Source: Octopus sinensis (taxonomy: Eukaryota). Taken from it: a stretch of DNA of 64,000 nucleotides. Below the pieces are notes generated by a model. That model did not search any database, was not told the DNA's origin, and saw only the letters and a program-made list of their open reading frames with translations. The stretch is from assembly GCF_006345805.1 (NCBI RefSeq), contig NC_043011.1, positions 12,846,464-12,910,463 on the forward strand, read 5' to 3'. Positions 1 to 64,000 of this stretch are shown piece after piece (the stretch's first letter is position 1; every line of letters starts with the position of its first letter). A program made the translations under genes and the position numbers.

Positions 1-894
1 TTAATTAAGTTTTAATTAAGGAATAGAGAAATCCACTCGTTTATCTTGATAAAGTGTTTTACTACTAAATCACCATTTTTGTATCAACATGTTTTAGAGC
101 AGTGAAGAATCAGAAGATTGAAGTTTTCGGTTCTCTTTTCCTCAAGTCTTGGCTACTTTTTCGCAGTTACAACGTTCTATTTCTTTGTTTATTTCGATGT
201 ACCTTAAAAAGATTTCCCCGTAGTCCATCATTCATATTATACAGGTATATTGTCGTAATTTAATCACCCAGTTTAGTTTCTTTTTATTCGAATAAATTGT
301 GTGAACAGCGCCCCATCGAGCAGGCCTAGGATCAAATTCGTTCTGTTAACACTGTTTTGATTTCATTCACAATATCTGCAAGACATCTTGTAATGTGTCT
401 TACTTTCTTTTAAGATGGTAGGGTGTGATTTGAGGGAGATTTAACTATTTCTTTCAATTCATTAGCCATATTGACTCAAGATAAAGGAAGGATTTATTTT
501 TCTGAGCAGTTAGCTGCATAAAGAGAAATAATGTAATTTGCTATAAAAACTATTCTTTTTTTTTAAGTAGGTGCAATTGCTTCTTGTCCGTGAAGTTTTT
601 ACTGTCCGTCTCGCAGAAAAAGCTGTAAACTATGTAGATTTTCATATCAGAACAACATGGAACAAAATGTGAACTGATGCAATTAATATGGTTTTGAAGA
701 TTATGGGTGAATGTGCAATTAGGTAGTCGTCACTGAACGTCGCTGATAGGTTCTTGAGAGGTGTGGCTTTAACTGAAACGACGTAAAGTGAAACCAATAG
801 TAGCATAGGTTCAATGATATCAACAAGGGTTACATTCTTTCAGCATATTCCACGTTACGAAAACATCAACAAACTTATGAGTAAAAGCTTAAAA

Positions 895-1050
895 CCCTGC
901 GCCTGCCCCTACACGTGGGCAGCAGCGCTACTTTATCTGAACGTAGAATAGTGGTGGATTGTGATGCCGCCTCTTCTTTGGTGGCAAACCTCACCTCCAC
1001 TGTGCCGTATTTTCTTCCTCTGCTCACAAACGTTGCTTTTTCATTAAGGC
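895..1050 (-). pseudogene. Relic of a Tx1/L1-type ORF1 (RRM-like segment)
   Basis: Minus-strand translation TFVSRGRKYGTVEVRFATKEEAASQSTTILRSDKVALLP aligns by eye with VYLRRGKKFGTVEVRFTNKEIAHKNSVETLKTNDVELIP of the LINE ORF1 at 18044-19009. Stops lie upstream. Confidence 0.65.
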
Positions 1051-1116
1051 TCACAGACCCGTTTGTATGTGACCCCGATCATGTTGTGTTGTCTCCTCTA
1101 TGTTGGCCCGCATGGG

Positions 1117-1704
1117 TAATAAAAAAACAGATCCCAAAACCTAATTAGTTCGTGCCAATCACGAGGCCAAATGTCTATGAAAGTTTGGATCTTTTTGGTT
1201 TGAACGGCAGTTTTTAATATAATTTCTAGATAGCTAAAAAAATTTAAACTTCGTATACTGGTAGAATGTGTTTATAAAACATCTTTTTCTCTTGGCTTTA
1301 TTGAGAAAATTCTATAGTTTGTAAGATATTTGTTGTTGTTTTTCTTCAATTTCTGCAATTTCAACCAATCAATGACGTCTATTGAGGTGAGAAAGCATTC
1401 TGTGCCGTATGAATATGTCCCTCGTTTAAGAAACAGATTGGGTTTATTTACATTTGTGAAGAAAAAAAGATACCCTTTCTCCTAACCCTAACCCTAAAAC
1501 AGATTGAAATGCAATAGATCGATACTAGGGTCATAATTATGGGTGACAATTTCATATGACACCGCTAGAAAAACTGCCGTTCAAACCGAAAAGATCCGAA
1601 AGTTTTATCCGAATCCATCCAACTGTTCTTGAGATATCTTGTCCACGGACAAATAAACACGACTGAAAACAATACCTCCGCTTTCGCTAAGACGGAGGTA
1701 ATAA
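1117..1704. mobile_element. Helentron/HINE-like non-autonomous element, interrupted by a MITE
   Basis: Subterminal hairpin tacctccg(1673-1680)...cggaggta(1693-1700) followed by ATAAT. The left boundary is uncertain. Confidence 0.4.
1187..1597 (+). mobile_element. MITE family A, full copy
   Basis: 29-bp TIR GGATCTTTT(C/T)GGTTTGAACGGCAGTTTTT at both ends; perfect 8-bp TSD gaaagttt (1179-1186 / 1598-1605); internal (CCCTAA)n. Confidence 0.92.
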
Positions 1705-2437
1705 TAACCAACTGGCCTTGAATCAGACAAGTTTCGAAGTAGCTGGTTGTCCGTCCGCTTTGTTTGTACTTCGTGCATTTGCTCCTTTGCTTTTATGTAT
1801 TTCTTTATCCCAATTTTTATTTAATAAAGCGCAGAAAAGCAAACTTTTCCTAGCAAATCGCACAGCACATCTAAGAAAGATCAAATAGTCTCTGATGTAG
1901 AAGTGCATCGATTTATATCTATTTAATGCAATTTCCTTCTTTGATTCTCATCGTTTATTTTATATGACGTACCTTATAAGATAGTAAGGTGAATAAAAAT
2001 TGTATCTTTGTTGACGATCGTAAAGTAAATATAAAAATTGAATTACTAGTTGCGTATTTATTTAATTTTACTGGATTGAAAATGCAATAAGTTACACAAG
2101 GAAGTAAAAGGAAACAAACATTCGTTTTGAAAAGTGTAGAATGAAAGTGGGTTTACATTATTTTTCACGTCATTTCGTCGTTATAAGGAAATAATGACGT
2201 TAAAAAAGATGGCATTAAATGAACAATGCCTGTATATCAAGAAAACATGGTATGGGTAGAGTTCCACGAGCCATAAATGAACACTGGATTAGGGAGTTCA
2301 GTTGAGGTAAGAGTAAGCATATTAAAAAAATTGCTTGTTAGAGAGGTGACGTTTTCAGGTGATAGTCGTCATAGGTGACATTACAGACACCAAGTATTCA
2401 ACTGAAAGCTGCATTAAATCAGTCGAGGAACCTTTTG

Positions 2438-2867
2438 GTATCTTTTCGGTTTGAACGGCAGTTTTTAACATAATTTCTAGGTAACTAAAAAATGTTAAAC
2501 TTCGTATACAGGTAGAATGTGTTTATAAAACATCTTTTTCTCTTGGCTTTATTGAGAAAATTCTGTAGTTTTTAAGATATTTGTTGTTTTTTTTCTTCAA
2601 TTTCTGCAATTTCAACCAATCACTGATGTCTATTGAGGTAAATAAAAACATTCTGTGCCGTATGAATATGTCCCTCGTTTAAGAAATAGATTGGGTTTAT
2701 TTACATTTGTGAAGAAAAAAAGATACCCTTCCCCCCACCCCTAACCCTAACTAACCCTAACCCTAAAACAGATTGAAATGCAATAGATCGATTCTAGGGT
2801 CATAATTATGGGTGACAATTTCATATGACACCGCTAGAAAAAACTGCCGTTCAAACCGAAAAGATCC
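2438..2867 (+). mobile_element. MITE family A, full copy
   Basis: Same TIRs; perfect 8-bp TSD accttttg (2430-2437 / 2868-2875). Confidence 0.92.
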
Positions 2868-3559
2868 ACCTTTTGCACATGTTTAGAAAGGGGCCCTAAA
2901 TTAAAATCCAAGGAACTTTATTGAATAATTTTTACAAAACCAATTGAATATTTCAAGTATGTAGATGGGAGCTATACAGGCCGGTTATTTGATTTATTTG
3001 ATATCTATTCCAGCAAAGAGTTGAATAGTATCATTAGGAATTCAACAGTATATTTCAAGGATCAAAGTACATAGATCAGGTGACATGCGAGTAGAGATAA
3101 AGAAATGAATACATGGTTCCACTATTTATTGTTTTACCTAAAATTATGTTTACCTGCAAGTTGACGTGTTTGAGACATTAAGATTAATTCAGGAAGACGG
3201 CGGTTTGGACGGTAAATTATATGGCGAATTTGAATAGGTGTATCAATTCTCTGAATATCGTGATTACGTTTTAAACCAAACGAAAAACACAATACTTAAA
3301 TGCTTCGATCATTGCTCGAATTCACTTATACGTATATCATTGCTACTTAAGGTTTGTAGGTATTTTGAACATACCTCACGGAGTGTCGACCGTGCTCTGC
3401 ATGGTTACTGGCTGCCCTTCGGCAAGGCCTAGCAGTCGTTCAGCCAAAGATATGGCAAAGTCATGGGACTGTTGAATATGAAGAGACAGCCGATGAGCTC
3501 AACTGAGCCAACGATGCTTCTTACAGTGATGTTGAGCAGATTGATCCTAGAAATTCAAT

Positions 3560-3735
3560 GGTTAGGATCACCAAGCTCTATCAAGAGATTAACTGCAACA
3601 CATCCATAAGGGCGGGGTCTATGGTTGTGTAATCAGTTAATGAAAGATCCATTATGACTCAAGCACTTAATTCAAACATTAAAAGAGTATAGCGATAGAG
3701 AATCACGGGAATCCGTGTAAGCAGCACGACCGGAT
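3560..3735 (+). mobile_element. Decayed 3' end of an RTE-clade LINE
   Basis: Ends gatagagaatcacgggaatccgtgtaagcagcacgaccggat, resembling the DR..W...IR.SSTT end of RTE ORFs. Heavily mutated. Confidence 0.35.
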
Positions 3736-3749
3736 AGTTACTTAAGCTT

Positions 3750-4136
3750 GTGGAAGCACTCCGTCGGTTACGACGATGAGGGTTCCGGTTGATCCGAATC
3801 AACGGAACAGCCTGCTCGTGAAATTAACGTGTAAGTGGCTGAGCACTCCACAGACACGTGTACCCTTAACGTAGTTCTCGGGGATATTCAGCGTGACACA
3901 GAGAGTGACAAGGCCGGCCATTTGAAATACAGGTACAAGAGAAACAGGAAGTAAGAGTGAGAGAAAGTTGTGGTGAAAGAGTACAGCAGGGATCACCACC
4001 ATCCCCTGCCGGAGCCTCGTGGAACTTTTAGGTGTTTTCGCTCAATAAACACTCACAACGCCCGGTCTGGGAATCGAAGCCGCGATCCTATGACCGCGAG
4101 TCCGCTGCCCTAACCAGTGGGCCATTGCGCCTCCAC
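3750..4136 (-). mobile_element. tRNA-derived SINE family B, full copy
   Basis: tRNA-like head with A/B boxes (TGGCCCACTGG, GCTTCGATTCC on minus); 11-bp TSD tacttaagctt (3739-3749 / 4137-4147); three more near-identical copies in the window. Confidence 0.9.
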
Positions 4137-4965
4137 TACTTAAGCTTGTAAGATGCACAAGTTAAATATTTTCTCCTGGTATACACCTTTAATCGAACGT
4201 AAATTAGTTTTGTGGCCTAACGTTGAAAATGTGACTGTTAATCGAAACTCGTGCTACAGTTTCGATTAAGAGCAGAAAGTTTCAGTAGAAACTGCGTAAA
4301 TATGATGTGGTTGTCAGCCGTAAAGAAATCCCGATTTAATGAGGTTGGTTAACATTACCGAGTCTATACAATATTAATGATAATCTAATTGATTCAACCA
4401 GTCCTGTTTATGAGGCAAATAGTAATTACTTTCAGTTATTGTGTGTTGAATTTCATGTGTTGAGATAGAGGAATAGGATAGCAAATCCATTTGTTAGCAT
4501 CCAACTAAAATGAAGTAAGTCTGTCTATTTACCGTTGCCATTCATTTAAGTTAAAATGTATTGGACCTGCCTTAGATAAATAGTCGGTCGAAAAGTTGAA
4601 AGCAGTCCGGTATTACAATATTAAATCATTTAAAGTAGGTTCACTGGAAATGTAGAGCCCGTAGCATATGCTACACTTGCTACCAGATTAATCCGTCGTT
4701 GGTTCGAATATACCATATTTTCGGGCATATAAGAAGGCACCCCAATTTTGACAGGCCTAATCTGCGGGGGAAAAACTGCAGTTGACCCAAGATCCCCTAG
4801 CTGAATGTCTCACATATTTTCATGTATGGAAACCATTAACATTTAGACTGACGCCTTTTGGCAAGTTATTATGGAAGGATAAGTTACAATACTTGCTTTA
4901 ACACTCCCAAATATTACAACTGACCTTCACCATCACCAGTATTGTCCAAAGTTAATACCATTAAC

Positions 4966-5412
4966 GGATCTTTTCGGTTTGAACGGCAGTTTTTTCTAGC
5001 GGTGTCCTATGAAATTGTCACCCACAATTATGACCCTAGTATCGATCTATTGCATTTCAATCTGTTTCAGGGTTAGGGTTAGTTATGGTTAGTTAGGGTT
5101 AGGGTTAGGGGTGGGGGAAGGGTATCTTTTTTTTCTTCACAAATGTAAATAAACCCAATCTGTTTTTTAAACGAGGGACATATTCAATACGGCACAGAAT
5201 GTTTTTTACCTCAATAGACGTTATTGATTGGTTGAAATTGCAGAAATTGAAGGAAAAAAACAACAACAAATATCTTACAAACTATAGAATTTTCTCAATA
5301 AAGCCAAGAGAAAAAGATGTTTTATAAACACATTCTACCAGTATACGAAGTTTAAAATTTTTTAGTTACCTAGAAATTATGTTAAAAACTGCCGTTCAAA
5401 CCGAAAAGATCC
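4966..5412 (-). mobile_element. MITE family A, full copy
   Basis: TIRs; perfect 8-bp TSD ccattaac (4958-4965 / 5413-5420); internal (TTAGGG)n. Confidence 0.92.
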
Positions 5413-5805
5413 CCATTAACTACTACCAAGCAGCAACACTAAAACTATCAAGAATCACCATTAACATAATCAATCTGCACTGCTGGCATTACTAACTACC
5501 ACCCCTAATATTCAAGCAATTCACACCATCATCATCGTCATCACTTGTAAACAAACATGGTGGCGGCAATTGTAGCGTCAACAGAACTTCGGTAACGAAA
5601 AAGTACGGTTGAATATTTACCGTAGTTTAAACCGTCTTAGTGATCAAAATATGTTTACTTAAATATCTATATTTTTTATGCTATTTTCCCACAAATTTGT
5701 GAGAATTGCGATACGTAATGTATTATGTATTGCTAGTAAATACAAGTAACAGGGAATAATGAGGATCATATTTATAGTACGATTAAATATTTCATTTCAT
5801 TTTTA

Positions 5806-6216
5806 AGATCTTTTCGGTTTGAACGGCAGTTTTTTAAAATAATTTCCACGTAACTAAACACTTTTAAACATCGTATACTGGTGGAATGTGTTTATAAAAC
5901 ATATTTTTCTCTTGGCTTTATTGAGAAAATTCTATAGTTTGTAAGATATTTGTTGTTGTTTTTCTTCAGTTTCTGCAATTTCAACCAATCAATGACGTCT
6001 ATTGATGTGAAAACATTCTGTGCCATATGTCCCTCGTTTAAGAAACAGATTGGGTTTATTTACATTTCTGGAGAGAAAAAAGATACCCTTCCCCCACCCC
6101 TAACCCTAACCCTAAAACAGATTGAAATGCAATAGATCGATACTAGGGTCATAATTATGGGTAACAATTTCATATGACACCGCTAGAAAAAACTGCCGTT
6201 CAAACCGAAAAGATCC
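5806..6216 (+). mobile_element. MITE family A, full copy
   Basis: TIRs; TSD cattttta / aattttta (7/8). Confidence 0.88.
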
Positions 6217-6399
6217 AATTTTTATTTATAAAAACTTATAAAACACGAGAAATTATGAAACGGTATTATTTTTCTATGATAAAAGTGAGAATACTGAAAT
6301 ATTTTTTATTAATTTTCAAAGCCCCACCACCAAGCCATTACTTACCATCATCATAACGCTCATCAAATTCAATGTTGTTGTTATCTCTATCCGTGCCCT

Positions 6400-7945
6400 C
6401 CTCCTCGAGTCATCAATGCTATCTGTGTCAGAGGTGTCAGATTCCTCGTATTAAAGACCATCTTCTGCGCCATCGAAGCAATTGCTAATGCCACATTTCT
6501 TAAAAGATCGTAAAACTGTTTCCGTTTTAACTGCATCTCAAATACTTTTTCCCCGCTGGCAAACCTGAACTATCGTTGGCTTCTTCACCCGACTTGTTAG
6601 TGTTAGCTTATGTGGGAGCATCATCCATTTGGGATCTTTTCGGTTTGAACGGCAGAAATTGTCACCCATAATTATGATCCTAGTATCGATCTATTGCATT
6701 TCAATCTATTTTAGGGTTAGGGGTGGGGGGAAGGGTATCTTTTTTCTTCACAAATGTAAATAAACCCAATCTGTTTCTTAAACAAGGGACATATTCATAC
6801 AGCACAGAATGATTTTTTTTACCTCATTAGACGTCACTGATTGGTTGAAATTTCAGAAATTGAAGAAAAAAAACAACAAATATCTTAAAAAACTATAGAA
6901 TTTTCTCAATAAAGCCAAGAGAAAAAGATGTTTTAAAAACACATTCCACCAGTATACGAAATTTAAAAGTGTTTAGTTACGTGGAAATTATTTTTAAAAA
7001 CTGCTGTTCAAACCGAAAAGATCCGCCATTTGTTCCATTTCTCGTGCATCTAGTCCTTAAAAGGTTCGTTTATTGATACATACAGAGGTTGTAGTCGACC
7101 TGTTAATCTCCAGGTATTGCAGTCAGTTTAGTGTTTAATCTATTTGTTCTACTCTTGGTGCCCTTTGTCATATGATCCCGGAACTGATCTAACACAAGAA
7201 GCGATAGATTTTTGAGAAGCCCATCGGGACGCGGTGACCACACTTTTTCTAACCAGAGTTTTATTGTATCTTCACTTCTCCATTCCTGGAGTGAACGTGG
7301 ATGATAATTCCTGGTAGAATATTTTCTTTTGGCATTATTTTCTGTTTGAACATAAGTAAAGGTGATAATTGGTTTCATCAGCACAACAAACCAATACATA
7401 TGTAAAATTTAATTTCTCATGACCGAAGGTTTTGCTAGTCACAGTTTTGGTACCTTTTACGTCAACACACTTATTGGTCGGTATATCAAACCTCATGGGA
7501 ACCTCATTTATGTTTGCAATCTGTTCCACTTCAAAATTTTGTTTCTCTGGCATTTAAAACAAATAGATGAAAGTCAATAGTTTTGATTTCATACTCTGCT
7601 GGTATTTTTTGCGCTATTTTTGTTTTTATTCGCATGGCTAATCCGTTTCGTTTCATGAATCTACAGCACCAACCCGCAGTACCAGAAAAATCCTCTTGCA
7701 GCTGCTCTTTGGCTTCGCAAAGATTTGTTTAACTGACACTGCAAAACCAGGGTCTTTATCTCATCTTCAAGTTCCACACATTTAGGTTTCGGTTTGCGAA
7801 GGTTGTGTTTAGATCTTCCTGTCCGCTGAAGTTCCCCCCCCCCGTGTTTACGCCAGTCACGAGCCATTTTCTCTGTAGGTGAAGGCACAAAATGCACTGC
7901 AGAAGCTCGGTTGCCATGCTCCTTTGCAAATGCTTCTACCTGCAT
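6400..7945 (-). pseudogene. Decayed pogo/Tigger-type (DDE_1, POGK-like) transposase
   Basis: Fragments QVEAFAKEHGNRAS (HTH), NEVPMRFDIPTNKCVDVKGTKTV..GHEK, KLWLEKVWSPRPDGLL..LLVLDQFRDH, IPG(G)LTGRLQPL..SIN.PFK and FKKCGISNCFDGAED, separated by frameshifts and stops and split by the MITE at 6632-7024. Confidence 0.85.
6632..7024 (-). mobile_element. MITE family A copy inserted into the pogo transposase
   Basis: TIRs with a small internal deletion after the left TIR; TSD tccatttg / gccatttg (7/8). Confidence 0.88.
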
Positions 7946-8211
7946 CATCATCATCATCATCATCATTGTTCGATCGTGGTCGAGACAATGGAATTTACTA
8001 TGTTACGCCAGACTTCACGGTCCATCATAGCATTACGGAGGTCCTCTTGCTGGATGCCTGTATCCCTGGAGATTACATCAGGGTAGGAGAGTGTGCACCC
8101 TCTGGTATCGCGAGCAGATGGCTTCCAGAGGAGAAGAGTAGAAATGCAGTTTATAACTGTGTAGGCATGTATCCTTTTTGACTTCATTATGAGGTTTTGA
8201 TAAATTTTCAA
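7946..8211 (-). mobile_element. 5'-truncated RTE-clade LINE 3' end with (GAT)n tail
   Basis: LLLWKPS...TLSYPDVISRDTG..EDLRNAMMDREVWRNIV is an RTE-like ORF C-terminus, followed by a (TGA)n tail. Confidence 0.75.
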
Positions 8212-8440
8212 TTATCTGCGCATGCACGGCCATTCACCGACAATCCGAGAATAAAGTCATAACTATCAGAACAACGTCGCTATTGGTAAACAGCTACTTA
8301 AACTTTAGTTCTTTTGACCATTCTTCACAATTATATCTATTACTAGCAGAAATACCCGTCGTTGACTGGGTTCAGAAAGAGTCTTCAAAGATTACACCCT
8401 GATTTATGAAAGTTACTGCTTCGATATTATTGAATGTTTT

Positions 8441-8830
8441 GTGGATGGAAGCACTCCGTCGGTTACGACGACGAGGGTTCCGGTTGATCCGATCAACGAA
8501 ACAGCCTGCTCGTGAAATTAACGTGTAAGTGGGTGAGCACTCCACAGACACGTGTACCCTTAACGTAGTTCTCGGGGATATTCAGTGTGACACAGAGAGT
8601 GACAAGGCCGGCCATTTGAAATACAGGTACAAGAGAAACAGGAAGTAAGAGTGAGAGAAAGTTGTGGTGAAAGAGTACAGCAGGGATCACCACCATCCCC
8701 TGCCGGAGCCTCGTGGAACTTTTAGGTGTTTTCGCTCAATAAACACTCACAACGCCCGGTCTGGGAATCGAAACCGCGATCCTATGACCGCGAGTCCGCT
8801 GCCCTAACCACTGGGCCATTGCGTCTCCAC
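8441..8830 (-). mobile_element. SINE family B, full copy
   Basis: Near-identical to 3750-4136; TSD tgaatgttttgt (8431-8442 / 8832-8843). Confidence 0.9.
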
Positions 8831-9389
8831 ATGAATGTTTTGTAGCAGAATATCCACAAGCTCTTATTGCCAGGTTTCAGTCCAAAAAGTTATAATATTT
8901 TACTAATGGGTCTGCTGATAGTCAGTCTCTTCAGCTCTCTCTCTTTTCCTTTGCTGAGATTACTTAGGAAGTTCAAATCTTTTTTTTTATTTTCGGAGGC
9001 GTTGTAGTAGGGTGAATCTCTTATTATAAAAGGCAGATTTTATCTGCCTCCCTTTGTCAGTTATAGAAATCTACAATATAGGATTTCTTCAATTACAATT
9101 TTCCTAGCATTTTTAAGAGTAGAATGCATCGGGTCGTGCCAGGTCCAGTTTTTAAAATTTCAACCCCAATTAAGCAAAATTTAGAGAAAACTCACATTGT
9201 GGTGTATAAGTCAAATGCTTTTCTTAGTGTGGGCTACAGCACTCGCACACACACACACACACTCACGCTATCACTCTCATTTCTACGACTTTCTCTTTGC
9301 AAGTTTGCAACGATTAAAGTGAAAACAGTGAATCCCAGAGCTCCGACAGCGATAAAGAAAATGAATTGGCACCCGAATGGAGTGAAAAT

Positions 9390-9650
9390 TTAAAAACTGT
9401 TTCTTTCGGTGATTTTTCTGAAGAAACTGGACCAAGCCACAGACTTTCCCAGAAGAGTAAAGCCTTAAACTATTTCTTTTTACTTTTTCGAATGAGCCCA
9501 TTTGAAATCATTACGGCGGAAACGAACTGTTACGCTAAACGTAAACAAAGCGAAAGAAAGGATAGTTTGTTATTTCCCACAACCTTAAATGAAATTAAGG
9601 CCTATTTTGCCATAAATATTATTATGGGTATCAGAAAGTTACCCAGAATA
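9390..9650 (+). pseudogene. piggyBac-like transposase fragment
   Basis: FSEETGPS...LNYFFLLF..FEIITAETNCYAK...TTLNEIKAYFAINIIMGIRKLP matches the piggyBac (DDE_Tnp_1_7) N-terminal pattern; the catalytic region is absent. Confidence 0.7.
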
Positions 9651-10096
9651 ACAAATTCTATCGTAAAATTTTGTTGTATACCCAATTGAATATTAGCTAA
9701 TAACCCATTTTCTATAGCGATGTTTGAACAAAATTTTAATAATTTTATATATTGTTGAATTTACCTGTATCTACCTGCAATTAGAGTCACTTTGTGACAA
9801 AAATTATAGTATAGAATTGGTTGAGAACATTTCATTAAATTATCTTCCAAAATTCATGTTAATATATTGATAAATAAAAAAGTTATTGTTGTTTAATGAA
9901 ACCAGGCTAAATTTATGATTACGTTAGAAATTAATTGAAACACATAAGGGGTGTATTTTGGTCAGAAATATAGTAACGAAAGGGTTAAGAAAAACCAAAA
10001 AATATTTTATTCTTTATAAATGTTGTGTTCAAAATAACATTTTCTTTTAAGAATGTGTATATAACAAAGTATGTGTATATAACTACGTGGCTTATA

Positions 10097-10494
10097 TCTT
10101 TATATATAAAAGTGAAGTTGTGTGTCTGTCCCCTTCGATTTAGATTCCTAACTACTCCCACATTTTGCGGTGCAGTGTAACCAAAACCGGGTATCTTATA
10201 GTCGTGATTCATATCGAGCCCTTCTGGGTATTAGCGCGCGTCTACGATGAGTCTACGATTTAAAAAAAAATTACCATCATATTTTTCCATTTTAATGCAT
10301 TTTTTCGCTATTATATAAGGGAAGTAACTCTCTAAAAATATCTACGATGTGTCAACGATTTAAAAAGAAAATTTACCTTAATTTTTTTCCCATTTTTAAT
10401 GCATTTTTTTGCTATTTTTTGGCTATAACTCTCTAAAAATGCTTATATAGTTATTTCCCTTACAAACCCGAGCAACGCCGGGCGATACTGCTAG
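10097..10494 (+). mobile_element. Non-autonomous Helitron
   Basis: A|TC 5' start, cccgagcaacgccggg hairpin, then CTAG|T 3' end; no TSD. Confidence 0.75.
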
Positions 10495-10518
10495 TTAATC
10501 TATAAGACAGGGGACTTA

Positions 10519-10707
10519 ACTAGCAATCTTACGGATTTCACTGACGTGAAAATTGGTAAAAGTTATGGTTGAAAAGCTATTTTTACCGCTATCCGGGGGT
10601 GCCGCGGGGAAAATGAGTTGACAAAAGCACAGCGATGGCCGTGACCAATGTCCTCCTAAAATTGGAGCGACATGCGTGCTAATTTGTGGAAGTGCATAAA
10701 GTACATT

Positions 10708-10752
<45 letters not shown>

Positions 10753-10773
10753 CCTGTCTTTTATAGATATAGA
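10519..10773 (-). mobile_element. Second non-autonomous Helitron-like element with (CA)n
   Basis: Minus strand starts A|TCTATATCTATAAAA; hairpin tttcac-tgac-gtgaaa (10535-10550); ends CTAG|T. Confidence 0.55.
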
Positions 10774-11384
10774 TTATTTTTAAGTTTATGAAGTAGTAAT
10801 TTAAATCAAGAAATTACTCCTGGTATGTACTGTGTTAATTAAAAAGTAATCTTAATGATCAGATAGCATTAGTACATTGTGCCAAAACTTAAAGAGATTT
10901 TTTTTTTTGCAATGTTTCGGCAATGCTGATTGCTGTCCTCGCTTGTAAACAAACAATAGCACACAGCTGCTGAGGATACACATTTGCTTATAATGCGTAT
11001 AATGTGTATAATGTGTAATGAACAAATAAATTTGTAATTTATTACTATACTCGTGTATAGCTATATTTTTAATTTATAACATTCATTTGAAAATCGTTCT
11101 GAAAATAGATACTGGTAGGCCTACCGCAGCAATAAAACTAACATTCTCATTTTCCCAAGTCAACCCAAAGCCTGGCCTTCAGTATATAAGACGAAGGGTG
11201 ACTGGGGGGATGGTAAATATTTTGGAAAAAATAGTGCGCCTTGTATGCCGGAAACTATCATAGTTTGAGACTAAGATCTTATAAGTACTAAATCAAAATG
11301 ATAAACCTATGAAGTAAAACACTACCCCTTAGACTAATTGAGAAGCGTTAACTACTCAATCATTGCGCTCTTCTGAGAAAATAT

Positions 11385-11587
11385 TCGTTTCAAATTTTGG
11401 CACAAAGCCAGCAATTCCAGAAGAAGACGAGTATAACGACCCCAGTGCTCAACTGATACTTATTTTATCGACCCCGAAAGAATGAAAGGCAAAATGGACT
11501 TCGGCGGATTTGAACTCAGAACGTAAAGACAGACGAAATGCTGCGAGGCTTTTTGTCCGGCGTGCTAACGATTCTGCCAGCTCGCCG
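11385..11587 (-). mobile_element. SINE family D variant with an alternative 3' tail
   Basis: Shares head and core (ggcgagctggcagaa...tcggggtcgataaa) with 12732-12961 but ends ...gctttgtgccaaaatttgaaa. Confidence 0.7.
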
Positions 11588-11691
11588 TTTTTTTCTGAGT
11601 GAATACTGAAATATTTTTGCATACAAGATAAAAACGTAGGAAACATTACACAAAATTAAATACATGTTATCTATTTAGTATTAATTCTTTT

Positions 11692-12108
11692 GGATCTTTT
11701 CGGTTTGAAAGGCAGTTTTTTCTAGCGGTATCATATGAAATTGTCACCCATAATTATGACCCTAGTATCGATCTATTGCATCTCAATCTGTTTTAGGGTT
11801 AGGGTTAGGGGTGGGGGGAAGGGTATCTTTTTTTCTTCACAAATGTAAATAAACCCAATCTGTTTCTTAAACGAGGGACATATTCATACGGCACAGAATG
11901 ATTTTTACCCCAATATATGTCATTGATTGGTTGAAATTGCGGAAATTGAAGAAAAGAACAACAAATATCTTACAAACTATAGAATTTTCTCAATAAAGCC
12001 AAGAGAAAAAGATGTTTTATAAACACATTCTACCAGTATACGAAGTTTAAAAGTGTTTAGTTACGTGGAAATTATTTTAAAAAACTGCCGTTCAAACCGA
12101 AAAGATCC
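11692..12108 (-). mobile_element. MITE family A, full copy
   Basis: TIRs; degenerate TSD attctttt / catctttt. Confidence 0.85.
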
Positions 12109-12731
12109 CATCTTTTACTTAAATAATTCAGTTGTTAATAATATAAATATATCTAAGTGTATACGTTTTAGGATAAAAGTGTACATTTTAGAAGTGTCAT
12201 GAATGCCCCATATGTGAATGATCTTCTACAACGAGTGTAAGGATAGAAAAGACTTATAAGAAGTAAGGTTAGCAGAAGCTAAAATCCCTGTTGCTATAAA
12301 TATTTGAATCGAAAACACAAACTAAATTGGAAGAACACAGCAATTTTTCGCTTGTCTTTTACTTTCACGATACCATGAGTGGTTTAGCAACAATATCGAT
12401 ATAAAGCACGCAAGTAATAGTCATCGATTTTTCTGTGCATAGTCAGTCTTTCAATCGTCAGCTAAGGACATGACAGTCGCCATGGTTATCTGACGTCATT
12501 CAATATATCGTGTAAATCTAGTCAGCAGGTAAACATTATCCAGCCTATTTGACGATCAGACACCTAATAGCGTATATGAAGCTAATCAAAGAAATACGCA
12601 AACATATCCTTTACACATCGATACACTCTAAATTGGTGAGAAATACATAGGATTGAATGTGAAAAATGTTAGCTTTTAACACTATCATGATCATTGAGCT
12701 ATTGATGTAGTGTTAGATTCGCCGGAATATA

Positions 12732-12961
12732 TATTTCTTTATTGCCCACAAGGGGCTAAACATAGAGGGGACAAACAAGGACAGACAAAGGTATTAAGTC
12801 GATTACATAGACCCCAGTGCGAAACTGGTACTTTATTTATCGACCCCGAAAGGATGAACGGCAAAGTCGACCTCGGCTGAATTTGAACTCAGAACGTAAC
12901 GGCAGACGAAATACCGCTAAGCATTTCGGCCGGCGCGCTGGCGTGTCTGCCACTCGCCGCC
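12732..12961 (-). mobile_element. SINE family D, full copy
   Basis: tRNA-like head with B box GAGTTCAAATTC; 15-bp TSD attcgccggaatata / attcgctggaatata (12717-12731 / 12964-12978). Confidence 0.85.
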
Positions 12962-12997
12962 TTATTCGCTGGAATATAATAGGTACTCCTGCCTACA

Positions 12998-13140
<143 letters not shown>

Positions 13141-13151
13141 CACAGACATAT

Positions 13152-13362
13152 ATATTGTAATATGGGCGAAACTTCGGTATAAGTGCCGGAAGTACCGGAT
13201 ACATTTCAAGAAAGCGTTTTTTTAAATATATATGGGGGATTAGGGTTATGGTTAGGGTTTGTGTTAGGGTTAGGGTTAGGGGTGGAAGAAAAGGGTTTCT
13301 GTTATCTTCAGAAATGTAAAAAGAGTCACGTGTGTACCTATACCGAAGCATCGCCGTAATAT
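13152..13362. mobile_element. MITE-like element with an internal TTAGGG tract, related internally to family A
   Basis: Imperfect inverted ends ggcgaaacttcggtata / tataccgaagcatcgcc; the internal gggttagggttaggggtgg...tcttcagaaatgtaaa resembles the family A interior. Confidence 0.4.
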
Positions 13363-13433
13363 GTATGTGAATATATATTTGAACACGTACACATAGACCC
13401 ACAGATACATACGCGGACACATACATGCATACC

Positions 13434-13801
13434 TATTTCTTTACTACCCACAAGGGGCTACACACAGAGGGGAGAAACAAGGACAGACAAACGGATTAAG
13501 TCGATTATATCGTCCCCAATGCGTAACTGGTACTTAATCTATCGACCCCGAAAGGATGAAAGGCAAAGTCGACCTCGGCGGAATTTGAACTCACAACGTA
13601 ACGGCAGACGAAATACCTATTTCTTTAGTACTCACAAGGGGCTAAACACAGAGGGGACAAACAAGGACAGACAAACGGATTAAGTCGATTATATCGACCC
13701 CAGTGCGTAACTGGTACTTAATCTATCGACCCCGAAAGGATGAAAGGCAAAGTCAACCTCGGCGGAATTTGAACTCTGAACGTAACGGCAGACGAAATAC
13801 G
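13434..13801 (-). mobile_element. Two tandem SINE D bodies, the 3' part of the SINE that hosts the LINE
   Basis: Two ~185-bp units, each cut at ggcagacgaaatac; outer 13-bp TSD atacatgcatacc at 13421-13433 and 19210-19222. Confidence 0.85.
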
Positions 13802-14047
13802 AATTTCTTTATTGCCCACCGGGGGCCAAACATAGATATGGACAGTACAACTGATGGGATCAGTGAATCGATATGATTTTACATAAATGTGACTTCAAAA
13901 ATAAAATACAATACATAAACATTGTATGGAATACACAGTACAAAAACAATACAAATGAAGCGATGATCAAGTTACGCTCCGATCCCACAAGCCCCGATCT
14001 ACCGCTGATACCTTTTTATTTTTCCTTTTTTTTTTTTCCTCGTCTAT

Positions 14048-17000
14048 TCACACGGTTCCTTGCACGCACAACACTCGTGCAACATACTTCCATCTCTTTT
14101 GGAACGTACACTCTGACAGACACCTCTTCTCCAGCCACAGTTTCCTTTTCAAATGAAAAGAAAAAAAGGATCGTAAATTGTCACCAGAGATAAAGTTGCC
14201 TGTCTTAATTCCTTTTATCCTAGTCTTCCATACTGCCTCTTTTGCTATTGCTACAACCGTGAGAAAACAATTCTTACCTTCGTTCGTTAGAACTCCCGGT
14301 GGGTCAATTTTTATAATTGACTCAGTCGACAGCCGTACTCTTCCTTCGCCGGACAACAGATGTTCAGCATAAGCCCACATTTCAGTTATCTCCGGACACT
14401 GAACAATAGCGTGAGGGACGGTTTCCCTGTCCCCACCGCATCTTGGACAGGTCGGCGACTGGCGTTTACCATGTCTTGCGAGCTTATCCCAAACGGGCAA
14501 GACACCTCTGTAGCATTGCCAGGTTAAGGACTTTTGGAAGTTGCCCAACGTTCTCAACCCGAATGTACGATGAAACAAACTGTCCAGTTGAATAAATCCG
14601 AGACCTAGAATAGACCCCAGGCCATCGTCGCATTCAGACTCTACCAACCCACTATATAAAATCCGTGTGGAACCCCTACCGCTGGCGTTGCCCGAGCGCC
14701 GGAACAGCAAAAGGGCCTTACGGCACTCTTTATGCCACTCACTCGACCTCGGTCTACGAGAACACCAGGCTTCCTGTTCGCAAAAACTCTTGAACTCAGG
14801 GAACATTTGTCTGGCTAGCGGAGACCACACCCGTTCACTATCCAGGAGAATCCAGAGGTGCCTCAACCTCAACGCATGTCTGCGCATCATTAACCAAGGC
14901 ATCCCTAAACCTCCCTTTAAAGGCTTTTGACAGCAGACAGAGCGTTTCACAAGTGGCGACCTGCCCTTCCATAAAAAGCGAAAGAGCTGTCTCTCCAACC
15001 TGATCAACCACGAATCCGGACAGGGCACGACGGTCAGGCGGTAGGTAATGACCGATGCGATAAACACATTGGCCACCTCCGCCCTCCCTTTCAGGGATAG
15101 CCACCGCCAAGACCAGGTCTTGACTACTGCAGCCACCCTGCTCAATATCTCCGTCCAGTTCTTCTCTATCTGGAGGCCTGGTCCAAACCAGACTCCCAGC
15201 AACTTAACCGGTCCCTCCGTCCAGCGCCTAACAACACTGTCTGAAGGCATCGACTTGCCAACCCAGGTGCCGAACTGCAAGCCGACCGACTTTTCCCGGT
15301 TAATCTTTGCTCCTGCTACCTCCTCGTAAGCATCAATAGTCTTACCTACTTCACGTAGGCGTGCTACTGTGGTTACACTGATAGTGATATCATCCGCGAA
15401 AGCCGTAACAAACTCCTCTAGTCCTGGTTCTCTCGGGATGCCACTCAACCTTTGCAGTAATGGCTCGAGAGCCATCACATACAAAAGTGGTGAAAGCGGA
15501 CATCCTTGACGAACCGAGCGTCTGATGGAGAACGGCTTCGAAAGGAAACCGTTCACCCGAACTATCGAGTCAATGTTGTGGTACAAAGCGATAAACCACC
15601 TGAGGAAGCCAAGGCCCAAGCCAAACCGCGCAAGTACAGTCGCTAGGTATCGATGGTCAACCCTATCAAAAGCTTTAGACTGGTCCAAATGCACCAATGC
15701 CCCACCTTTGCCAGATTTATTACCAACCCTCTCTATGGTATAGCGAATAAGATGGAGGGTATCCTGAATGGTTCTACCTGGATGGCACATGTCTGTGCCT
15801 CCCGGACTATACCATTCGCGACACGCGCCAACCTTTTTGCTAGAACCTTGGCCAAAATCTTCACTTCTGCGTTTAACAGAGTGATGGGCCTGAAATTCTC
15901 TAGAACGTCCCCCTTGTCCGGGTCCTTTCTGACCAACGTCACTACTCACCGGCGCACAGATCTGGGGATAAACCCATTCTGTTTCCAGTTCGCGTACACG
16001 TCAGTCAGTAGTTGCCCGAACAAGTCTGGCATACATTTATACTGCTCGTACGGAAGACCATCAAATCCCGGTGACTTACCCGCTTTACAATCGGCCAAAG
16101 CCTCCATCACCTCCTCAGGTGTGACTGACCCTTCGCAAGACTCCGCATCCGACCCCGAGAGGCACGGCAGCCCGGTAAGAAAGTCCTCGAGGGCTCTCCC
16201 ACCACCAGGACCGCCGTCACCCCCGAACAGCTGGGCGAAGTACTCCCGAAAGACCTCACACATTTTCTCGGGTTCGTTTACCAAGACACCATTTTGATTC
16301 GTCAAAGACCGAATAGAGGAACTATTTCCTTGCCGAGCTTCCACCACTCGGGTCCATCCAGCGGCTTTGATTCCTTCACTTCCCATTGCACGTAACTTAG
16401 CTCTGGTAATACTTCCCATGTGGTGGGCTTCAAGATGCTGGTTTAACTCCAGTCTTTTCACCCTCGCTTGGTCTGTATTACCAGTCCTCCAGGCTTCTTC
16501 TAGTTCCTTAACTATACCATCTCCTATTTTACGTCCCTTCTTAGCTAAACTTATGCTAAACCTAATAGACTCATATTTGATGGCTCTTTTTAGGGCGTAC
16601 CACCATTTGTTATTAATGATGGTACCTGTTAATGCCCTCTGTATTAACATCTTGATCCGCTTTCTGTACTCCTCAATCGCCAAAAGGGACGTATTGAGTT
16701 TCCAGTAGTCAGATCCCTGTCTATGCAACTTATCTACCGTCAGTTTACAGGTAACCATCTTGTGGTCACTGTAGCTGACTAGAAAAAACTGTGGACACTC
16801 AACTATGGACTTATCTTTTTCTCTAATTAAAATCCTATCTAGATATGTTCTGGTAGACCCGTCACTATTTGACCACGTCCACTGTGGAGTGTTCGGGTGC
16901 TCCAACCTATATGGATCTGCTAGCTGAAATTGACTTAGCAGATCCCGAAAGCCTGGGTTACATTTTCTGTTCATGTTCGAGTTTGAGCCAATACAATCTG

Positions 17001-17448
17001 TGTGTGCTGCACATATTGTATTAGAGTCTCCTAACACTACTAGTGAATGCGACGTGGCTAAGAACTTTCCTAGGCCACGAAAATATTCAGTTTGCGGGCC
17101 AATAATGTTTGGTGCGTAAATAGCGACCAGCCTGATTGTCTTGCCACAACTGAATGTCAAGTCGAGAACGACCAGCCTGCCTTCTGGGTCAGAAAAAACC
17201 AACTTTTTCTCGGCTACCCGGTTTCTTTTTAGTAGGACCAACACCCCACCCCCACCTCCCGCCCGACTCGGAGAAACGTATTTCTCGTAGCCGTTCAGGA
17301 GGGGGAGCAGATCTCTTGGCCCCTTCACCCGGTTTTCCGTTGCAACAATTACATCCAAATTTCTCGACCTGATGTCATTTAGAAAGCGTCCTTGCTTCCA
17401 GCTTGACAACAGGCCATGAACATTTAAACAACCAATGTGAATAGCCAT
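14048..17448 (-). pseudogene. LINE ORF2: APE endonuclease, reverse transcriptase and CCHC domain (~1130 aa restored)
   Basis: LNVHGL, ATE, YLDRIL, SDH (APE); FRPITLLN, LDQSKAFDRVDH, VRQGCPLSP, FADD (RT); CPRC...H...C. Only two lesions: an in-frame TGA at 15946-15948 and a 1-nt deletion at ~15780 (ATC CCA GGT read as ATCCAGGT). Confidence 0.92.
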
Positions 17449-17459
17449 GACTTACCTGT

Positions 17460-18982
17460 TTAATCAGGATTGTCCGGTGGAGGGGGACCCTCCACCTTTT
17501 TTTGATCCAGGGTCGGAGGTGGACGGTCTTGGGAAATAGATTTGTCAAAATCCCGTCTCACCACCGACACAGAATTATCAGGTGGAGGGGGAATCTCCAC
17601 CTTTTCCTTTTCTCGCGGGATCGGGGCTGGTAATCCATGAAATATCGACTTGTTAAAATCTAATCTCAATGAAGATACAGTCTTTCTGTATTTATTTTGT
17701 AGAATTCTATAAGTCTTATTTGAGACTTCATATATGTCGTAATTGATAAATTCCTCTGAAAGGTTATCTATTTTTTTTACAGTCTTTATCAGTTGAATGT
17801 CTCTCATGAGCTCAGTATCTTTAGTGTATACGGCTATTATGCCTTTTTCTTCTTTTTCTCTTCTGGCAGTCTTTTTTGGTCGTTGTTCTGTAGTAGTCGC
17901 CGCTCTCGGCTGGGTTGCTGGTTGTATTTTTCTTTTGTTTGTTGTTTTTTTCTCATCTGTTTCTTCTTTATCTTCTTCCTCTTTGTCTTTTTTCTCCTCT
18001 TCCTCCTCTTCTTCATTTTCCTTGCAGTTCCTTCGAATGTGGCCTAACATAAAAAACATCGAGGTTTTCGGCTCTCAACAAACACCACGAGGTTCTCCTC
18101 CCCTACCTCAATTGTCTCGGGAATTGCTTGAATTATTTTAGGGTCCGCTTGAATGAGAAGATTAATTGTTTGACCATCCCAGCGTGGGTTTTCCGTAGCG
18201 GTAGCCTGGAGGAGAGTAATTTTTTCTACCTCTTTGATTAGGACTGCCGTCAACAACCACATAGGTTCGACCTCTGGCGGGACCCTTGTAATTTTTATTC
18301 TCGACGTCCTCATCCCCATATAATAGGGGATGAGCTCCACGTCGTTCGTTTTCAGCGTTTCAACTGAGTTCTTGTGTGCTATTTCTTTATTGGTGAACCT
18401 TACTTCCACTGTTCCGAATTTTTTTCCTCTTCTCAGATATACTACGTCGCCCCATATTGGCTTTAAGCACTTTTCTATTTTCTCTTCTGACATTCTTTCA
18501 ATTTTTCTTTTTTGTAGACAATATGTTTTGAAAATTATTGTATTTTGCTTTTCTTCTTGTAATAACTTTTGCGGAGGTTCAATTTTCACACCGTTGTCAG
18601 TTATTTTCATCATTTGGCTGTATTTCATAAAGTCGCTTTTATTCGTCGACAGTATCCGGGTTCCACCCCCAGCAGCCAACGCAAAACTTTTTTTTCCATC
18701 TTTTGGTTCTATCTGGATGCTAAGTACATCAATTATTCTCTTCGACACAATGCCTTTGTTCTCTGGCAAAGTCGGAAACTCTTCTGGTGAAAGTTCTGAC
18801 GAGCTCTCAGACACATCTCCAAAAATATCAAATATATTATCCTCTCTGCTATTCCTTCTTGTAGCGGGGGAAACCCCTATTTCCTTGTCTGTAGTTGGCT
18901 CCTCGCCGGACATGTATTTCCTCCTCTTAACAGGAGAAACAAGTATTTCTGCTCCAACGGTAGGCTCCATGCTAGACGACAT
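17460..18982 (-). pseudogene. LINE ORF1 (RRM-like region plus CCHC knuckle), one frameshift
   Basis: ATG at 18982. PRCFLC ends one frame and LGHIRRNC continues in another at ~18045, splitting a C-X2-C-X4-H-X4-C knuckle. The C-terminus is acidic/basic with two PPPPDN repeats. Confidence 0.82.
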
Positions 18983-19144
18983 TCTTCCCCCCAGAGGGGG
19001 AATGAACAACGCGTGCTACCACAAGCACTAAGTGTTTTCAATTGAAAACTCCAACAGTTAAGTTATTCAACAGTTTAACAAGAAACAACAGTTATTAACA
19101 ATATTAACACCAAGAAACAGCAATTCTTACCACGAACACATGTG

Positions 19145-19209
19145 CGGCAGACGAAATACGGCTACGCATTTCGCCCGGCGTGCTAACATTTCTGCCAGCT
19201 CGCCGCCTA
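19145..19209 (-). mobile_element. 5' head of the SINE D copy split by the LINE
   Basis: ggcggcgagctggcagaaatgttagcacgccgggcgaaatgcgtagccgtatttcgtctgccg on minus; joins the body at 13801. Confidence 0.85.
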
Positions 19210-19448
19210 ATACATGCATACCAGGTACATGTTGAACTTGTCATCGTGCATACTCCATGTGCATAGCAGTTGTTTCCCCTGGTGATGTGAGTTCGACCAT
19301 TATGACTGGACTGGGTGAAACCGAATGAGCTTAAAAAGCCTTTTGCTAAATAAATATTTCTACTTTACAAGACTACTACTTTGTATATTCTGAAATATGT
19401 TTCACTTTGCATATATTACGCACGTGCACACACACACACACACGCACA

Positions 19449-19479
<31 letters not shown>

Positions 19480-19623
19480 TCACAAACACACACACGAGAC
19501 ATGATTTAAATACATCTTTATTGTTAGTAACAATTGTATCAGTACCACTCCGTTTCTAATTCCATTGCAAGTAAATGGTTCTAAGTAAAAAGTTACGTAA
19601 TTCTATGTCAATCCAAACGCAAG

Positions 19624-20042
19624 GGATCTTTTCGGTTTGAACGGCAGTTTTTTAAAATAATTTCCACGTAACTAAACACTTTTAAACTTCGTATACTGGT
19701 AGAATGTGTTTATAAAACATCTTTTTCTCTTGGCTTTATTGAGAAAATTCTATAGTTTGTAAGATATTTGTTGTTGTTTTCTTCAATTTCTGCAATTTCA
19801 ACCAATCAATGATGTCTATTGAGGTAAAAAAAAACATTCTGTGTCGTATGAATATGTCCCTCGTTTAAGAAACATATTGGGTTTATTTACATTTGTGAAG
19901 AAAAAAACATACCCTTCCCCCCACCCAAACCCTAACCCTAAAACAAATTGAGATGCAATAGATCGATACTAGGGTCATAATTATGGGTGACAATTTTTTA
20001 TGACACCGCTAGAAAAAACTGCCGTTCAAACCGAAAAGATCC
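19624..20042 (+). mobile_element. MITE family A, full copy
   Basis: Both TIRs present; no clear TSD. Confidence 0.88.
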
Positions 20043-20572
20043 TAGGATCCAATGTCAAAGAATAACTATGCAAGGTCAAGTTATTTTCTTTTTCAGCCAT
20101 CGAAAATTTATAAATTTTAATGACAGATTTGTTGACTTCGCCGTATAACAAGCGAACATAGAAGTTACTGAGTGCCTTTGCTATATCTAAAAGCTGATTT
20201 TATTTGTGTTTGTAATTATTGCTTTTGTTAACTTTCCAAAATGGATTTGCTGTTATTCTATATAATTAACAAATCTAATGTATGTGTGATTAACAAAATG
20301 AACCTTTTGGTCTTGGTTTTCTTCAGTTACTTTTACGCGTGACGGCTAACTTATATTTTAGCACTCTTATTTAAATGTTAGAGTTGTTGCTATGCTTTTG
20401 TTTCACTCTGTTTATAATGTAATATGATTAGCTGCATATTGTATATCATTAATAGCCATTGAAACCGAGAACAAACCTGCCATTCATTATATAAACTTTG
20501 TATCTATCAGCGATGGTACACTAAATAAGGCGCTAAAAGGAGTGTCACGGCACATCAGTTTTCTCAAAGTTT

Positions 20573-20632
<60 letters not shown>

Positions 20633-20821
20633 AATATATGTACACACACACACACACACGCAGGGTGTCCCAAAAGTCGCTGATGGGTTTCAGTTTTTAA
20701 TAACTCCCTTAACTTTACAAATAAATGCATGAAATTTTGATACAATATATAGGACATAATGGAAATTAATATGCACAAGTCAAATTTTGCAACATCACTG
20801 CATCACATATGAAAAATGACA

Positions 20822-21026
20822 GGATCTTTTCGCTTTGACCGGCAGATTTTTAAAATAATTTCTTTGTAACTAAACACTTTTAAACTTCGTATACTGGCAG
20901 AATGTGTTTATAAAACATCTTTTTCTCTTGGCTTTCTTGAGAAAATTCTATAGTTTGTAAGCTATTTGTTGTTTAGTTTTTTTCATTTCGGCAATTTCAA
21001 TCAATCAATGACGTCTATTGAGGTGA
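20822..21026 (+). mobile_element. Sister-subfamily left arm of MITE A (205 bp)
   Basis: Left TIR variant tttgaccgg; similarity to family A stops at tctattgaggtga. Confidence 0.75.
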
Positions 21027-21087
21027 ATACAATATCTCCGGATCTTTGTCAACAACAATTATTTGCGGTGTCAGGACAACTTTTTAA

Positions 21088-21252
21088 GGCTAGTGCTTAT
21101 TCTATCGGAGTCTTCTATCGAATCACTAAGTTATGGAGAAGTAAACACACCAGCACGGATTATGGTGGAGGACGAGCACAGACATAACGACACACACACG
21201 TATATACATGCATACACACATAAAGACACGCACACATAGATCTATCTATCTA

Positions 21253-21311
<59 letters not shown>

Positions 21312-21451
21312 GACGGGCTTCCTTCAGTTTCCGTCTACCAAATCTACTCACAATAGTAGAAGACACTTCCCTATGATGCCACGTAGTGGGACTGAACCAA
21401 GAACCATGTGGTAGGGAGGCAAGCTTCTTACCACACAGCCACACCTGCGCC
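21088..21451 (-). mobile_element. tRNA-derived SINE family C (internal (AT)n), decayed
   Basis: Head ggcgcaggtgtggctgtgtggtaagaagcttg on minus; central microsatellite. Confidence 0.75.
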
Positions 21452-21868
21452 TAGTTTTAGTACGTACTCTACTTTTCAGTGGTTGTCATATCACTTGACA
21501 TACATTCCACGTTTATGTTTACCAACACATTAATTTTTTTAATGGTCGTTCGTCTACTGTAAATATTTAACTTGCTAAAATATTATCCACGAGAATATGT
21601 CTTTCAACTTGTAAATTGAATATTGATACAAGGAGAGGGAACTGAATTTCTTCGAAAAATTTAGTGGGATGTAACTCACAGTTTGTATAGAGTATGTTTC
21701 GTATTTTTTCATTTTTTCTTTTCATTTTATCTAGTTTCAACTATGGCCATGCTGGGGCACCGCCATGCATGATTTATATAAATCTGTTTTCATCTCCCCT
21801 ATTCCCCCTCTTCCTGTGTGTCTCTGCCTGTCTCTCTACATCCCCATTCTCTCTCTCTCTCCCTCTCT

Positions 21869-21915
<47 letters not shown>

Positions 21916-22039
21916 GCTCTTTCCAGGAGTTTATTTTGATCTTCGAAGACACTATAGTGTCTTATTTCCCCAAACGAAACCCCCCCCACTTACCGACTGA
22001 TAACAATCACAGCTAACATCTCAAAAGCACTGCGAATTA

Positions 22040-22052
22040 TCTCCAGTTTCAG

Positions 22053-22084
<32 letters not shown>

Positions 22085-22553
22085 TATTTCTTTCTTTCTT
22101 TCTTTCTTTCTCTCTCTCTCTCTCTCTCTTTCCTTCTAGCTATCTGTTCCTTTCTCTCCCTCTATCTCCCACCCTCTCGTTCACTCTTCTTCTATCTATC
22201 TGTCTGTTTCACCCCCCTCTCTCTCTATATATATATATATATCTCCTAGCTATCTGTTCCTTTCTCTCCCTCTATCTCCCACCCTCTCGTTCACTCTTCT
22301 TCTATCTATCTGTCTGTTTCACCCCCCTCTCTCTCTCTATATATATCTCTCTCTCCTAGCTATCTGTTCTTTTCTCTCCTCTCTTGTTCACTCACTTTAT
22401 CTATCTGTCTGTTTCACTTCTCTCTCTCTCTTTCTCTCACTCTCTCTTCCTCTCTCTCTCCTTCTAGCTATCTGTTCCTTTCTCTCCCTCTATCTCCCAC
22501 TCTCTCCTTCACTCTTTTTCTATCTATCTTCTGTTTCACTTCTCTCTCTCTCT

Positions 22554-22585
<32 letters not shown>

Positions 22586-22600
22586 TTCTCCCACTCTCCC
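22040..22600. repeat. Pyrimidine-rich compound repeat with ~100-bp minisatellite units
   Basis: cctagctatctgttcctttctctccctctatctccc... recurs four times among (CT)n/(CTTT)n tracts. Confidence 0.8.
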
Positions 22601-23310
22601 CCTGTTACTTCAAGTATCGCTCTGTGCAGACCCATATCTATCGGAAACTTTACTTTCTTATGTCTCTCACCAGTTCTTCGAATTTCAGGACTTTGGCGAA
22701 ACCCATGTTCTTTGTTTTACGTAACTCAGAGTAGAAAGGGCAACATTTATAGCTTTTCTCACTGCCTCTGATTTTGGTGGAAGGAAGAGATTCTCAAACT
22801 GGACACTTGACCAGAACACTGGCAAGACACTTGACTCTGCTAAGTTACCCAAAGATCAGTAGGTGCTGTTAAACCGAGTGACGAATTAAGCCTACAATCC
22901 ATGCCTTCTAATTTACCTGACATGACAAATTCTGAGCTCGGTTTTCTTCTTGTGAACTACATCTGTTTCTTATTTCCTTGATCGGAATATTCTTGTCAGA
23001 TGCAACATTGCTGCGTGTGCAATAGAGCTTTCTCTTACTTATTGTATATTCTACCAAGTTCGACAGGGATAACTTATCTTTCAATTAATTGCTTCATTCC
23101 AAAAAAATTGACTTAAAGAACCTGTACTTAAAAGCCTTTTCGGAGCTTCAAGGTATTTTCATTCTTTTATTTACACCTTGAAAAACTGAGACATTTAAAA
23201 CTTAGTGGCTTGACCATATCCAGAGAGCAGCTCCAGTTACAAACACAATCTATCTTCACCCCTCAGTTAAATACTCAACTTGGCTTTCCAGGCCTTTACG
23301 AAATAGATCA

Positions 23311-23529
23311 TACTCTCTTTTACTCATTTACTTGTTTCAGTCATTTGACTGCGGCCATGCTGGAGCACCGCTTTTAGTCGAGCAAATCGGCCCCAGAACT
23401 TATTCTTTGTAAGCCCAGTACTTATTCTATCGGTCTCTTTTGCCGAACCGCTAAGTGACGGGGACGTAAACACACCAGCATCGGTTGTCAAGCAATGCTA
23501 GGGGGACAAACACAGACACACAAACGTAT

Positions 23530-23570
<41 letters not shown>

Positions 23571-23736
23571 TACGACGGTCTTCTTTCAATTTCCGTCTAC
23601 CAATTCCACTCACAAGGCATTGGTCGGCCCGAGGCTATAGCAGAAGACACTTGCCCAGGATGCCACGCAGTGGGACTGAACCCGGTACCATGTGGTTGGT
23701 AAGCAAGCTACTTACCACACAGCCACTCCTGCGCCT
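23311..23736 (-). mobile_element. SINE family C, full copy
   Basis: tRNA-like head, (AT)n centre, tail ...cagtcaaatgactgaaacaagtaaatgagtaaaagagag on minus. Confidence 0.88.
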
Positions 23737-24447
23737 ATATGTTTATCTTATAAATGATAATTTTACTGCATTTTCACTGAATTATTTTTTTAGTTATTTA
23801 TAAGCATAAATTAACTATATCATTTAAGTTATGCCATCATTTTTTTAAAGTTATTATAACTTGGAAATAAATGGAAATAACAAATAGGACTGAAATATAA
23901 AATCATTTAAAAAATCGTGTAAAGAAACACTTAAGAGGTGAGAAATAATGTGTGAGTTTCTGTTTTTAAATGTATTGATTTCTTATGAAGACATACAAAA
24001 CTGCATGCTGTATCTAATCATAACTGATTAAATCGACTCCAGAATATGACTGGTACTATCGATCATACGAAATGAGAGGCAAGGTCAATTCAGGAAAATC
24101 AGTCACAGAATGTAAAGAAATGTAACTAATTGCAGTAAGGCTACCAAGAAGACATATGGATTTCAAGACTCTCATACTAAAGTATATACAATTTTCACAT
24201 TTCTAAACTAACTATATGAACTATACTAGAATATAAGATAATATGACAGATTTTGAGTATGAATATTATGGATTATCGCAGTAGAATAACCAAGGAAACA
24301 TATATGGATTTAAAGACTCTCGTCAAAAGTAGTAATTTTTAATTTTTAATTTTTATTTTACATTTCAAACAAACACCATTTTACAATTTTACTTCAAATT
24401 TTTAAAAAAACTATCATTCGATATATTATACAATATTCATATTTTAT

Positions 24448-24537
24448 ATCTCTGAAGAACAGAAGGGTTGTCTATAAATGCTTATCAATATAGGATTTCA
24501 TTATAGGGACAACTCTTCTGCGAAACGATCATAAGAT
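24448..24537 (+). ncRNA. Degenerate type I hammerhead ribozyme (Penelope-type)
   Basis: atct-CTGAAGA-a-[cagaagggttgtctataa / ttatagggacaactcttctg]-c-GAAAC-gatc-ATA-agat. G16.2 is replaced by A. Confidence 0.6.
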
Positions 24538-25089
24538 GCTTAAATAATTAATTCAAAATTTTTAAACTATCAAATTTATTTTATACATTATATTTATATT
24601 TTTATATTTATTTATATATATTTTTAATACAATAATTTCTTTCACACGGGTATATCTTTATGATGAGTTTGGATATTAATTTCCTTATATTATTAATTAT
24701 TATATATTATTAAAAAATATGTGTGTGTGTGTGTGTGTGTGTGTGTTGTGTGTGTGTGTGTGTGTGTGTATAGTTCCCTCTCTTTTTTCCTTAATCAAAC
24801 TTAACCATTCCGTATCTTCTCTTTATTTCCCAACGATCTCTTATATCGCAATAGCATAAAGGAATTTCTACCCCGCCTCTCTCCCACACACTCTTGTGCG
24901 GTATGTCTTTCTTCGTCAATAACAAACCTATCTATTTATCTAATTAATCCACTTCTCTTTATAGTACTTGCTTTCCCTTCTCTTCAGTTCCTTTCAACAG
25001 AGCCGCCATTTCTCTTCCATATTTTTAAAGCGTGACTGAAGCAATGAAACCAGCAACAGAAAAAGATTACCGCTTTGGCTTTTATAATA

Positions 25090-25225
25090 TTGATTTCAAA
25101 TTTTGACACTAGGCCAACAATTTCGAAGGGGGGTGTAAGTCGATCACATTGACTCTAGAGTTCAACCGGTACTTCTTTTTTTGACCCCGAAAGGTTGAAA
25201 GGCGAAGTCAAACCTCGGGGAATAC
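25090..25225 (-). mobile_element. SINE D variant fragment with the alternative tail
   Basis: Same ...caaattttg(a/g)cac..gcca(a/g)caatt tail as 11385-11587, plus the gaccccgaaagg core. Confidence 0.6.
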
Positions 25226-25452
25226 TTAGCTTTTATAATATCAATTATTCAGCTGATCCACCAGCCATACTAAAAGTGTTATAATAAAACTAAGTTACAC
25301 ATAATTGATTTATCGAGAAACACAAGTTTGGTTTTATATGATTGAAGTTTTAAATAAATCGGGGAATTGATGTCGGGTTTTATAACTCTATGTCATAATT
25401 GTTTACAAATGGTTAATGTTTGAAATGCTGTAAAACGTTTATAGTGTAGTAA

Positions 25453-25799
25453 TCTCTCTATATATATAAACGGCAAAATGTCTGTGTGTGTGTCCTTTAT
25501 ACAAATCCACAATTTTTCGGTTAGAGGGCTCGCACTTACTATGGTCATTCAAAACCGTCCAAGGGTGGTTGTGCACATCTTTACATTTCCCCAGTCACCC
25601 TGCAAAGCCATTAAAAAATCAATAGAAGTGACTTTGTTTTTGTGAATTTACTATCCAAAACCCAATCAAAATGCCCAAAACTTGATACGCCAATTGAATG
25701 CCAGCAAGCTGTATGTGATTGGTCGGAGATTTGAACAGTACTCGAGTGTATTTGCATGCACTAGCACTGTAACCCGGCGCTGCCGGGTCATAGTGCTTG
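25453..25799 (+). mobile_element. Non-autonomous Helitron
   Basis: A|TCTCTCTATATATATAAACGGC start; hairpin cccggcgctgccggg; ends CTTG|T (CTAG variant). Confidence 0.65.
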
Positions 25800-26569
25800 T
25801 TATATAATAATAACTAAATAAACTTCTATAATGAAGAAAATGTAATTAATAACAATACATAGGTTAATATAGTTAAGTTGTAAAATGATTTAGAGATAGT
25901 ATTTACTTCTGACACAACCACTGAACTGCACCCATCAAAACTATAATTTAACAACTGCATTAGTCTACTGCTTTACAACTAGGACAGCAAGGGAATCTTA
26001 AGACTGCATTTTATTAAAATTCTATAAATTCGCGAAGCATGCAGAATTGCTACTGCTTTTGCTAGTAAACACTAAGGCTCTAGTCATTTGTTATTGTGAT
26101 AGTAGAGACGGGGGTGAATGGCAGACAAAATAGATAGAGAGAGAGGAAGAGAGATGAAGGGAAAGATGAAAGGTGGGGATGTGAAAGAACAGAACAAAAT
26201 GAAACAAAAGAGAAATGCCGATGACTCGACAAATGGATAATCATATACACACGCACGCACACACACATAATCACACACACAAAATATTTAAAGAAGGAAA
26301 ATGCAATGGCATTTTATGTTAGATATAAATATATAGATATTTATGATATAAAATATTTATATAGTCGACCGGTTTCGCTTATGCCAATTATATCTAAGTA
26401 GTTAGAGATGACGTTATAATTTCATGCTATCATAATAGGTTTACATTCCATGTTAGTAAGAGAACAGATATTTTGTAAATGAATCGGAAGGTAAATAAAT
26501 TGTAGTGGCGGTAAAGTTACTTTTTTAAAGTAACTTTATGTATATGAACTAAAATATTTACATAGTCCA

Positions 26570-27000
26570 AAATTGGTTATATGTTCATATTAAGACAGTT
26601 GATATTTTCAATAAATGTTGTCTCTTTTTTTAACCGTTGTTGTATAAAAGTTGTTCCATTGCATTGGTATATAGGGAATATTTTGAAGTTTGGTGGGAGA
26701 TTTCTCGCACATCTCATTTAGTGATATCTGTCTATATTTTGGGAAACTGATTTATTCTCTATGTAATTTTGTTCTCCACCTGAGCGACATACTTGTTTGT
26801 CCCATATAGTTGTGATCACATCCTGAACAAGTTATGATGTAGACTAAGTTTTCGGATGCACAAGTAAACTCAGTCTTAATTTTAAATCTTTGTCCTTGTT
26901 TAAACAAGGAATTCCGATCCTTTCAGTAGTATGAAACATATTCTACATTTAGGCCACCTACATTTTTTTAATTCCTGGTTCCGTTGTTGTTGAGTATAAT
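26570..27000 (-). pseudogene. Penelope-like element GIY-YIG endonuclease relic
   Basis: FTCASENLVYIITCSGCDHNYMGQTSMSLRWR..LHRE* and RLKKETTFIE on minus; stops present. Confidence 0.8.
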
Positions 27001-27203
27001 TTTACACCTGCCAGTGTTCGCTTATGTGATTTTGGTTGGGTTTTTCCCTTTATAATTTTTTTGTGCGTGCGGTGAATTTGATTCAACTGTGCATTTTCCT
27101 TCCTTTTTATACTTTTTATTACAACATTAAGATTGTAGTTTACAGCATAATTTATATATATATATGTATTTCATTCTATCTATATATTTATCTATCTATC
27201 TAA

Positions 27204-27235
<32 letters not shown>

Positions 27236-27534
27236 CTTTATATATATATATATATGTATATAACTTACTTTTCCATTTCCTTTTAGTTACTTCTCTTAGC
27301 TTGATTCAGACGGTAGGTAGAAACATACTATAGTATTAATATATAATTATGAAGAATGAATATATTTCTACAAGTTAATACAGCTAATAGCTATTTAAAT
27401 GCTACTTAAATTTATTTTAATTTGCGGCTCTAATTGAAAGTAAACAGCTAAAGCTGGTCTATATTCTTAGCAATATATTCATTTCCAATATACATCATAT
27501 CACGCAAGTATGAAAGTACGTACGCGCTTATGTG

Positions 27535-27836
27535 CTCATACATACACACATACATACATAAATACATACATACATGCATACATACAGACAGACAGACAGA
27601 TAGACATGCATACATACATACATACATACATACATACATACATACATACATACATACATAAAGAGAGACAGACAGACATGCATACATACATACATACATA
27701 CATACATACACATACATTCATACATACATACATTCATACATACATACAGACAGACAGGCAGACAGACATGCATACATACATACATACATATATACATACA
27801 TACATGCATACATACATACATACATACATACATACA

Positions 27837-27870
<34 letters not shown>

Positions 27871-28015
27871 CATATATGCATACATACATAGAGACAGACA
27901 GACATGCATACATACATACATACATACATACATACATACACATACATACATACATACATACATACATACATACATACATACACATACATACATACATACA
28001 TACATACATACACAT
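27535..28015. repeat. (TACA)n/(CAGA)n compound microsatellite
   Basis: Direct reading. Confidence 0.95.
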
Positions 28016-28570
28016 GTGTTACTGATTTTATAGGGATAGCGTGAAAGCTTTGGAACAAATAACTGAGACAGACAGACAGACAGACAGACAGACACAGGCA
28101 GGCAGGCAGGCAGGCAAACAGACACTCTACTTATTGCAATGCTTTGGAAATTTTTAATATCCACTTCACAGATACACATCTTGCTTATATAACTCGAGAT
28201 AAATTCCTCTCCATCTGCACCCCCCCCCCCCGTGCTTTTCACTCGAGCCCGAGGGGGAAGACTATGAAACCTGACCATCTTTTGCTTAATTGTTCTTAAT
28301 TGCATTTATCCTAGTCTGTTTCGTTTAATTTTTAAATGTGGGACAGAAGAGCAAGGCTTTCTTGCAGGTAGAAACGATCAGATAATAACTTGCTTGGCTA
28401 AGAAAAAAAAGCGAAAGGAGTCGAAGAATTAAATACTTCATTCGATTAACTCCCGAACTGACGACAGGAAGACAATCAAACGTTTGCGCCGACCTCGTTT
28501 GGAACAGATGTTGCCACTGGAAGCATTTCTAATTTCTCATATCTAAACTGATTTTATCCCATGCTTATCT

Positions 28571-28574
<4 letters not shown>

Positions 28575-28608
<34 letters not shown>

Positions 28609-29698
28609 GAGAAGAGAGAGGACGAGAGAGAGTGAGAGAGAGAGAGAGAAACGAGGAGAGTGAGGGGAGAGTGAGAGAAGAGAGAGTGAGAGAGAGAGAG
28701 TGAGGAGTGAGAGAGAGAGTGAGAGTGAGAGAGAGGAGAAAGAGAGGAGGAGTGAGAGAGAGAGAGTGAGAGAGGTGAGAGAGAAGCGTGAGAGTGAGAA
28801 GAGAGAGTGAGAGTGAGTGAGAGAGGAGAGAGAAAGAGAGTGAGAGTGGAGTGAGAGAGAGAGAGTGAGAGTGAGAGAGAGAGAGAGAGTGAGAGTGAGA
28901 GAGAGAGAGTGGAGAGAGAGAGTGAGGGAGCAGAGTGAGAGTAGAGAGTGAGAGGAGAGAGAGAGTGAGAGGAGAGGAGTGAGAGAGAGAGTGAGAGGAG
29001 AGAGAGAGTGAGAGTGAGAGTGAGAGTGAGAGAAGAGAGTGAAGAGAGAGAGAGAGAGAGAGAGAGATGAGAGAGAGAGAGAGTGAGAGAGCGAGAGAGA
29101 GATTGAGGAGAGAGAGAGAGAGAGATGAGAGAGTGAGAGGAGAGTGAGAGAGGAGTGAGAGTGAGAGAGAGAGTGAGAGAGAGAGTGAGAGAGAGAGAAG
29201 AGAGTTTGAGACGAGAGAGGAGAGAGAGATTGGAGATTGAGAGAGAGAGTGAGAGAGTGAGAGAGAGAGTGAGAGAGAGAGTGAGAGTGAGAGAGAGAGT
29301 GAGAGTGAGAGTGAGAGTGAGAGAGAGAGTGAGAGAGAGAGAGAGAGGGTGAGAGAGAGAGTGAGAGAGAGAGAGAGAGATTGAGAGAGAGAGGTAAAAC
29401 TAGTAGAAGTATGTTTTTGTTTATGCTTATCTGTATGAACATATCTCTAGTCTTAGTTAGTGCGTGCATGCGTGCGTGCGTGTGTGTGCGAGTGCATGTG
29501 TGCATGTATCTGTGTACGTGCGTCTGTGTGTGTGTGTGTATCGTGTATCTGTGTATGTGCGTGTGTGTGTATGTGCGTGTGAGCATGTGCGTGTGTGTGT
29601 GTGTATCTGTGTATGTGCGTGTGTGTGTGTGTGTGCGTGTGTGTATCTGTGTACGTGCGTCTGTGTGTGTGTATCTGTGTGTATGTGTGCGTGTGTGT
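28575..29698. repeat. Long (GA)n/(GAGT) tract followed by a degenerate (GT)n tract
   Basis: Direct reading; source of the 390-aa SL/HT pseudo-ORF. Confidence 0.95.
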
Positions 29699-30137
29699 AA
29701 AAAAAATGGAATCACTTTCAGGCATCAAAGATGTTGCATAAACAGTAAACTTGTGTATTGTTTCGACGAAGAAAGGTAATAGTAGTCACGCGGAATCCCG
29801 AGAGTCAAATGAAATAGCACAATTGTTGGAAACAAATTCATATCTTCATTGTTTCGATAACTAATATTGAAAGAAGTAACGCTTTAAACAGCTGTTCTTG
29901 TCTTTATTGTCTTTATCTTTTGCATTCATTTCAATAAATTTTTATTTTCTACAATGAAAATGGTTCACATCCCTAGCAGAACGGAAACAAACAGCAACAG
30001 CGATGATGAGACATTTGAATGAGCATGCGCATTTAGACAAAGAGAAACACAGGGAAGATAATTAACTTCACAGTAAATATAACCAGTGCCTTTCGAATAT
30101 CAAAATTACTCCAGGCCAACAATGGAATGGTCTATGA

Positions 30138-30356
30138 CAGTGGTTTTCAACCAGGGTTCCGCGGAACCTTAGGGTTCCGCCAGTACAGTCCAGGGGTTCC
30201 GCAAGAAGTTACAAAACTGCTAAAATCGGCAGTAATTTTTAATTCTCCTGTGCAGATATGTGTGCATAAGACAATTAAATTATTGCACAGGGGTTCCTCG
30301 AGCCAGTGAAAGGATTTCTTGGGGTTCCGCTCCAGCAAAAAGTTTGAAAAGCACTG
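30138..30356. mobile_element. hAT (Charlie-like) MITE
   Basis: CAGTG...CACTG TIRs; perfect 8-bp TSD gtctatga (30130-30137 / 30357-30364); repeated gggttcc motifs. Confidence 0.9.
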
Positions 30357-31306
30357 GTCTATGATGTATTCGGTCAATGATGTGTCCGTTAAGATGCACT
30401 TTTTAAAATCCGAAAAAACGTTGCTCTAGGTATTTACACAAGCTTTTTAAAAAGTTCAGTTTTTCAAGCGAGCATATGGAACATCTTTTTGACCCGTTAA
30501 TATATAGTTTGGTCTTAGAAAGGACCTTCCAATCGTAAGTCTCCAGACTAATGCCGAGAGGGTCGCTGCATGTCTCTTTAGAATATCTAAAATATATTGA
30601 TAAACACACTTACCATCTACCTATTGTATTTAGAAACGTGATTCCGAACATTAGTGGTAGAATTACCCATCTTTCTTCATCTAGAAACATATTTGAAAAA
30701 GCACCCCTATATTATATATAATAAGGCTCTACGGAATGGCAGCTTCACTGATAAAATCTATTGTAACCCTGCACCTCTTCAACCATCTGTTCGTAAGAAT
30801 AGGTCCCGCAATATTTTATAGCTCGTTCCACCCTTTTCCCTAAATGTTAGGACAAATATATGCAGAAGATTCTTGCACTTTTAGATAATCACTTTCCCAG
30901 CAGTCATAAGTATATAAAGATGTTTAATAGTCATACGGTTAAAATCACTCGTTCATGTCCCACACCCTTAATGTAAAGGCTTGTGTCAATAAGCAACCGG
31001 TGATTCAGATCTGTCCCATCTGGACACTCTAAATGTCCTCTACGGCAGGTATGTAGTACATCCTTCGTTTTTATGAAGCACAGATATCATCAAACTATGG
31101 CAACATCCGGAAAGAAAACACCTGTATGAGTTCACGTGTGTATATTTGTGTGTGTGTGTGTGTATTTTCAATGTGTACAAAAACATGGAAAAAATAAATA
31201 GTTACAAGGTAGCAAAAATTCACATAAGTGCCAAGGATATTACAGCCTACTTATAAAGGTAGAAATTCCAGGATTAAGTGAAATGTCTTTGTATAACATG
31301 GATAAA

Positions 31307-31716
31307 TTAAGAAATGGAGTCAAACGCAGGTGTTATTCAAATCTTTATATTTCCGACAGATGTTTTGAAGAAAACATTGATATTATTCCGGAGGGAATAA
31401 AATGATGTAAAACAATGCGATCTTCTCATCAGAGACCAAACTAATTTAATACGCCCAGTACTGTTGCGTTTATCTATTAACGGTTTTTTAAAAAATTACT
31501 TGCCAGCGTTCCTCTTCATCATATACGCGGTTATCACATTCGGTTAAAATGGTTTATTGATGTCTTTTGTGTCTCTAGTTTTCCCTGGCGCGATGATTGC
31601 ATTGTTTTACACTATTTTATTCCCTCCGGAATAATATCAATGTTTTCTTCGAAACATATGTCGGAAGTATAAGTATCAAGATTTGAATAACACCTGCGTT
31701 TGACTCCATTTCTTAA
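31307..31716. repeat. Inverted repeat (~135-bp arms), each arm with a defective hammerhead; Penelope-type inverted repeat or fold-back MITE
   Basis: ttaagaaatggagtcaaacgcagg... / ...cctgcgtttgactccatttcttaa; hammerhead motifs at 31349-31436 (-) and 31581-31666 (+). Confidence 0.75.
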
Positions 31717-31724
31717 TCTATCTA

Positions 31725-31725
31725 T

Positions 31726-31821
<96 letters not shown>

Positions 31822-31866
31822 ATCTATCTATCTACCTACCTACCTACCTACCTACCTACCTACCTA

Positions 31867-31955
<89 letters not shown>
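31725..31955. repeat. (CTAT)n(CTAC)n(TA)n(GT)n compound microsatellite
   Basis: Direct reading. Confidence 0.95.
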
Positions 31956-32248
31956 ATAGGATAAACAGAATGATTTATAAAGAGAAGAATTGCTAACCAC
32001 GAAAGTAGTTTTAGGAACCGTCTTAGTAAGTTCATTTGGAGTATATAAGACAACGTTAAGAGTTACAAAATTAAATGGAAAAGTTTGAATCATGCTAAAC
32101 CGTATAGTACCGATGATAAGAGGTGGCAGTTTTGTGTGGAAGATATCTACCAAATATTAGCTGCCACACATCAGCTATTGAATTCTAAGAATAAAATTTT
32201 TAGCTTGTGTATACGCCTCTAAGTATCGTTTCTTTAAATATTGCTAGA

Positions 32249-32622
32249 TCTTCTCTCTATATATAAACAGCAGTTTGTCTGTGTGTGTTTCTGTGTGTCT
32301 GTTAGGTTGTACCCTCACCCTGACCACGGCTTTCAACCGATTCTGATGAAACTTGACACACACATAGCCCAATGTCATAATTCAAAACTAACGCAGCGAA
32401 AATTTTGAAAAGTTCCCCCAGTCCTGAAAAAAATCGATAAATTCGACATGGGGTCGAGAATCAGAAACACAAACCACAGACTGTCTAGGGGACGCAACTC
32501 GACCTTTTTAACTAAAAAAAAATTTATCATCATTTTTTTCCCATTTTTTGGCTATAACTCTCTAAAAATGCTTTATAGTTATTTCCCTTACAAACCCGAG
32601 CAACGCCGGGCGATACAGCTAG
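32249..32622 (+). mobile_element. Non-autonomous Helitron
   Basis: TC start ...ctctatatataaacagcag; the 3' ~110 bp, hairpin and CTAG|T match 10097-10494. Confidence 0.75.
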
Positions 32623-33164
32623 TCATATATTAAATAGATACATGCAAAGTAATATACTGTAATAAAGTAAAAACATATAGTTTATGATTTTCATATAAAT
32701 AGAATTGTAAGACAATTGATTTATTAATATAATTACTATATAAACAGGCAACCTTCGATAGTGATAAGCTTGTTGTTTCTTCAATATCAAATAATCCGTT
32801 AACGTAATACAATAATTTTATACAGTCACGAAATATTCCATCTCTGCACAATGAATTTATTAATAACAATCTTGATTAACTTTAATTAATATCACAAAAA
32901 TATTACAATTAATTTAATTTAATCAATTTAATTTTTTAACATGTAATATAATATCTTTATACTCTGACATACACGCATACATATAACAGATATATGTGAT
33001 AAACACATATATATACGCTACTAGTTTTTAGGTGTATATACAAATATATAGATAATAAATTATTCCTATATAAAAACCAAAAGTATGTATTATCGGAATT
33101 CTGATAGACCATATATATTAGATACTTAATTATAATGTAATATTATAGAATCATATCTCTGTTC

Positions 33165-33586
33165 TTTTCTTCTTTCATTTGTTTCAGTCATTTGACTGCG
33201 GCCATGCTGGAGCACCGCATTTAGCCGAACAAATCGACCCCAGGACTTATTCTTTGTAAGCCTAGTCCATATTCTATCGGTTTCTTTTGCTGAACCGGTA
33301 AGTTACGGGGACATAAACATACCAGCATCGGTTGTCAAGCGATGGCGTGAAGGGAACAAATACAGACACACAAACAAACACACACACACACACGTATATG
33401 TAGATACGACGAGCTTCTTTCAGTTTCCGTCTACCAAATCCACTCACAAGTCTTTGGTCGGCCCGAGGCTATAGCAAAAGACACTTACACAAGATGCCAC
33501 ACAGTGGGGCTGAACCGAGAACCATGTGGCTGGTAAGAAAGCTACTTGCAACACAGCCACACCTGCGCCTAGCCACTCCTGCGCCT
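33165..33586 (-). mobile_element. SINE family C, full copy with a duplicated 5' end
   Basis: Matches 23311-23736; agccacacctgcgcct agccactcctgcgcct tandem at the head. Confidence 0.85.
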
Positions 33587-33896
33587 GTATGTAAAATTAA
33601 TTTATAAATGCAAGAATCGTATAATCAATAATTTTTATATAATCTAAATCGAATTAATTAAAATAATCAATTAACCTTGTTAACTGCTATATAATTGGAT
33701 AAACTTCAATATAGATAATTTAGACGATCATTTAAGCAAACAATTTAATGACGTAATACACCTAATCGGTGTTAGGCAACCACGTAATACGCAATTTCTT
33801 AGTATCTACACCATGAATCGACAAGTAATAATATAACTCTTAATTTTTATAATCTTAATTAACTTCCATTAGTATTATAGAAATATTAAAATTAAT

Positions 33897-34101
33897 GGGT
33901 CTTTTCGGTTTGACCGGTAGTTTTTTAAAATAATTTCTATGTAACTAAAAAATGTTAAACTTCGTATACTGGTAGAATGTGCTTATAAAACATCTTTTTC
34001 TCTTGGCTTTCTTGAGAAAATTCTGTAGTTTGTAAGATATTTGGTCTTTAATTTCTTGCATTTCGGCAATTTCAACCAATCAATGACGTCTATTGAAGTG
34101 A
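33897..34101 (+). mobile_element. Sister-subfamily left arm of MITE A (205 bp)
   Basis: Same diagnostic changes and the same end-point as 20822-21026. Confidence 0.75.
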
Positions 34102-34729
34102 TAATGGTAGATAATGGTTATATTTTTCATTTTTCTGTATTTTATATATTTATTACTATTTGTTTTTATTTTTATTATTTTTTACCCTTATATAACATTT
34201 TTATCTTCATCTTTTAATATCATTCTTTTATATTTTATTTTAGTTTTTTAAATATATTTATTATTATTTTATTACTGTTTATATTATTAGCATAAACATA
34301 CAATTAAAGATACATATTTCTTAATTATTCTTAGTCTGTTGATATCATTCAATCCATAAACACGTAGTCTTTTTTCCAGTATTCTCAAGTACTGATGAAA
34401 TTCTACCCAATATCATTCAAAATACTATTTTATTCTTATCATTGGATTTATTCCAACTTTTGAATTATGCAGTTATTTGTTGGACTGAATTGAAACATAC
34501 GTAGGCTTTATTTGACTTTATTTTAGCAGTATGTTAATAAACATTTTTATACTAGCTAACCACTTAATCAAATCCTTCAACCTGAATGCAACATTCAAAA
34601 TAATGCCTGGATTTACCTGTGATTATACTTAAGGACCTATACCTTCACGAAAGTACGGACCAACCTCCATACCCTCCGGAAGGAGATCGGCTGTGAACTT
34701 TATTCTCCTGTCTGTATTCTTCTATCTAC

Positions 34730-34866
34730 TCTTTTATTCCTTTATAAACTGTGAATTCCCTGTCTAGAACTTTCATACATACCCCACCTCGTCTCTGATG
34801 GCGGAATACCCAGTGTATGGAGATGCTAACGTATTACTTGAGATATCCCAGAAACAGCTGTAAGAC
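34730..34866 (+). repeat. Penelope-type repeat arm with a variant hammerhead-like motif
   Basis: gtct-CTGATGG...GAAAC-agct-GTA-agac (34791-34866); inverted copy at 35553-35675. Confidence 0.55.
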
Positions 34867-35000
34867 ATCCAATAATCAATTAATTGATTAATTAACTAAT
34901 TAATTAATCAACTACCTCAAATTCACCTTACTTTAATTAAATATTCTAAATGACTTGAGATATTCATCTTGTCTTAGTTTTTGTTGTCCTTTTTCTTCTA

Positions 35001-35043
<43 letters not shown>

Positions 35044-35256
35044 CGTGCGCGTGTGTGTATTTATGTATCATTTAATATATACTGGAGTTATGCATGGTTA
35101 CAATTAGTTTCATATTTGGATGGTACAGTTATCGGATGGGTAGCCGGGACACTATCTGCGGATAATGCTTGAAGTGTCTCATGTATAACTCTTGTATTCA
35201 TGTGTATGTGTGTGCGGGCGTCTGTGTGTGTGTGTGTGTGTGTGGTGTGGTGTGTG

Positions 35257-35291
<35 letters not shown>

Positions 35292-35552
35292 GTGTGTGTG
35301 TGTGTATTCCACTTGAATGCTTTTGCTGAGTCTATCAACAAACGAAATATGCATGTATGTTCTACGTATGTATCTCCATATTCGAGGAATAGACTAGTTC
35401 CGAAGTTGCTCGTTCTAGTCCTCACATACCTAGAAAGCTTCTAGGAAGCTTTCTTTGTAAGATAATTTGGGTAGTTTGGGTTCAATATAATACGAATTGA
35501 TATTAGGAGACAAAGTAAATATCCTCCATAGAAATGATCAGAATAACATTCA

Positions 35553-35675
35553 TGTTTCTGGGATATCTCAAGTGATAGGTTAGCATCTCCATACACTGGG
35601 TATTCCGCCATCAGAGAAAGGTGGGGTATGTATGAAAGTTCTAAACAGGGAATTCACATTTTATAAAGGAATAAA
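35553..35675 (-). repeat. Inverted copy of 34730-34856
   Basis: Reverse complement is nearly identical; truncated just after GAAACA. Confidence 0.8.
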
Positions 35676-36986
35676 ATAATAGAAGGCTAGCCACTGGATT
35701 TGGTTAAAAAGAGACGATGAGCGATGGCTAGAAGGATATTGAGCTTAACTTCATAACCAGCTGATCTAGCAAGCGGGGCCTCATATCAGTGAGGGGGGCC
35801 GGTGCGCATTGATGCCGTCGAGAGGTAGGCCTCGAAATGGCGCGCATTCTCTCCTGATGACCCCATACACTTGCTGGCTTCCGGTATACGGAGCTTTTGA
35901 CTGGTAGCACTTGCATGTGCAAGTTGTTTGCAAGACATATAGCTCTTAATGTTTGAGTATTGTGTTCGAGTCCTATTTCGTTGGAACAGTTAACGCTCTA
36001 CAATCTCGTAGGATAAAACACTTGAAGTCTGTTGCTAGAACGGTCATGTGAAGATGAAGTAGAGAGAAGGAAAGACTGAGAAAGAGTGTGAGTTTGTTCA
36101 ATGAAGAGAACACGAAAGTGGAAAATGTAATAACAGCCAATGCTGTTTCATGACATAAAGGGAAAAATAATGGATAACTCCTAATGTAGAAGACACAAGA
36201 AAATAGTTTTCAGAAATGTTTCTTAAGAATGTACCTTTAATAAATACTACCTGAGTAGACTTTTACACCATTTCAGGAATCAAATACTTGAGAAAAATAT
36301 ACAGTTTCGTCTTAAAATTTCCAAAATAACTGCGGATTTTCCACAGGTGCGGTTAGTTAATATTAATATTATTATTAAATGTATTGAATAGTTTTATTCG
36401 AGTATTTTTACTGTTCGTTTTGTGTGATGTACGCATGTGATTTGCGATGAATGAATGTGTGTGTGAGAGAGAGAGTGTGTGTATGTGTGTGCGAGAATGT
36501 TTTCGTATAAGTGTATGTGTATGCAATGGCGTAGCTTATAGGGGGGGTCACAAGGGGAGTGACCGCTGCCCCCGAGCACATTTTTCAAAATTGATGCCTT
36601 TTCAAGTATTTTTACTCGAGTTCACTTATGTGATGAAAGTCGAATCTTGTTGTTGTTGTTGTTAATCGCATGACCTAGGAAGATCTTACTTTATTTGACC
36701 AAACTCCCCTGTTGTTGAACTGTCTACTCAATCTTCTGTGATGTGTTGATGGTCACTGACACTGAAGAACCAAAACAAACCCTGACCTCATAACCTCTCG
36801 ACACTGGACGATCCAGTGCAGTTTCATCTTATTCTCGTCACATTTATAATATCAGCAGTTATAAGTTTCATAGTTACTGAAACATGAAAGTAATTAATGA
36901 ATGTAGAATACAGTTACGTATATAATTATAACTAATGAAATATTTCGCGTAATGTAAGAGAAATAAGTTTAAAATTGTTTGGTATT

Positions 36987-37404
36987 GGATCTTTTCGGTT
37001 TGAACGCCAGTTTTTAACATAATTTCTAGGTAACTAAAAAATTTTAAACTTCGTAAACTTGTAGAATGTGTTTATAAAACATATTTTTCTCTTGGCTTTA
37101 TTAAGAAAATTCTATGGTTTCTAAGATATTTGTTGTTGTTTTTCTTCAATTTCTGCAATTTCAACCAATCAATGACGTCTATTGAGGTAAAAAAACATTC
37201 TGTGCCGTATGAATATGTCCCTCGTTTAAGAAACAGATTGGGTTTATTTACATTTGTGAAGAAAAAAAGATACCCTTCCTCCCACCCCTAACCCTAACCC
37301 TAAAACAGATTGAAATGCAATAGATCGATACTAGAGTCATAATTATGGGTGACAATTTCATATGACACCGCTACAAAAACCTGCTGTTCAAACCGAAAAG
37401 ATCC
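36987..37404 (+). mobile_element. MITE family A, full copy
   Basis: TIRs; degenerate TSD ttggtatt / ttgttatg. Confidence 0.85.
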
Positions 37405-37755
37405 TTGTTATGTGCCACGGTGCCTTATTTTGTGCTTGCTCCCCTCTGACTTTAGAACCTGCTTACACCTCTGTGTGTATGTGCATGTGCGTGAGTGTGT
37501 GTGCATGTGTGCGAGCGTGCGTGCGTGCGTGTAAACATATATATGTCAAAGTTTTGTTCTGTTCCATAGATGAAAGATGTAGATTTTAAATTATTTCAAG
37601 CTCAATGCATGAAATATGTAAAGCCTTTACTTAACTCTATGTTCTTCATGCGCAAGTGCAAGAATGTTGCTGAGGTTTCGAACAAGATACACTGACACAA
37701 TACTCTTTCAACCACCTATACCCTGTGTGTGTGTGTGCGTGTGAGTGTATATATA

Positions 37756-37823
<68 letters not shown>

Positions 37824-38005
37824 TACACTCATATATATGTAATTATTTTAGATGGTGTGATTTAATTGTTCATTTTGAATTGATAAAAGGTGGGCTTTTT
37901 CTAATTTTTTATATATATATATTATATTGTTTGAAATTTGATATATTATTTCTAAATTGAATTTTTTTTCCTTGTAAGTTTGGATTATATTCCCTCAAAT
38001 AATAA

Positions 38006-38057
<52 letters not shown>

Positions 38058-38727
38058 CACACACTGCCGTCCGAATTGTAGTAACGCGGTTGTGATGTGC
38101 GGCATGTCTTGAGTATTTTACAGCCAAGACACGTCGTATATCATAAAAAGGGGAAGGATCAGTCTTAGCATTGTTCTTGTGCATTATTTATCGATCCCGA
38201 TAGAATCGAAAACAAATTTGACTCGGGCAAATTCCAAATCAGAGAGCAAGGAGCCAGAAAAAACATGAAAGGGCCTTCTGTCTGTTACCGTAACGACTGC
38301 CAGTCTCTGTTAAATTACTTTGTATTATTGCGGGTGTGTGTATTGAAAAAATGTTCTTTCAAATGAGACAACATAACAGTAACCTTTGCTTAGAACTACA
38401 TGTAAATCCATGCATGTCCAACTTTTAATCAGGAGTATTACACGTCGTTCGTTTCTCGATTTTTGTGTCGTATTGTATTCATTTGAATAGATCATACAAT
38501 TTATGTCCAGGATCAGAATAACACTCGAGATCAGGTTGAAATAAAAAATGTTATGCTTACATCATAAATTACATAATCTTTACGCATGGGAATGTTATGC
38601 AATTTATAATGTAATAACAATAGATGCTGTTACAACCGAATGAGGGAATAATAAAAAAAATTCCTGTAACCGAATAACTAGTCTTATTCTGATCTTAGAT
38701 ATAAGCGTGTGTGCGTGTATGTGTGTG

Positions 38728-41018
38728 TAGTTGCCAACTTAAAATCACAATTTTATGCTAAATTTCAGTAGAAAAATAACGCTAAAAAATGCTAAATATG
38801 ACACAAAAAAAATGCTGAAGACTAACTATATCAAAAAGCTTAATTTTTATCTTTCTTTAATTATATTCAGCATTGAGAAATGATTTCTTGAATTTCACTG
38901 ATTTGATCATTTTCAGCTGTGGTGCCTAGGTCTTGACTCCTGTTCCAATCAATTCAAGGTTCCAATCTTGTTAATTATGTGTTGTGGAATATCGAAGTTT
39001 TTACATTTGCAAAATCTTTTCAGGCCATATTTTATAGACAGTATTGATCTAAGCATGGGAAGATGCATTTTGTTTTTCAATTTTGATTTGATTACACCCA
39101 CACTACTGAACAACCGTTCAATTTCTGCATTTGATTTTGGCAATGTCAATAAATTAATGGCAAAATTTGCAACATCTCCAAAAGGATTTCCTCCAGTGGC
39201 ACCTTTATATTCCAAGACTTCTAGCCAGAATGCTTCAGTACTAGATGCATTTGTCCATATAAATAAATGAATGCTTTTAAACTGAATTTCAATTGAAGCA
39301 ATTTTTTCTTCATTTAAATGCATTGCTTCTAAGACAGGTAAAATTAGCTCTTTGAAATGCTGCAAAATATTCTCTACTGAAAAACATTTGATGTTCCTCA
39401 GTATATTAATATTTTCTGGCAAACGGTACTTGAGCTCTTTATGAAGGCAGAGTAAAAATTGTTGTGCTCTTTCATGAATATTATTTTCTTCGGTGGCTGT
39501 TGCAGTCTTCTTGATAATCATTTCTGCTATCTTTCTCTCGAACCTATAGCCTAAATTTGGTTTAGGATCCAGAAATTTTTCAATAGAAGCATCAGGATCA
39601 ATTCTACATGTTGGCAATTCTACATGTTGGCAACACTATCATATTAGCAACAGATTTGATCAAATTTGAAATTTGCTTTGTCGAAAGTGTTTGATTCAAA
39701 CAGTTTATTCACTTCCTGAACATGTTTTAAAATTGGATGCACAAATAAAAGGTAAAGTTCATTCCTAGAATCACAAAACATTTCACGTAACGTTTGTGCT
39801 GTAAAGCATTTTTCTTTTGTAATTATAGTTTGGAAGAGAGTTTGTAATTCAAACCATTGGCTTAAAATTCTATTTACAGCTGGTTCTATTGACGGCCACC
39901 TAGTTGTACAAGACTTCAAAATCTTCAAAGGCTCTTTATCATTGATAGTAAAGTTGTTTGTAGGCACGTTGTCTTGTTGAAGAACGAGAGAACCATTTAT
40001 AGGTTTCGGATAGTAAAAATACTAAATTTATGGGCGGGCATTCAACACAAGTGTGGGATACTGCCAACTCTAAAGAATGGCATAGACATCTAAATAAAAG
40101 TAATGATGGAATTTCTTTTAATTTCTGGAAAACACCATTGTTGAGTTATATCATTACCCTAGCATTGTCGGTTCCCATAGCCAGTAAATTTTTTATATCT
40201 AATTTCTTTTTCGCTAATTCAATTTTTAAGGCATCTACAGTGCCATCTGCATTGCATGTTTCTAAAGATAGCATACTGAGATATGTATGTACCACGTTTT
40301 CGTGGGTGTCACTGTAATATATGATAACAATTCCTAACAACTTGTTTATCGATATATCATTGAATTCATCTAATAACAGGCTAAATTTTCTATCTCCTAT
40401 ATCAGAAATCGAATCTCCATCAAAATATGGAGGTAGAAACATTCCTCACAATATTTGCACATTTTGTACGATACAACTTCACTTTGGACATTATATCACT
40501 AACATATAATTCTTACATAACTCTATTAAGTGATCACAGCTATTAAATGATGAGTAGCAACAAATAAACATTGCTAAATTTGCTTCAAGCATAGATGATT
40601 TATCATTTTTGGTTTTAATAAGATTGGTTAGAGGAATCATTTGCTGTGGAGTTGATGCCTTATGTTTCTTTGCTTCACAGTGGCTTACTAAAAGAGAATA
40701 TTTTGCCAACATACTACATCTACAATATCTGCAATGTGCTTTAGATTGGTCACTAGGTACTTCAAGCAACCACTTAGTAAGCGCTGGCATCTTAAGCCAT
40801 TCCTTTCGGAAGTTTTGCTGGTACAACTTTGTTTTTTCTTTGCTCATTATAATGTAGTGGAAGCAAGAAAATAAATTGAATGATTAATAAAGATATAAAA
40901 TTGAAAACACAACTTAGCTTGCCGCTAACAATTCTTTCCATTCGCCGCTAACAATTCTTATGTTTGCTGCTTACAAATTCTTGAGGTGAAAAATATTGAT
41001 TCAGGGTGCATGGCAACC
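38728..41018 (-). mobile_element. Decayed hAT-type transposon
   Basis: Transposase relic flanked by short gttgcca / tggcaac inverted cores and subterminal gccgctaacaattctt repeats (40918-40983). Ends are uncertain. Confidence 0.55.
38949..40847 (-). pseudogene. hAT transposase pseudogene (BED-like finger, DDE core, dimerisation domain)
   Basis: KAHCRYC..H..KKH, FSLLLDE, GTDNA, CLCHSLELAVS, TRW, FWLEV...LLTLPKSNAEIERLFS; several frameshifts and stops. Confidence 0.88.
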
Positions 41019-41260
41019 AACTTATAAATGGAAAAGTAAAATCTCCAGAAATCCTAAAACTGTGCTCTGATATAAACCTGGAAACATCATATTTCGCTTC
41101 CAATCTTACATTTAATATCTATTGGTTTTAAAACCACAAATATAACTACAATACTTGAAAGAAAAAGTAAGTAGAAATATAAAGGGGGAGAATCCAGCAA
41201 TTTTTCCTCGTAAAATATATTTATTTATTTATATTGAGGGCATTACTATACATAAATGCC

Positions 41261-41327
41261 ACACGCTAGGAGGGACTCTTAAAGTCAAAACTACCAGTTT
41301 TGACTTTAAGAGTCCCTCCTAGCGTGT
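41261..41327. repeat. Perfect palindrome: 32-bp arms, 3-nt loop
   Basis: acacgctaggagggactcttaaagtcaaaact-acc-agttttgactttaagagtccctcctagcgtgt. Confidence 0.97.
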
Positions 41328-41356
41328 AGAATTTAGATAAATAAATAAATAAATAA

Positions 41357-41391
<35 letters not shown>

Positions 41392-41409
41392 ATAATATAT
41401 ATATATATA

Positions 41410-41670
41410 TTATCATAACAAAATGATAAATAAAGCATATGCATATATACATACATATATGTACGTACCTACATCTATATGTATATATACATGCATATAT
41501 GGGTACAGGACACCAAAAAACGTTGAGCACAATGAGAAACGAAAACATAAAAACAAAACCATGGAAACGGACAATTTTTTTAAACAACGAAAAAACAGAG
41601 TACGAGACACAACACAAGGGAAATTCCCCTTCTTCAGCTGCCCCTGCTTCGTCTACTCCGTGTTTATGCA
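41410..41670. repeat. Dispersed repeat, second copy at ~55000-55270
   Basis: Shared gtacaggacacc...gagaaacgaaaacataaaa...ggaaacggac...ttttaacaacgaaaaaacagagtac block. Family not identified. Confidence 0.7.
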
Positions 41671-42116
41671 TATGTTTTATTTATTGTTTTGTTATTATAT
41701 GATGGAACGCCAGGTATCCACTTCCAAGTAAGCATATATTAGGGGGCCACTAGAATCCGACGAGCCGTCTTTAAGTTTAAGCGGTTTATAGATCCGAAAC
41801 CATTGGTCACTGTATGACCGGCCATATAATGAACTTCGTAGACACAGTTTCTGTCTATCAAATTCATTCACAAAGCATTAGTAGTCTGGGATATAAGAGA
41901 AGACATTTACCCAAGGTGTAGCGCGGTGGAGATGAATCTGAAGCGACATGGTCGCAAAACGAGCTTCTTTGCCACATAGTCATGCCTGTATATATAATAC
42001 GTACACACACACAAACACATACTCGCACACACGCACCCACTCACTCACTCACTTAACTCACACACATACACACACACGCACACACACACTCACGCATATA
42101 TACACAATATATACAA

Positions 42117-42600
42117 CTGATAGATAAAACTAGTCCAGTCCAGTGATCCTAGATTCGCTCATGGAGTGGTTATCTCCCCTGTCAATGTATATGTATTGTG
42201 CGCTTCCTATAGCATTAATGTTTCTATCTCTTATTTCTTGTAATATAAGTGCTTCAGTACCCTCAGTCACAATTAGTGACGATAAAAATTTTTCCTTTTA
42301 TGGTCTCATATTGTGCCTAGCTGTTTATATTGATTTGCAATATTCACGTTAGTATTTCGCTAAATCAGCCATAAATTTATATCGTAACAGACCGATTTAG
42401 TCAAACCATCGATCAATGACTGATAGACGAAACTAGTCTAGTCCAATGATCCTAGATTCGCTTATGGGGTGTTTGCCCACCCTGTCAGTGTATATATATA
42501 TTGTGCGTTCCATACGGTATTAAGAGCCTATAACTTAGTTCTTGCAATATAGGTGCTTCAGGACCCTCAACAACAATTAGTGACGACAAATATATATATA
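42117..42600 (+). repeat. Diverged tandem duplication with a 303-bp period, each unit opening with a hammerhead-like remnant
   Basis: CTGATAGA..(G/A)AAACTAGTC at 42117 and 42420, followed by ~180 bp of homology. Confidence 0.65.
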
Positions 42601-44354
42601 TAAAAGGCCTACAATATGTGAATTCTTCGAGGACGGGAATACCAAAGAGTTTGGCATTCCCGTCCTCGGAGAATCAAACGACCGCTTATGTCAAAAAAGA
42701 AATCGTAGCCCTCTTCCATTGAATTATTTTACTAAAGTTAGCAAAGATGTATTCCATAAGATATGTTTTTTGTTTTTTGGGGTTTTTGTTTTAGTTTTTA
42801 CCGAAACCTGTTTAGTCTTCCCTCTGAAACGAATGAATTATTTTTACCTGTGAAGAGATATAAACGCTGATACCGATCAACGAGTTTGTCAGATATATGC
42901 GGAATCGTATGGTGTACCTTTTTAACCTGTATATCTAATCAGGCATTTAAAACCGAAAGCTATGTATAGAAACCATATTCCAGAATACCATAAGCTTGAT
43001 ACAGTAATTATTTTTAAATTAATTTTTGTTTCATCTCAAAATAGAGAGATAGACCGGCACATCCGAAATTACGATATAAAATTATTGCAAGAACAAAAAA
43101 AGCAACAAAATAGCCACAGTTCTCCTGTAAAGTGCCTGGATTGTTTTAGTTGCAATAAATAAATGAAAATCCTAATAACAGATGCATTTAATTTTCATGT
43201 CAGTCTTTGTGTCCGGATGCTTGAATAGTGAAACAACATTATATCATTAACAGTCAACATCCCACCTTGTATGTGTTGGGTTTTTTTTTTACCTAATCAA
43301 AGCTCAGATTTCACTGAACACAATAAAAATATTTTATTATTTTTATACACTTTTATATTAATAGAGAGGAAATTCAATATGGTGTAAATATTTTGTACAC
43401 TTTCATAAATACTCGAACCTAATCTAACCTATTATTATGGTAGATTAGGATATGCAAGTAGAAAATAAAAACCCGGTCACAGATGTAGGAAATGTTCAAT
43501 AGCAACGTTGAATTAAAGCTGCATTCTGATTCTGAAAGGAAGAATGTTATGTCAAAAGTTGACCTTGACGTTGTATGCGTCTTCAAAAGAATTTCATTGT
43601 CACGTTGTTAGTGGCAATATCCCAAGCGATAAAAACAATTAACCTTTCCCAATAAGTACCTTGAAATTTTAGGACTCTAACTGCAAAGTACACATGACAG
43701 ACCAGCTTATTTGGAAATGTTAAAAAACAAAGAGAGCAAAGAAAACTCTATATTATTTGACAGTGCTTTAGTTTCCAAGCCTGTAATATCACTTGAAGGT
43801 TGGAAAGCCAGTTTATGTCATAGTTTCATAAAATTAATGGAGAGTTAGTTGCATTCATTTGGGAAAGTTGACGCTTCTAATAAGCAACATTCCGAACTGA
43901 AGCAGTGAAATGGTGCAAAATTTTGAAGCCAATAACTGATGTTGTCTTTTCACGAAGAAAGTGTTTTTAGTGTTTAGTGAATCATCACATCACATCAGGA
44001 CTTCACACAAGAGAAATTTCCAACATCTGATAAATTGCTGCGATAATGGAATCCTATTCTTCGATGGAATATGTAACGGGTAGAAGACGAACAGAGAAGA
44101 ATGAACGCTATCTTCCGTATCACAGAATGTGTTTATCTCAGAATGCTCTAACTTTATGAAGTCACAAGAAATTCCTTACAAGAAAGGAGCTCAAAATATT
44201 TCGCAGCTATTATAGGATGCAACAAGATCCCTCCCACGGTGAACATATTTCAATATTTCTGTCGAAGTGTGTTAATTTAAATGAGAATAGCAGGGAAATA
44301 CAAGTTTGCAGTTAACAACAATAAATAAGGGTGGCGGGGGGAGATATTGCGCAC

Positions 44355-44430
44355 TAAGTCATAGACTAAGTCATAGATATTGCTCACTAAGTCATAGACT
44401 AAGTCATAGATATTGCTCACTAAGTCTAAA
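44355..44430. repeat. 33-bp tandem repeat containing a 12-bp internal duplication
   Basis: cactaagtcatagactaagtcatagatattgct occurs about 2.3 times. Confidence 0.85.
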
Positions 44431-44624
44431 AGACTGTAAAGCGCAAACATATGTCAACAGGGCTAACATGGAAGAAAAGTAGAATGAGGTCGAAACGAAA
44501 GCATCTGATCGTTGTTCATGAATAGTTTTTTTTCCTCCATGTGACTTCCTGATTTAGCAACACAAAAATAAAATAATTTCAACTTCAACACTTTATAGAC
44601 ATTGGGTATTTACTGTAATATCCT

Positions 44625-45010
44625 GTGGAGGCGCAATGGCCCAGTGGTTAGGGCAGCGGACTCGCGGTCATAGGATTGCGGCCCCGATTCCCAAACCGGG
44701 CGTTGTGAGTGTTTATTGAGCGAAAACACCTAAAGCTCCACGAGGCTCCGGCAGGGGATGGTGGTGATCCCTGCTGTACTCTTTCACCACAACTTTCTCT
44801 CACTCTTTCTTCTTGTTTCTGTTGTACCTGTATTTCAAAGGGCCGGCCTTGTCACTCTCTGTGTCACGCTGAATATCCCCGAGAACTACGTTATGGGTAT
44901 ACGTGTCTGTGGAGTGCTCAGCCACTTACACGTTAATTTCACGAGCAGGCTGTTCCGTTGATTCGGATCAACCGGAACCCTCGTCGTCGTAACCGACGGA
45001 GTGCTTCCAC
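44625..45010 (+). mobile_element. SINE family B, full copy
   Basis: GTGGAGGCGC...GTGCTTCCAC; (ac)tgtaatat repeated on both flanks. Confidence 0.9.
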
Positions 45011-45847
45011 TGTAATATATTGAAGTTTCAAATCAGAGTAATTCCTCTCGATGTTCTTTGCTGACCCACAGCAAAGAATTATTACTCATGATGACACAGC
45101 CTTGCTCTCCATATGCGTCACAAGGGCTAGCACTAACTTTTTAAAATATCTTTTAAAGGCTTACAAAATCTGTATTAATTCTTGAGCGTCTTGAAAAATG
45201 TGGTATTCCTAATTTTATTACACTCAAGTATGATGAGTAAAACAAGCAGTAGTATCTAAAAGAGAAAAAAAATCTTCCTGAAATTGTTAATTTTAAACAA
45301 TCTTTTCCATGCGAAGACCGCCGCCAGTAATATTCGACTTTCCTTGCGAAGTGCATCATAATGTTTTGTTTGATTTCCAGTGTATCACGAAGTCAAGATG
45401 GGGGAATGACTGTAATAATTTCATTTAGCAGAGCAGCACGCGGCATACATAAGTCAATGGTACACGTGAAATACACACGACGAACCAGTGTGTGTGTGTG
45501 TGTTCTCCCGCATACTATTACAGAGATTACAGCACGACTGAGGGTGCGACTGAACTAGACTGCAGCTCCTTGAGAAATCTTGAGGATTCCAGTGCGGAAA
45601 TTGGTATTTAGTTAAAAAGCGTTATATCATAATTCATACTGTTTTGGCTAGATTAATCTTCCTTCATGCTGCTTTTTAATGATGTTAAGGTTAAATCAAT
45701 ATGAATTCCAATGTTATTATCAGTCTGAATGTGCTTGATGCACGTTCGGATTGGGGAACAAGCTTTTTGCCACGAAGAATATATTTCGCTTGTCTGACAA
45801 ATGGTATGTATACATCTAGATCAGCTCGCAGCGCCATATACCCAGAT

Positions 45848-45893
45848 TGTGAGATGCTAGCATTTCGGAGTAATTATCTCCTCATCAGTCACA
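45848..45893 (-). ncRNA. Minimal type I hammerhead ribozyme with an intact core
   Basis: UGUGA-CUGAUGA-GGAG(AUAAUUA)CUCC-GAAA-UGCUAGCA-UC|UCACA; palindromic stem III AUGCUAGCAU; AUC cleavage between 45853 and 45852. Confidence 0.85.
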
Positions 45894-46467
45894 GACACTA
45901 GACAGACGAAACTACGAGCTGAATTAAGAGTGTCGTCTGCCTAGTGTCTGTGACAATTTCACTTACCACTGCTTAGAGCTCCCCCTAAGTAAATTAATAT
46001 AAATTAATATAAAGCTATAATATTATATAATAAATTGTGTTGGATACAAAAATAACTTTTTCCTGATATGTATGTTTATAAAAGGGGTAATAGAGATGTT
46101 AAAATGGAAAAGAGGGGAATTTAAAAAAAGTTAAGAACAACGCTGCCCACACTTTTGACATTTATATTTTTGTACCACAAAAGAAGCAAAGCTATACATA
46201 CGTACGTACGGACATACATATATGTGCATGGAAGTACATGTGTATATGTATGCATGTATGCATGTATGCATGCATGTATGTATGTATGTATGTATGTATG
46301 TATGAATGTATGTATGTATACGTGTATGAATGTATGTCATTATTCAGTGTATTTCAAGATTTCTTGCCAACATAGAAAGAACCGGTTTCTAACCTAGATC
46401 CAAGGCACATATATGTATGTGTACATGTATGTATATATGTGCGTACGTGCATACATACATACATACA

Positions 46468-46501
<34 letters not shown>

Positions 46502-46639
46502 CATACATGCATACATACAAGCTCTTGAGGAAAGGTTAATTACTCTAAAACACAAAGTCAAGGCGCTAAGCGAAAATTTTCAGCACCGCAGACGAATTTT
46601 TAAACGATCCTGTATAAATTACAAGTTTACTTCTAAGCC

Positions 46640-47870
46640 ACAGGGAGATGAGGAAGGGAAATGTTACTGTTAAGAAAGCCTCTTCTCGAGAACCTCGTGA
46701 ATCATTCCGGTTGAAAAACTGGAACGAAAACAGGGATTTCATCCTTAATGCATCGTGGCTAAATGCAGTAAGGAGAGAATTACCAACACCAATAGATACA
46801 ATTGAGCCGGAAACTTTCACACTAGCAGTACGCAAACTGCATAACTGGAAGGCATGTGGAAGGGACCTAATAGTTGGGTACTGATACAAGAGGTCGACAT
46901 TTTACAGGAAACCATTCATATGTATATTCAAAATCACTACGGAAAGTTAGCTTGACATACCAGATTGACTTGCTATAGAATCTTGTAGCCAAGGCTGAAA
47001 CTACCGAATTGGCAGAAAATTATAGGCCCATTGCTTGCCTAATAATTATGAACAAGCTGTACAAAGCTGCCTTAATCAATTCCTCCAGGATCGTTGTGAG
47101 TCCAACAACATAGTGACCGATGAGCATGCGAGTGGAAAGAAAAGAGTGTGGGTATGCGCCAATCAACTTTTGATAAACAAAACTGTATTGTCTGGCATAA
47201 AAAAAAACCATAGAAGCTTTGCAACAGTATGGTTTGATTATAGAAAGGCATTGAACTCTCTTACTCCATGGCTGCTGAAAAAATGTCTGCTATCTTAATT
47301 GCTGTCATAGCGAGGCTCACAAAGACCAAGGCAACCTAGAAATGAGGCAACTTAGAACTGAGAGCTGAACGATCGTCTCCAGTGTGGTTTATATTTCTGA
47401 TGGGATATTTCAAGGAGATTTTCAAGGAGATAGGATATTTTAAGGAGACTTTTTTTTAAATTCTGTTAATTTTGGCATTGAATCCATTAATTATTCCTGT
47501 TACAAAAATCAAATGGTTATATGTTAGGCTATGCAACTGCTAAGGATATTAAGCGTAACCCATAATTTCTTTGTGAATGAACTCGAGATAATCGTTAACA
47601 ATGCCAAAAAACAGCTTGAATTAATAACATTTTCAGCTGACATCGAAATGGAATTTGGCCAAAAGAAATTATCATAATCAACTGTTGAATGTGGAAAATC
47701 AGCTCTGCCCGCCCACTCAGACCTGTGCAGCAAAGGTCTCACTACCTTTCTTGTCCCACAAAAAGAATGTTACAAGTATCTTGACACTGATGAAGAAATA
47801 GCATTCGAAAGTATTGTGAATAAAGATAGAATGACCCAAGAATATTATGCCAGGCTTAGAAAAATATGAC
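46640..47870 (+). pseudogene. Decayed non-LTR reverse transcriptase (RLE-type, NeSL/R4-like)
   Basis: HNWKACGRD, YRPIACL, QLLINK, VWFDYRKA, GIFQGD, ALNPL, DIEMEFG, YKYL; many stops and frameshifts. Confidence 0.75.
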
Positions 47871-48229
47871 AGTCGGAACTCTCTTCTTACAACAAAACAA
47901 TATCCCACAATGTATGGATGTATGTATGTATGTATGCATGCATGTATGCAATTATGTATGTATGTATGTTTGTATGTTTGTATGTATGTATGTATGTATG
48001 TATGTATGTATGTATGTATGTATGTATGTGTGTATGTATGTATGTATATATTATGTATGTATGTATTGTATATATGTATGTACACACACACATACAGAAT
48101 GCAAAAAGTATTTGACGACACGTAATTTCGGTATATACCCTTTACAAACCAATCAAAAAGTTTTTATTTCCTTCAGATAAAATTCTAACAAGAAATGAAA
48201 AGACATGCAGTCATTGTGGCCATATGTGC

Positions 48230-48800
48230 GGAACACTGCGATCTTTTGTGCACAATCTTCGGGTGGTATTGGAAGGCTCTGGCATAAATATTTCAACTGT
48301 ATCAAAAAGAAAACACATTCTAAGCATTCGGACACCCCAATTCATCCAGCGGCTTCAAAATATTGTTGATAATCCCGGAAAGTCAATGAAAGCCATCTCC
48401 AAATTATCTCAGGTATCGAAGTGGACTATCAGAACTGTGGTTCACAAGGACATTCGATACAAGTCGTATGTCCTAAAGAGAGACCAATTCATTGCAAAAA
48501 CGTATGGAAACGGTCTGGTCCTTTCCAAGCGATTACTTAATAAGATTAAAAACCATCACGAACATAGACTGCTTTGGTTTTTCTCTGAAGAAAAGCTTCG
48601 ACCAAGGCCAAAAGTCTCATCGGAGAAATGACAGATGGTTTATATGCAGATCTTTTTGATGTCTCCAGAGTGATGCACACTAAGTTTCTAGCAATCGTGA
48701 TGGGTTTTGGGTGTGATGAATCACGAAGGACATGCCATTCATATCTATGGATTTCTCTACACTCAAACGCTCTTGTTGCGACCTTGTTAACCAAATTTCC
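48230..48800 (+). pseudogene. Tc1/mariner (maT-like) transposase relic
   Basis: NPGKSMKAISK..VS..TIR.VVH.DIRYKSY, LLNKIK, FFSEEK, VMHTKF..VM. Confidence 0.75.
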
Positions 48801-48937
48801 TTTACATTCAGTCTGAAAATCATTGCTTAAACCAGACACAGGCATCCACTAAGATGCTGGATTACAAAACTAATTTCGAGAAAACAAAAAGTTGCTGATG
48901 AATTTGGAAAAGGTGTCTGAATATTTGATAAAAATAA

Positions 48938-49058
48938 TAGGCTCAGGCGTGGCTGTGTGGTAAGAAGCTTGCTTCCCATCACATGGTTCCGAGTTAAGTC
49001 CCACTGCGTGGCACCTTGGGCAAGTGTCTTCTGCTATAGCCTCGAGCCGACCAAAGCC
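48938..49058 (+). mobile_element. SINE family C 5' fragment
   Basis: ggcgtggctgtgtggtaagaagcttgcttccc...gccgaccaaagcc. Confidence 0.8.
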
Positions 49059-49304
49059 ATAGAGTCTTAGAATTAATGCTTCTTGATGCACTGAGGTGAA
49101 GGAGATAGTTGTCAATCTCTAGATGGAAGGCAGTAGAAGGCCATAAACGTTTCAACAAGACTCAGCACTTTCTCACAAAGCCCACCTAACCCAAGAATAG
49201 ATTTCAAACAATTTTTGCGATCATACAACACCAACCTTGTGGCCAGTCTAATTAATTCTATTGGAGCTTTGTTGAAAGGGAAACTATTCGACATTCACAA
49301 TACC

Positions 49305-49528
49305 TATTTCTTTATTACCCACAAGGGGCTAAACACAGAGGGGACAAGCAAGTACAGACATAGGTATTAAGTCGATTACATCGACTCCAGTGCGTAACTG
49401 CTACTTAATTTATCGACCCCGAAAGGATGAAAGGCAAAGTCGACCTCGGCGGAATTTGAACTCACAACATAACGGAATACCGCTAAGCATTTCGCCCGGC
49501 GTGCTAACGTTTCTGCCAGCTCGTTGCC
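49305..49528 (-). mobile_element. SINE family D, full copy
   Basis: 12-bp TSD attcacaatacc / attcacaaaacc (49293-49304 / 49532-49543). Confidence 0.85.
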
Positions 49529-49852
49529 TTAATTCACAAAACCATAGCTTCATTGAAAGCTGCCATTATCCAGGTGGTGTCCTAAATGATTAAGAGCTAT
49601 TTAATGAAAAAGCATGTCAACGATTCTGGTCCTGCATTGAAGCAATCATCGAAGCTGAAGGCGGTTCATAGAATAATCTTATAGCAAAGCTTATCAGGCA
49701 GGACCAACCTCACAAGTTTTTATCAAAATACTCTTGATTTTTGCTAGATTAGATGCTTTTATCAAATTACTAGTTATGTCCTCAAATACCTCGCGCACCT
49801 TGTATAAGTATGTATGTTTATTATATTACAAGTTGACAGTTGAGTGTCGTCC

Positions 49853-49854
<2 letters not shown>

Positions 49855-49943
<89 letters not shown>

Positions 49944-50059
49944 GCGTGTGTGTGTTTGCGTATGTGTGTGTGTGTATGTGTGTGTGTATGTGTGTGTATG
50001 TGTGTGTGTGCGCGTGTGTGTGTTTGCGTATGTGTGTGTGTATGTGTGTGTGTGTGTAT

Positions 50060-50090
<31 letters not shown>
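49855..50090. repeat. (GT)n compound microsatellite
   Basis: Direct reading. Confidence 0.95.
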
Positions 50091-50173
50091 CCCTTGCAGA
50101 GAAACTGTAAATATATTCGCACGCATGTATTTCTGTAGCGTGCATTGTATTTATCCCTTTCTCTCTCTCTCTC

Positions 50174-50207
<34 letters not shown>

Positions 50208-50512
50208 CCTTCTGTTTCTTTCTTCAAAATGAACTGAAATATTAGATAAGAATGCTATCTATTTTGTATTCGGTACAACACGAAAAAAATGACAGAGTTC
50301 AGAATATATGAAGTGAAAGAGATACTATAACGTTACAATATAACACTTTATTAAGCATAGGCGTAGAAGACAATGCGGGATTAAATGTAATATTCGCCAT
50401 CTTCCTTCTTAGTTACTGGAGGTATTTATGATAAAGAAGACTTAAACAGCCGCAATGACTTCTAAAATTTTCTATATCAGGGAAGCTTTTGTTGATAGAA
50501 GATTATTGCCAG

Positions 50513-50898
50513 GTGGAGGCGCAATGGCCCAGTGGTTAGGGCAGCGGACTCGCGGTCATAGGATCGCGGTTTCGATTCCCAGACCGGGCGTTGTGAGTGT
50601 TTATTGAGCGAAAACACCTAAAGCTCCACGAAGCTCCGGCAGGGGATGGTGGTGATCCCTGCTGTACTCTTTCACCACAACTTTCTCTCACTCTTACTTC
50701 CTGTTTCTGTTGTACCTGTATTTCAAAGGGCCGGCCTTGTCACTCTCTGTGTCACGCTGAATATCCCCGAGAACTACGTTAAGGGTACACGTGTCTGTGG
50801 AGTGCTCAGCCACTTACACGTTAATTTCACGAGCAGGCTGTTCCGTTGATTCGGATCAACCGGAACCCTCGTCGTCGTAACCGACGGAGTGCTTCCAC
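50513..50898 (+). mobile_element. SINE family B, full copy
   Basis: TSD tattgccag (50504-50512 / 50902-50910). Confidence 0.9.
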
Positions 50899-53718
50899 AC
50901 ATATTGCCAGGTATGTTTTATATGTAACCTGTTTTATAATTGTTAATGATCTTAATTAACAATTAACCGGATGCTGCGATTCCTTAAAATGTTTGAATCA
51001 CAAGAAGGTTGAAAATTAAGAATATTGTTGACTCTTTGAATAAAGTTTCATTACGGAGTTGACTGTATGTTTTTTTATTTCCATTAGTTATAGGATCCAG
51101 TTAGCTCAAGGGTTCCTCCTGGTGATGTCTTGAGCTAACCGGATCCTATAAAGGAGCTGTTGCGGTAGCAGACTACGAAACACGGTTGTAATTCCTAAGG
51201 TTAATCATTAATTCTTTTAGAACCATTATATAATATTCAGCTGTGGATCATGACATCTCATTTTCGGGGGTTTGGTCTTAACTGATTTTTTAAATCTGAC
51301 TTTATTCCCATAACATATTACCGAATTCATTCAATTTACATGTGCAGACTGTGAAGATTTTCTTCCCGCACAAAAATTGTCTTATAAATTTGAAATTCTT
51401 TATTGCGCCTCCAAATGTGGAAATTTCTGGTGATGGCGAGATTTTGTGTTATATCTGGTGTGTTACGATATTGGCGCATAGCTGTTCGGAAGACGTGTAT
51501 CCAATTCAGAATTTGATCCAGCGTTGTCGGTGTTTTACTATTTTTCACTTCTATGTCACCACAGCAATTGTTGTCGTGTAGGAAGTGACTAATGGAATTT
51601 GTCAATTAACGATCCGAGTTATAAGGAAGTCTCTTGCTGAGGACTACGTGTAACCTGGTCTAACATCATACGACAATTCATCAGATATTCCATATGAACA
51701 AATTTTCTGGGGAAATTTTCAATGAAGCCCTTGGCACTATCGATTGATCTTTCTACGATTGGTCAATTGAAATATCTGCTGATGACAATGACGCTTAGTA
51801 AATATTCCTTTACAGTGGAAAGGATCTGAATAGATGTATTTAGTAGAATATTCTGGGTAGACAAATGGTGTATGTGTGTTGCTTCATTGTAATGATTGTT
51901 GAAATGATAGCATTTTCTAAAATAAGCCTTCAATACGTGTCAGTTGTGTGTAAGTGATAACGGAAATGATAATTTTCAACTGTTTTATATCTTTCACTAT
52001 TATAGTGAGTCAAACGCTGAAATTACTGATGAGTTTACCAAGTCGTCAATAGCATTCGTAATTGATATCGTAGAACGAATGGTAGCGAAAAATGATTGAC
52101 GAGGGCTGGTAATTAATGAAAATGCAATTAAAAGGACATAATCATTACGTATTTCCTCTGTGAGGGAAGATATGTCATCTCTAAAGTGAATTTTATCTAG
52201 TTGAATATTTCCAGTTGGATGTGAGTTATTTTCAAGTGATCTGCCACCAATGATTTTTAGAAGGGCTTTGGATTCAACAGCAATAATGAAGTTGTCCCTC
52301 ACATGGACAAAATCTCTGGCTTTACTAAGAGCATCGTCTTAAAGCCAGAGCTTCTTTTATTCGTATTATCATGACACAGCTGAGTGTATAAAGCTGAGTA
52401 CCGATCAGAGTAATATATTGACCAGTTTTATAACAGAAAGTTTCTATTAAAAGCAACTGCAATGTTTTTAGAAAAACCAGACGCCAATTCTTTCTCCTGA
52501 CCAATCCGTGAACAAACTTGTATGTTTTATCTTTTACTTGTTTCAGTCATTAGATTTGCAGCCATGTAATAGCTTTTCCTGTACTTTTACAGGTGTAATA
52601 AGTTGTCCTATATTTTTCCAGGTTTATAATCTTAAGAATATGACTTCTCATGCTCGCATCTTTCCATGTAATCCGTGATTTTTCCAAGACATTGTTGTTA
52701 TAAGATAATAAATAATTTGTCAATTAATAATTTAAAATTTTATCTTATAAAATACTGAAAGATAATATTTCAATGTTTCCATGTATGTGATGATAATATC
52801 TCGATTGTTTTCGTGTTTAATTTAAATATATGTTGTGATTGAATTATTTGTTGTTACCCACCCACACGAAATTAATGGCAGGAATTTTTACCATGTTGTT
52901 GGTTGTACCATGGCTCTCCAAAAGTTACAAACAACAAGACCCCAAAACCATCAGTTACCAGGCTCACCTTAAGTAACTAAATTTTGCAATATTAGGAGGT
53001 CACAGGAATTCATTCAACGAAAAAAAATTTTTTTTCCAATGATTCCGGGATTGGGGGAGGAACCCCCCACCCCCACCTCATCCGAACCAAAATAAGGGAT
53101 TTGCAGCATATTAAGAGGTCGGGGTACTTCCAAATTTTTTTTTCTTAGTGAAAATCGTGCGGTTGTTAATATAGAAATTGACCATAGTGCTGTTGTTATT
53201 TAGCCTCAAATAAACCCTGATGCTGCAAACGAATCATCAAAGACATTCGAGCCTTCAGCAAACCGTCTTTTTAGGGATAATCTAGGACATTACATACAAT
53301 GTGCATGTCATTTAGCTAGGGGGATACTTTGGCTGCTATTTTTAGTGTATCGAGCGACCAGGTAGAGGCTCCTTCATTGGTTCGATTGGGTGATGAGATT
53401 TGTTTTACACGTATATGTAATATATATATATATATATTCATATTTATATCATCGGCAGAAGTTAGAGAGTAAGCTAAAAGCGAGAGTTTCGTGTATTGGC
53501 ACTTATCAAGCACGAATTTGTCCATTATCATTTTGTAACTTGTGACGAAATAACTTCTAAAATACAAAATTTTGCCAAAAACGTTGAGAGTAAACCCTGT
53601 CCAATGTGACACATTCTACCAGTATCGGAAGTTTGTCTTTGCTGCAGACGAAGTAGGATTTGGATATTTTAAACAATTCCCATTAAATAACTCCCATTGG
53701 TAGATATTTACAAGTAGT

Positions 53719-54004
53719 TATGGATTTCTCTACACTCAAACGCTCTTGTTGCGACCTTGTTAACCAAATTTCCTTTACATTCAGTCTGAAAATCATTGCT
53801 TAAACCAGACACAGGCATCCACTAAGATGCTGGATTACAAAACTAATTTCGAGAAACAAAAAGTTGCTGATGAATTTGGAAAAGGTGTCTGAATTTTTGA
53901 TAAAAATAATAGGCTCAGGCGTGGCTGTGTGGTAAGAAGCTTGCTTCCCATCACATGGTTCCGAGTTAAGTCCCACTGCGTTGCACCTTGGGCAAGTGTC
54001 TTCT
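53719..54004 (+). repeat. Near-identical copy of 48746-49032
   Basis: About 286 bp spanning the mariner 3' remnant, spacer and SINE C head; followed by (TAGG)n at 54005-54110. Confidence 0.92.
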
Positions 54005-54636
54005 ATGTAGGTAGTTAGGTAGGTAGGTAGGTTTGTAGGTAGGTAGGTAGGTAGGTAGGTAGGTAGGTAGTTAGGTAGGTAGGTTGGTAGGTAGGTAGGT
54101 AGGTACCTAGGTTTCGTGAGTATAGGTTTTCATAGTGTTAACTACTTTGATTAACCAAAAACGTTGAGAAGCAATCTCTTAACTCAAGGGAAATGTAGAT
54201 TTTAAATTCCTATAAGAAAATTCACAGACTGTGACCGAAATTAGGGGTCGTACTTTAGAATTACTACAAGCGTGAAAAACCCCATAACGTTAGGTGACCG
54301 CACCGCAGGGATGACTGTGTGTTCGTGTGTGTGTATATTAGAAAGAAACAAAACGTGGTATCACTTTAAAGGGTGTAATTTCAAAACGGTTAGTGAATGT
54401 TGAAGCTTCCTCTACTGCGGTATTGTTTACAAAGCCACTATTGTTTAGAAACTGAGGAAAAGAAGATTCGTTTGACTAGGAACCAAGAACATATGTTGGA
54501 CTCTGGAAGACGAGAAAGCTTGAGGGTCGCATGATTTAAGAAGGCATCCTTTTCACATCATGTAAGTGACCTCACAAGAGAAATAACGACTCGTAATAGC
54601 CATATACAAAACACACACATACATACACACACACAC

Positions 54637-54693
<57 letters not shown>

Positions 54694-55085
54694 ATATATA
54701 TTATATATATATATACATATTACATGTGGATCGTTGGTAATTTTTTTCCTTCTGTCTTTCTTTTCTCTTAGACTTTCCTCTGTCTCCTGTTTCAGAAGAA
54801 GAGCTTTGCTCGAAACGTAAAACACCTTTCTTTCCTTCCCTGAGCGTCCTTTAATACTTTGCATGTACCACGCCCTCGCGTTGTTGTTCTTTTTTCTTGT
54901 GTTTTTCTTCGTTTTTTTTTTGGGGGGGGTTAATTACACACGCGCGCATGCACTCACACGTATGTATGTGCGTGTGTGTGTGTGTATATATATATATAAT
55001 ATAATAACAATATAATAAATAAATAAAATATATGCATATATACATACATATATGTACATACTTACATCTATATGTATATATACAA

Positions 55086-55122
<37 letters not shown>

Positions 55123-55492
55123 TATGAGTACAGGACACCACAAATAAACGTAGAACACAACGAGAAACGAAAACATAAAATCAAACAAGGAAACGGACTT
55201 TTTTAACAACGAAAAAACAGAGTACAGGACAAACAATACAAGGAAAATTTCCCTTCATTAGCTACCCCTGGTTCGACTCAATGCGTGTTTCGAAGGTAAG
55301 AGCAGAACACGGCCAGTCAAAACAATCCTTCCTGCAAAAGGAATTAAATAAAATTATTTTGCAGAGGGGTAAAACAAGTGACAAGAATAGGACGTAAAAG
55401 CAATACAAATGAAGAAAAAAACAGTAGAAAAAAACAGTACAAATAAGGAATAACAGGACAGGGAACCAACAATAAGGGCTTTTTTAGGCCTA

Positions 55493-55564
<72 letters not shown>

Positions 55565-55665
55565 TTTTTCTCTCTAGTTTCAGCTCAGAGCTGCGGCCAT
55601 GCCGATGCACCGCCATATATATATATTATATATATATATATACGCTCATATGTATGTGCGCGTGT

Positions 55666-55701
<36 letters not shown>

Positions 55702-56097
55702 CCGTGTTTGTGCGTGGTGTTTCATTTCATTTCCAAGTATCTGCTCGAATTAACTTCACTTATTTACAATAGTGCATATTATTGTTTTAAATCTGCATTT
55801 TTTCAGTCTTCAATAGTCCTCTTTCTAATTGCTTTGCGTAAAGGAAGTTTTTCTAAAGAACTCGAAATATTCATACATACAATTACTATAACAATATATA
55901 TCTTCAAGCTAATTTTGACTTTGGCACTAGGACAACTCTCGCAAAATTTATTGCATAGAAAATTGCACGTGTGTGTGTTTTGTTCTGGATATTTCAGTTG
56001 CCTTATTTGAACACACAATTTAGTTCGCATTACTTGACAAAGGCAACAAATAACCATTATAAATATAAGCATCTAATTTACAGAAGCGTGCGCAATG

Positions 56098-56144
<47 letters not shown>

Positions 56145-56398
56145 CGGTGTGTGTATACTTATATATACATGTATGTATATATGTACGTATATATACATGT
56201 ATGTATGTATATACATACACATATACATACACACATGTATATATACGATTGAGTATGCATCTATATGTATGTATATATACATGCACATGCATATATATGT
56301 GTTTGTATATATACATACATATACATGCATATATATACATATATATGTGTATATGTATATTTATGTATATGTATATCTATCTATCTATATATATATAC

Positions 56399-56434
<36 letters not shown>

Positions 56435-56657
56435 TCAATATAGGGAGGCAAAAAAATTTTGTAGAATTCTTTTGCCCCCAGCGGCCTAGTGGGAAAAAAT
56501 TAAATAGTCATAAACCATTTTTAAGTTCAATATCACAATCAAGGAACGGCCATAATAGGCCATTCACCCACTAGAAATAACAGCCAAAAAGCTTCAACAA
56601 CCGCAAAATACATTAATTCCGTAAATCAGGAGAAAATTAAAAAACATTTACCCTGAA

Positions 56658-56764
56658 ATTCCTTAGACGATGCACCGTTTCTTCTACTGTTTAATGGTAA
56701 ATTAACCTGATTAAATTAAATCAAGCCAATCTACCATAGGCCCTTAGATTCATCAGTAAGGAAT
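56658..56764 (-). ncRNA. Type I hammerhead ribozyme L1
   Basis: Reverse complement of the R1 motif; GUC at 56668-56666. Confidence 0.88.
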
Positions 56765-57148
56765 AGCCAAATCGGAACAGATATTTTTCACGAGGCATTC
56801 TCGTCCATGCCTCGCCAATATCTGACCTAAAATTTTCAAATCGTCGCACTCGCGCCAAATTTATCGGCAGCAAATAAATATAAGCCGCCGATTCCATTAC
56901 GGAACCAACCAGAAAATTCATAATTAATCAATATAGGGAGGCAAAACAATTTTGTAGAATTCTTTTGCCCCCAGCGGCCTAGTGGGAAAAAATTAAATAG
57001 TCATAAACCATTTTTAAGTTCAATATCACAATCAAGGAACGGCCATAATAGGCCATTCACCCACTAGAAATAACAGCCAAAAAGCTTCAACCGCAAAATA
57101 ACATTAATTCCGTAAATCAGGAGAAAATTAAAAAACATTTACCCTGAA

Positions 57149-57255
57149 ATTCCTTAGACGATGCACCGTTTCTTCTACTGTTTAATGGTAAATTAACCTG
57201 ATTAAATTAAATCAAGCCAATCTACCATAGGCCCTTAGATTCATCAGTAAGGAAT
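57149..57255 (-). ncRNA. Type I hammerhead ribozyme L2
   Basis: Identical to L1; GUC ends at 57157. Confidence 0.88.
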
Positions 57256-57637
57256 AGCCAAATCGGAACAGATATTTTTCACGAGGCATTCTCGTCCATG
57301 CCTCGCCAATATCTGACCTAAAATTTTCAAATCGTCGCACTCGCGCCAAATTTATCGGCAGCAAATAAATATAAGCCGCCGATTCCATTACGGAACCAAC
57401 CAGAAAATTCATAATTAATCAATATAGGGAGGCAAAAAAATTTTGTAGAATTCTTTTGCCCCCAGCGGCTAGTGGGAAAAAATTAAATAGTCATAAACCA
57501 TTTTTAAGTTCAATATCACAATCAAGGAACGGCCATAATAGGCCATTCACCCCTAGAAATAACAGCCAAAAAGCTTCAACCGCAAAATAACATTAATTCC
57601 GTAAATCAGGAGAAAATTAAAAAACATTTACCCTGAA

Positions 57638-57747
57638 ATTCCTTAGACGATGCACCGTTTCTTCTTCTACTGTTTAATGGTAAATTAACCTGATTAAATT
57701 AAATCAAGCCAATCTACCATAGGCCCTTAGATTCATCAGTAAGGAAT
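57638..57747 (-). ncRNA. Type I hammerhead ribozyme L3 with a 3-nt GAA duplication before GAAA
   Basis: cttcttctac at 57661; GUC ends at 57646. Confidence 0.75.
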
Positions 57748-58126
57748 AGCCAAATCGGAACAGATATTTTTCACGAGGCATTCTCGTCCATGCCTCGCCA
57801 ATATCTGACCTAAAATTTTCAAATCGTCGCACTCGCGCCAAATTTATCGGCAGCAAATAAATATAAGCCGCCGATTCCATTACGGAACCAACCAGAAAAT
57901 TCATAATTAATCAATATAGGGAGGCAAAAGAATTCTACAAAATTTTTTTGCCTCCCTATATTGATTAATTATGAATTTTCTGGTTGGTTCCGTAATGGAA
58001 TCGGCGGCTTATATTTATTTGCTGCCGATAAATTTGGCGCGAGTGCGACGATTTGAAAATTTTAGGTCAGATATTGGCGAGGCATGGACGAGAATCCTCG
58101 TGAAAAATATCTGTTCCGATTTGGCT

Positions 58127-58233
58127 ATTCCTTACTGATGAATCTAAGGGCCTATGGTAGATTGGCTTGATTTAATTTAATCAGGTTAATTTACCATTAA
58201 ACAGTAGAAGAAACGGTGCATCGTCTAAGGAAT
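58127..58233 (+). ncRNA. Type I hammerhead ribozyme R1
   Basis: Stem I AUUCCUUA(58127-34)/UAAGGAAU(58226-33); CUGAUGA 58135-41; stem II UCUA/UAGA, an internal loop and a 19-bp helix; GAAA 58210-13; stem III ACGG-UGCA-UCGU; GUC| at 58225. Confidence 0.9.
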
Positions 58234-58617
58234 TTCAGGGTAAATGTTTTTTAATTTTCTCCTGATTTACGGAATTAATGTTATTTTGCGGTTGAAGCTT
58301 TTTGGCTGTTATTTCTAGTGGGTGAATGGCCTATTATGGCCGTTCCTTGATTGTGATATTGAACTTAAAAATGGTTTATGACTATTTAATTTTTTCCCAC
58401 TAGGCCGCTGGGGGCAAAAGAATTCTACAAAATTTTTTTGCCTCCCTATATTGATTAATTATGAATTTTCTGGTTGGTTCCGTAATGGAATCGGCGGCTT
58501 ATATTTATTTGCTGCCGATAAATTTGGCGCGAGTGCGACGATTTGAAAATTTTAGGTCAGATATTGGCGAGGCATGGACGAGAATGCCTCGTGAAAAATA
58601 TCTGTTCCGATTTGGCT

Positions 58618-58724
58618 ATTCCTTACTGATGAATCTAAGGGCCTATGGTAGATTGGCTTGATTTAATTTAATCAGGTTAATTTACCATTAAACAGTAGAA
58701 GAAACGGTGCATCGTCTAAGGAAT
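58618..58724 (+). ncRNA. Type I hammerhead ribozyme R2
   Basis: Identical to R1; GUC| at 58716. Confidence 0.9.
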
Positions 58725-59106
58725 TTCAGGGTAAATGTTTTTTAATTTTCTCCTGATTTACGGAATTAATGTTATTTTGCGGTTGAAGCTTTTTGGCTGT
58801 TATTTCTAGTGGGTGAATGGCCTATTATGGCCGTTCCTTGATTGTGATATTGAACTTAAAAATGGTTTATGACTATTTAATTTTTTCCCACTAGCCGCTG
58901 GGGGCATAAGAATTCTACAAAATTTTTTTGCCTCCCTATATTGATTAATTATGAATTTTCTGGTTGGTTCCGTAATGGATCGGCGGCTTATATTTATTTG
59001 CTGCCGATAAATTTGGCGCGAGTGCGACGATTTGAAAATTTTAGGTCAGATATTGGCGAGGCATGGACGAGAATGCCTCGTGAAAAATATCTGTTCCGAT
59101 TTGGCT

Positions 59107-59213
59107 ATTCCTTACTGATGAATCTAAGGGCCTATGGTAGATTGGCTTGATTTAATTTAATCAGGTTAATTTACCATTAAACAGTAGAAGAAACGGTGCA
59201 TCGTCTAAGGAAT
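59107..59213 (+). ncRNA. Type I hammerhead ribozyme R3
   Basis: Identical to R1; GUC| at 59205. Confidence 0.9.
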
Positions 59214-59371
59214 TTCAGGGTAAATGTTTTTTAATTTTCTCCTGATTTACGGAATTAATGTTATTTTGCGGTTGAAGCTTTTTGGCTGTTATTTCTAGTG
59301 GGTGAATGGCCTATTATGGCCGTTCCTTGATTGTGATATATATATATATATATATCAACAATCAAGGAACG

Positions 59372-59420
<49 letters not shown>

Positions 59421-59446
59421 ATATAATATATATATACTATATATTT

Positions 59447-59804
59447 TTACTTGTTTCAATCATTTTACTGTGGCCATGCTGGAGCACCGCCTTTAGTCGA
59501 GCAAATCGACTCCTAGGACTTATTCTTTGTAAGCTTAGTACTTATTATATCGGTCTCTTTTGCCGAACCGCTAAGTTACGGGGACGTAAACACACCAGCA
59601 TCGGTTGTCAAGCGATGTTGGAGGGACAAACACAGACACATAAACACACACGCACACACATATATACATACATATACATATATACGACGGGCTTCTTTCA
59701 GTTTCCGTCAACCAAATTCACTCACAAGGTTTTGGTCGGTCCGAGGCTATAGTAGAAGACTGAACCTGGAACCATGTGTTTGGTAAGCATACACTCCTTC
59801 GCCT

Positions 59805-59805
<1 letters not shown>
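59447..59805 (-). mobile_element. SINE family C with an internal deletion
   Basis: Tail and body match 23311-23736; the head is partly deleted. Confidence 0.8.
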
Positions 59806-59837
<32 letters not shown>

Positions 59838-61014
59838 GCTGTGTGACGAAAGACTTCCAGACGATGGACATGAGTTAAACAAAGAACGTTAATAAACGGG
59901 TGAAGAACAAATATATAGTGCGTGTGTTTATTTGGCAAAAAGGAAAAAATGACCGTCCCGAAATACAACAATATATGTCCCAACACACCAGTTCACATTA
60001 AGAATCTTGCAACACAAATTGATAAACGTATATATATATCAAATAGATGTCTTATTAAACTATTCCGCATATACAATAACTGTCATACCAACAATCCAAC
60101 GTACCTTCATCATCAGCTGCTCCACGGATATCACTATGGTTTCGACACCTGGACAGTACCATTCAATCCGGCGGTTTCAACAGCACTAAAGTGTTACTTG
60201 GAAACAAACGAACCATATATATCACCACATTCATTCAATCTTAATTCTAGCAACGATTAAACATTATTAACATTATCAATTAAATTACAACAAAGAAACA
60301 CATTTACCCTATGTACAAAAGCAGTATCGGTAAACAAATTCAGTCAGTAAACCTATAATTAACTCTGAAATTATCTAACTAAATAACAACCAAGCCCTTG
60401 AAGTCCATGCAGATAATATTCTCACCAGTCTTCCATAGTTATTAATCTAAAAGTGAAAGCTTTCATATTCTATTCTTTCCAAAACAAAAACAAACTCGAT
60501 AGATATTAACTAATTCTGAGTGAATTATACTATTTCATAACCCAAAAGTTAATAATTAAAACACTACATACGTATATATGCTTTAATGTTAAACTTATAC
60601 CAGTAATTTAATAGATAATAATTAACAATTATTATAAAAACCTTGTTACGATGAAAACTAATAAATAACTGTTTAAAAGATAATACAAAATATAAAGTAT
60701 TACCACTTAATGCACATAAATGTGAAAAAGGGTGGGGAAAATAGTACTCGAATACTGGAGGTAGAGTAATATGCTTTATCATTAAATCTGCAGAAACATC
60801 ACAAAAATATCACAAAAGACTTTTACTCATAGTTTTACGTTCCCGTTCGTCGGGCACTTGTGATTAAGAATGGGACAAGAATTAAGGCTATATGTATAAC
60901 ATTTATACATATATGTATAACCATTACACATATACATATAACCTTAACTTCCAAACTACCGATTCCTACGCTGACCTTCTAAACCAGTGGTTCCCAAAGG
61001 CTGACCTTCTAAAC

Positions 61015-61212
61015 CAGTGGTTCCCAAACTATGAGTCGCGACCCACAGATGGGTCGCGAACGGAATCTTAGTGGGTCGCGAAAAGTTATAAAATTACGCA
61101 TTAGCTTTGATTAACTGCTGTCTATCGAGATAGTTCAAGACTTATTAGTGGGTCGTCATAAACTGGTGTGATAAATAGTGGGTCGCGACTCTAAAAAGTT
61201 TGGGAACCACTG
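61015..61212. mobile_element. hAT (Charlie-like) MITE
   Basis: CAGTGGTTCCCAAAC / GTTTGGGAACCACTG TIRs; perfect 8-bp TSD ttctaaac (61007-61014 / 61213-61220); internal gggtcgcg repeats. Confidence 0.92.
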
Positions 61213-61554
61213 TTCTAAACTTATGTATCCCCTCTAACACCCCAGGTTTGTCTCCATATACCTGGGTATGCACACGCACATATCCGAATATTTTAGATCA
61301 ACAACCACCAATGAGATATCAAAGGAAAAAATTAAATCAGTAAGAAGCTGAATTCCTGATCATAGTTCTAAGCCCCTCGCAAATTATTTAGCTTTGATAA
61401 GCATGTGGTTTGCGCCACTACAGATCTAGTTGGGTTGGTTTGGCAGCCAGCATATCAAAAATTAAAGTTTATCTAAAATTTTAAAATGTGGCACAATAAT
61501 ATACTTTTCCAAACTGAATTACTGGAATTATTTCACTTTTTGTAGAAATATATA

Positions 61555-61717
61555 GGCGCAGGAGTGGCTGTGTGGTAAGTAGCTTGCTTACCAACCACAT
61601 GGTTCTGGGTTCAGTCCCACTGCGTGGCACCTTGGGCAAGTGTCTTCTGCTATAGCCCCGGGCCGACCAAAACCTTGTGAGTGGATTCGGTAGACGAAAA
61701 CTGAAAGAAGCCCGTCG

Positions 61718-61800
<83 letters not shown>

Positions 61801-62048
61801 GTGTGTGTGTGTGTGTGCATATGTTTGTGTGTTTGTGTTTGCCCCTCCCCCCCAACATTGCTTGACAACCGATGCTGGTGTGTTTACGTCTCCGTAACTT
61901 AGCAGTTCGGCAAAAGAGACCGATAGAATAAGTACTGGGCTTACAAAAGAATAAGTCCCGGGGTAGAGTTGCTCGATTAAAGGTGGTGCTCCAGCAAGGC
62001 CGCAGTCAAATGACTGAAACAAGTAAAAGAGTAAAGAGTAAAGAGTAA
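61555..62048 (+). mobile_element. SINE family C, full copy
   Basis: aggcgcaggagtggctgtgtggtaag head, (AT)n/(GT)n centre, (AAAGAGT)n tail. Confidence 0.9.
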
Positions 62049-64000
62049 TATGTTTTGAAAAAGTTATGGCGGTTTAAAGTTTGGTAATTTTCATTCAGTC
62101 AAGAAACAGGATTTGGAAGCAGTAATTTTGTGCGTGACTGCACATTTTGTCGTCAACATCCTGAAAATAGCACGTGTTGTCAGCATTTGTAAACAACTCG
62201 TGTTTTTTTTTTAGTTTGAAGCATTCAAAATGCATTCAATGCGATAACACGAACTTAAAAGATTTATCCCCAAAAAGCGTTATTTAGCTGTTATTTTAAC
62301 ACAACTCACAATCACCTCAATGACAAAAAGAAACGAGAAAACAAGTAGTTTTAAGCATTCAATATGCATTTAATGCAAATGCGATGAACAACACATTACA
62401 CTTTTTTACCCACAAATGGTTTGAATACAGTTTTAACAGAAAGATTTAGAAGAATTAGATGAAAGTCTCCGGTAATTTTCTTTCATAAATGTTTATATTA
62501 ATTTTAAAATTTTGCTTGTCTTAATTCAAAACATTTCATAAATGTTTATGTTAATTTAAAAATTTGCCAGCAAAATCTTATAAAATGACAATGTTCTATA
62601 CGTCATATATGAAAATGAAAGAGTGAACAAAGTAAGCCTAAAAAACAATTTAAGCACGCAATAAGCAACACATTACAAAATATTTTGAAAATTAAAAACG
62701 AAAATTAGAAATACATTCTATCAATTTCTCAAACAAATCACACTTTTCATATCTCCTGCGCCTCATAAATTCGCAGAGATATGAATCTATCATAGAATGG
62801 TGAGTTCCACAGCGACGTTTATTACCTCACTTCACAGAGGCCCACGTACTCTCCACTTGTTGAGTGTAGGTACCATCATTCAGGTTAACAAAAGAAAGAA
62901 AGAGTAAACAACACGTCTTTTGTAGTTTTAGGCAGTCAATATGCATTTAATGCGATAGCACGAACTTAAAAGATTTATTTAAAAACAAAATAGTTACATT
63001 ATAAATTAATAGTTTTTCAAAACCAAACATTTTGTTGACCAGTTCATTGAAAACGAAAGTTAAAAATGCTTTCAATCGATTTCTCGAATAAATCACAATT
63101 TTCATATCTGCTGCGCTGCATAAATTCACATTCTCAATTGTCGTCGGATGGGTAAAATAAGTTGTTTCAATGTATTTGTCAACAAGTGCTTTCTCGCAGA
63201 CAAAGAGCTCTCATACTCTGCTTGTTACTATAGAAACAGACGTGAATGTGTCCGTGGCTTACGATTGGCTAAAATTACCAAAATTTTCAAACTTTAATTG
63301 TTAATAACTCTTTATTTATTGATTCATAGTAAAAATTATTTTCACGTCATTCATTGAATATGAAATCAATTCGAACAGAATTGATGCTGGCAGCCAAACC
63401 GACTAGATCCAGGACCAAAGCACTACATATATACGCATATATGGGTGCATGCATATATATATATATATAGATAGATGCACATGTGTACGTGTGCATGGTT
63501 TGATTTGGTTTCAAGTGTCCTTGATAACCACTTGGTACAAAAACATGCTTGTCAGTATAACTGGGAGATAATTTTTACTACACACACGGCCCCACACGAA
63601 GACATACACACACTACACACACACACCACCACCACCACCACACCACACACACATTCGTACACCCACATACCCAACTATGTCATCTTATTGTCGATGTCGA
63701 GTCCAAACTTTTTTCCAGTTCATTCGTCCCACCCTTGACTTATAGAAGCTTTACATCAGTGAGAAGTTTAACTGTTTTATCTTCTTCGTCAATTTCTTTC
63801 ACTCCTCTCTCTTGTTCACATCTTCCATTCCTGATATCTGCTTTAATCTCTTCGACATTACCGAGAGCAGAAACAATGGGATCAATCTAAAGAGGTTCCA
63901 ATCTTGTTATTCCTTCATTAGAGAATCAAGTAATCAAAAATCTTCTCAGACATTCATCTGACAAGCTTAAAAGCTAGTCATATCATCCACTTTTTCTACC

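Follow-up and report, generated by a model that had tools for sequence, protein, structure and literature searches.

A probable non-LTR retrozyme in Octopus sinensis: two head-to-head arrays of a ~490-bp unit that carries a type I hammerhead motif

The region 56427-59339 of the window (the whole 64-kb stretch of Octopus sinensis DNA that was analysed) is occupied by two blocks of tandem repeats, which are reverse complements of each other and are joined head-to-head at about position 57937 (Table 1). Tandem Repeats Finder resolved the first block, 56427-57952, into 3.1 copies with a period of 491 (98% matches), and the second block, 57923-59339, into 2.9 copies with a period of 489 (99% matches). 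The 489-491-bp units of the two arrays are at least 96.8% identical. Each arm comprises two full units plus partial units, and the monomers between the predicted cuts measure 491 and 489 nt in both arms, the same lengths that had been proposed originally. The original prediction had described the locus as a tandem repeat of about 491 bp with a hammerhead in each unit. This description holds for the repeat and for its hammerheads, but the locus is not one simple array; the head-to-head arrangement of two arrays had been left unsaid in the title of that prediction, although it was implied by the cuts placed on both strands. The near-identity of the units was borne out by the unit alignment, which contains about 10 private changes among the units over 2.9 kb. 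This small number of changes argues that the array is young. A BLASTN search of the 64-kb window with the monomer found no further copies outside the array.

The innermost pair of inverted arms lies at 57780-57934 and 57941-58095, separated by a spacer of 6 nt. At this centre, the arms begin at monomer positions of about 185-209, from where they run outward, and the strand switch occurs inside a common GGCAAAA. The two arms are unequal in length (1511 nt on the left and 1402 nt on the right).

Table 1. Positions of the features discussed in the text; coordinates refer to the window.
Feature	Position	Strand	Description
Decayed PLE-type GIY-YIG endonuclease fragment	26755..26922	-	...NLVYIITCSGCDHNYMGQTSMSLRWRTKLHRE; 30 kb from the array
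(TA)13	56404..56429	.	abuts left array end; terminus of a ~330-bp TA-rich microsatellite, 56098-56429
Left arm	56427..57937	-	~3.1 units, hammerhead on minus strand; 5'-truncated end central; outer 3' end at monomer position 237, adjoining (TA)n at 56427
Hammerhead domain	56658..56764	-	predicted cut after C56666
Hammerhead domain	57149..57255	-	predicted cut after C57157
Hammerhead domain	57638..57747	-	extra GAA in helix II 3' strand, giving 3 bp at stem II base; predicted cut after C57646
Head-to-head junction	57920..57955	.	within an imperfect hairpin of the unit, GGGGGCAAAAGAAUUC...UUUUGCCUCCC; symmetry centre ~57937
Right arm	57938..59339	+	~2.9 units, hammerhead on plus strand; 5'-truncated end central; outer 3' end at monomer position 134, adjoining (TA)n at 59339
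Hammerhead domain R0/R1	58127..58233	+	107 nt: stem I 8 bp, CUGAUGA, 68-nt helix II, GAAA, stem III ACGG(UGCA)UCGU; predicted cut after C58225
Reference cut-to-cut monomer	58226..58716	+	491 nt, 36.7% GC; predicted circular RNA
Hammerhead domain	58618..58724	+	predicted cut after C58716
Hammerhead domain	59107..59213	+	predicted cut after C59205
Right flank	59337..59417	.	(TA)9, then 26-nt inverted unit fragment at 59352-59377 (reverse complement of monomer 110-134), then (TA)21

The hammerhead motif, AUUCCUUA-CUGAUGA-...-GAAACGGUGCAUCGUC-UAAGGAAU, is present in all six copies, and CUGAUGA, GAAA and GUC do not vary among them. The core is complete in each copy (C3-A9, G12-A14, the A15.1-U16.1 pair and C17); none of the 13 core nucleotides is altered, nor is the GUC site. 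Helices I, II and III are arranged around this core in type I order, with helix I open. Thus, the complete core with three helices that had been reported for this locus is indeed present, and the C17 of each copy coincides exactly with the cut predicted earlier, three on either strand. Helix I has 8 bp; helix II consists of UCUA/UAGA followed by a 19-bp hairpin, and thereby carries a 68-nt insertion; helix III, ACGG(UGCA)UCGU, has 4 bp, one of which is a G.U pair. The sequences of helices I-III are identical in the six copies; the extra GAA ascribed to one copy was recovered in the copy whose predicted cut is at 57646. At the base of helix II, positions 10.1/11.1 form an A.A mismatch instead of a Watson-Crick closing pair, and a loop-loop tertiary contact is not identifiable in the hammerhead. 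Catalytic activity is uncertain because of this mismatch, the 68-nt insertion and the lack of an identifiable loop-loop contact.

The probability that such a motif arises by chance was assessed with structural descriptors. A relaxed type I descriptor (stem I of at least 5 bp; stem II of at least 3 bp, in which one base mismatch and an insert of at most 110 nt were tolerated; stem III of at least 3 bp) has 0.0033 expected matches per dinucleotide-shuffled window, and a descriptor at the observed stringency had 0 matches in 300 shuffles. The check with Rfam RF00163 (Hammerhead_1) that had been suggested earlier came out negative. The Rfam hammerhead models (RF00163 and the rest of clan CL00010) gave no match at the gathering score in the whole window, and none at E<=10 in either 56300-59500 (3.2 kb) or 58115-58245 (131 nt). 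The Rfam output for the locus was confined to generic miRNA-hairpin models far below the gathering score, which were triggered by the palindrome and the TA repeats. The 68-nt insertion in helix II is the likely cause of the Rfam miss, and covariance-model annotation can overlook such elements altogether where helix II is expanded. At 45.9 kb in the same window, there is also a compact hammerhead motif, for which Rfam reported 22.3 bits, compared with a gathering score of 48.5. Exact-pattern scans of viral, metagenome and prokaryote-genome collections yielded 0 matches; a looser second pattern for the metagenomes yielded 18, none of which had helices I or III, and these were discarded as chance matches.

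The predicted folds differ strongly between one and two hammerhead domains. For a lone domain, the cleavage-competent fraction is 0.16% of the predicted ensemble, and the pairing probability of helix III is about 0.01. The cofold of two domains is a double hammerhead of -82.7 kcal/mol, compared with 2 x -35.7 kcal/mol for the separate domains, and the unconstrained MFE structure of a 631-nt natural transcript (58110-58740) is likewise a double hammerhead, in which both C17 residues and both cores are unpaired. The models therefore indicate that the motif would work only as a double hammerhead, that is, as an obligate dimer. A short helix III, a palindromic loop and dimer action are hallmarks of metazoan type I and PLE (Penelope-like element) hammerheads (PMC4209133, PMC7229834). 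The base pairs of the stem II base have probabilities of 0.84-0.94, and the alternative AAUCUA/UAGAUU hairpin, which had been feared to remove this base, is not dominant. The 491-nt circle of the hammerhead strand has an MFE of -156 kcal/mol, compared with -112.4 +/- 5.3 kcal/mol for shuffled sequences (z -8.2), and 59% of its bases are paired. The asymmetry between the two strands (-156 versus -108 kcal/mol) was considered as a signal of selection and rejected, as it mostly reflects base composition (shuffle means -112 versus -73 kcal/mol).

The unit itself is non-coding. Its longest ORFs comprise 66-69 aa, and both an exact look-up and a homology search with the 66-aa ORF were empty. The ORFs of the flanks have no Pfam match, and no reverse transcriptase or endonuclease ORF was found in or beside the array. 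The search of the unit for Pol III A and B boxes, TATA boxes and poly(A) signals revealed nothing convincing, and tRNA-like parts were not found. On the hammerhead strand, each unit has four T stretches (T5 or longer), an argument against transcription of multimers by Pol III. The array consists of units alone, without LTR. Thus, the characterization of the unit as non-coding, AT-rich and about 490 bp long stands, with a GC content of 36.7% and a hammerhead-strand circle that folds far better than shuffled sequences.

These features correspond to those of metazoan non-LTR retrozymes, a class established in animals since 2020 and defined by a type I hammerhead in each short head-to-tail repeat of 150-450 bp, a non-coding sequence and a GC content below 45-50% (PMC7229834). 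The unit fits this definition in its hammerhead, its low GC content and its non-coding character, and its length of 489-491 bp falls within the range of 51-972 bp surveyed in a 2026 preprint. We conclude that the array, in the cephalopod O. sinensis, is probably a genomic copy of a metazoan non-LTR retrozyme, a retroelement that is non-coding and non-autonomous. Each part of the original proposal of a young, non-coding retrozyme-class element that can be checked in silico is supported.

The comparison with described systems revealed shared as well as divergent features. As in the metazoan non-LTR retrozyme families of Mytilus galloprovincialis (350-390 bp) and Acropora millepora (220-240 bp), every head-to-tail unit has a type I hammerhead, GC content is low, ORFs and LTRs are missing, the predicted circular RNA is highly self-paired and PLEs are present in the genome; these retrozymes also lack PBS and PPT (Cervera & de la Pena 2020, PMC7229834). 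In contrast, the unit of 489-491 bp is longer than those of invertebrate retrozymes (about 170-400 nt), and helix II is a 68-nt extended hairpin with A.A at 10.1/11.1, compared with about 4 bp plus a loop in metazoan retrozymes. With newt satellite 2 and the axolotl retrozymes HHR_Amex1 and HHR_Amex2, the octopus hammerhead shares a weak helix III, a palindromic tetraloop and a double hammerhead on multimers (predicted here). It differs from them in having 4 bp rather than 1-2 bp in helix III, an 8-bp helix I with no recognisable internal loop for a loop 1 / loop 2 contact, and a mollusc host. HHR_Amex2 also has a mismatch at the helix II base, U.U in place of A.A, and is active in spite of it (PMC7229834). 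Similarities to PLE hammerheads include the type I order, a larger-than-usual helix II, one additional, unpaired nucleotide directly following A9, a palindrome in helix III and loop 3, a predicted dimeric mode, and an association with tandem or inverted insertions (Cervera & de la Pena 2014, PMC4209133). However, PLE min-HHRs have a helix II of 6-8 bp, a helix I of 2-5 bp and a conserved G10.1-C11.1 pair (PMC4209133), whereas here helix II is far longer, helix I has 8 bp and A.A replaces the conserved pair; furthermore, no RT/EN ORF is attached.

The same divergent features could mean that the array is a local satellite or segmental tandem duplication with a decayed relic hammerhead, which no longer cleaves itself, produces circles or transposes. 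The A.A at the helix II base, the 68-nt insertion and the lack of Rfam matches are in line with such decay, as are the single locus in the window and the 3-nt insertion already present in helix II of one copy. Nevertheless, we regard this explanation as unlikely: none of the six copies has lost any of the 13 core nucleotides or the GUC site, the unconstrained fold of the natural two-copy transcript is a perfect double hammerhead, the units are about 99.6% identical, which leaves little time for decay, and Amex2 illustrates that a hammerhead can tolerate a mismatch at the base of helix II.

The ends and the centre of the array contain a possible record of its integration. Perfect (TA)n tracts of at least six repeats make up 1.4% of the window, yet they are present at both array ends, where the 3' ends of the arms meet them via AT microhomology. 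In both arms, an inverted 5'-truncated copy adjoins the 5' end of a head-to-tail multimer, and a 26-nt inverted unit fragment, a candidate for a PLE-type tail, is found at the right end only. PLE insertions have been described in which a 5'-truncated copy lies next to the element in inverted orientation, one end carries a tail of 30-40 bp, and a bias toward (TA)n is seen (PMC8557442). Judged by this analogy, the truncated head-to-head arms, the abutment on (TA)n and the candidate tail look like signatures of PLE integration (Craig et al. 2021, PMC8557442); the inverted 5'-truncated copy at the 5' end, the head-to-tail multimers and the insertion into (TA)n are common to both, and the 26-nt fragment would correspond to the short one-ended tail. 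The published features stem from autonomous PLEs and their non-autonomous derivatives, not from retrozymes; the candidate tail is 26 nt long and inverted here, compared with 30-40 bp there; and a preference for (TA)n has been documented in the Naiad clade, which includes cephalopods among its hosts and lacks canonical hammerheads (PMC8557442). Tentatively, the locus might preserve a nearly unaltered integration product, in which two 5'-truncated multimeric cDNAs were joined head-to-head at the unit hairpin, their 3' ends were primed by AT microhomology in (TA)n, and a short tail was left at one end.

The palindrome would be uninformative about integration if the retrozyme units were real and their inverted arrangement were due to misassembly of a fold-back chimeric read or to a subsequent inverted duplication at the DNA level. 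Complex tandem and inverted structures are hard to assemble according to the literature (PMC8557442), most differences between the units are single-base indels, as in long-read errors, and the junction lies in a hairpin able to promote template switching during replication. However, the arms differ in length and also in the monomer position at which they stop (237 versus 134), the variants of one arm are not a mirror image of those in the other, and the junction, a 7-nt microhomology, is placed in a hairpin that is native to the unit and not at some arbitrary point. We therefore consider an artefact or later duplication to be quite unlikely.

The window also contains a remnant of a PLE. The GIY-YIG relic that had been noticed at 26570-27000 is real and of PLE type: an exhaustive HMMER search retrieved 476 homologues at E<=1e-3 (best 3.7e-15), and homologues combine RVT_1 with a C-terminal GIY-YIG domain, the PLE architecture; a word-index protein search with the relic returned no candidates. 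The relic has neither a sequence relationship nor a physical linkage to the retrozyme unit, from which it is 30 kb away, and searches around it, around the second hammerhead and in the flanks of the array found neither a PLE ORF nor a hammerhead. A PLE relic and a hammerhead array thus co-occur in one genome, and the relic attests only to the past presence of PLEs in this genome. Type I hammerheads are found in the pseudo-LTRs of PLEs, which form both tandem and inverted structures (PMC4209133, PMC8557442), and the 2026 preprint derives retrozymes from pseudo-LTRs. Nevertheless, it is very improbable that the array represents the pseudo-LTR of an autonomous PLE and not a separate non-autonomous element: RT and endonuclease ORFs are missing from the array and its neighbourhood, the flanking ORFs lack Pfam matches, and six units without a coding body fit a retrozyme multimer.

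Read-through transcription of the 1.4-1.5-kb inverted repeat would yield a near-perfect long double-stranded RNA, and the strongest Rfam matches of the region are the generic miRNA-hairpin models. The locus could accordingly be imagined to be mainly a hairpin-RNA locus, a source of siRNAs or piRNAs directed against the retrozyme family, with a secondary role for the ribozyme. We judge this to be highly unlikely, since the palindrome alone explains these matches, all of which are far below the gathering score, and such a function, a possible consequence of the structure, would leave the hammerhead unexplained. Finally, a chance hammerhead-like match in an ordinary repeat, with which the lack of Rfam matches would agree, has a negligible probability in view of the counts in shuffled windows, the unconstrained dimer fold and a context that fits the retrozyme definition.

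The analysis shows how the sequence is built, how improbable it is by chance and how it is predicted to fold. From the published systems cited above, we infer by analogy a life cycle in which the RNA is cleaved, circularised and reverse-transcribed, and likewise which enzyme mobilises the element. In multimers of the hammerhead strand, two adjacent copies would fold as a double hammerhead, with a 12-bp intermolecular helix III and with helix I in trans. The released monomers could be circularised by a host RtcB-type ligase. In the circle, the lone hammerhead would be disfavoured, and the circle would therefore be stable. A reverse transcriptase, most likely PLE-derived, may copy the circle over several rounds, and the multimeric cDNA would enter a (TA)n microsatellite, giving rise to two 5'-truncated multimers head-to-head with their 3' ends outward. 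According to a 2020 review, the question of the integrating machinery is not answerable from sequence motifs (PMC7761336), and the 2026 preprint approached the mobilising question by phylogeny only, on vertebrate (Xenopus) data. If other copies share the pattern described here, they would constitute evidence, at the level of the insertion footprint, that the RT/GIY-YIG machinery of PLEs integrates animal retrozymes.

The production of abundant small circular RNAs from animal genomes by retrozymes, via a self-cleaving ribozyme, has been recognised only recently, and the enzyme that mobilises these elements is still uncertain. The class itself is known; in the literature, we found no described cephalopod retrozyme family, and the sole cephalopod mention that we found is the 235 Rfam Hammerhead_1 matches in the giant squid genome. 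The locus would thus add a cephalopod family to the retrozymes. Its hammerhead, as modelled, would be structurally unusual in that it acts only as a dimer, has a 68-nt helix II and lacks the canonical pair at 10.1/11.1; it supplies a concrete double-hammerhead design. The insertion footprint points toward Penelope-like elements as the mobilising machinery, and the locus would extend the known picture of animal retrozymes rather than change it.

The locus at 56427–59339 consists of tandem arrays paired head-to-head and not of a single tandem array, as follows from the reverse-complement arms and from the layout of the units in BLASTN. Tandem Repeats Finder delineated a first array at 56427–57952 (period 491, 3.1 copies, 98% matches) and an adjoining second array at 57923–59339 (period 489, 2.9 copies, 99% matches). 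The two arrays are mutual reverse complements, with the innermost arms (57780–57934 and 57941–58095) separated by a gap of 6 nt according to the repeat finder. The tandem repeat of about 491 bp in the original prediction is present with such a period, in two arrays. In a BLASTN search with one cut-to-cut monomer, all units were 96.8–100% identical to it, and no copy was found outside the array in the 64-kb window. An alignment of the eight array pieces revealed about 10 differences across 2.9 kb, which were private to single units, except for one single-base deletion common to two units; none was mirrored between the left and the right arm.

The motif AUUCCUUA-CUGAUGA-(68 nt)-GAAA-CGGUGCAUCG-UC-UAAGGAAU is present six times in the array, with predicted monomers of 491 nt and 489 nt in each arm. 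The string positions reproduced exactly the six motifs, the cut sites on both strands, and the copy with an extra GAA (at 57646) that had been reported previously. A relaxed type I descriptor (stem I of at least 5 bp, stem III of at least 3 bp, stem II of at least 3 bp with one base mismatch allowed and up to 110 nt inserted) matched the six array copies and one further site in the window. A chance match of the array motif is excluded by the expectation of 0.0033 matches per dinucleotide-shuffled window and by 0 matches in 300 shuffles at the observed stringency.

Features of the window, with positions of the predicted cut-site residue C17 for the array hammerhead
Feature	Position	Strand	Evidence or remark
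Array hammerhead, C17	58225, 58716, 59205	+	motif string
Array hammerhead, C17	57646, 57157, 56666	-	motif string
Compact type I hammerhead	45853-45893 (context 45840-45965)	-	strict descriptor
GIY-YIG relic frame	26755-26922	-	Pfam and HMMER; contains ...NLVYIITCSGCDHNYMGQTSMSLRWRTKLHRE
LINE-type retrotransposon	14048-19009	-	Exo_endo_phos (AP endonuclease), RVT_1, zf-RVT
SINE-like interspersed repeat, ~315 bp	59445-59760	+	directly right of the (TA)n of the array
SINE-like repeat, also	23327-23648, 33173-33482, 61779-62028, others		
Interspersed repeat, ~210 bp	44800-45010, 50688-50898, 3750-3960 (-), 8446-8654 (-)		four copies, 95-98% identity
ORF with hAT C-terminal dimerisation domain match	38949-39617	-	E 8e-4, weak, below cut-off

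The Rfam search proposed for Hammerhead_1 came out negative: no hammerhead was found in the array at the gathering score, nor at E ≤ 10 on 3.2 kb or on 131 nt. This silence is probably due to three departures from the canonical form. Positions 10.1/11.1 are A.A, in contrast to the usual G-C; helix II is enlarged, with UCUA/UAGA followed by internal loops and then by a G.U-rich hairpin of 19 bp; and no contact between loops 1 and 2 is recognisable. Such departures have precedents: in the axolotl hammerhead HHR_Amex2, which is active, helix II starts with a U.U mismatch (PMC7229834), and in the hammerheads of Penelope-like elements (PLEs) helix II is enlarged and the nucleotide after A9 is unpaired (PMC4209133).

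For one 107-nt domain folded alone, helices I and II are predicted to form, and the alternative hairpin that had been feared as a refutation does not win because stem II base pairs have probabilities of 0.84–0.94. The probability of helix III is only about 0.01, and the hammerhead-competent fraction is 0.16% of the ensemble. Helix III (ACGGUGCAUCGU) has a self-complementary sequence, and cofolding of two domains gives a double hammerhead (−82.7 kcal/mol vs. 2 × −35.7 kcal/mol as separate monomers). The natural 631-nt transcript 58110–58740, which spans a pair of adjacent domains together with the full spacer, was folded without constraints, and its minimum-energy fold is exactly the double-hammerhead dimer: a 12-bp helix III pairs 58213–58224 with 58704–58715, helix I is formed in trans, and both C17 residues and both cores are unpaired. 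In these predicted folds, the array hammerhead would share the behaviour of newt, axolotl, and PLE hammerheads, of which multimers are active and the monomeric circle is silent (PMC4209133; PMC7229834). We infer that it self-cleaves, with two adjacent copies on a multimeric transcript pairing as a dimer that would then be cleaved.

The 491-nt monomer has a GC content of 36.7%. The circular fold of the hammerhead strand has −156 kcal/mol, compared with −112.4 ± 5.3 for shuffles (z −8.2), and that of the opposite strand −108.1 (z −6.2); the gap between the strands is mostly compositional. The longest ORF has 66–69 aa and no homologue was found for it; the unit contains neither tRNA-like parts nor Pol III boxes, and there are four T5+ runs per unit on the hammerhead strand. 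These features agree with the published profile of non-LTR retrozymes in metazoans: short, GC-poor tandem repeats that bear a type I hammerhead, lack LTR, PBS, and PPT, and have a highly self-paired circular RNA (PMC7229834). The unit size also falls inside the 51–972 bp range of a 2026 survey (bioRxiv 10.64898/2026.07.22.740005).

In hammerhead-strand monomer coordinates, both arms start centrally at about 185–209, within an imperfect hairpin of the unit itself, and extend outward; the switch between them sits in a GGCAAAA common to both. The left arm ends at position 237, abutting (TA)13, and the right arm at 134, abutting (TA)9, with unit sequence ending in TAT at both outer junctions. On the right, (TA)9 is followed by a 26-nt inverted unit fragment (59352–59377, the reverse complement of monomer 110–134), a candidate PLE-type tail, and then by (TA)21. 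Perfect (TA)n of at least six repeats make up only 1.4% of the window. This architecture fits the published description of PLE insertions, which have an adjoining inverted and 5'-truncated copy, a 30–40-bp tail at one end, and a strong microsatellite bias, for (TA)n in Naiads, elements that lack canonical hammerheads and are reported in Octopus and other cephalopods (Craig et al., PMC8557442). It suggests that PLE-type machinery inserted the array as a multimeric cDNA. A palindrome would likewise result from template switching at the hairpin at a later time or from an assembly error; a trivial fold-back artefact is at odds with the unequal arm lengths and the unmirrored variants.

The predicted GIY-YIG relic is real, judging from its homologues. 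An exhaustive HMMER search retrieved 476 at E ≤ 1e-3 (best 3.7e-15, 59–60% identity), and long ones (P0205, P0151) carry a GIY-YIG domain at the C-terminus, after RVT_1, the canonical PLE architecture; the Pfam GIY-YIG match itself (E 0.026) was under the cut-off. The relic is decayed and 30 kb from the array, with no reverse-transcriptase remains upstream, no hammerhead nearby, and no sequence common to it and the array unit in BLASTN. It shows only that PLEs were once present in the genome. Directly upstream, at the expected site of the reverse-transcriptase domain, lie long minus-strand low-complexity tracts (27450–28060 and 28540–29720), one a (CATA/TGTA)-type repeat with MYVC... pseudo-ORFs, the other CT/CA-rich (GC skew +0.52) with SLSLSL... 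pseudo-ORFs.

The compact hammerhead at 45.9 kb, UGUGA-CUGAUGA-GGAG(AUAAUUA)CUCC-GAAA-UG(CUAG)CA-UC|UCACA, is unrelated to the array motif and has a canonical G10.1-C11.1 pair; its helix III (AUGCUAGCAU) is a perfect palindrome. Its strict descriptor had 0 matches in 300 shuffles, and a below-threshold match to Rfam Hammerhead_3 (22.3 bits, E 0.0038) was seen only in a 71-nt search. There is no second copy in the window, no PLE ORF is nearby, and the motif probably represents a solitary member of a different retrozyme or PLE pseudo-LTR family. Ahead of it lies a 22-bp hairpin that ties up the 3' strand of the hammerhead's helix I.

Among the other elements, the LINE has its domains split across ORFs of 321, 199, 500, and 633 aa and a GC content of 45–50%, above its surroundings. 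Its reverse transcriptase has its best named relatives in Argonauta hians (55%) and in Acanthosepion pharaonis (32%), in line with a cephalopod host. A reverse transcriptase 59% identical to that of the LINE in a metagenome record (L002; JGI 3300045642, Ga0486131_03187) indicates that some such records hold host animal DNA, probably from a cephalopod or another mollusc. The SINE-like repeat has at least four other window copies (85–88% identical), and ARAGORN found no tRNA in the copy at 59445–59760. The hAT-like ORF is probably a decayed transposase fragment.

Scanning viral, metagenome, and prokaryote collections for the pattern yielded nothing or chance matches only. No account of a cephalopod retrozyme emerged from full-text literature searches; the sole cephalopod mention was of 235 Rfam Hammerhead_1 matches in the giant squid genome. 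The array probably belongs to the already established retrozyme class, demonstrated experimentally in a coral, a mussel, and the axolotl (PMC7229834), whose connection with PLEs, suggested in 2020, received phylogenetic support in 2026, mainly from vertebrate data (bioRxiv 10.64898/2026.07.22.740005). What is distinctive about it is the expanded helix II, the A.A at 10.1/11.1, the invisibility to Rfam, and the clean head-to-head footprint in (TA)n.
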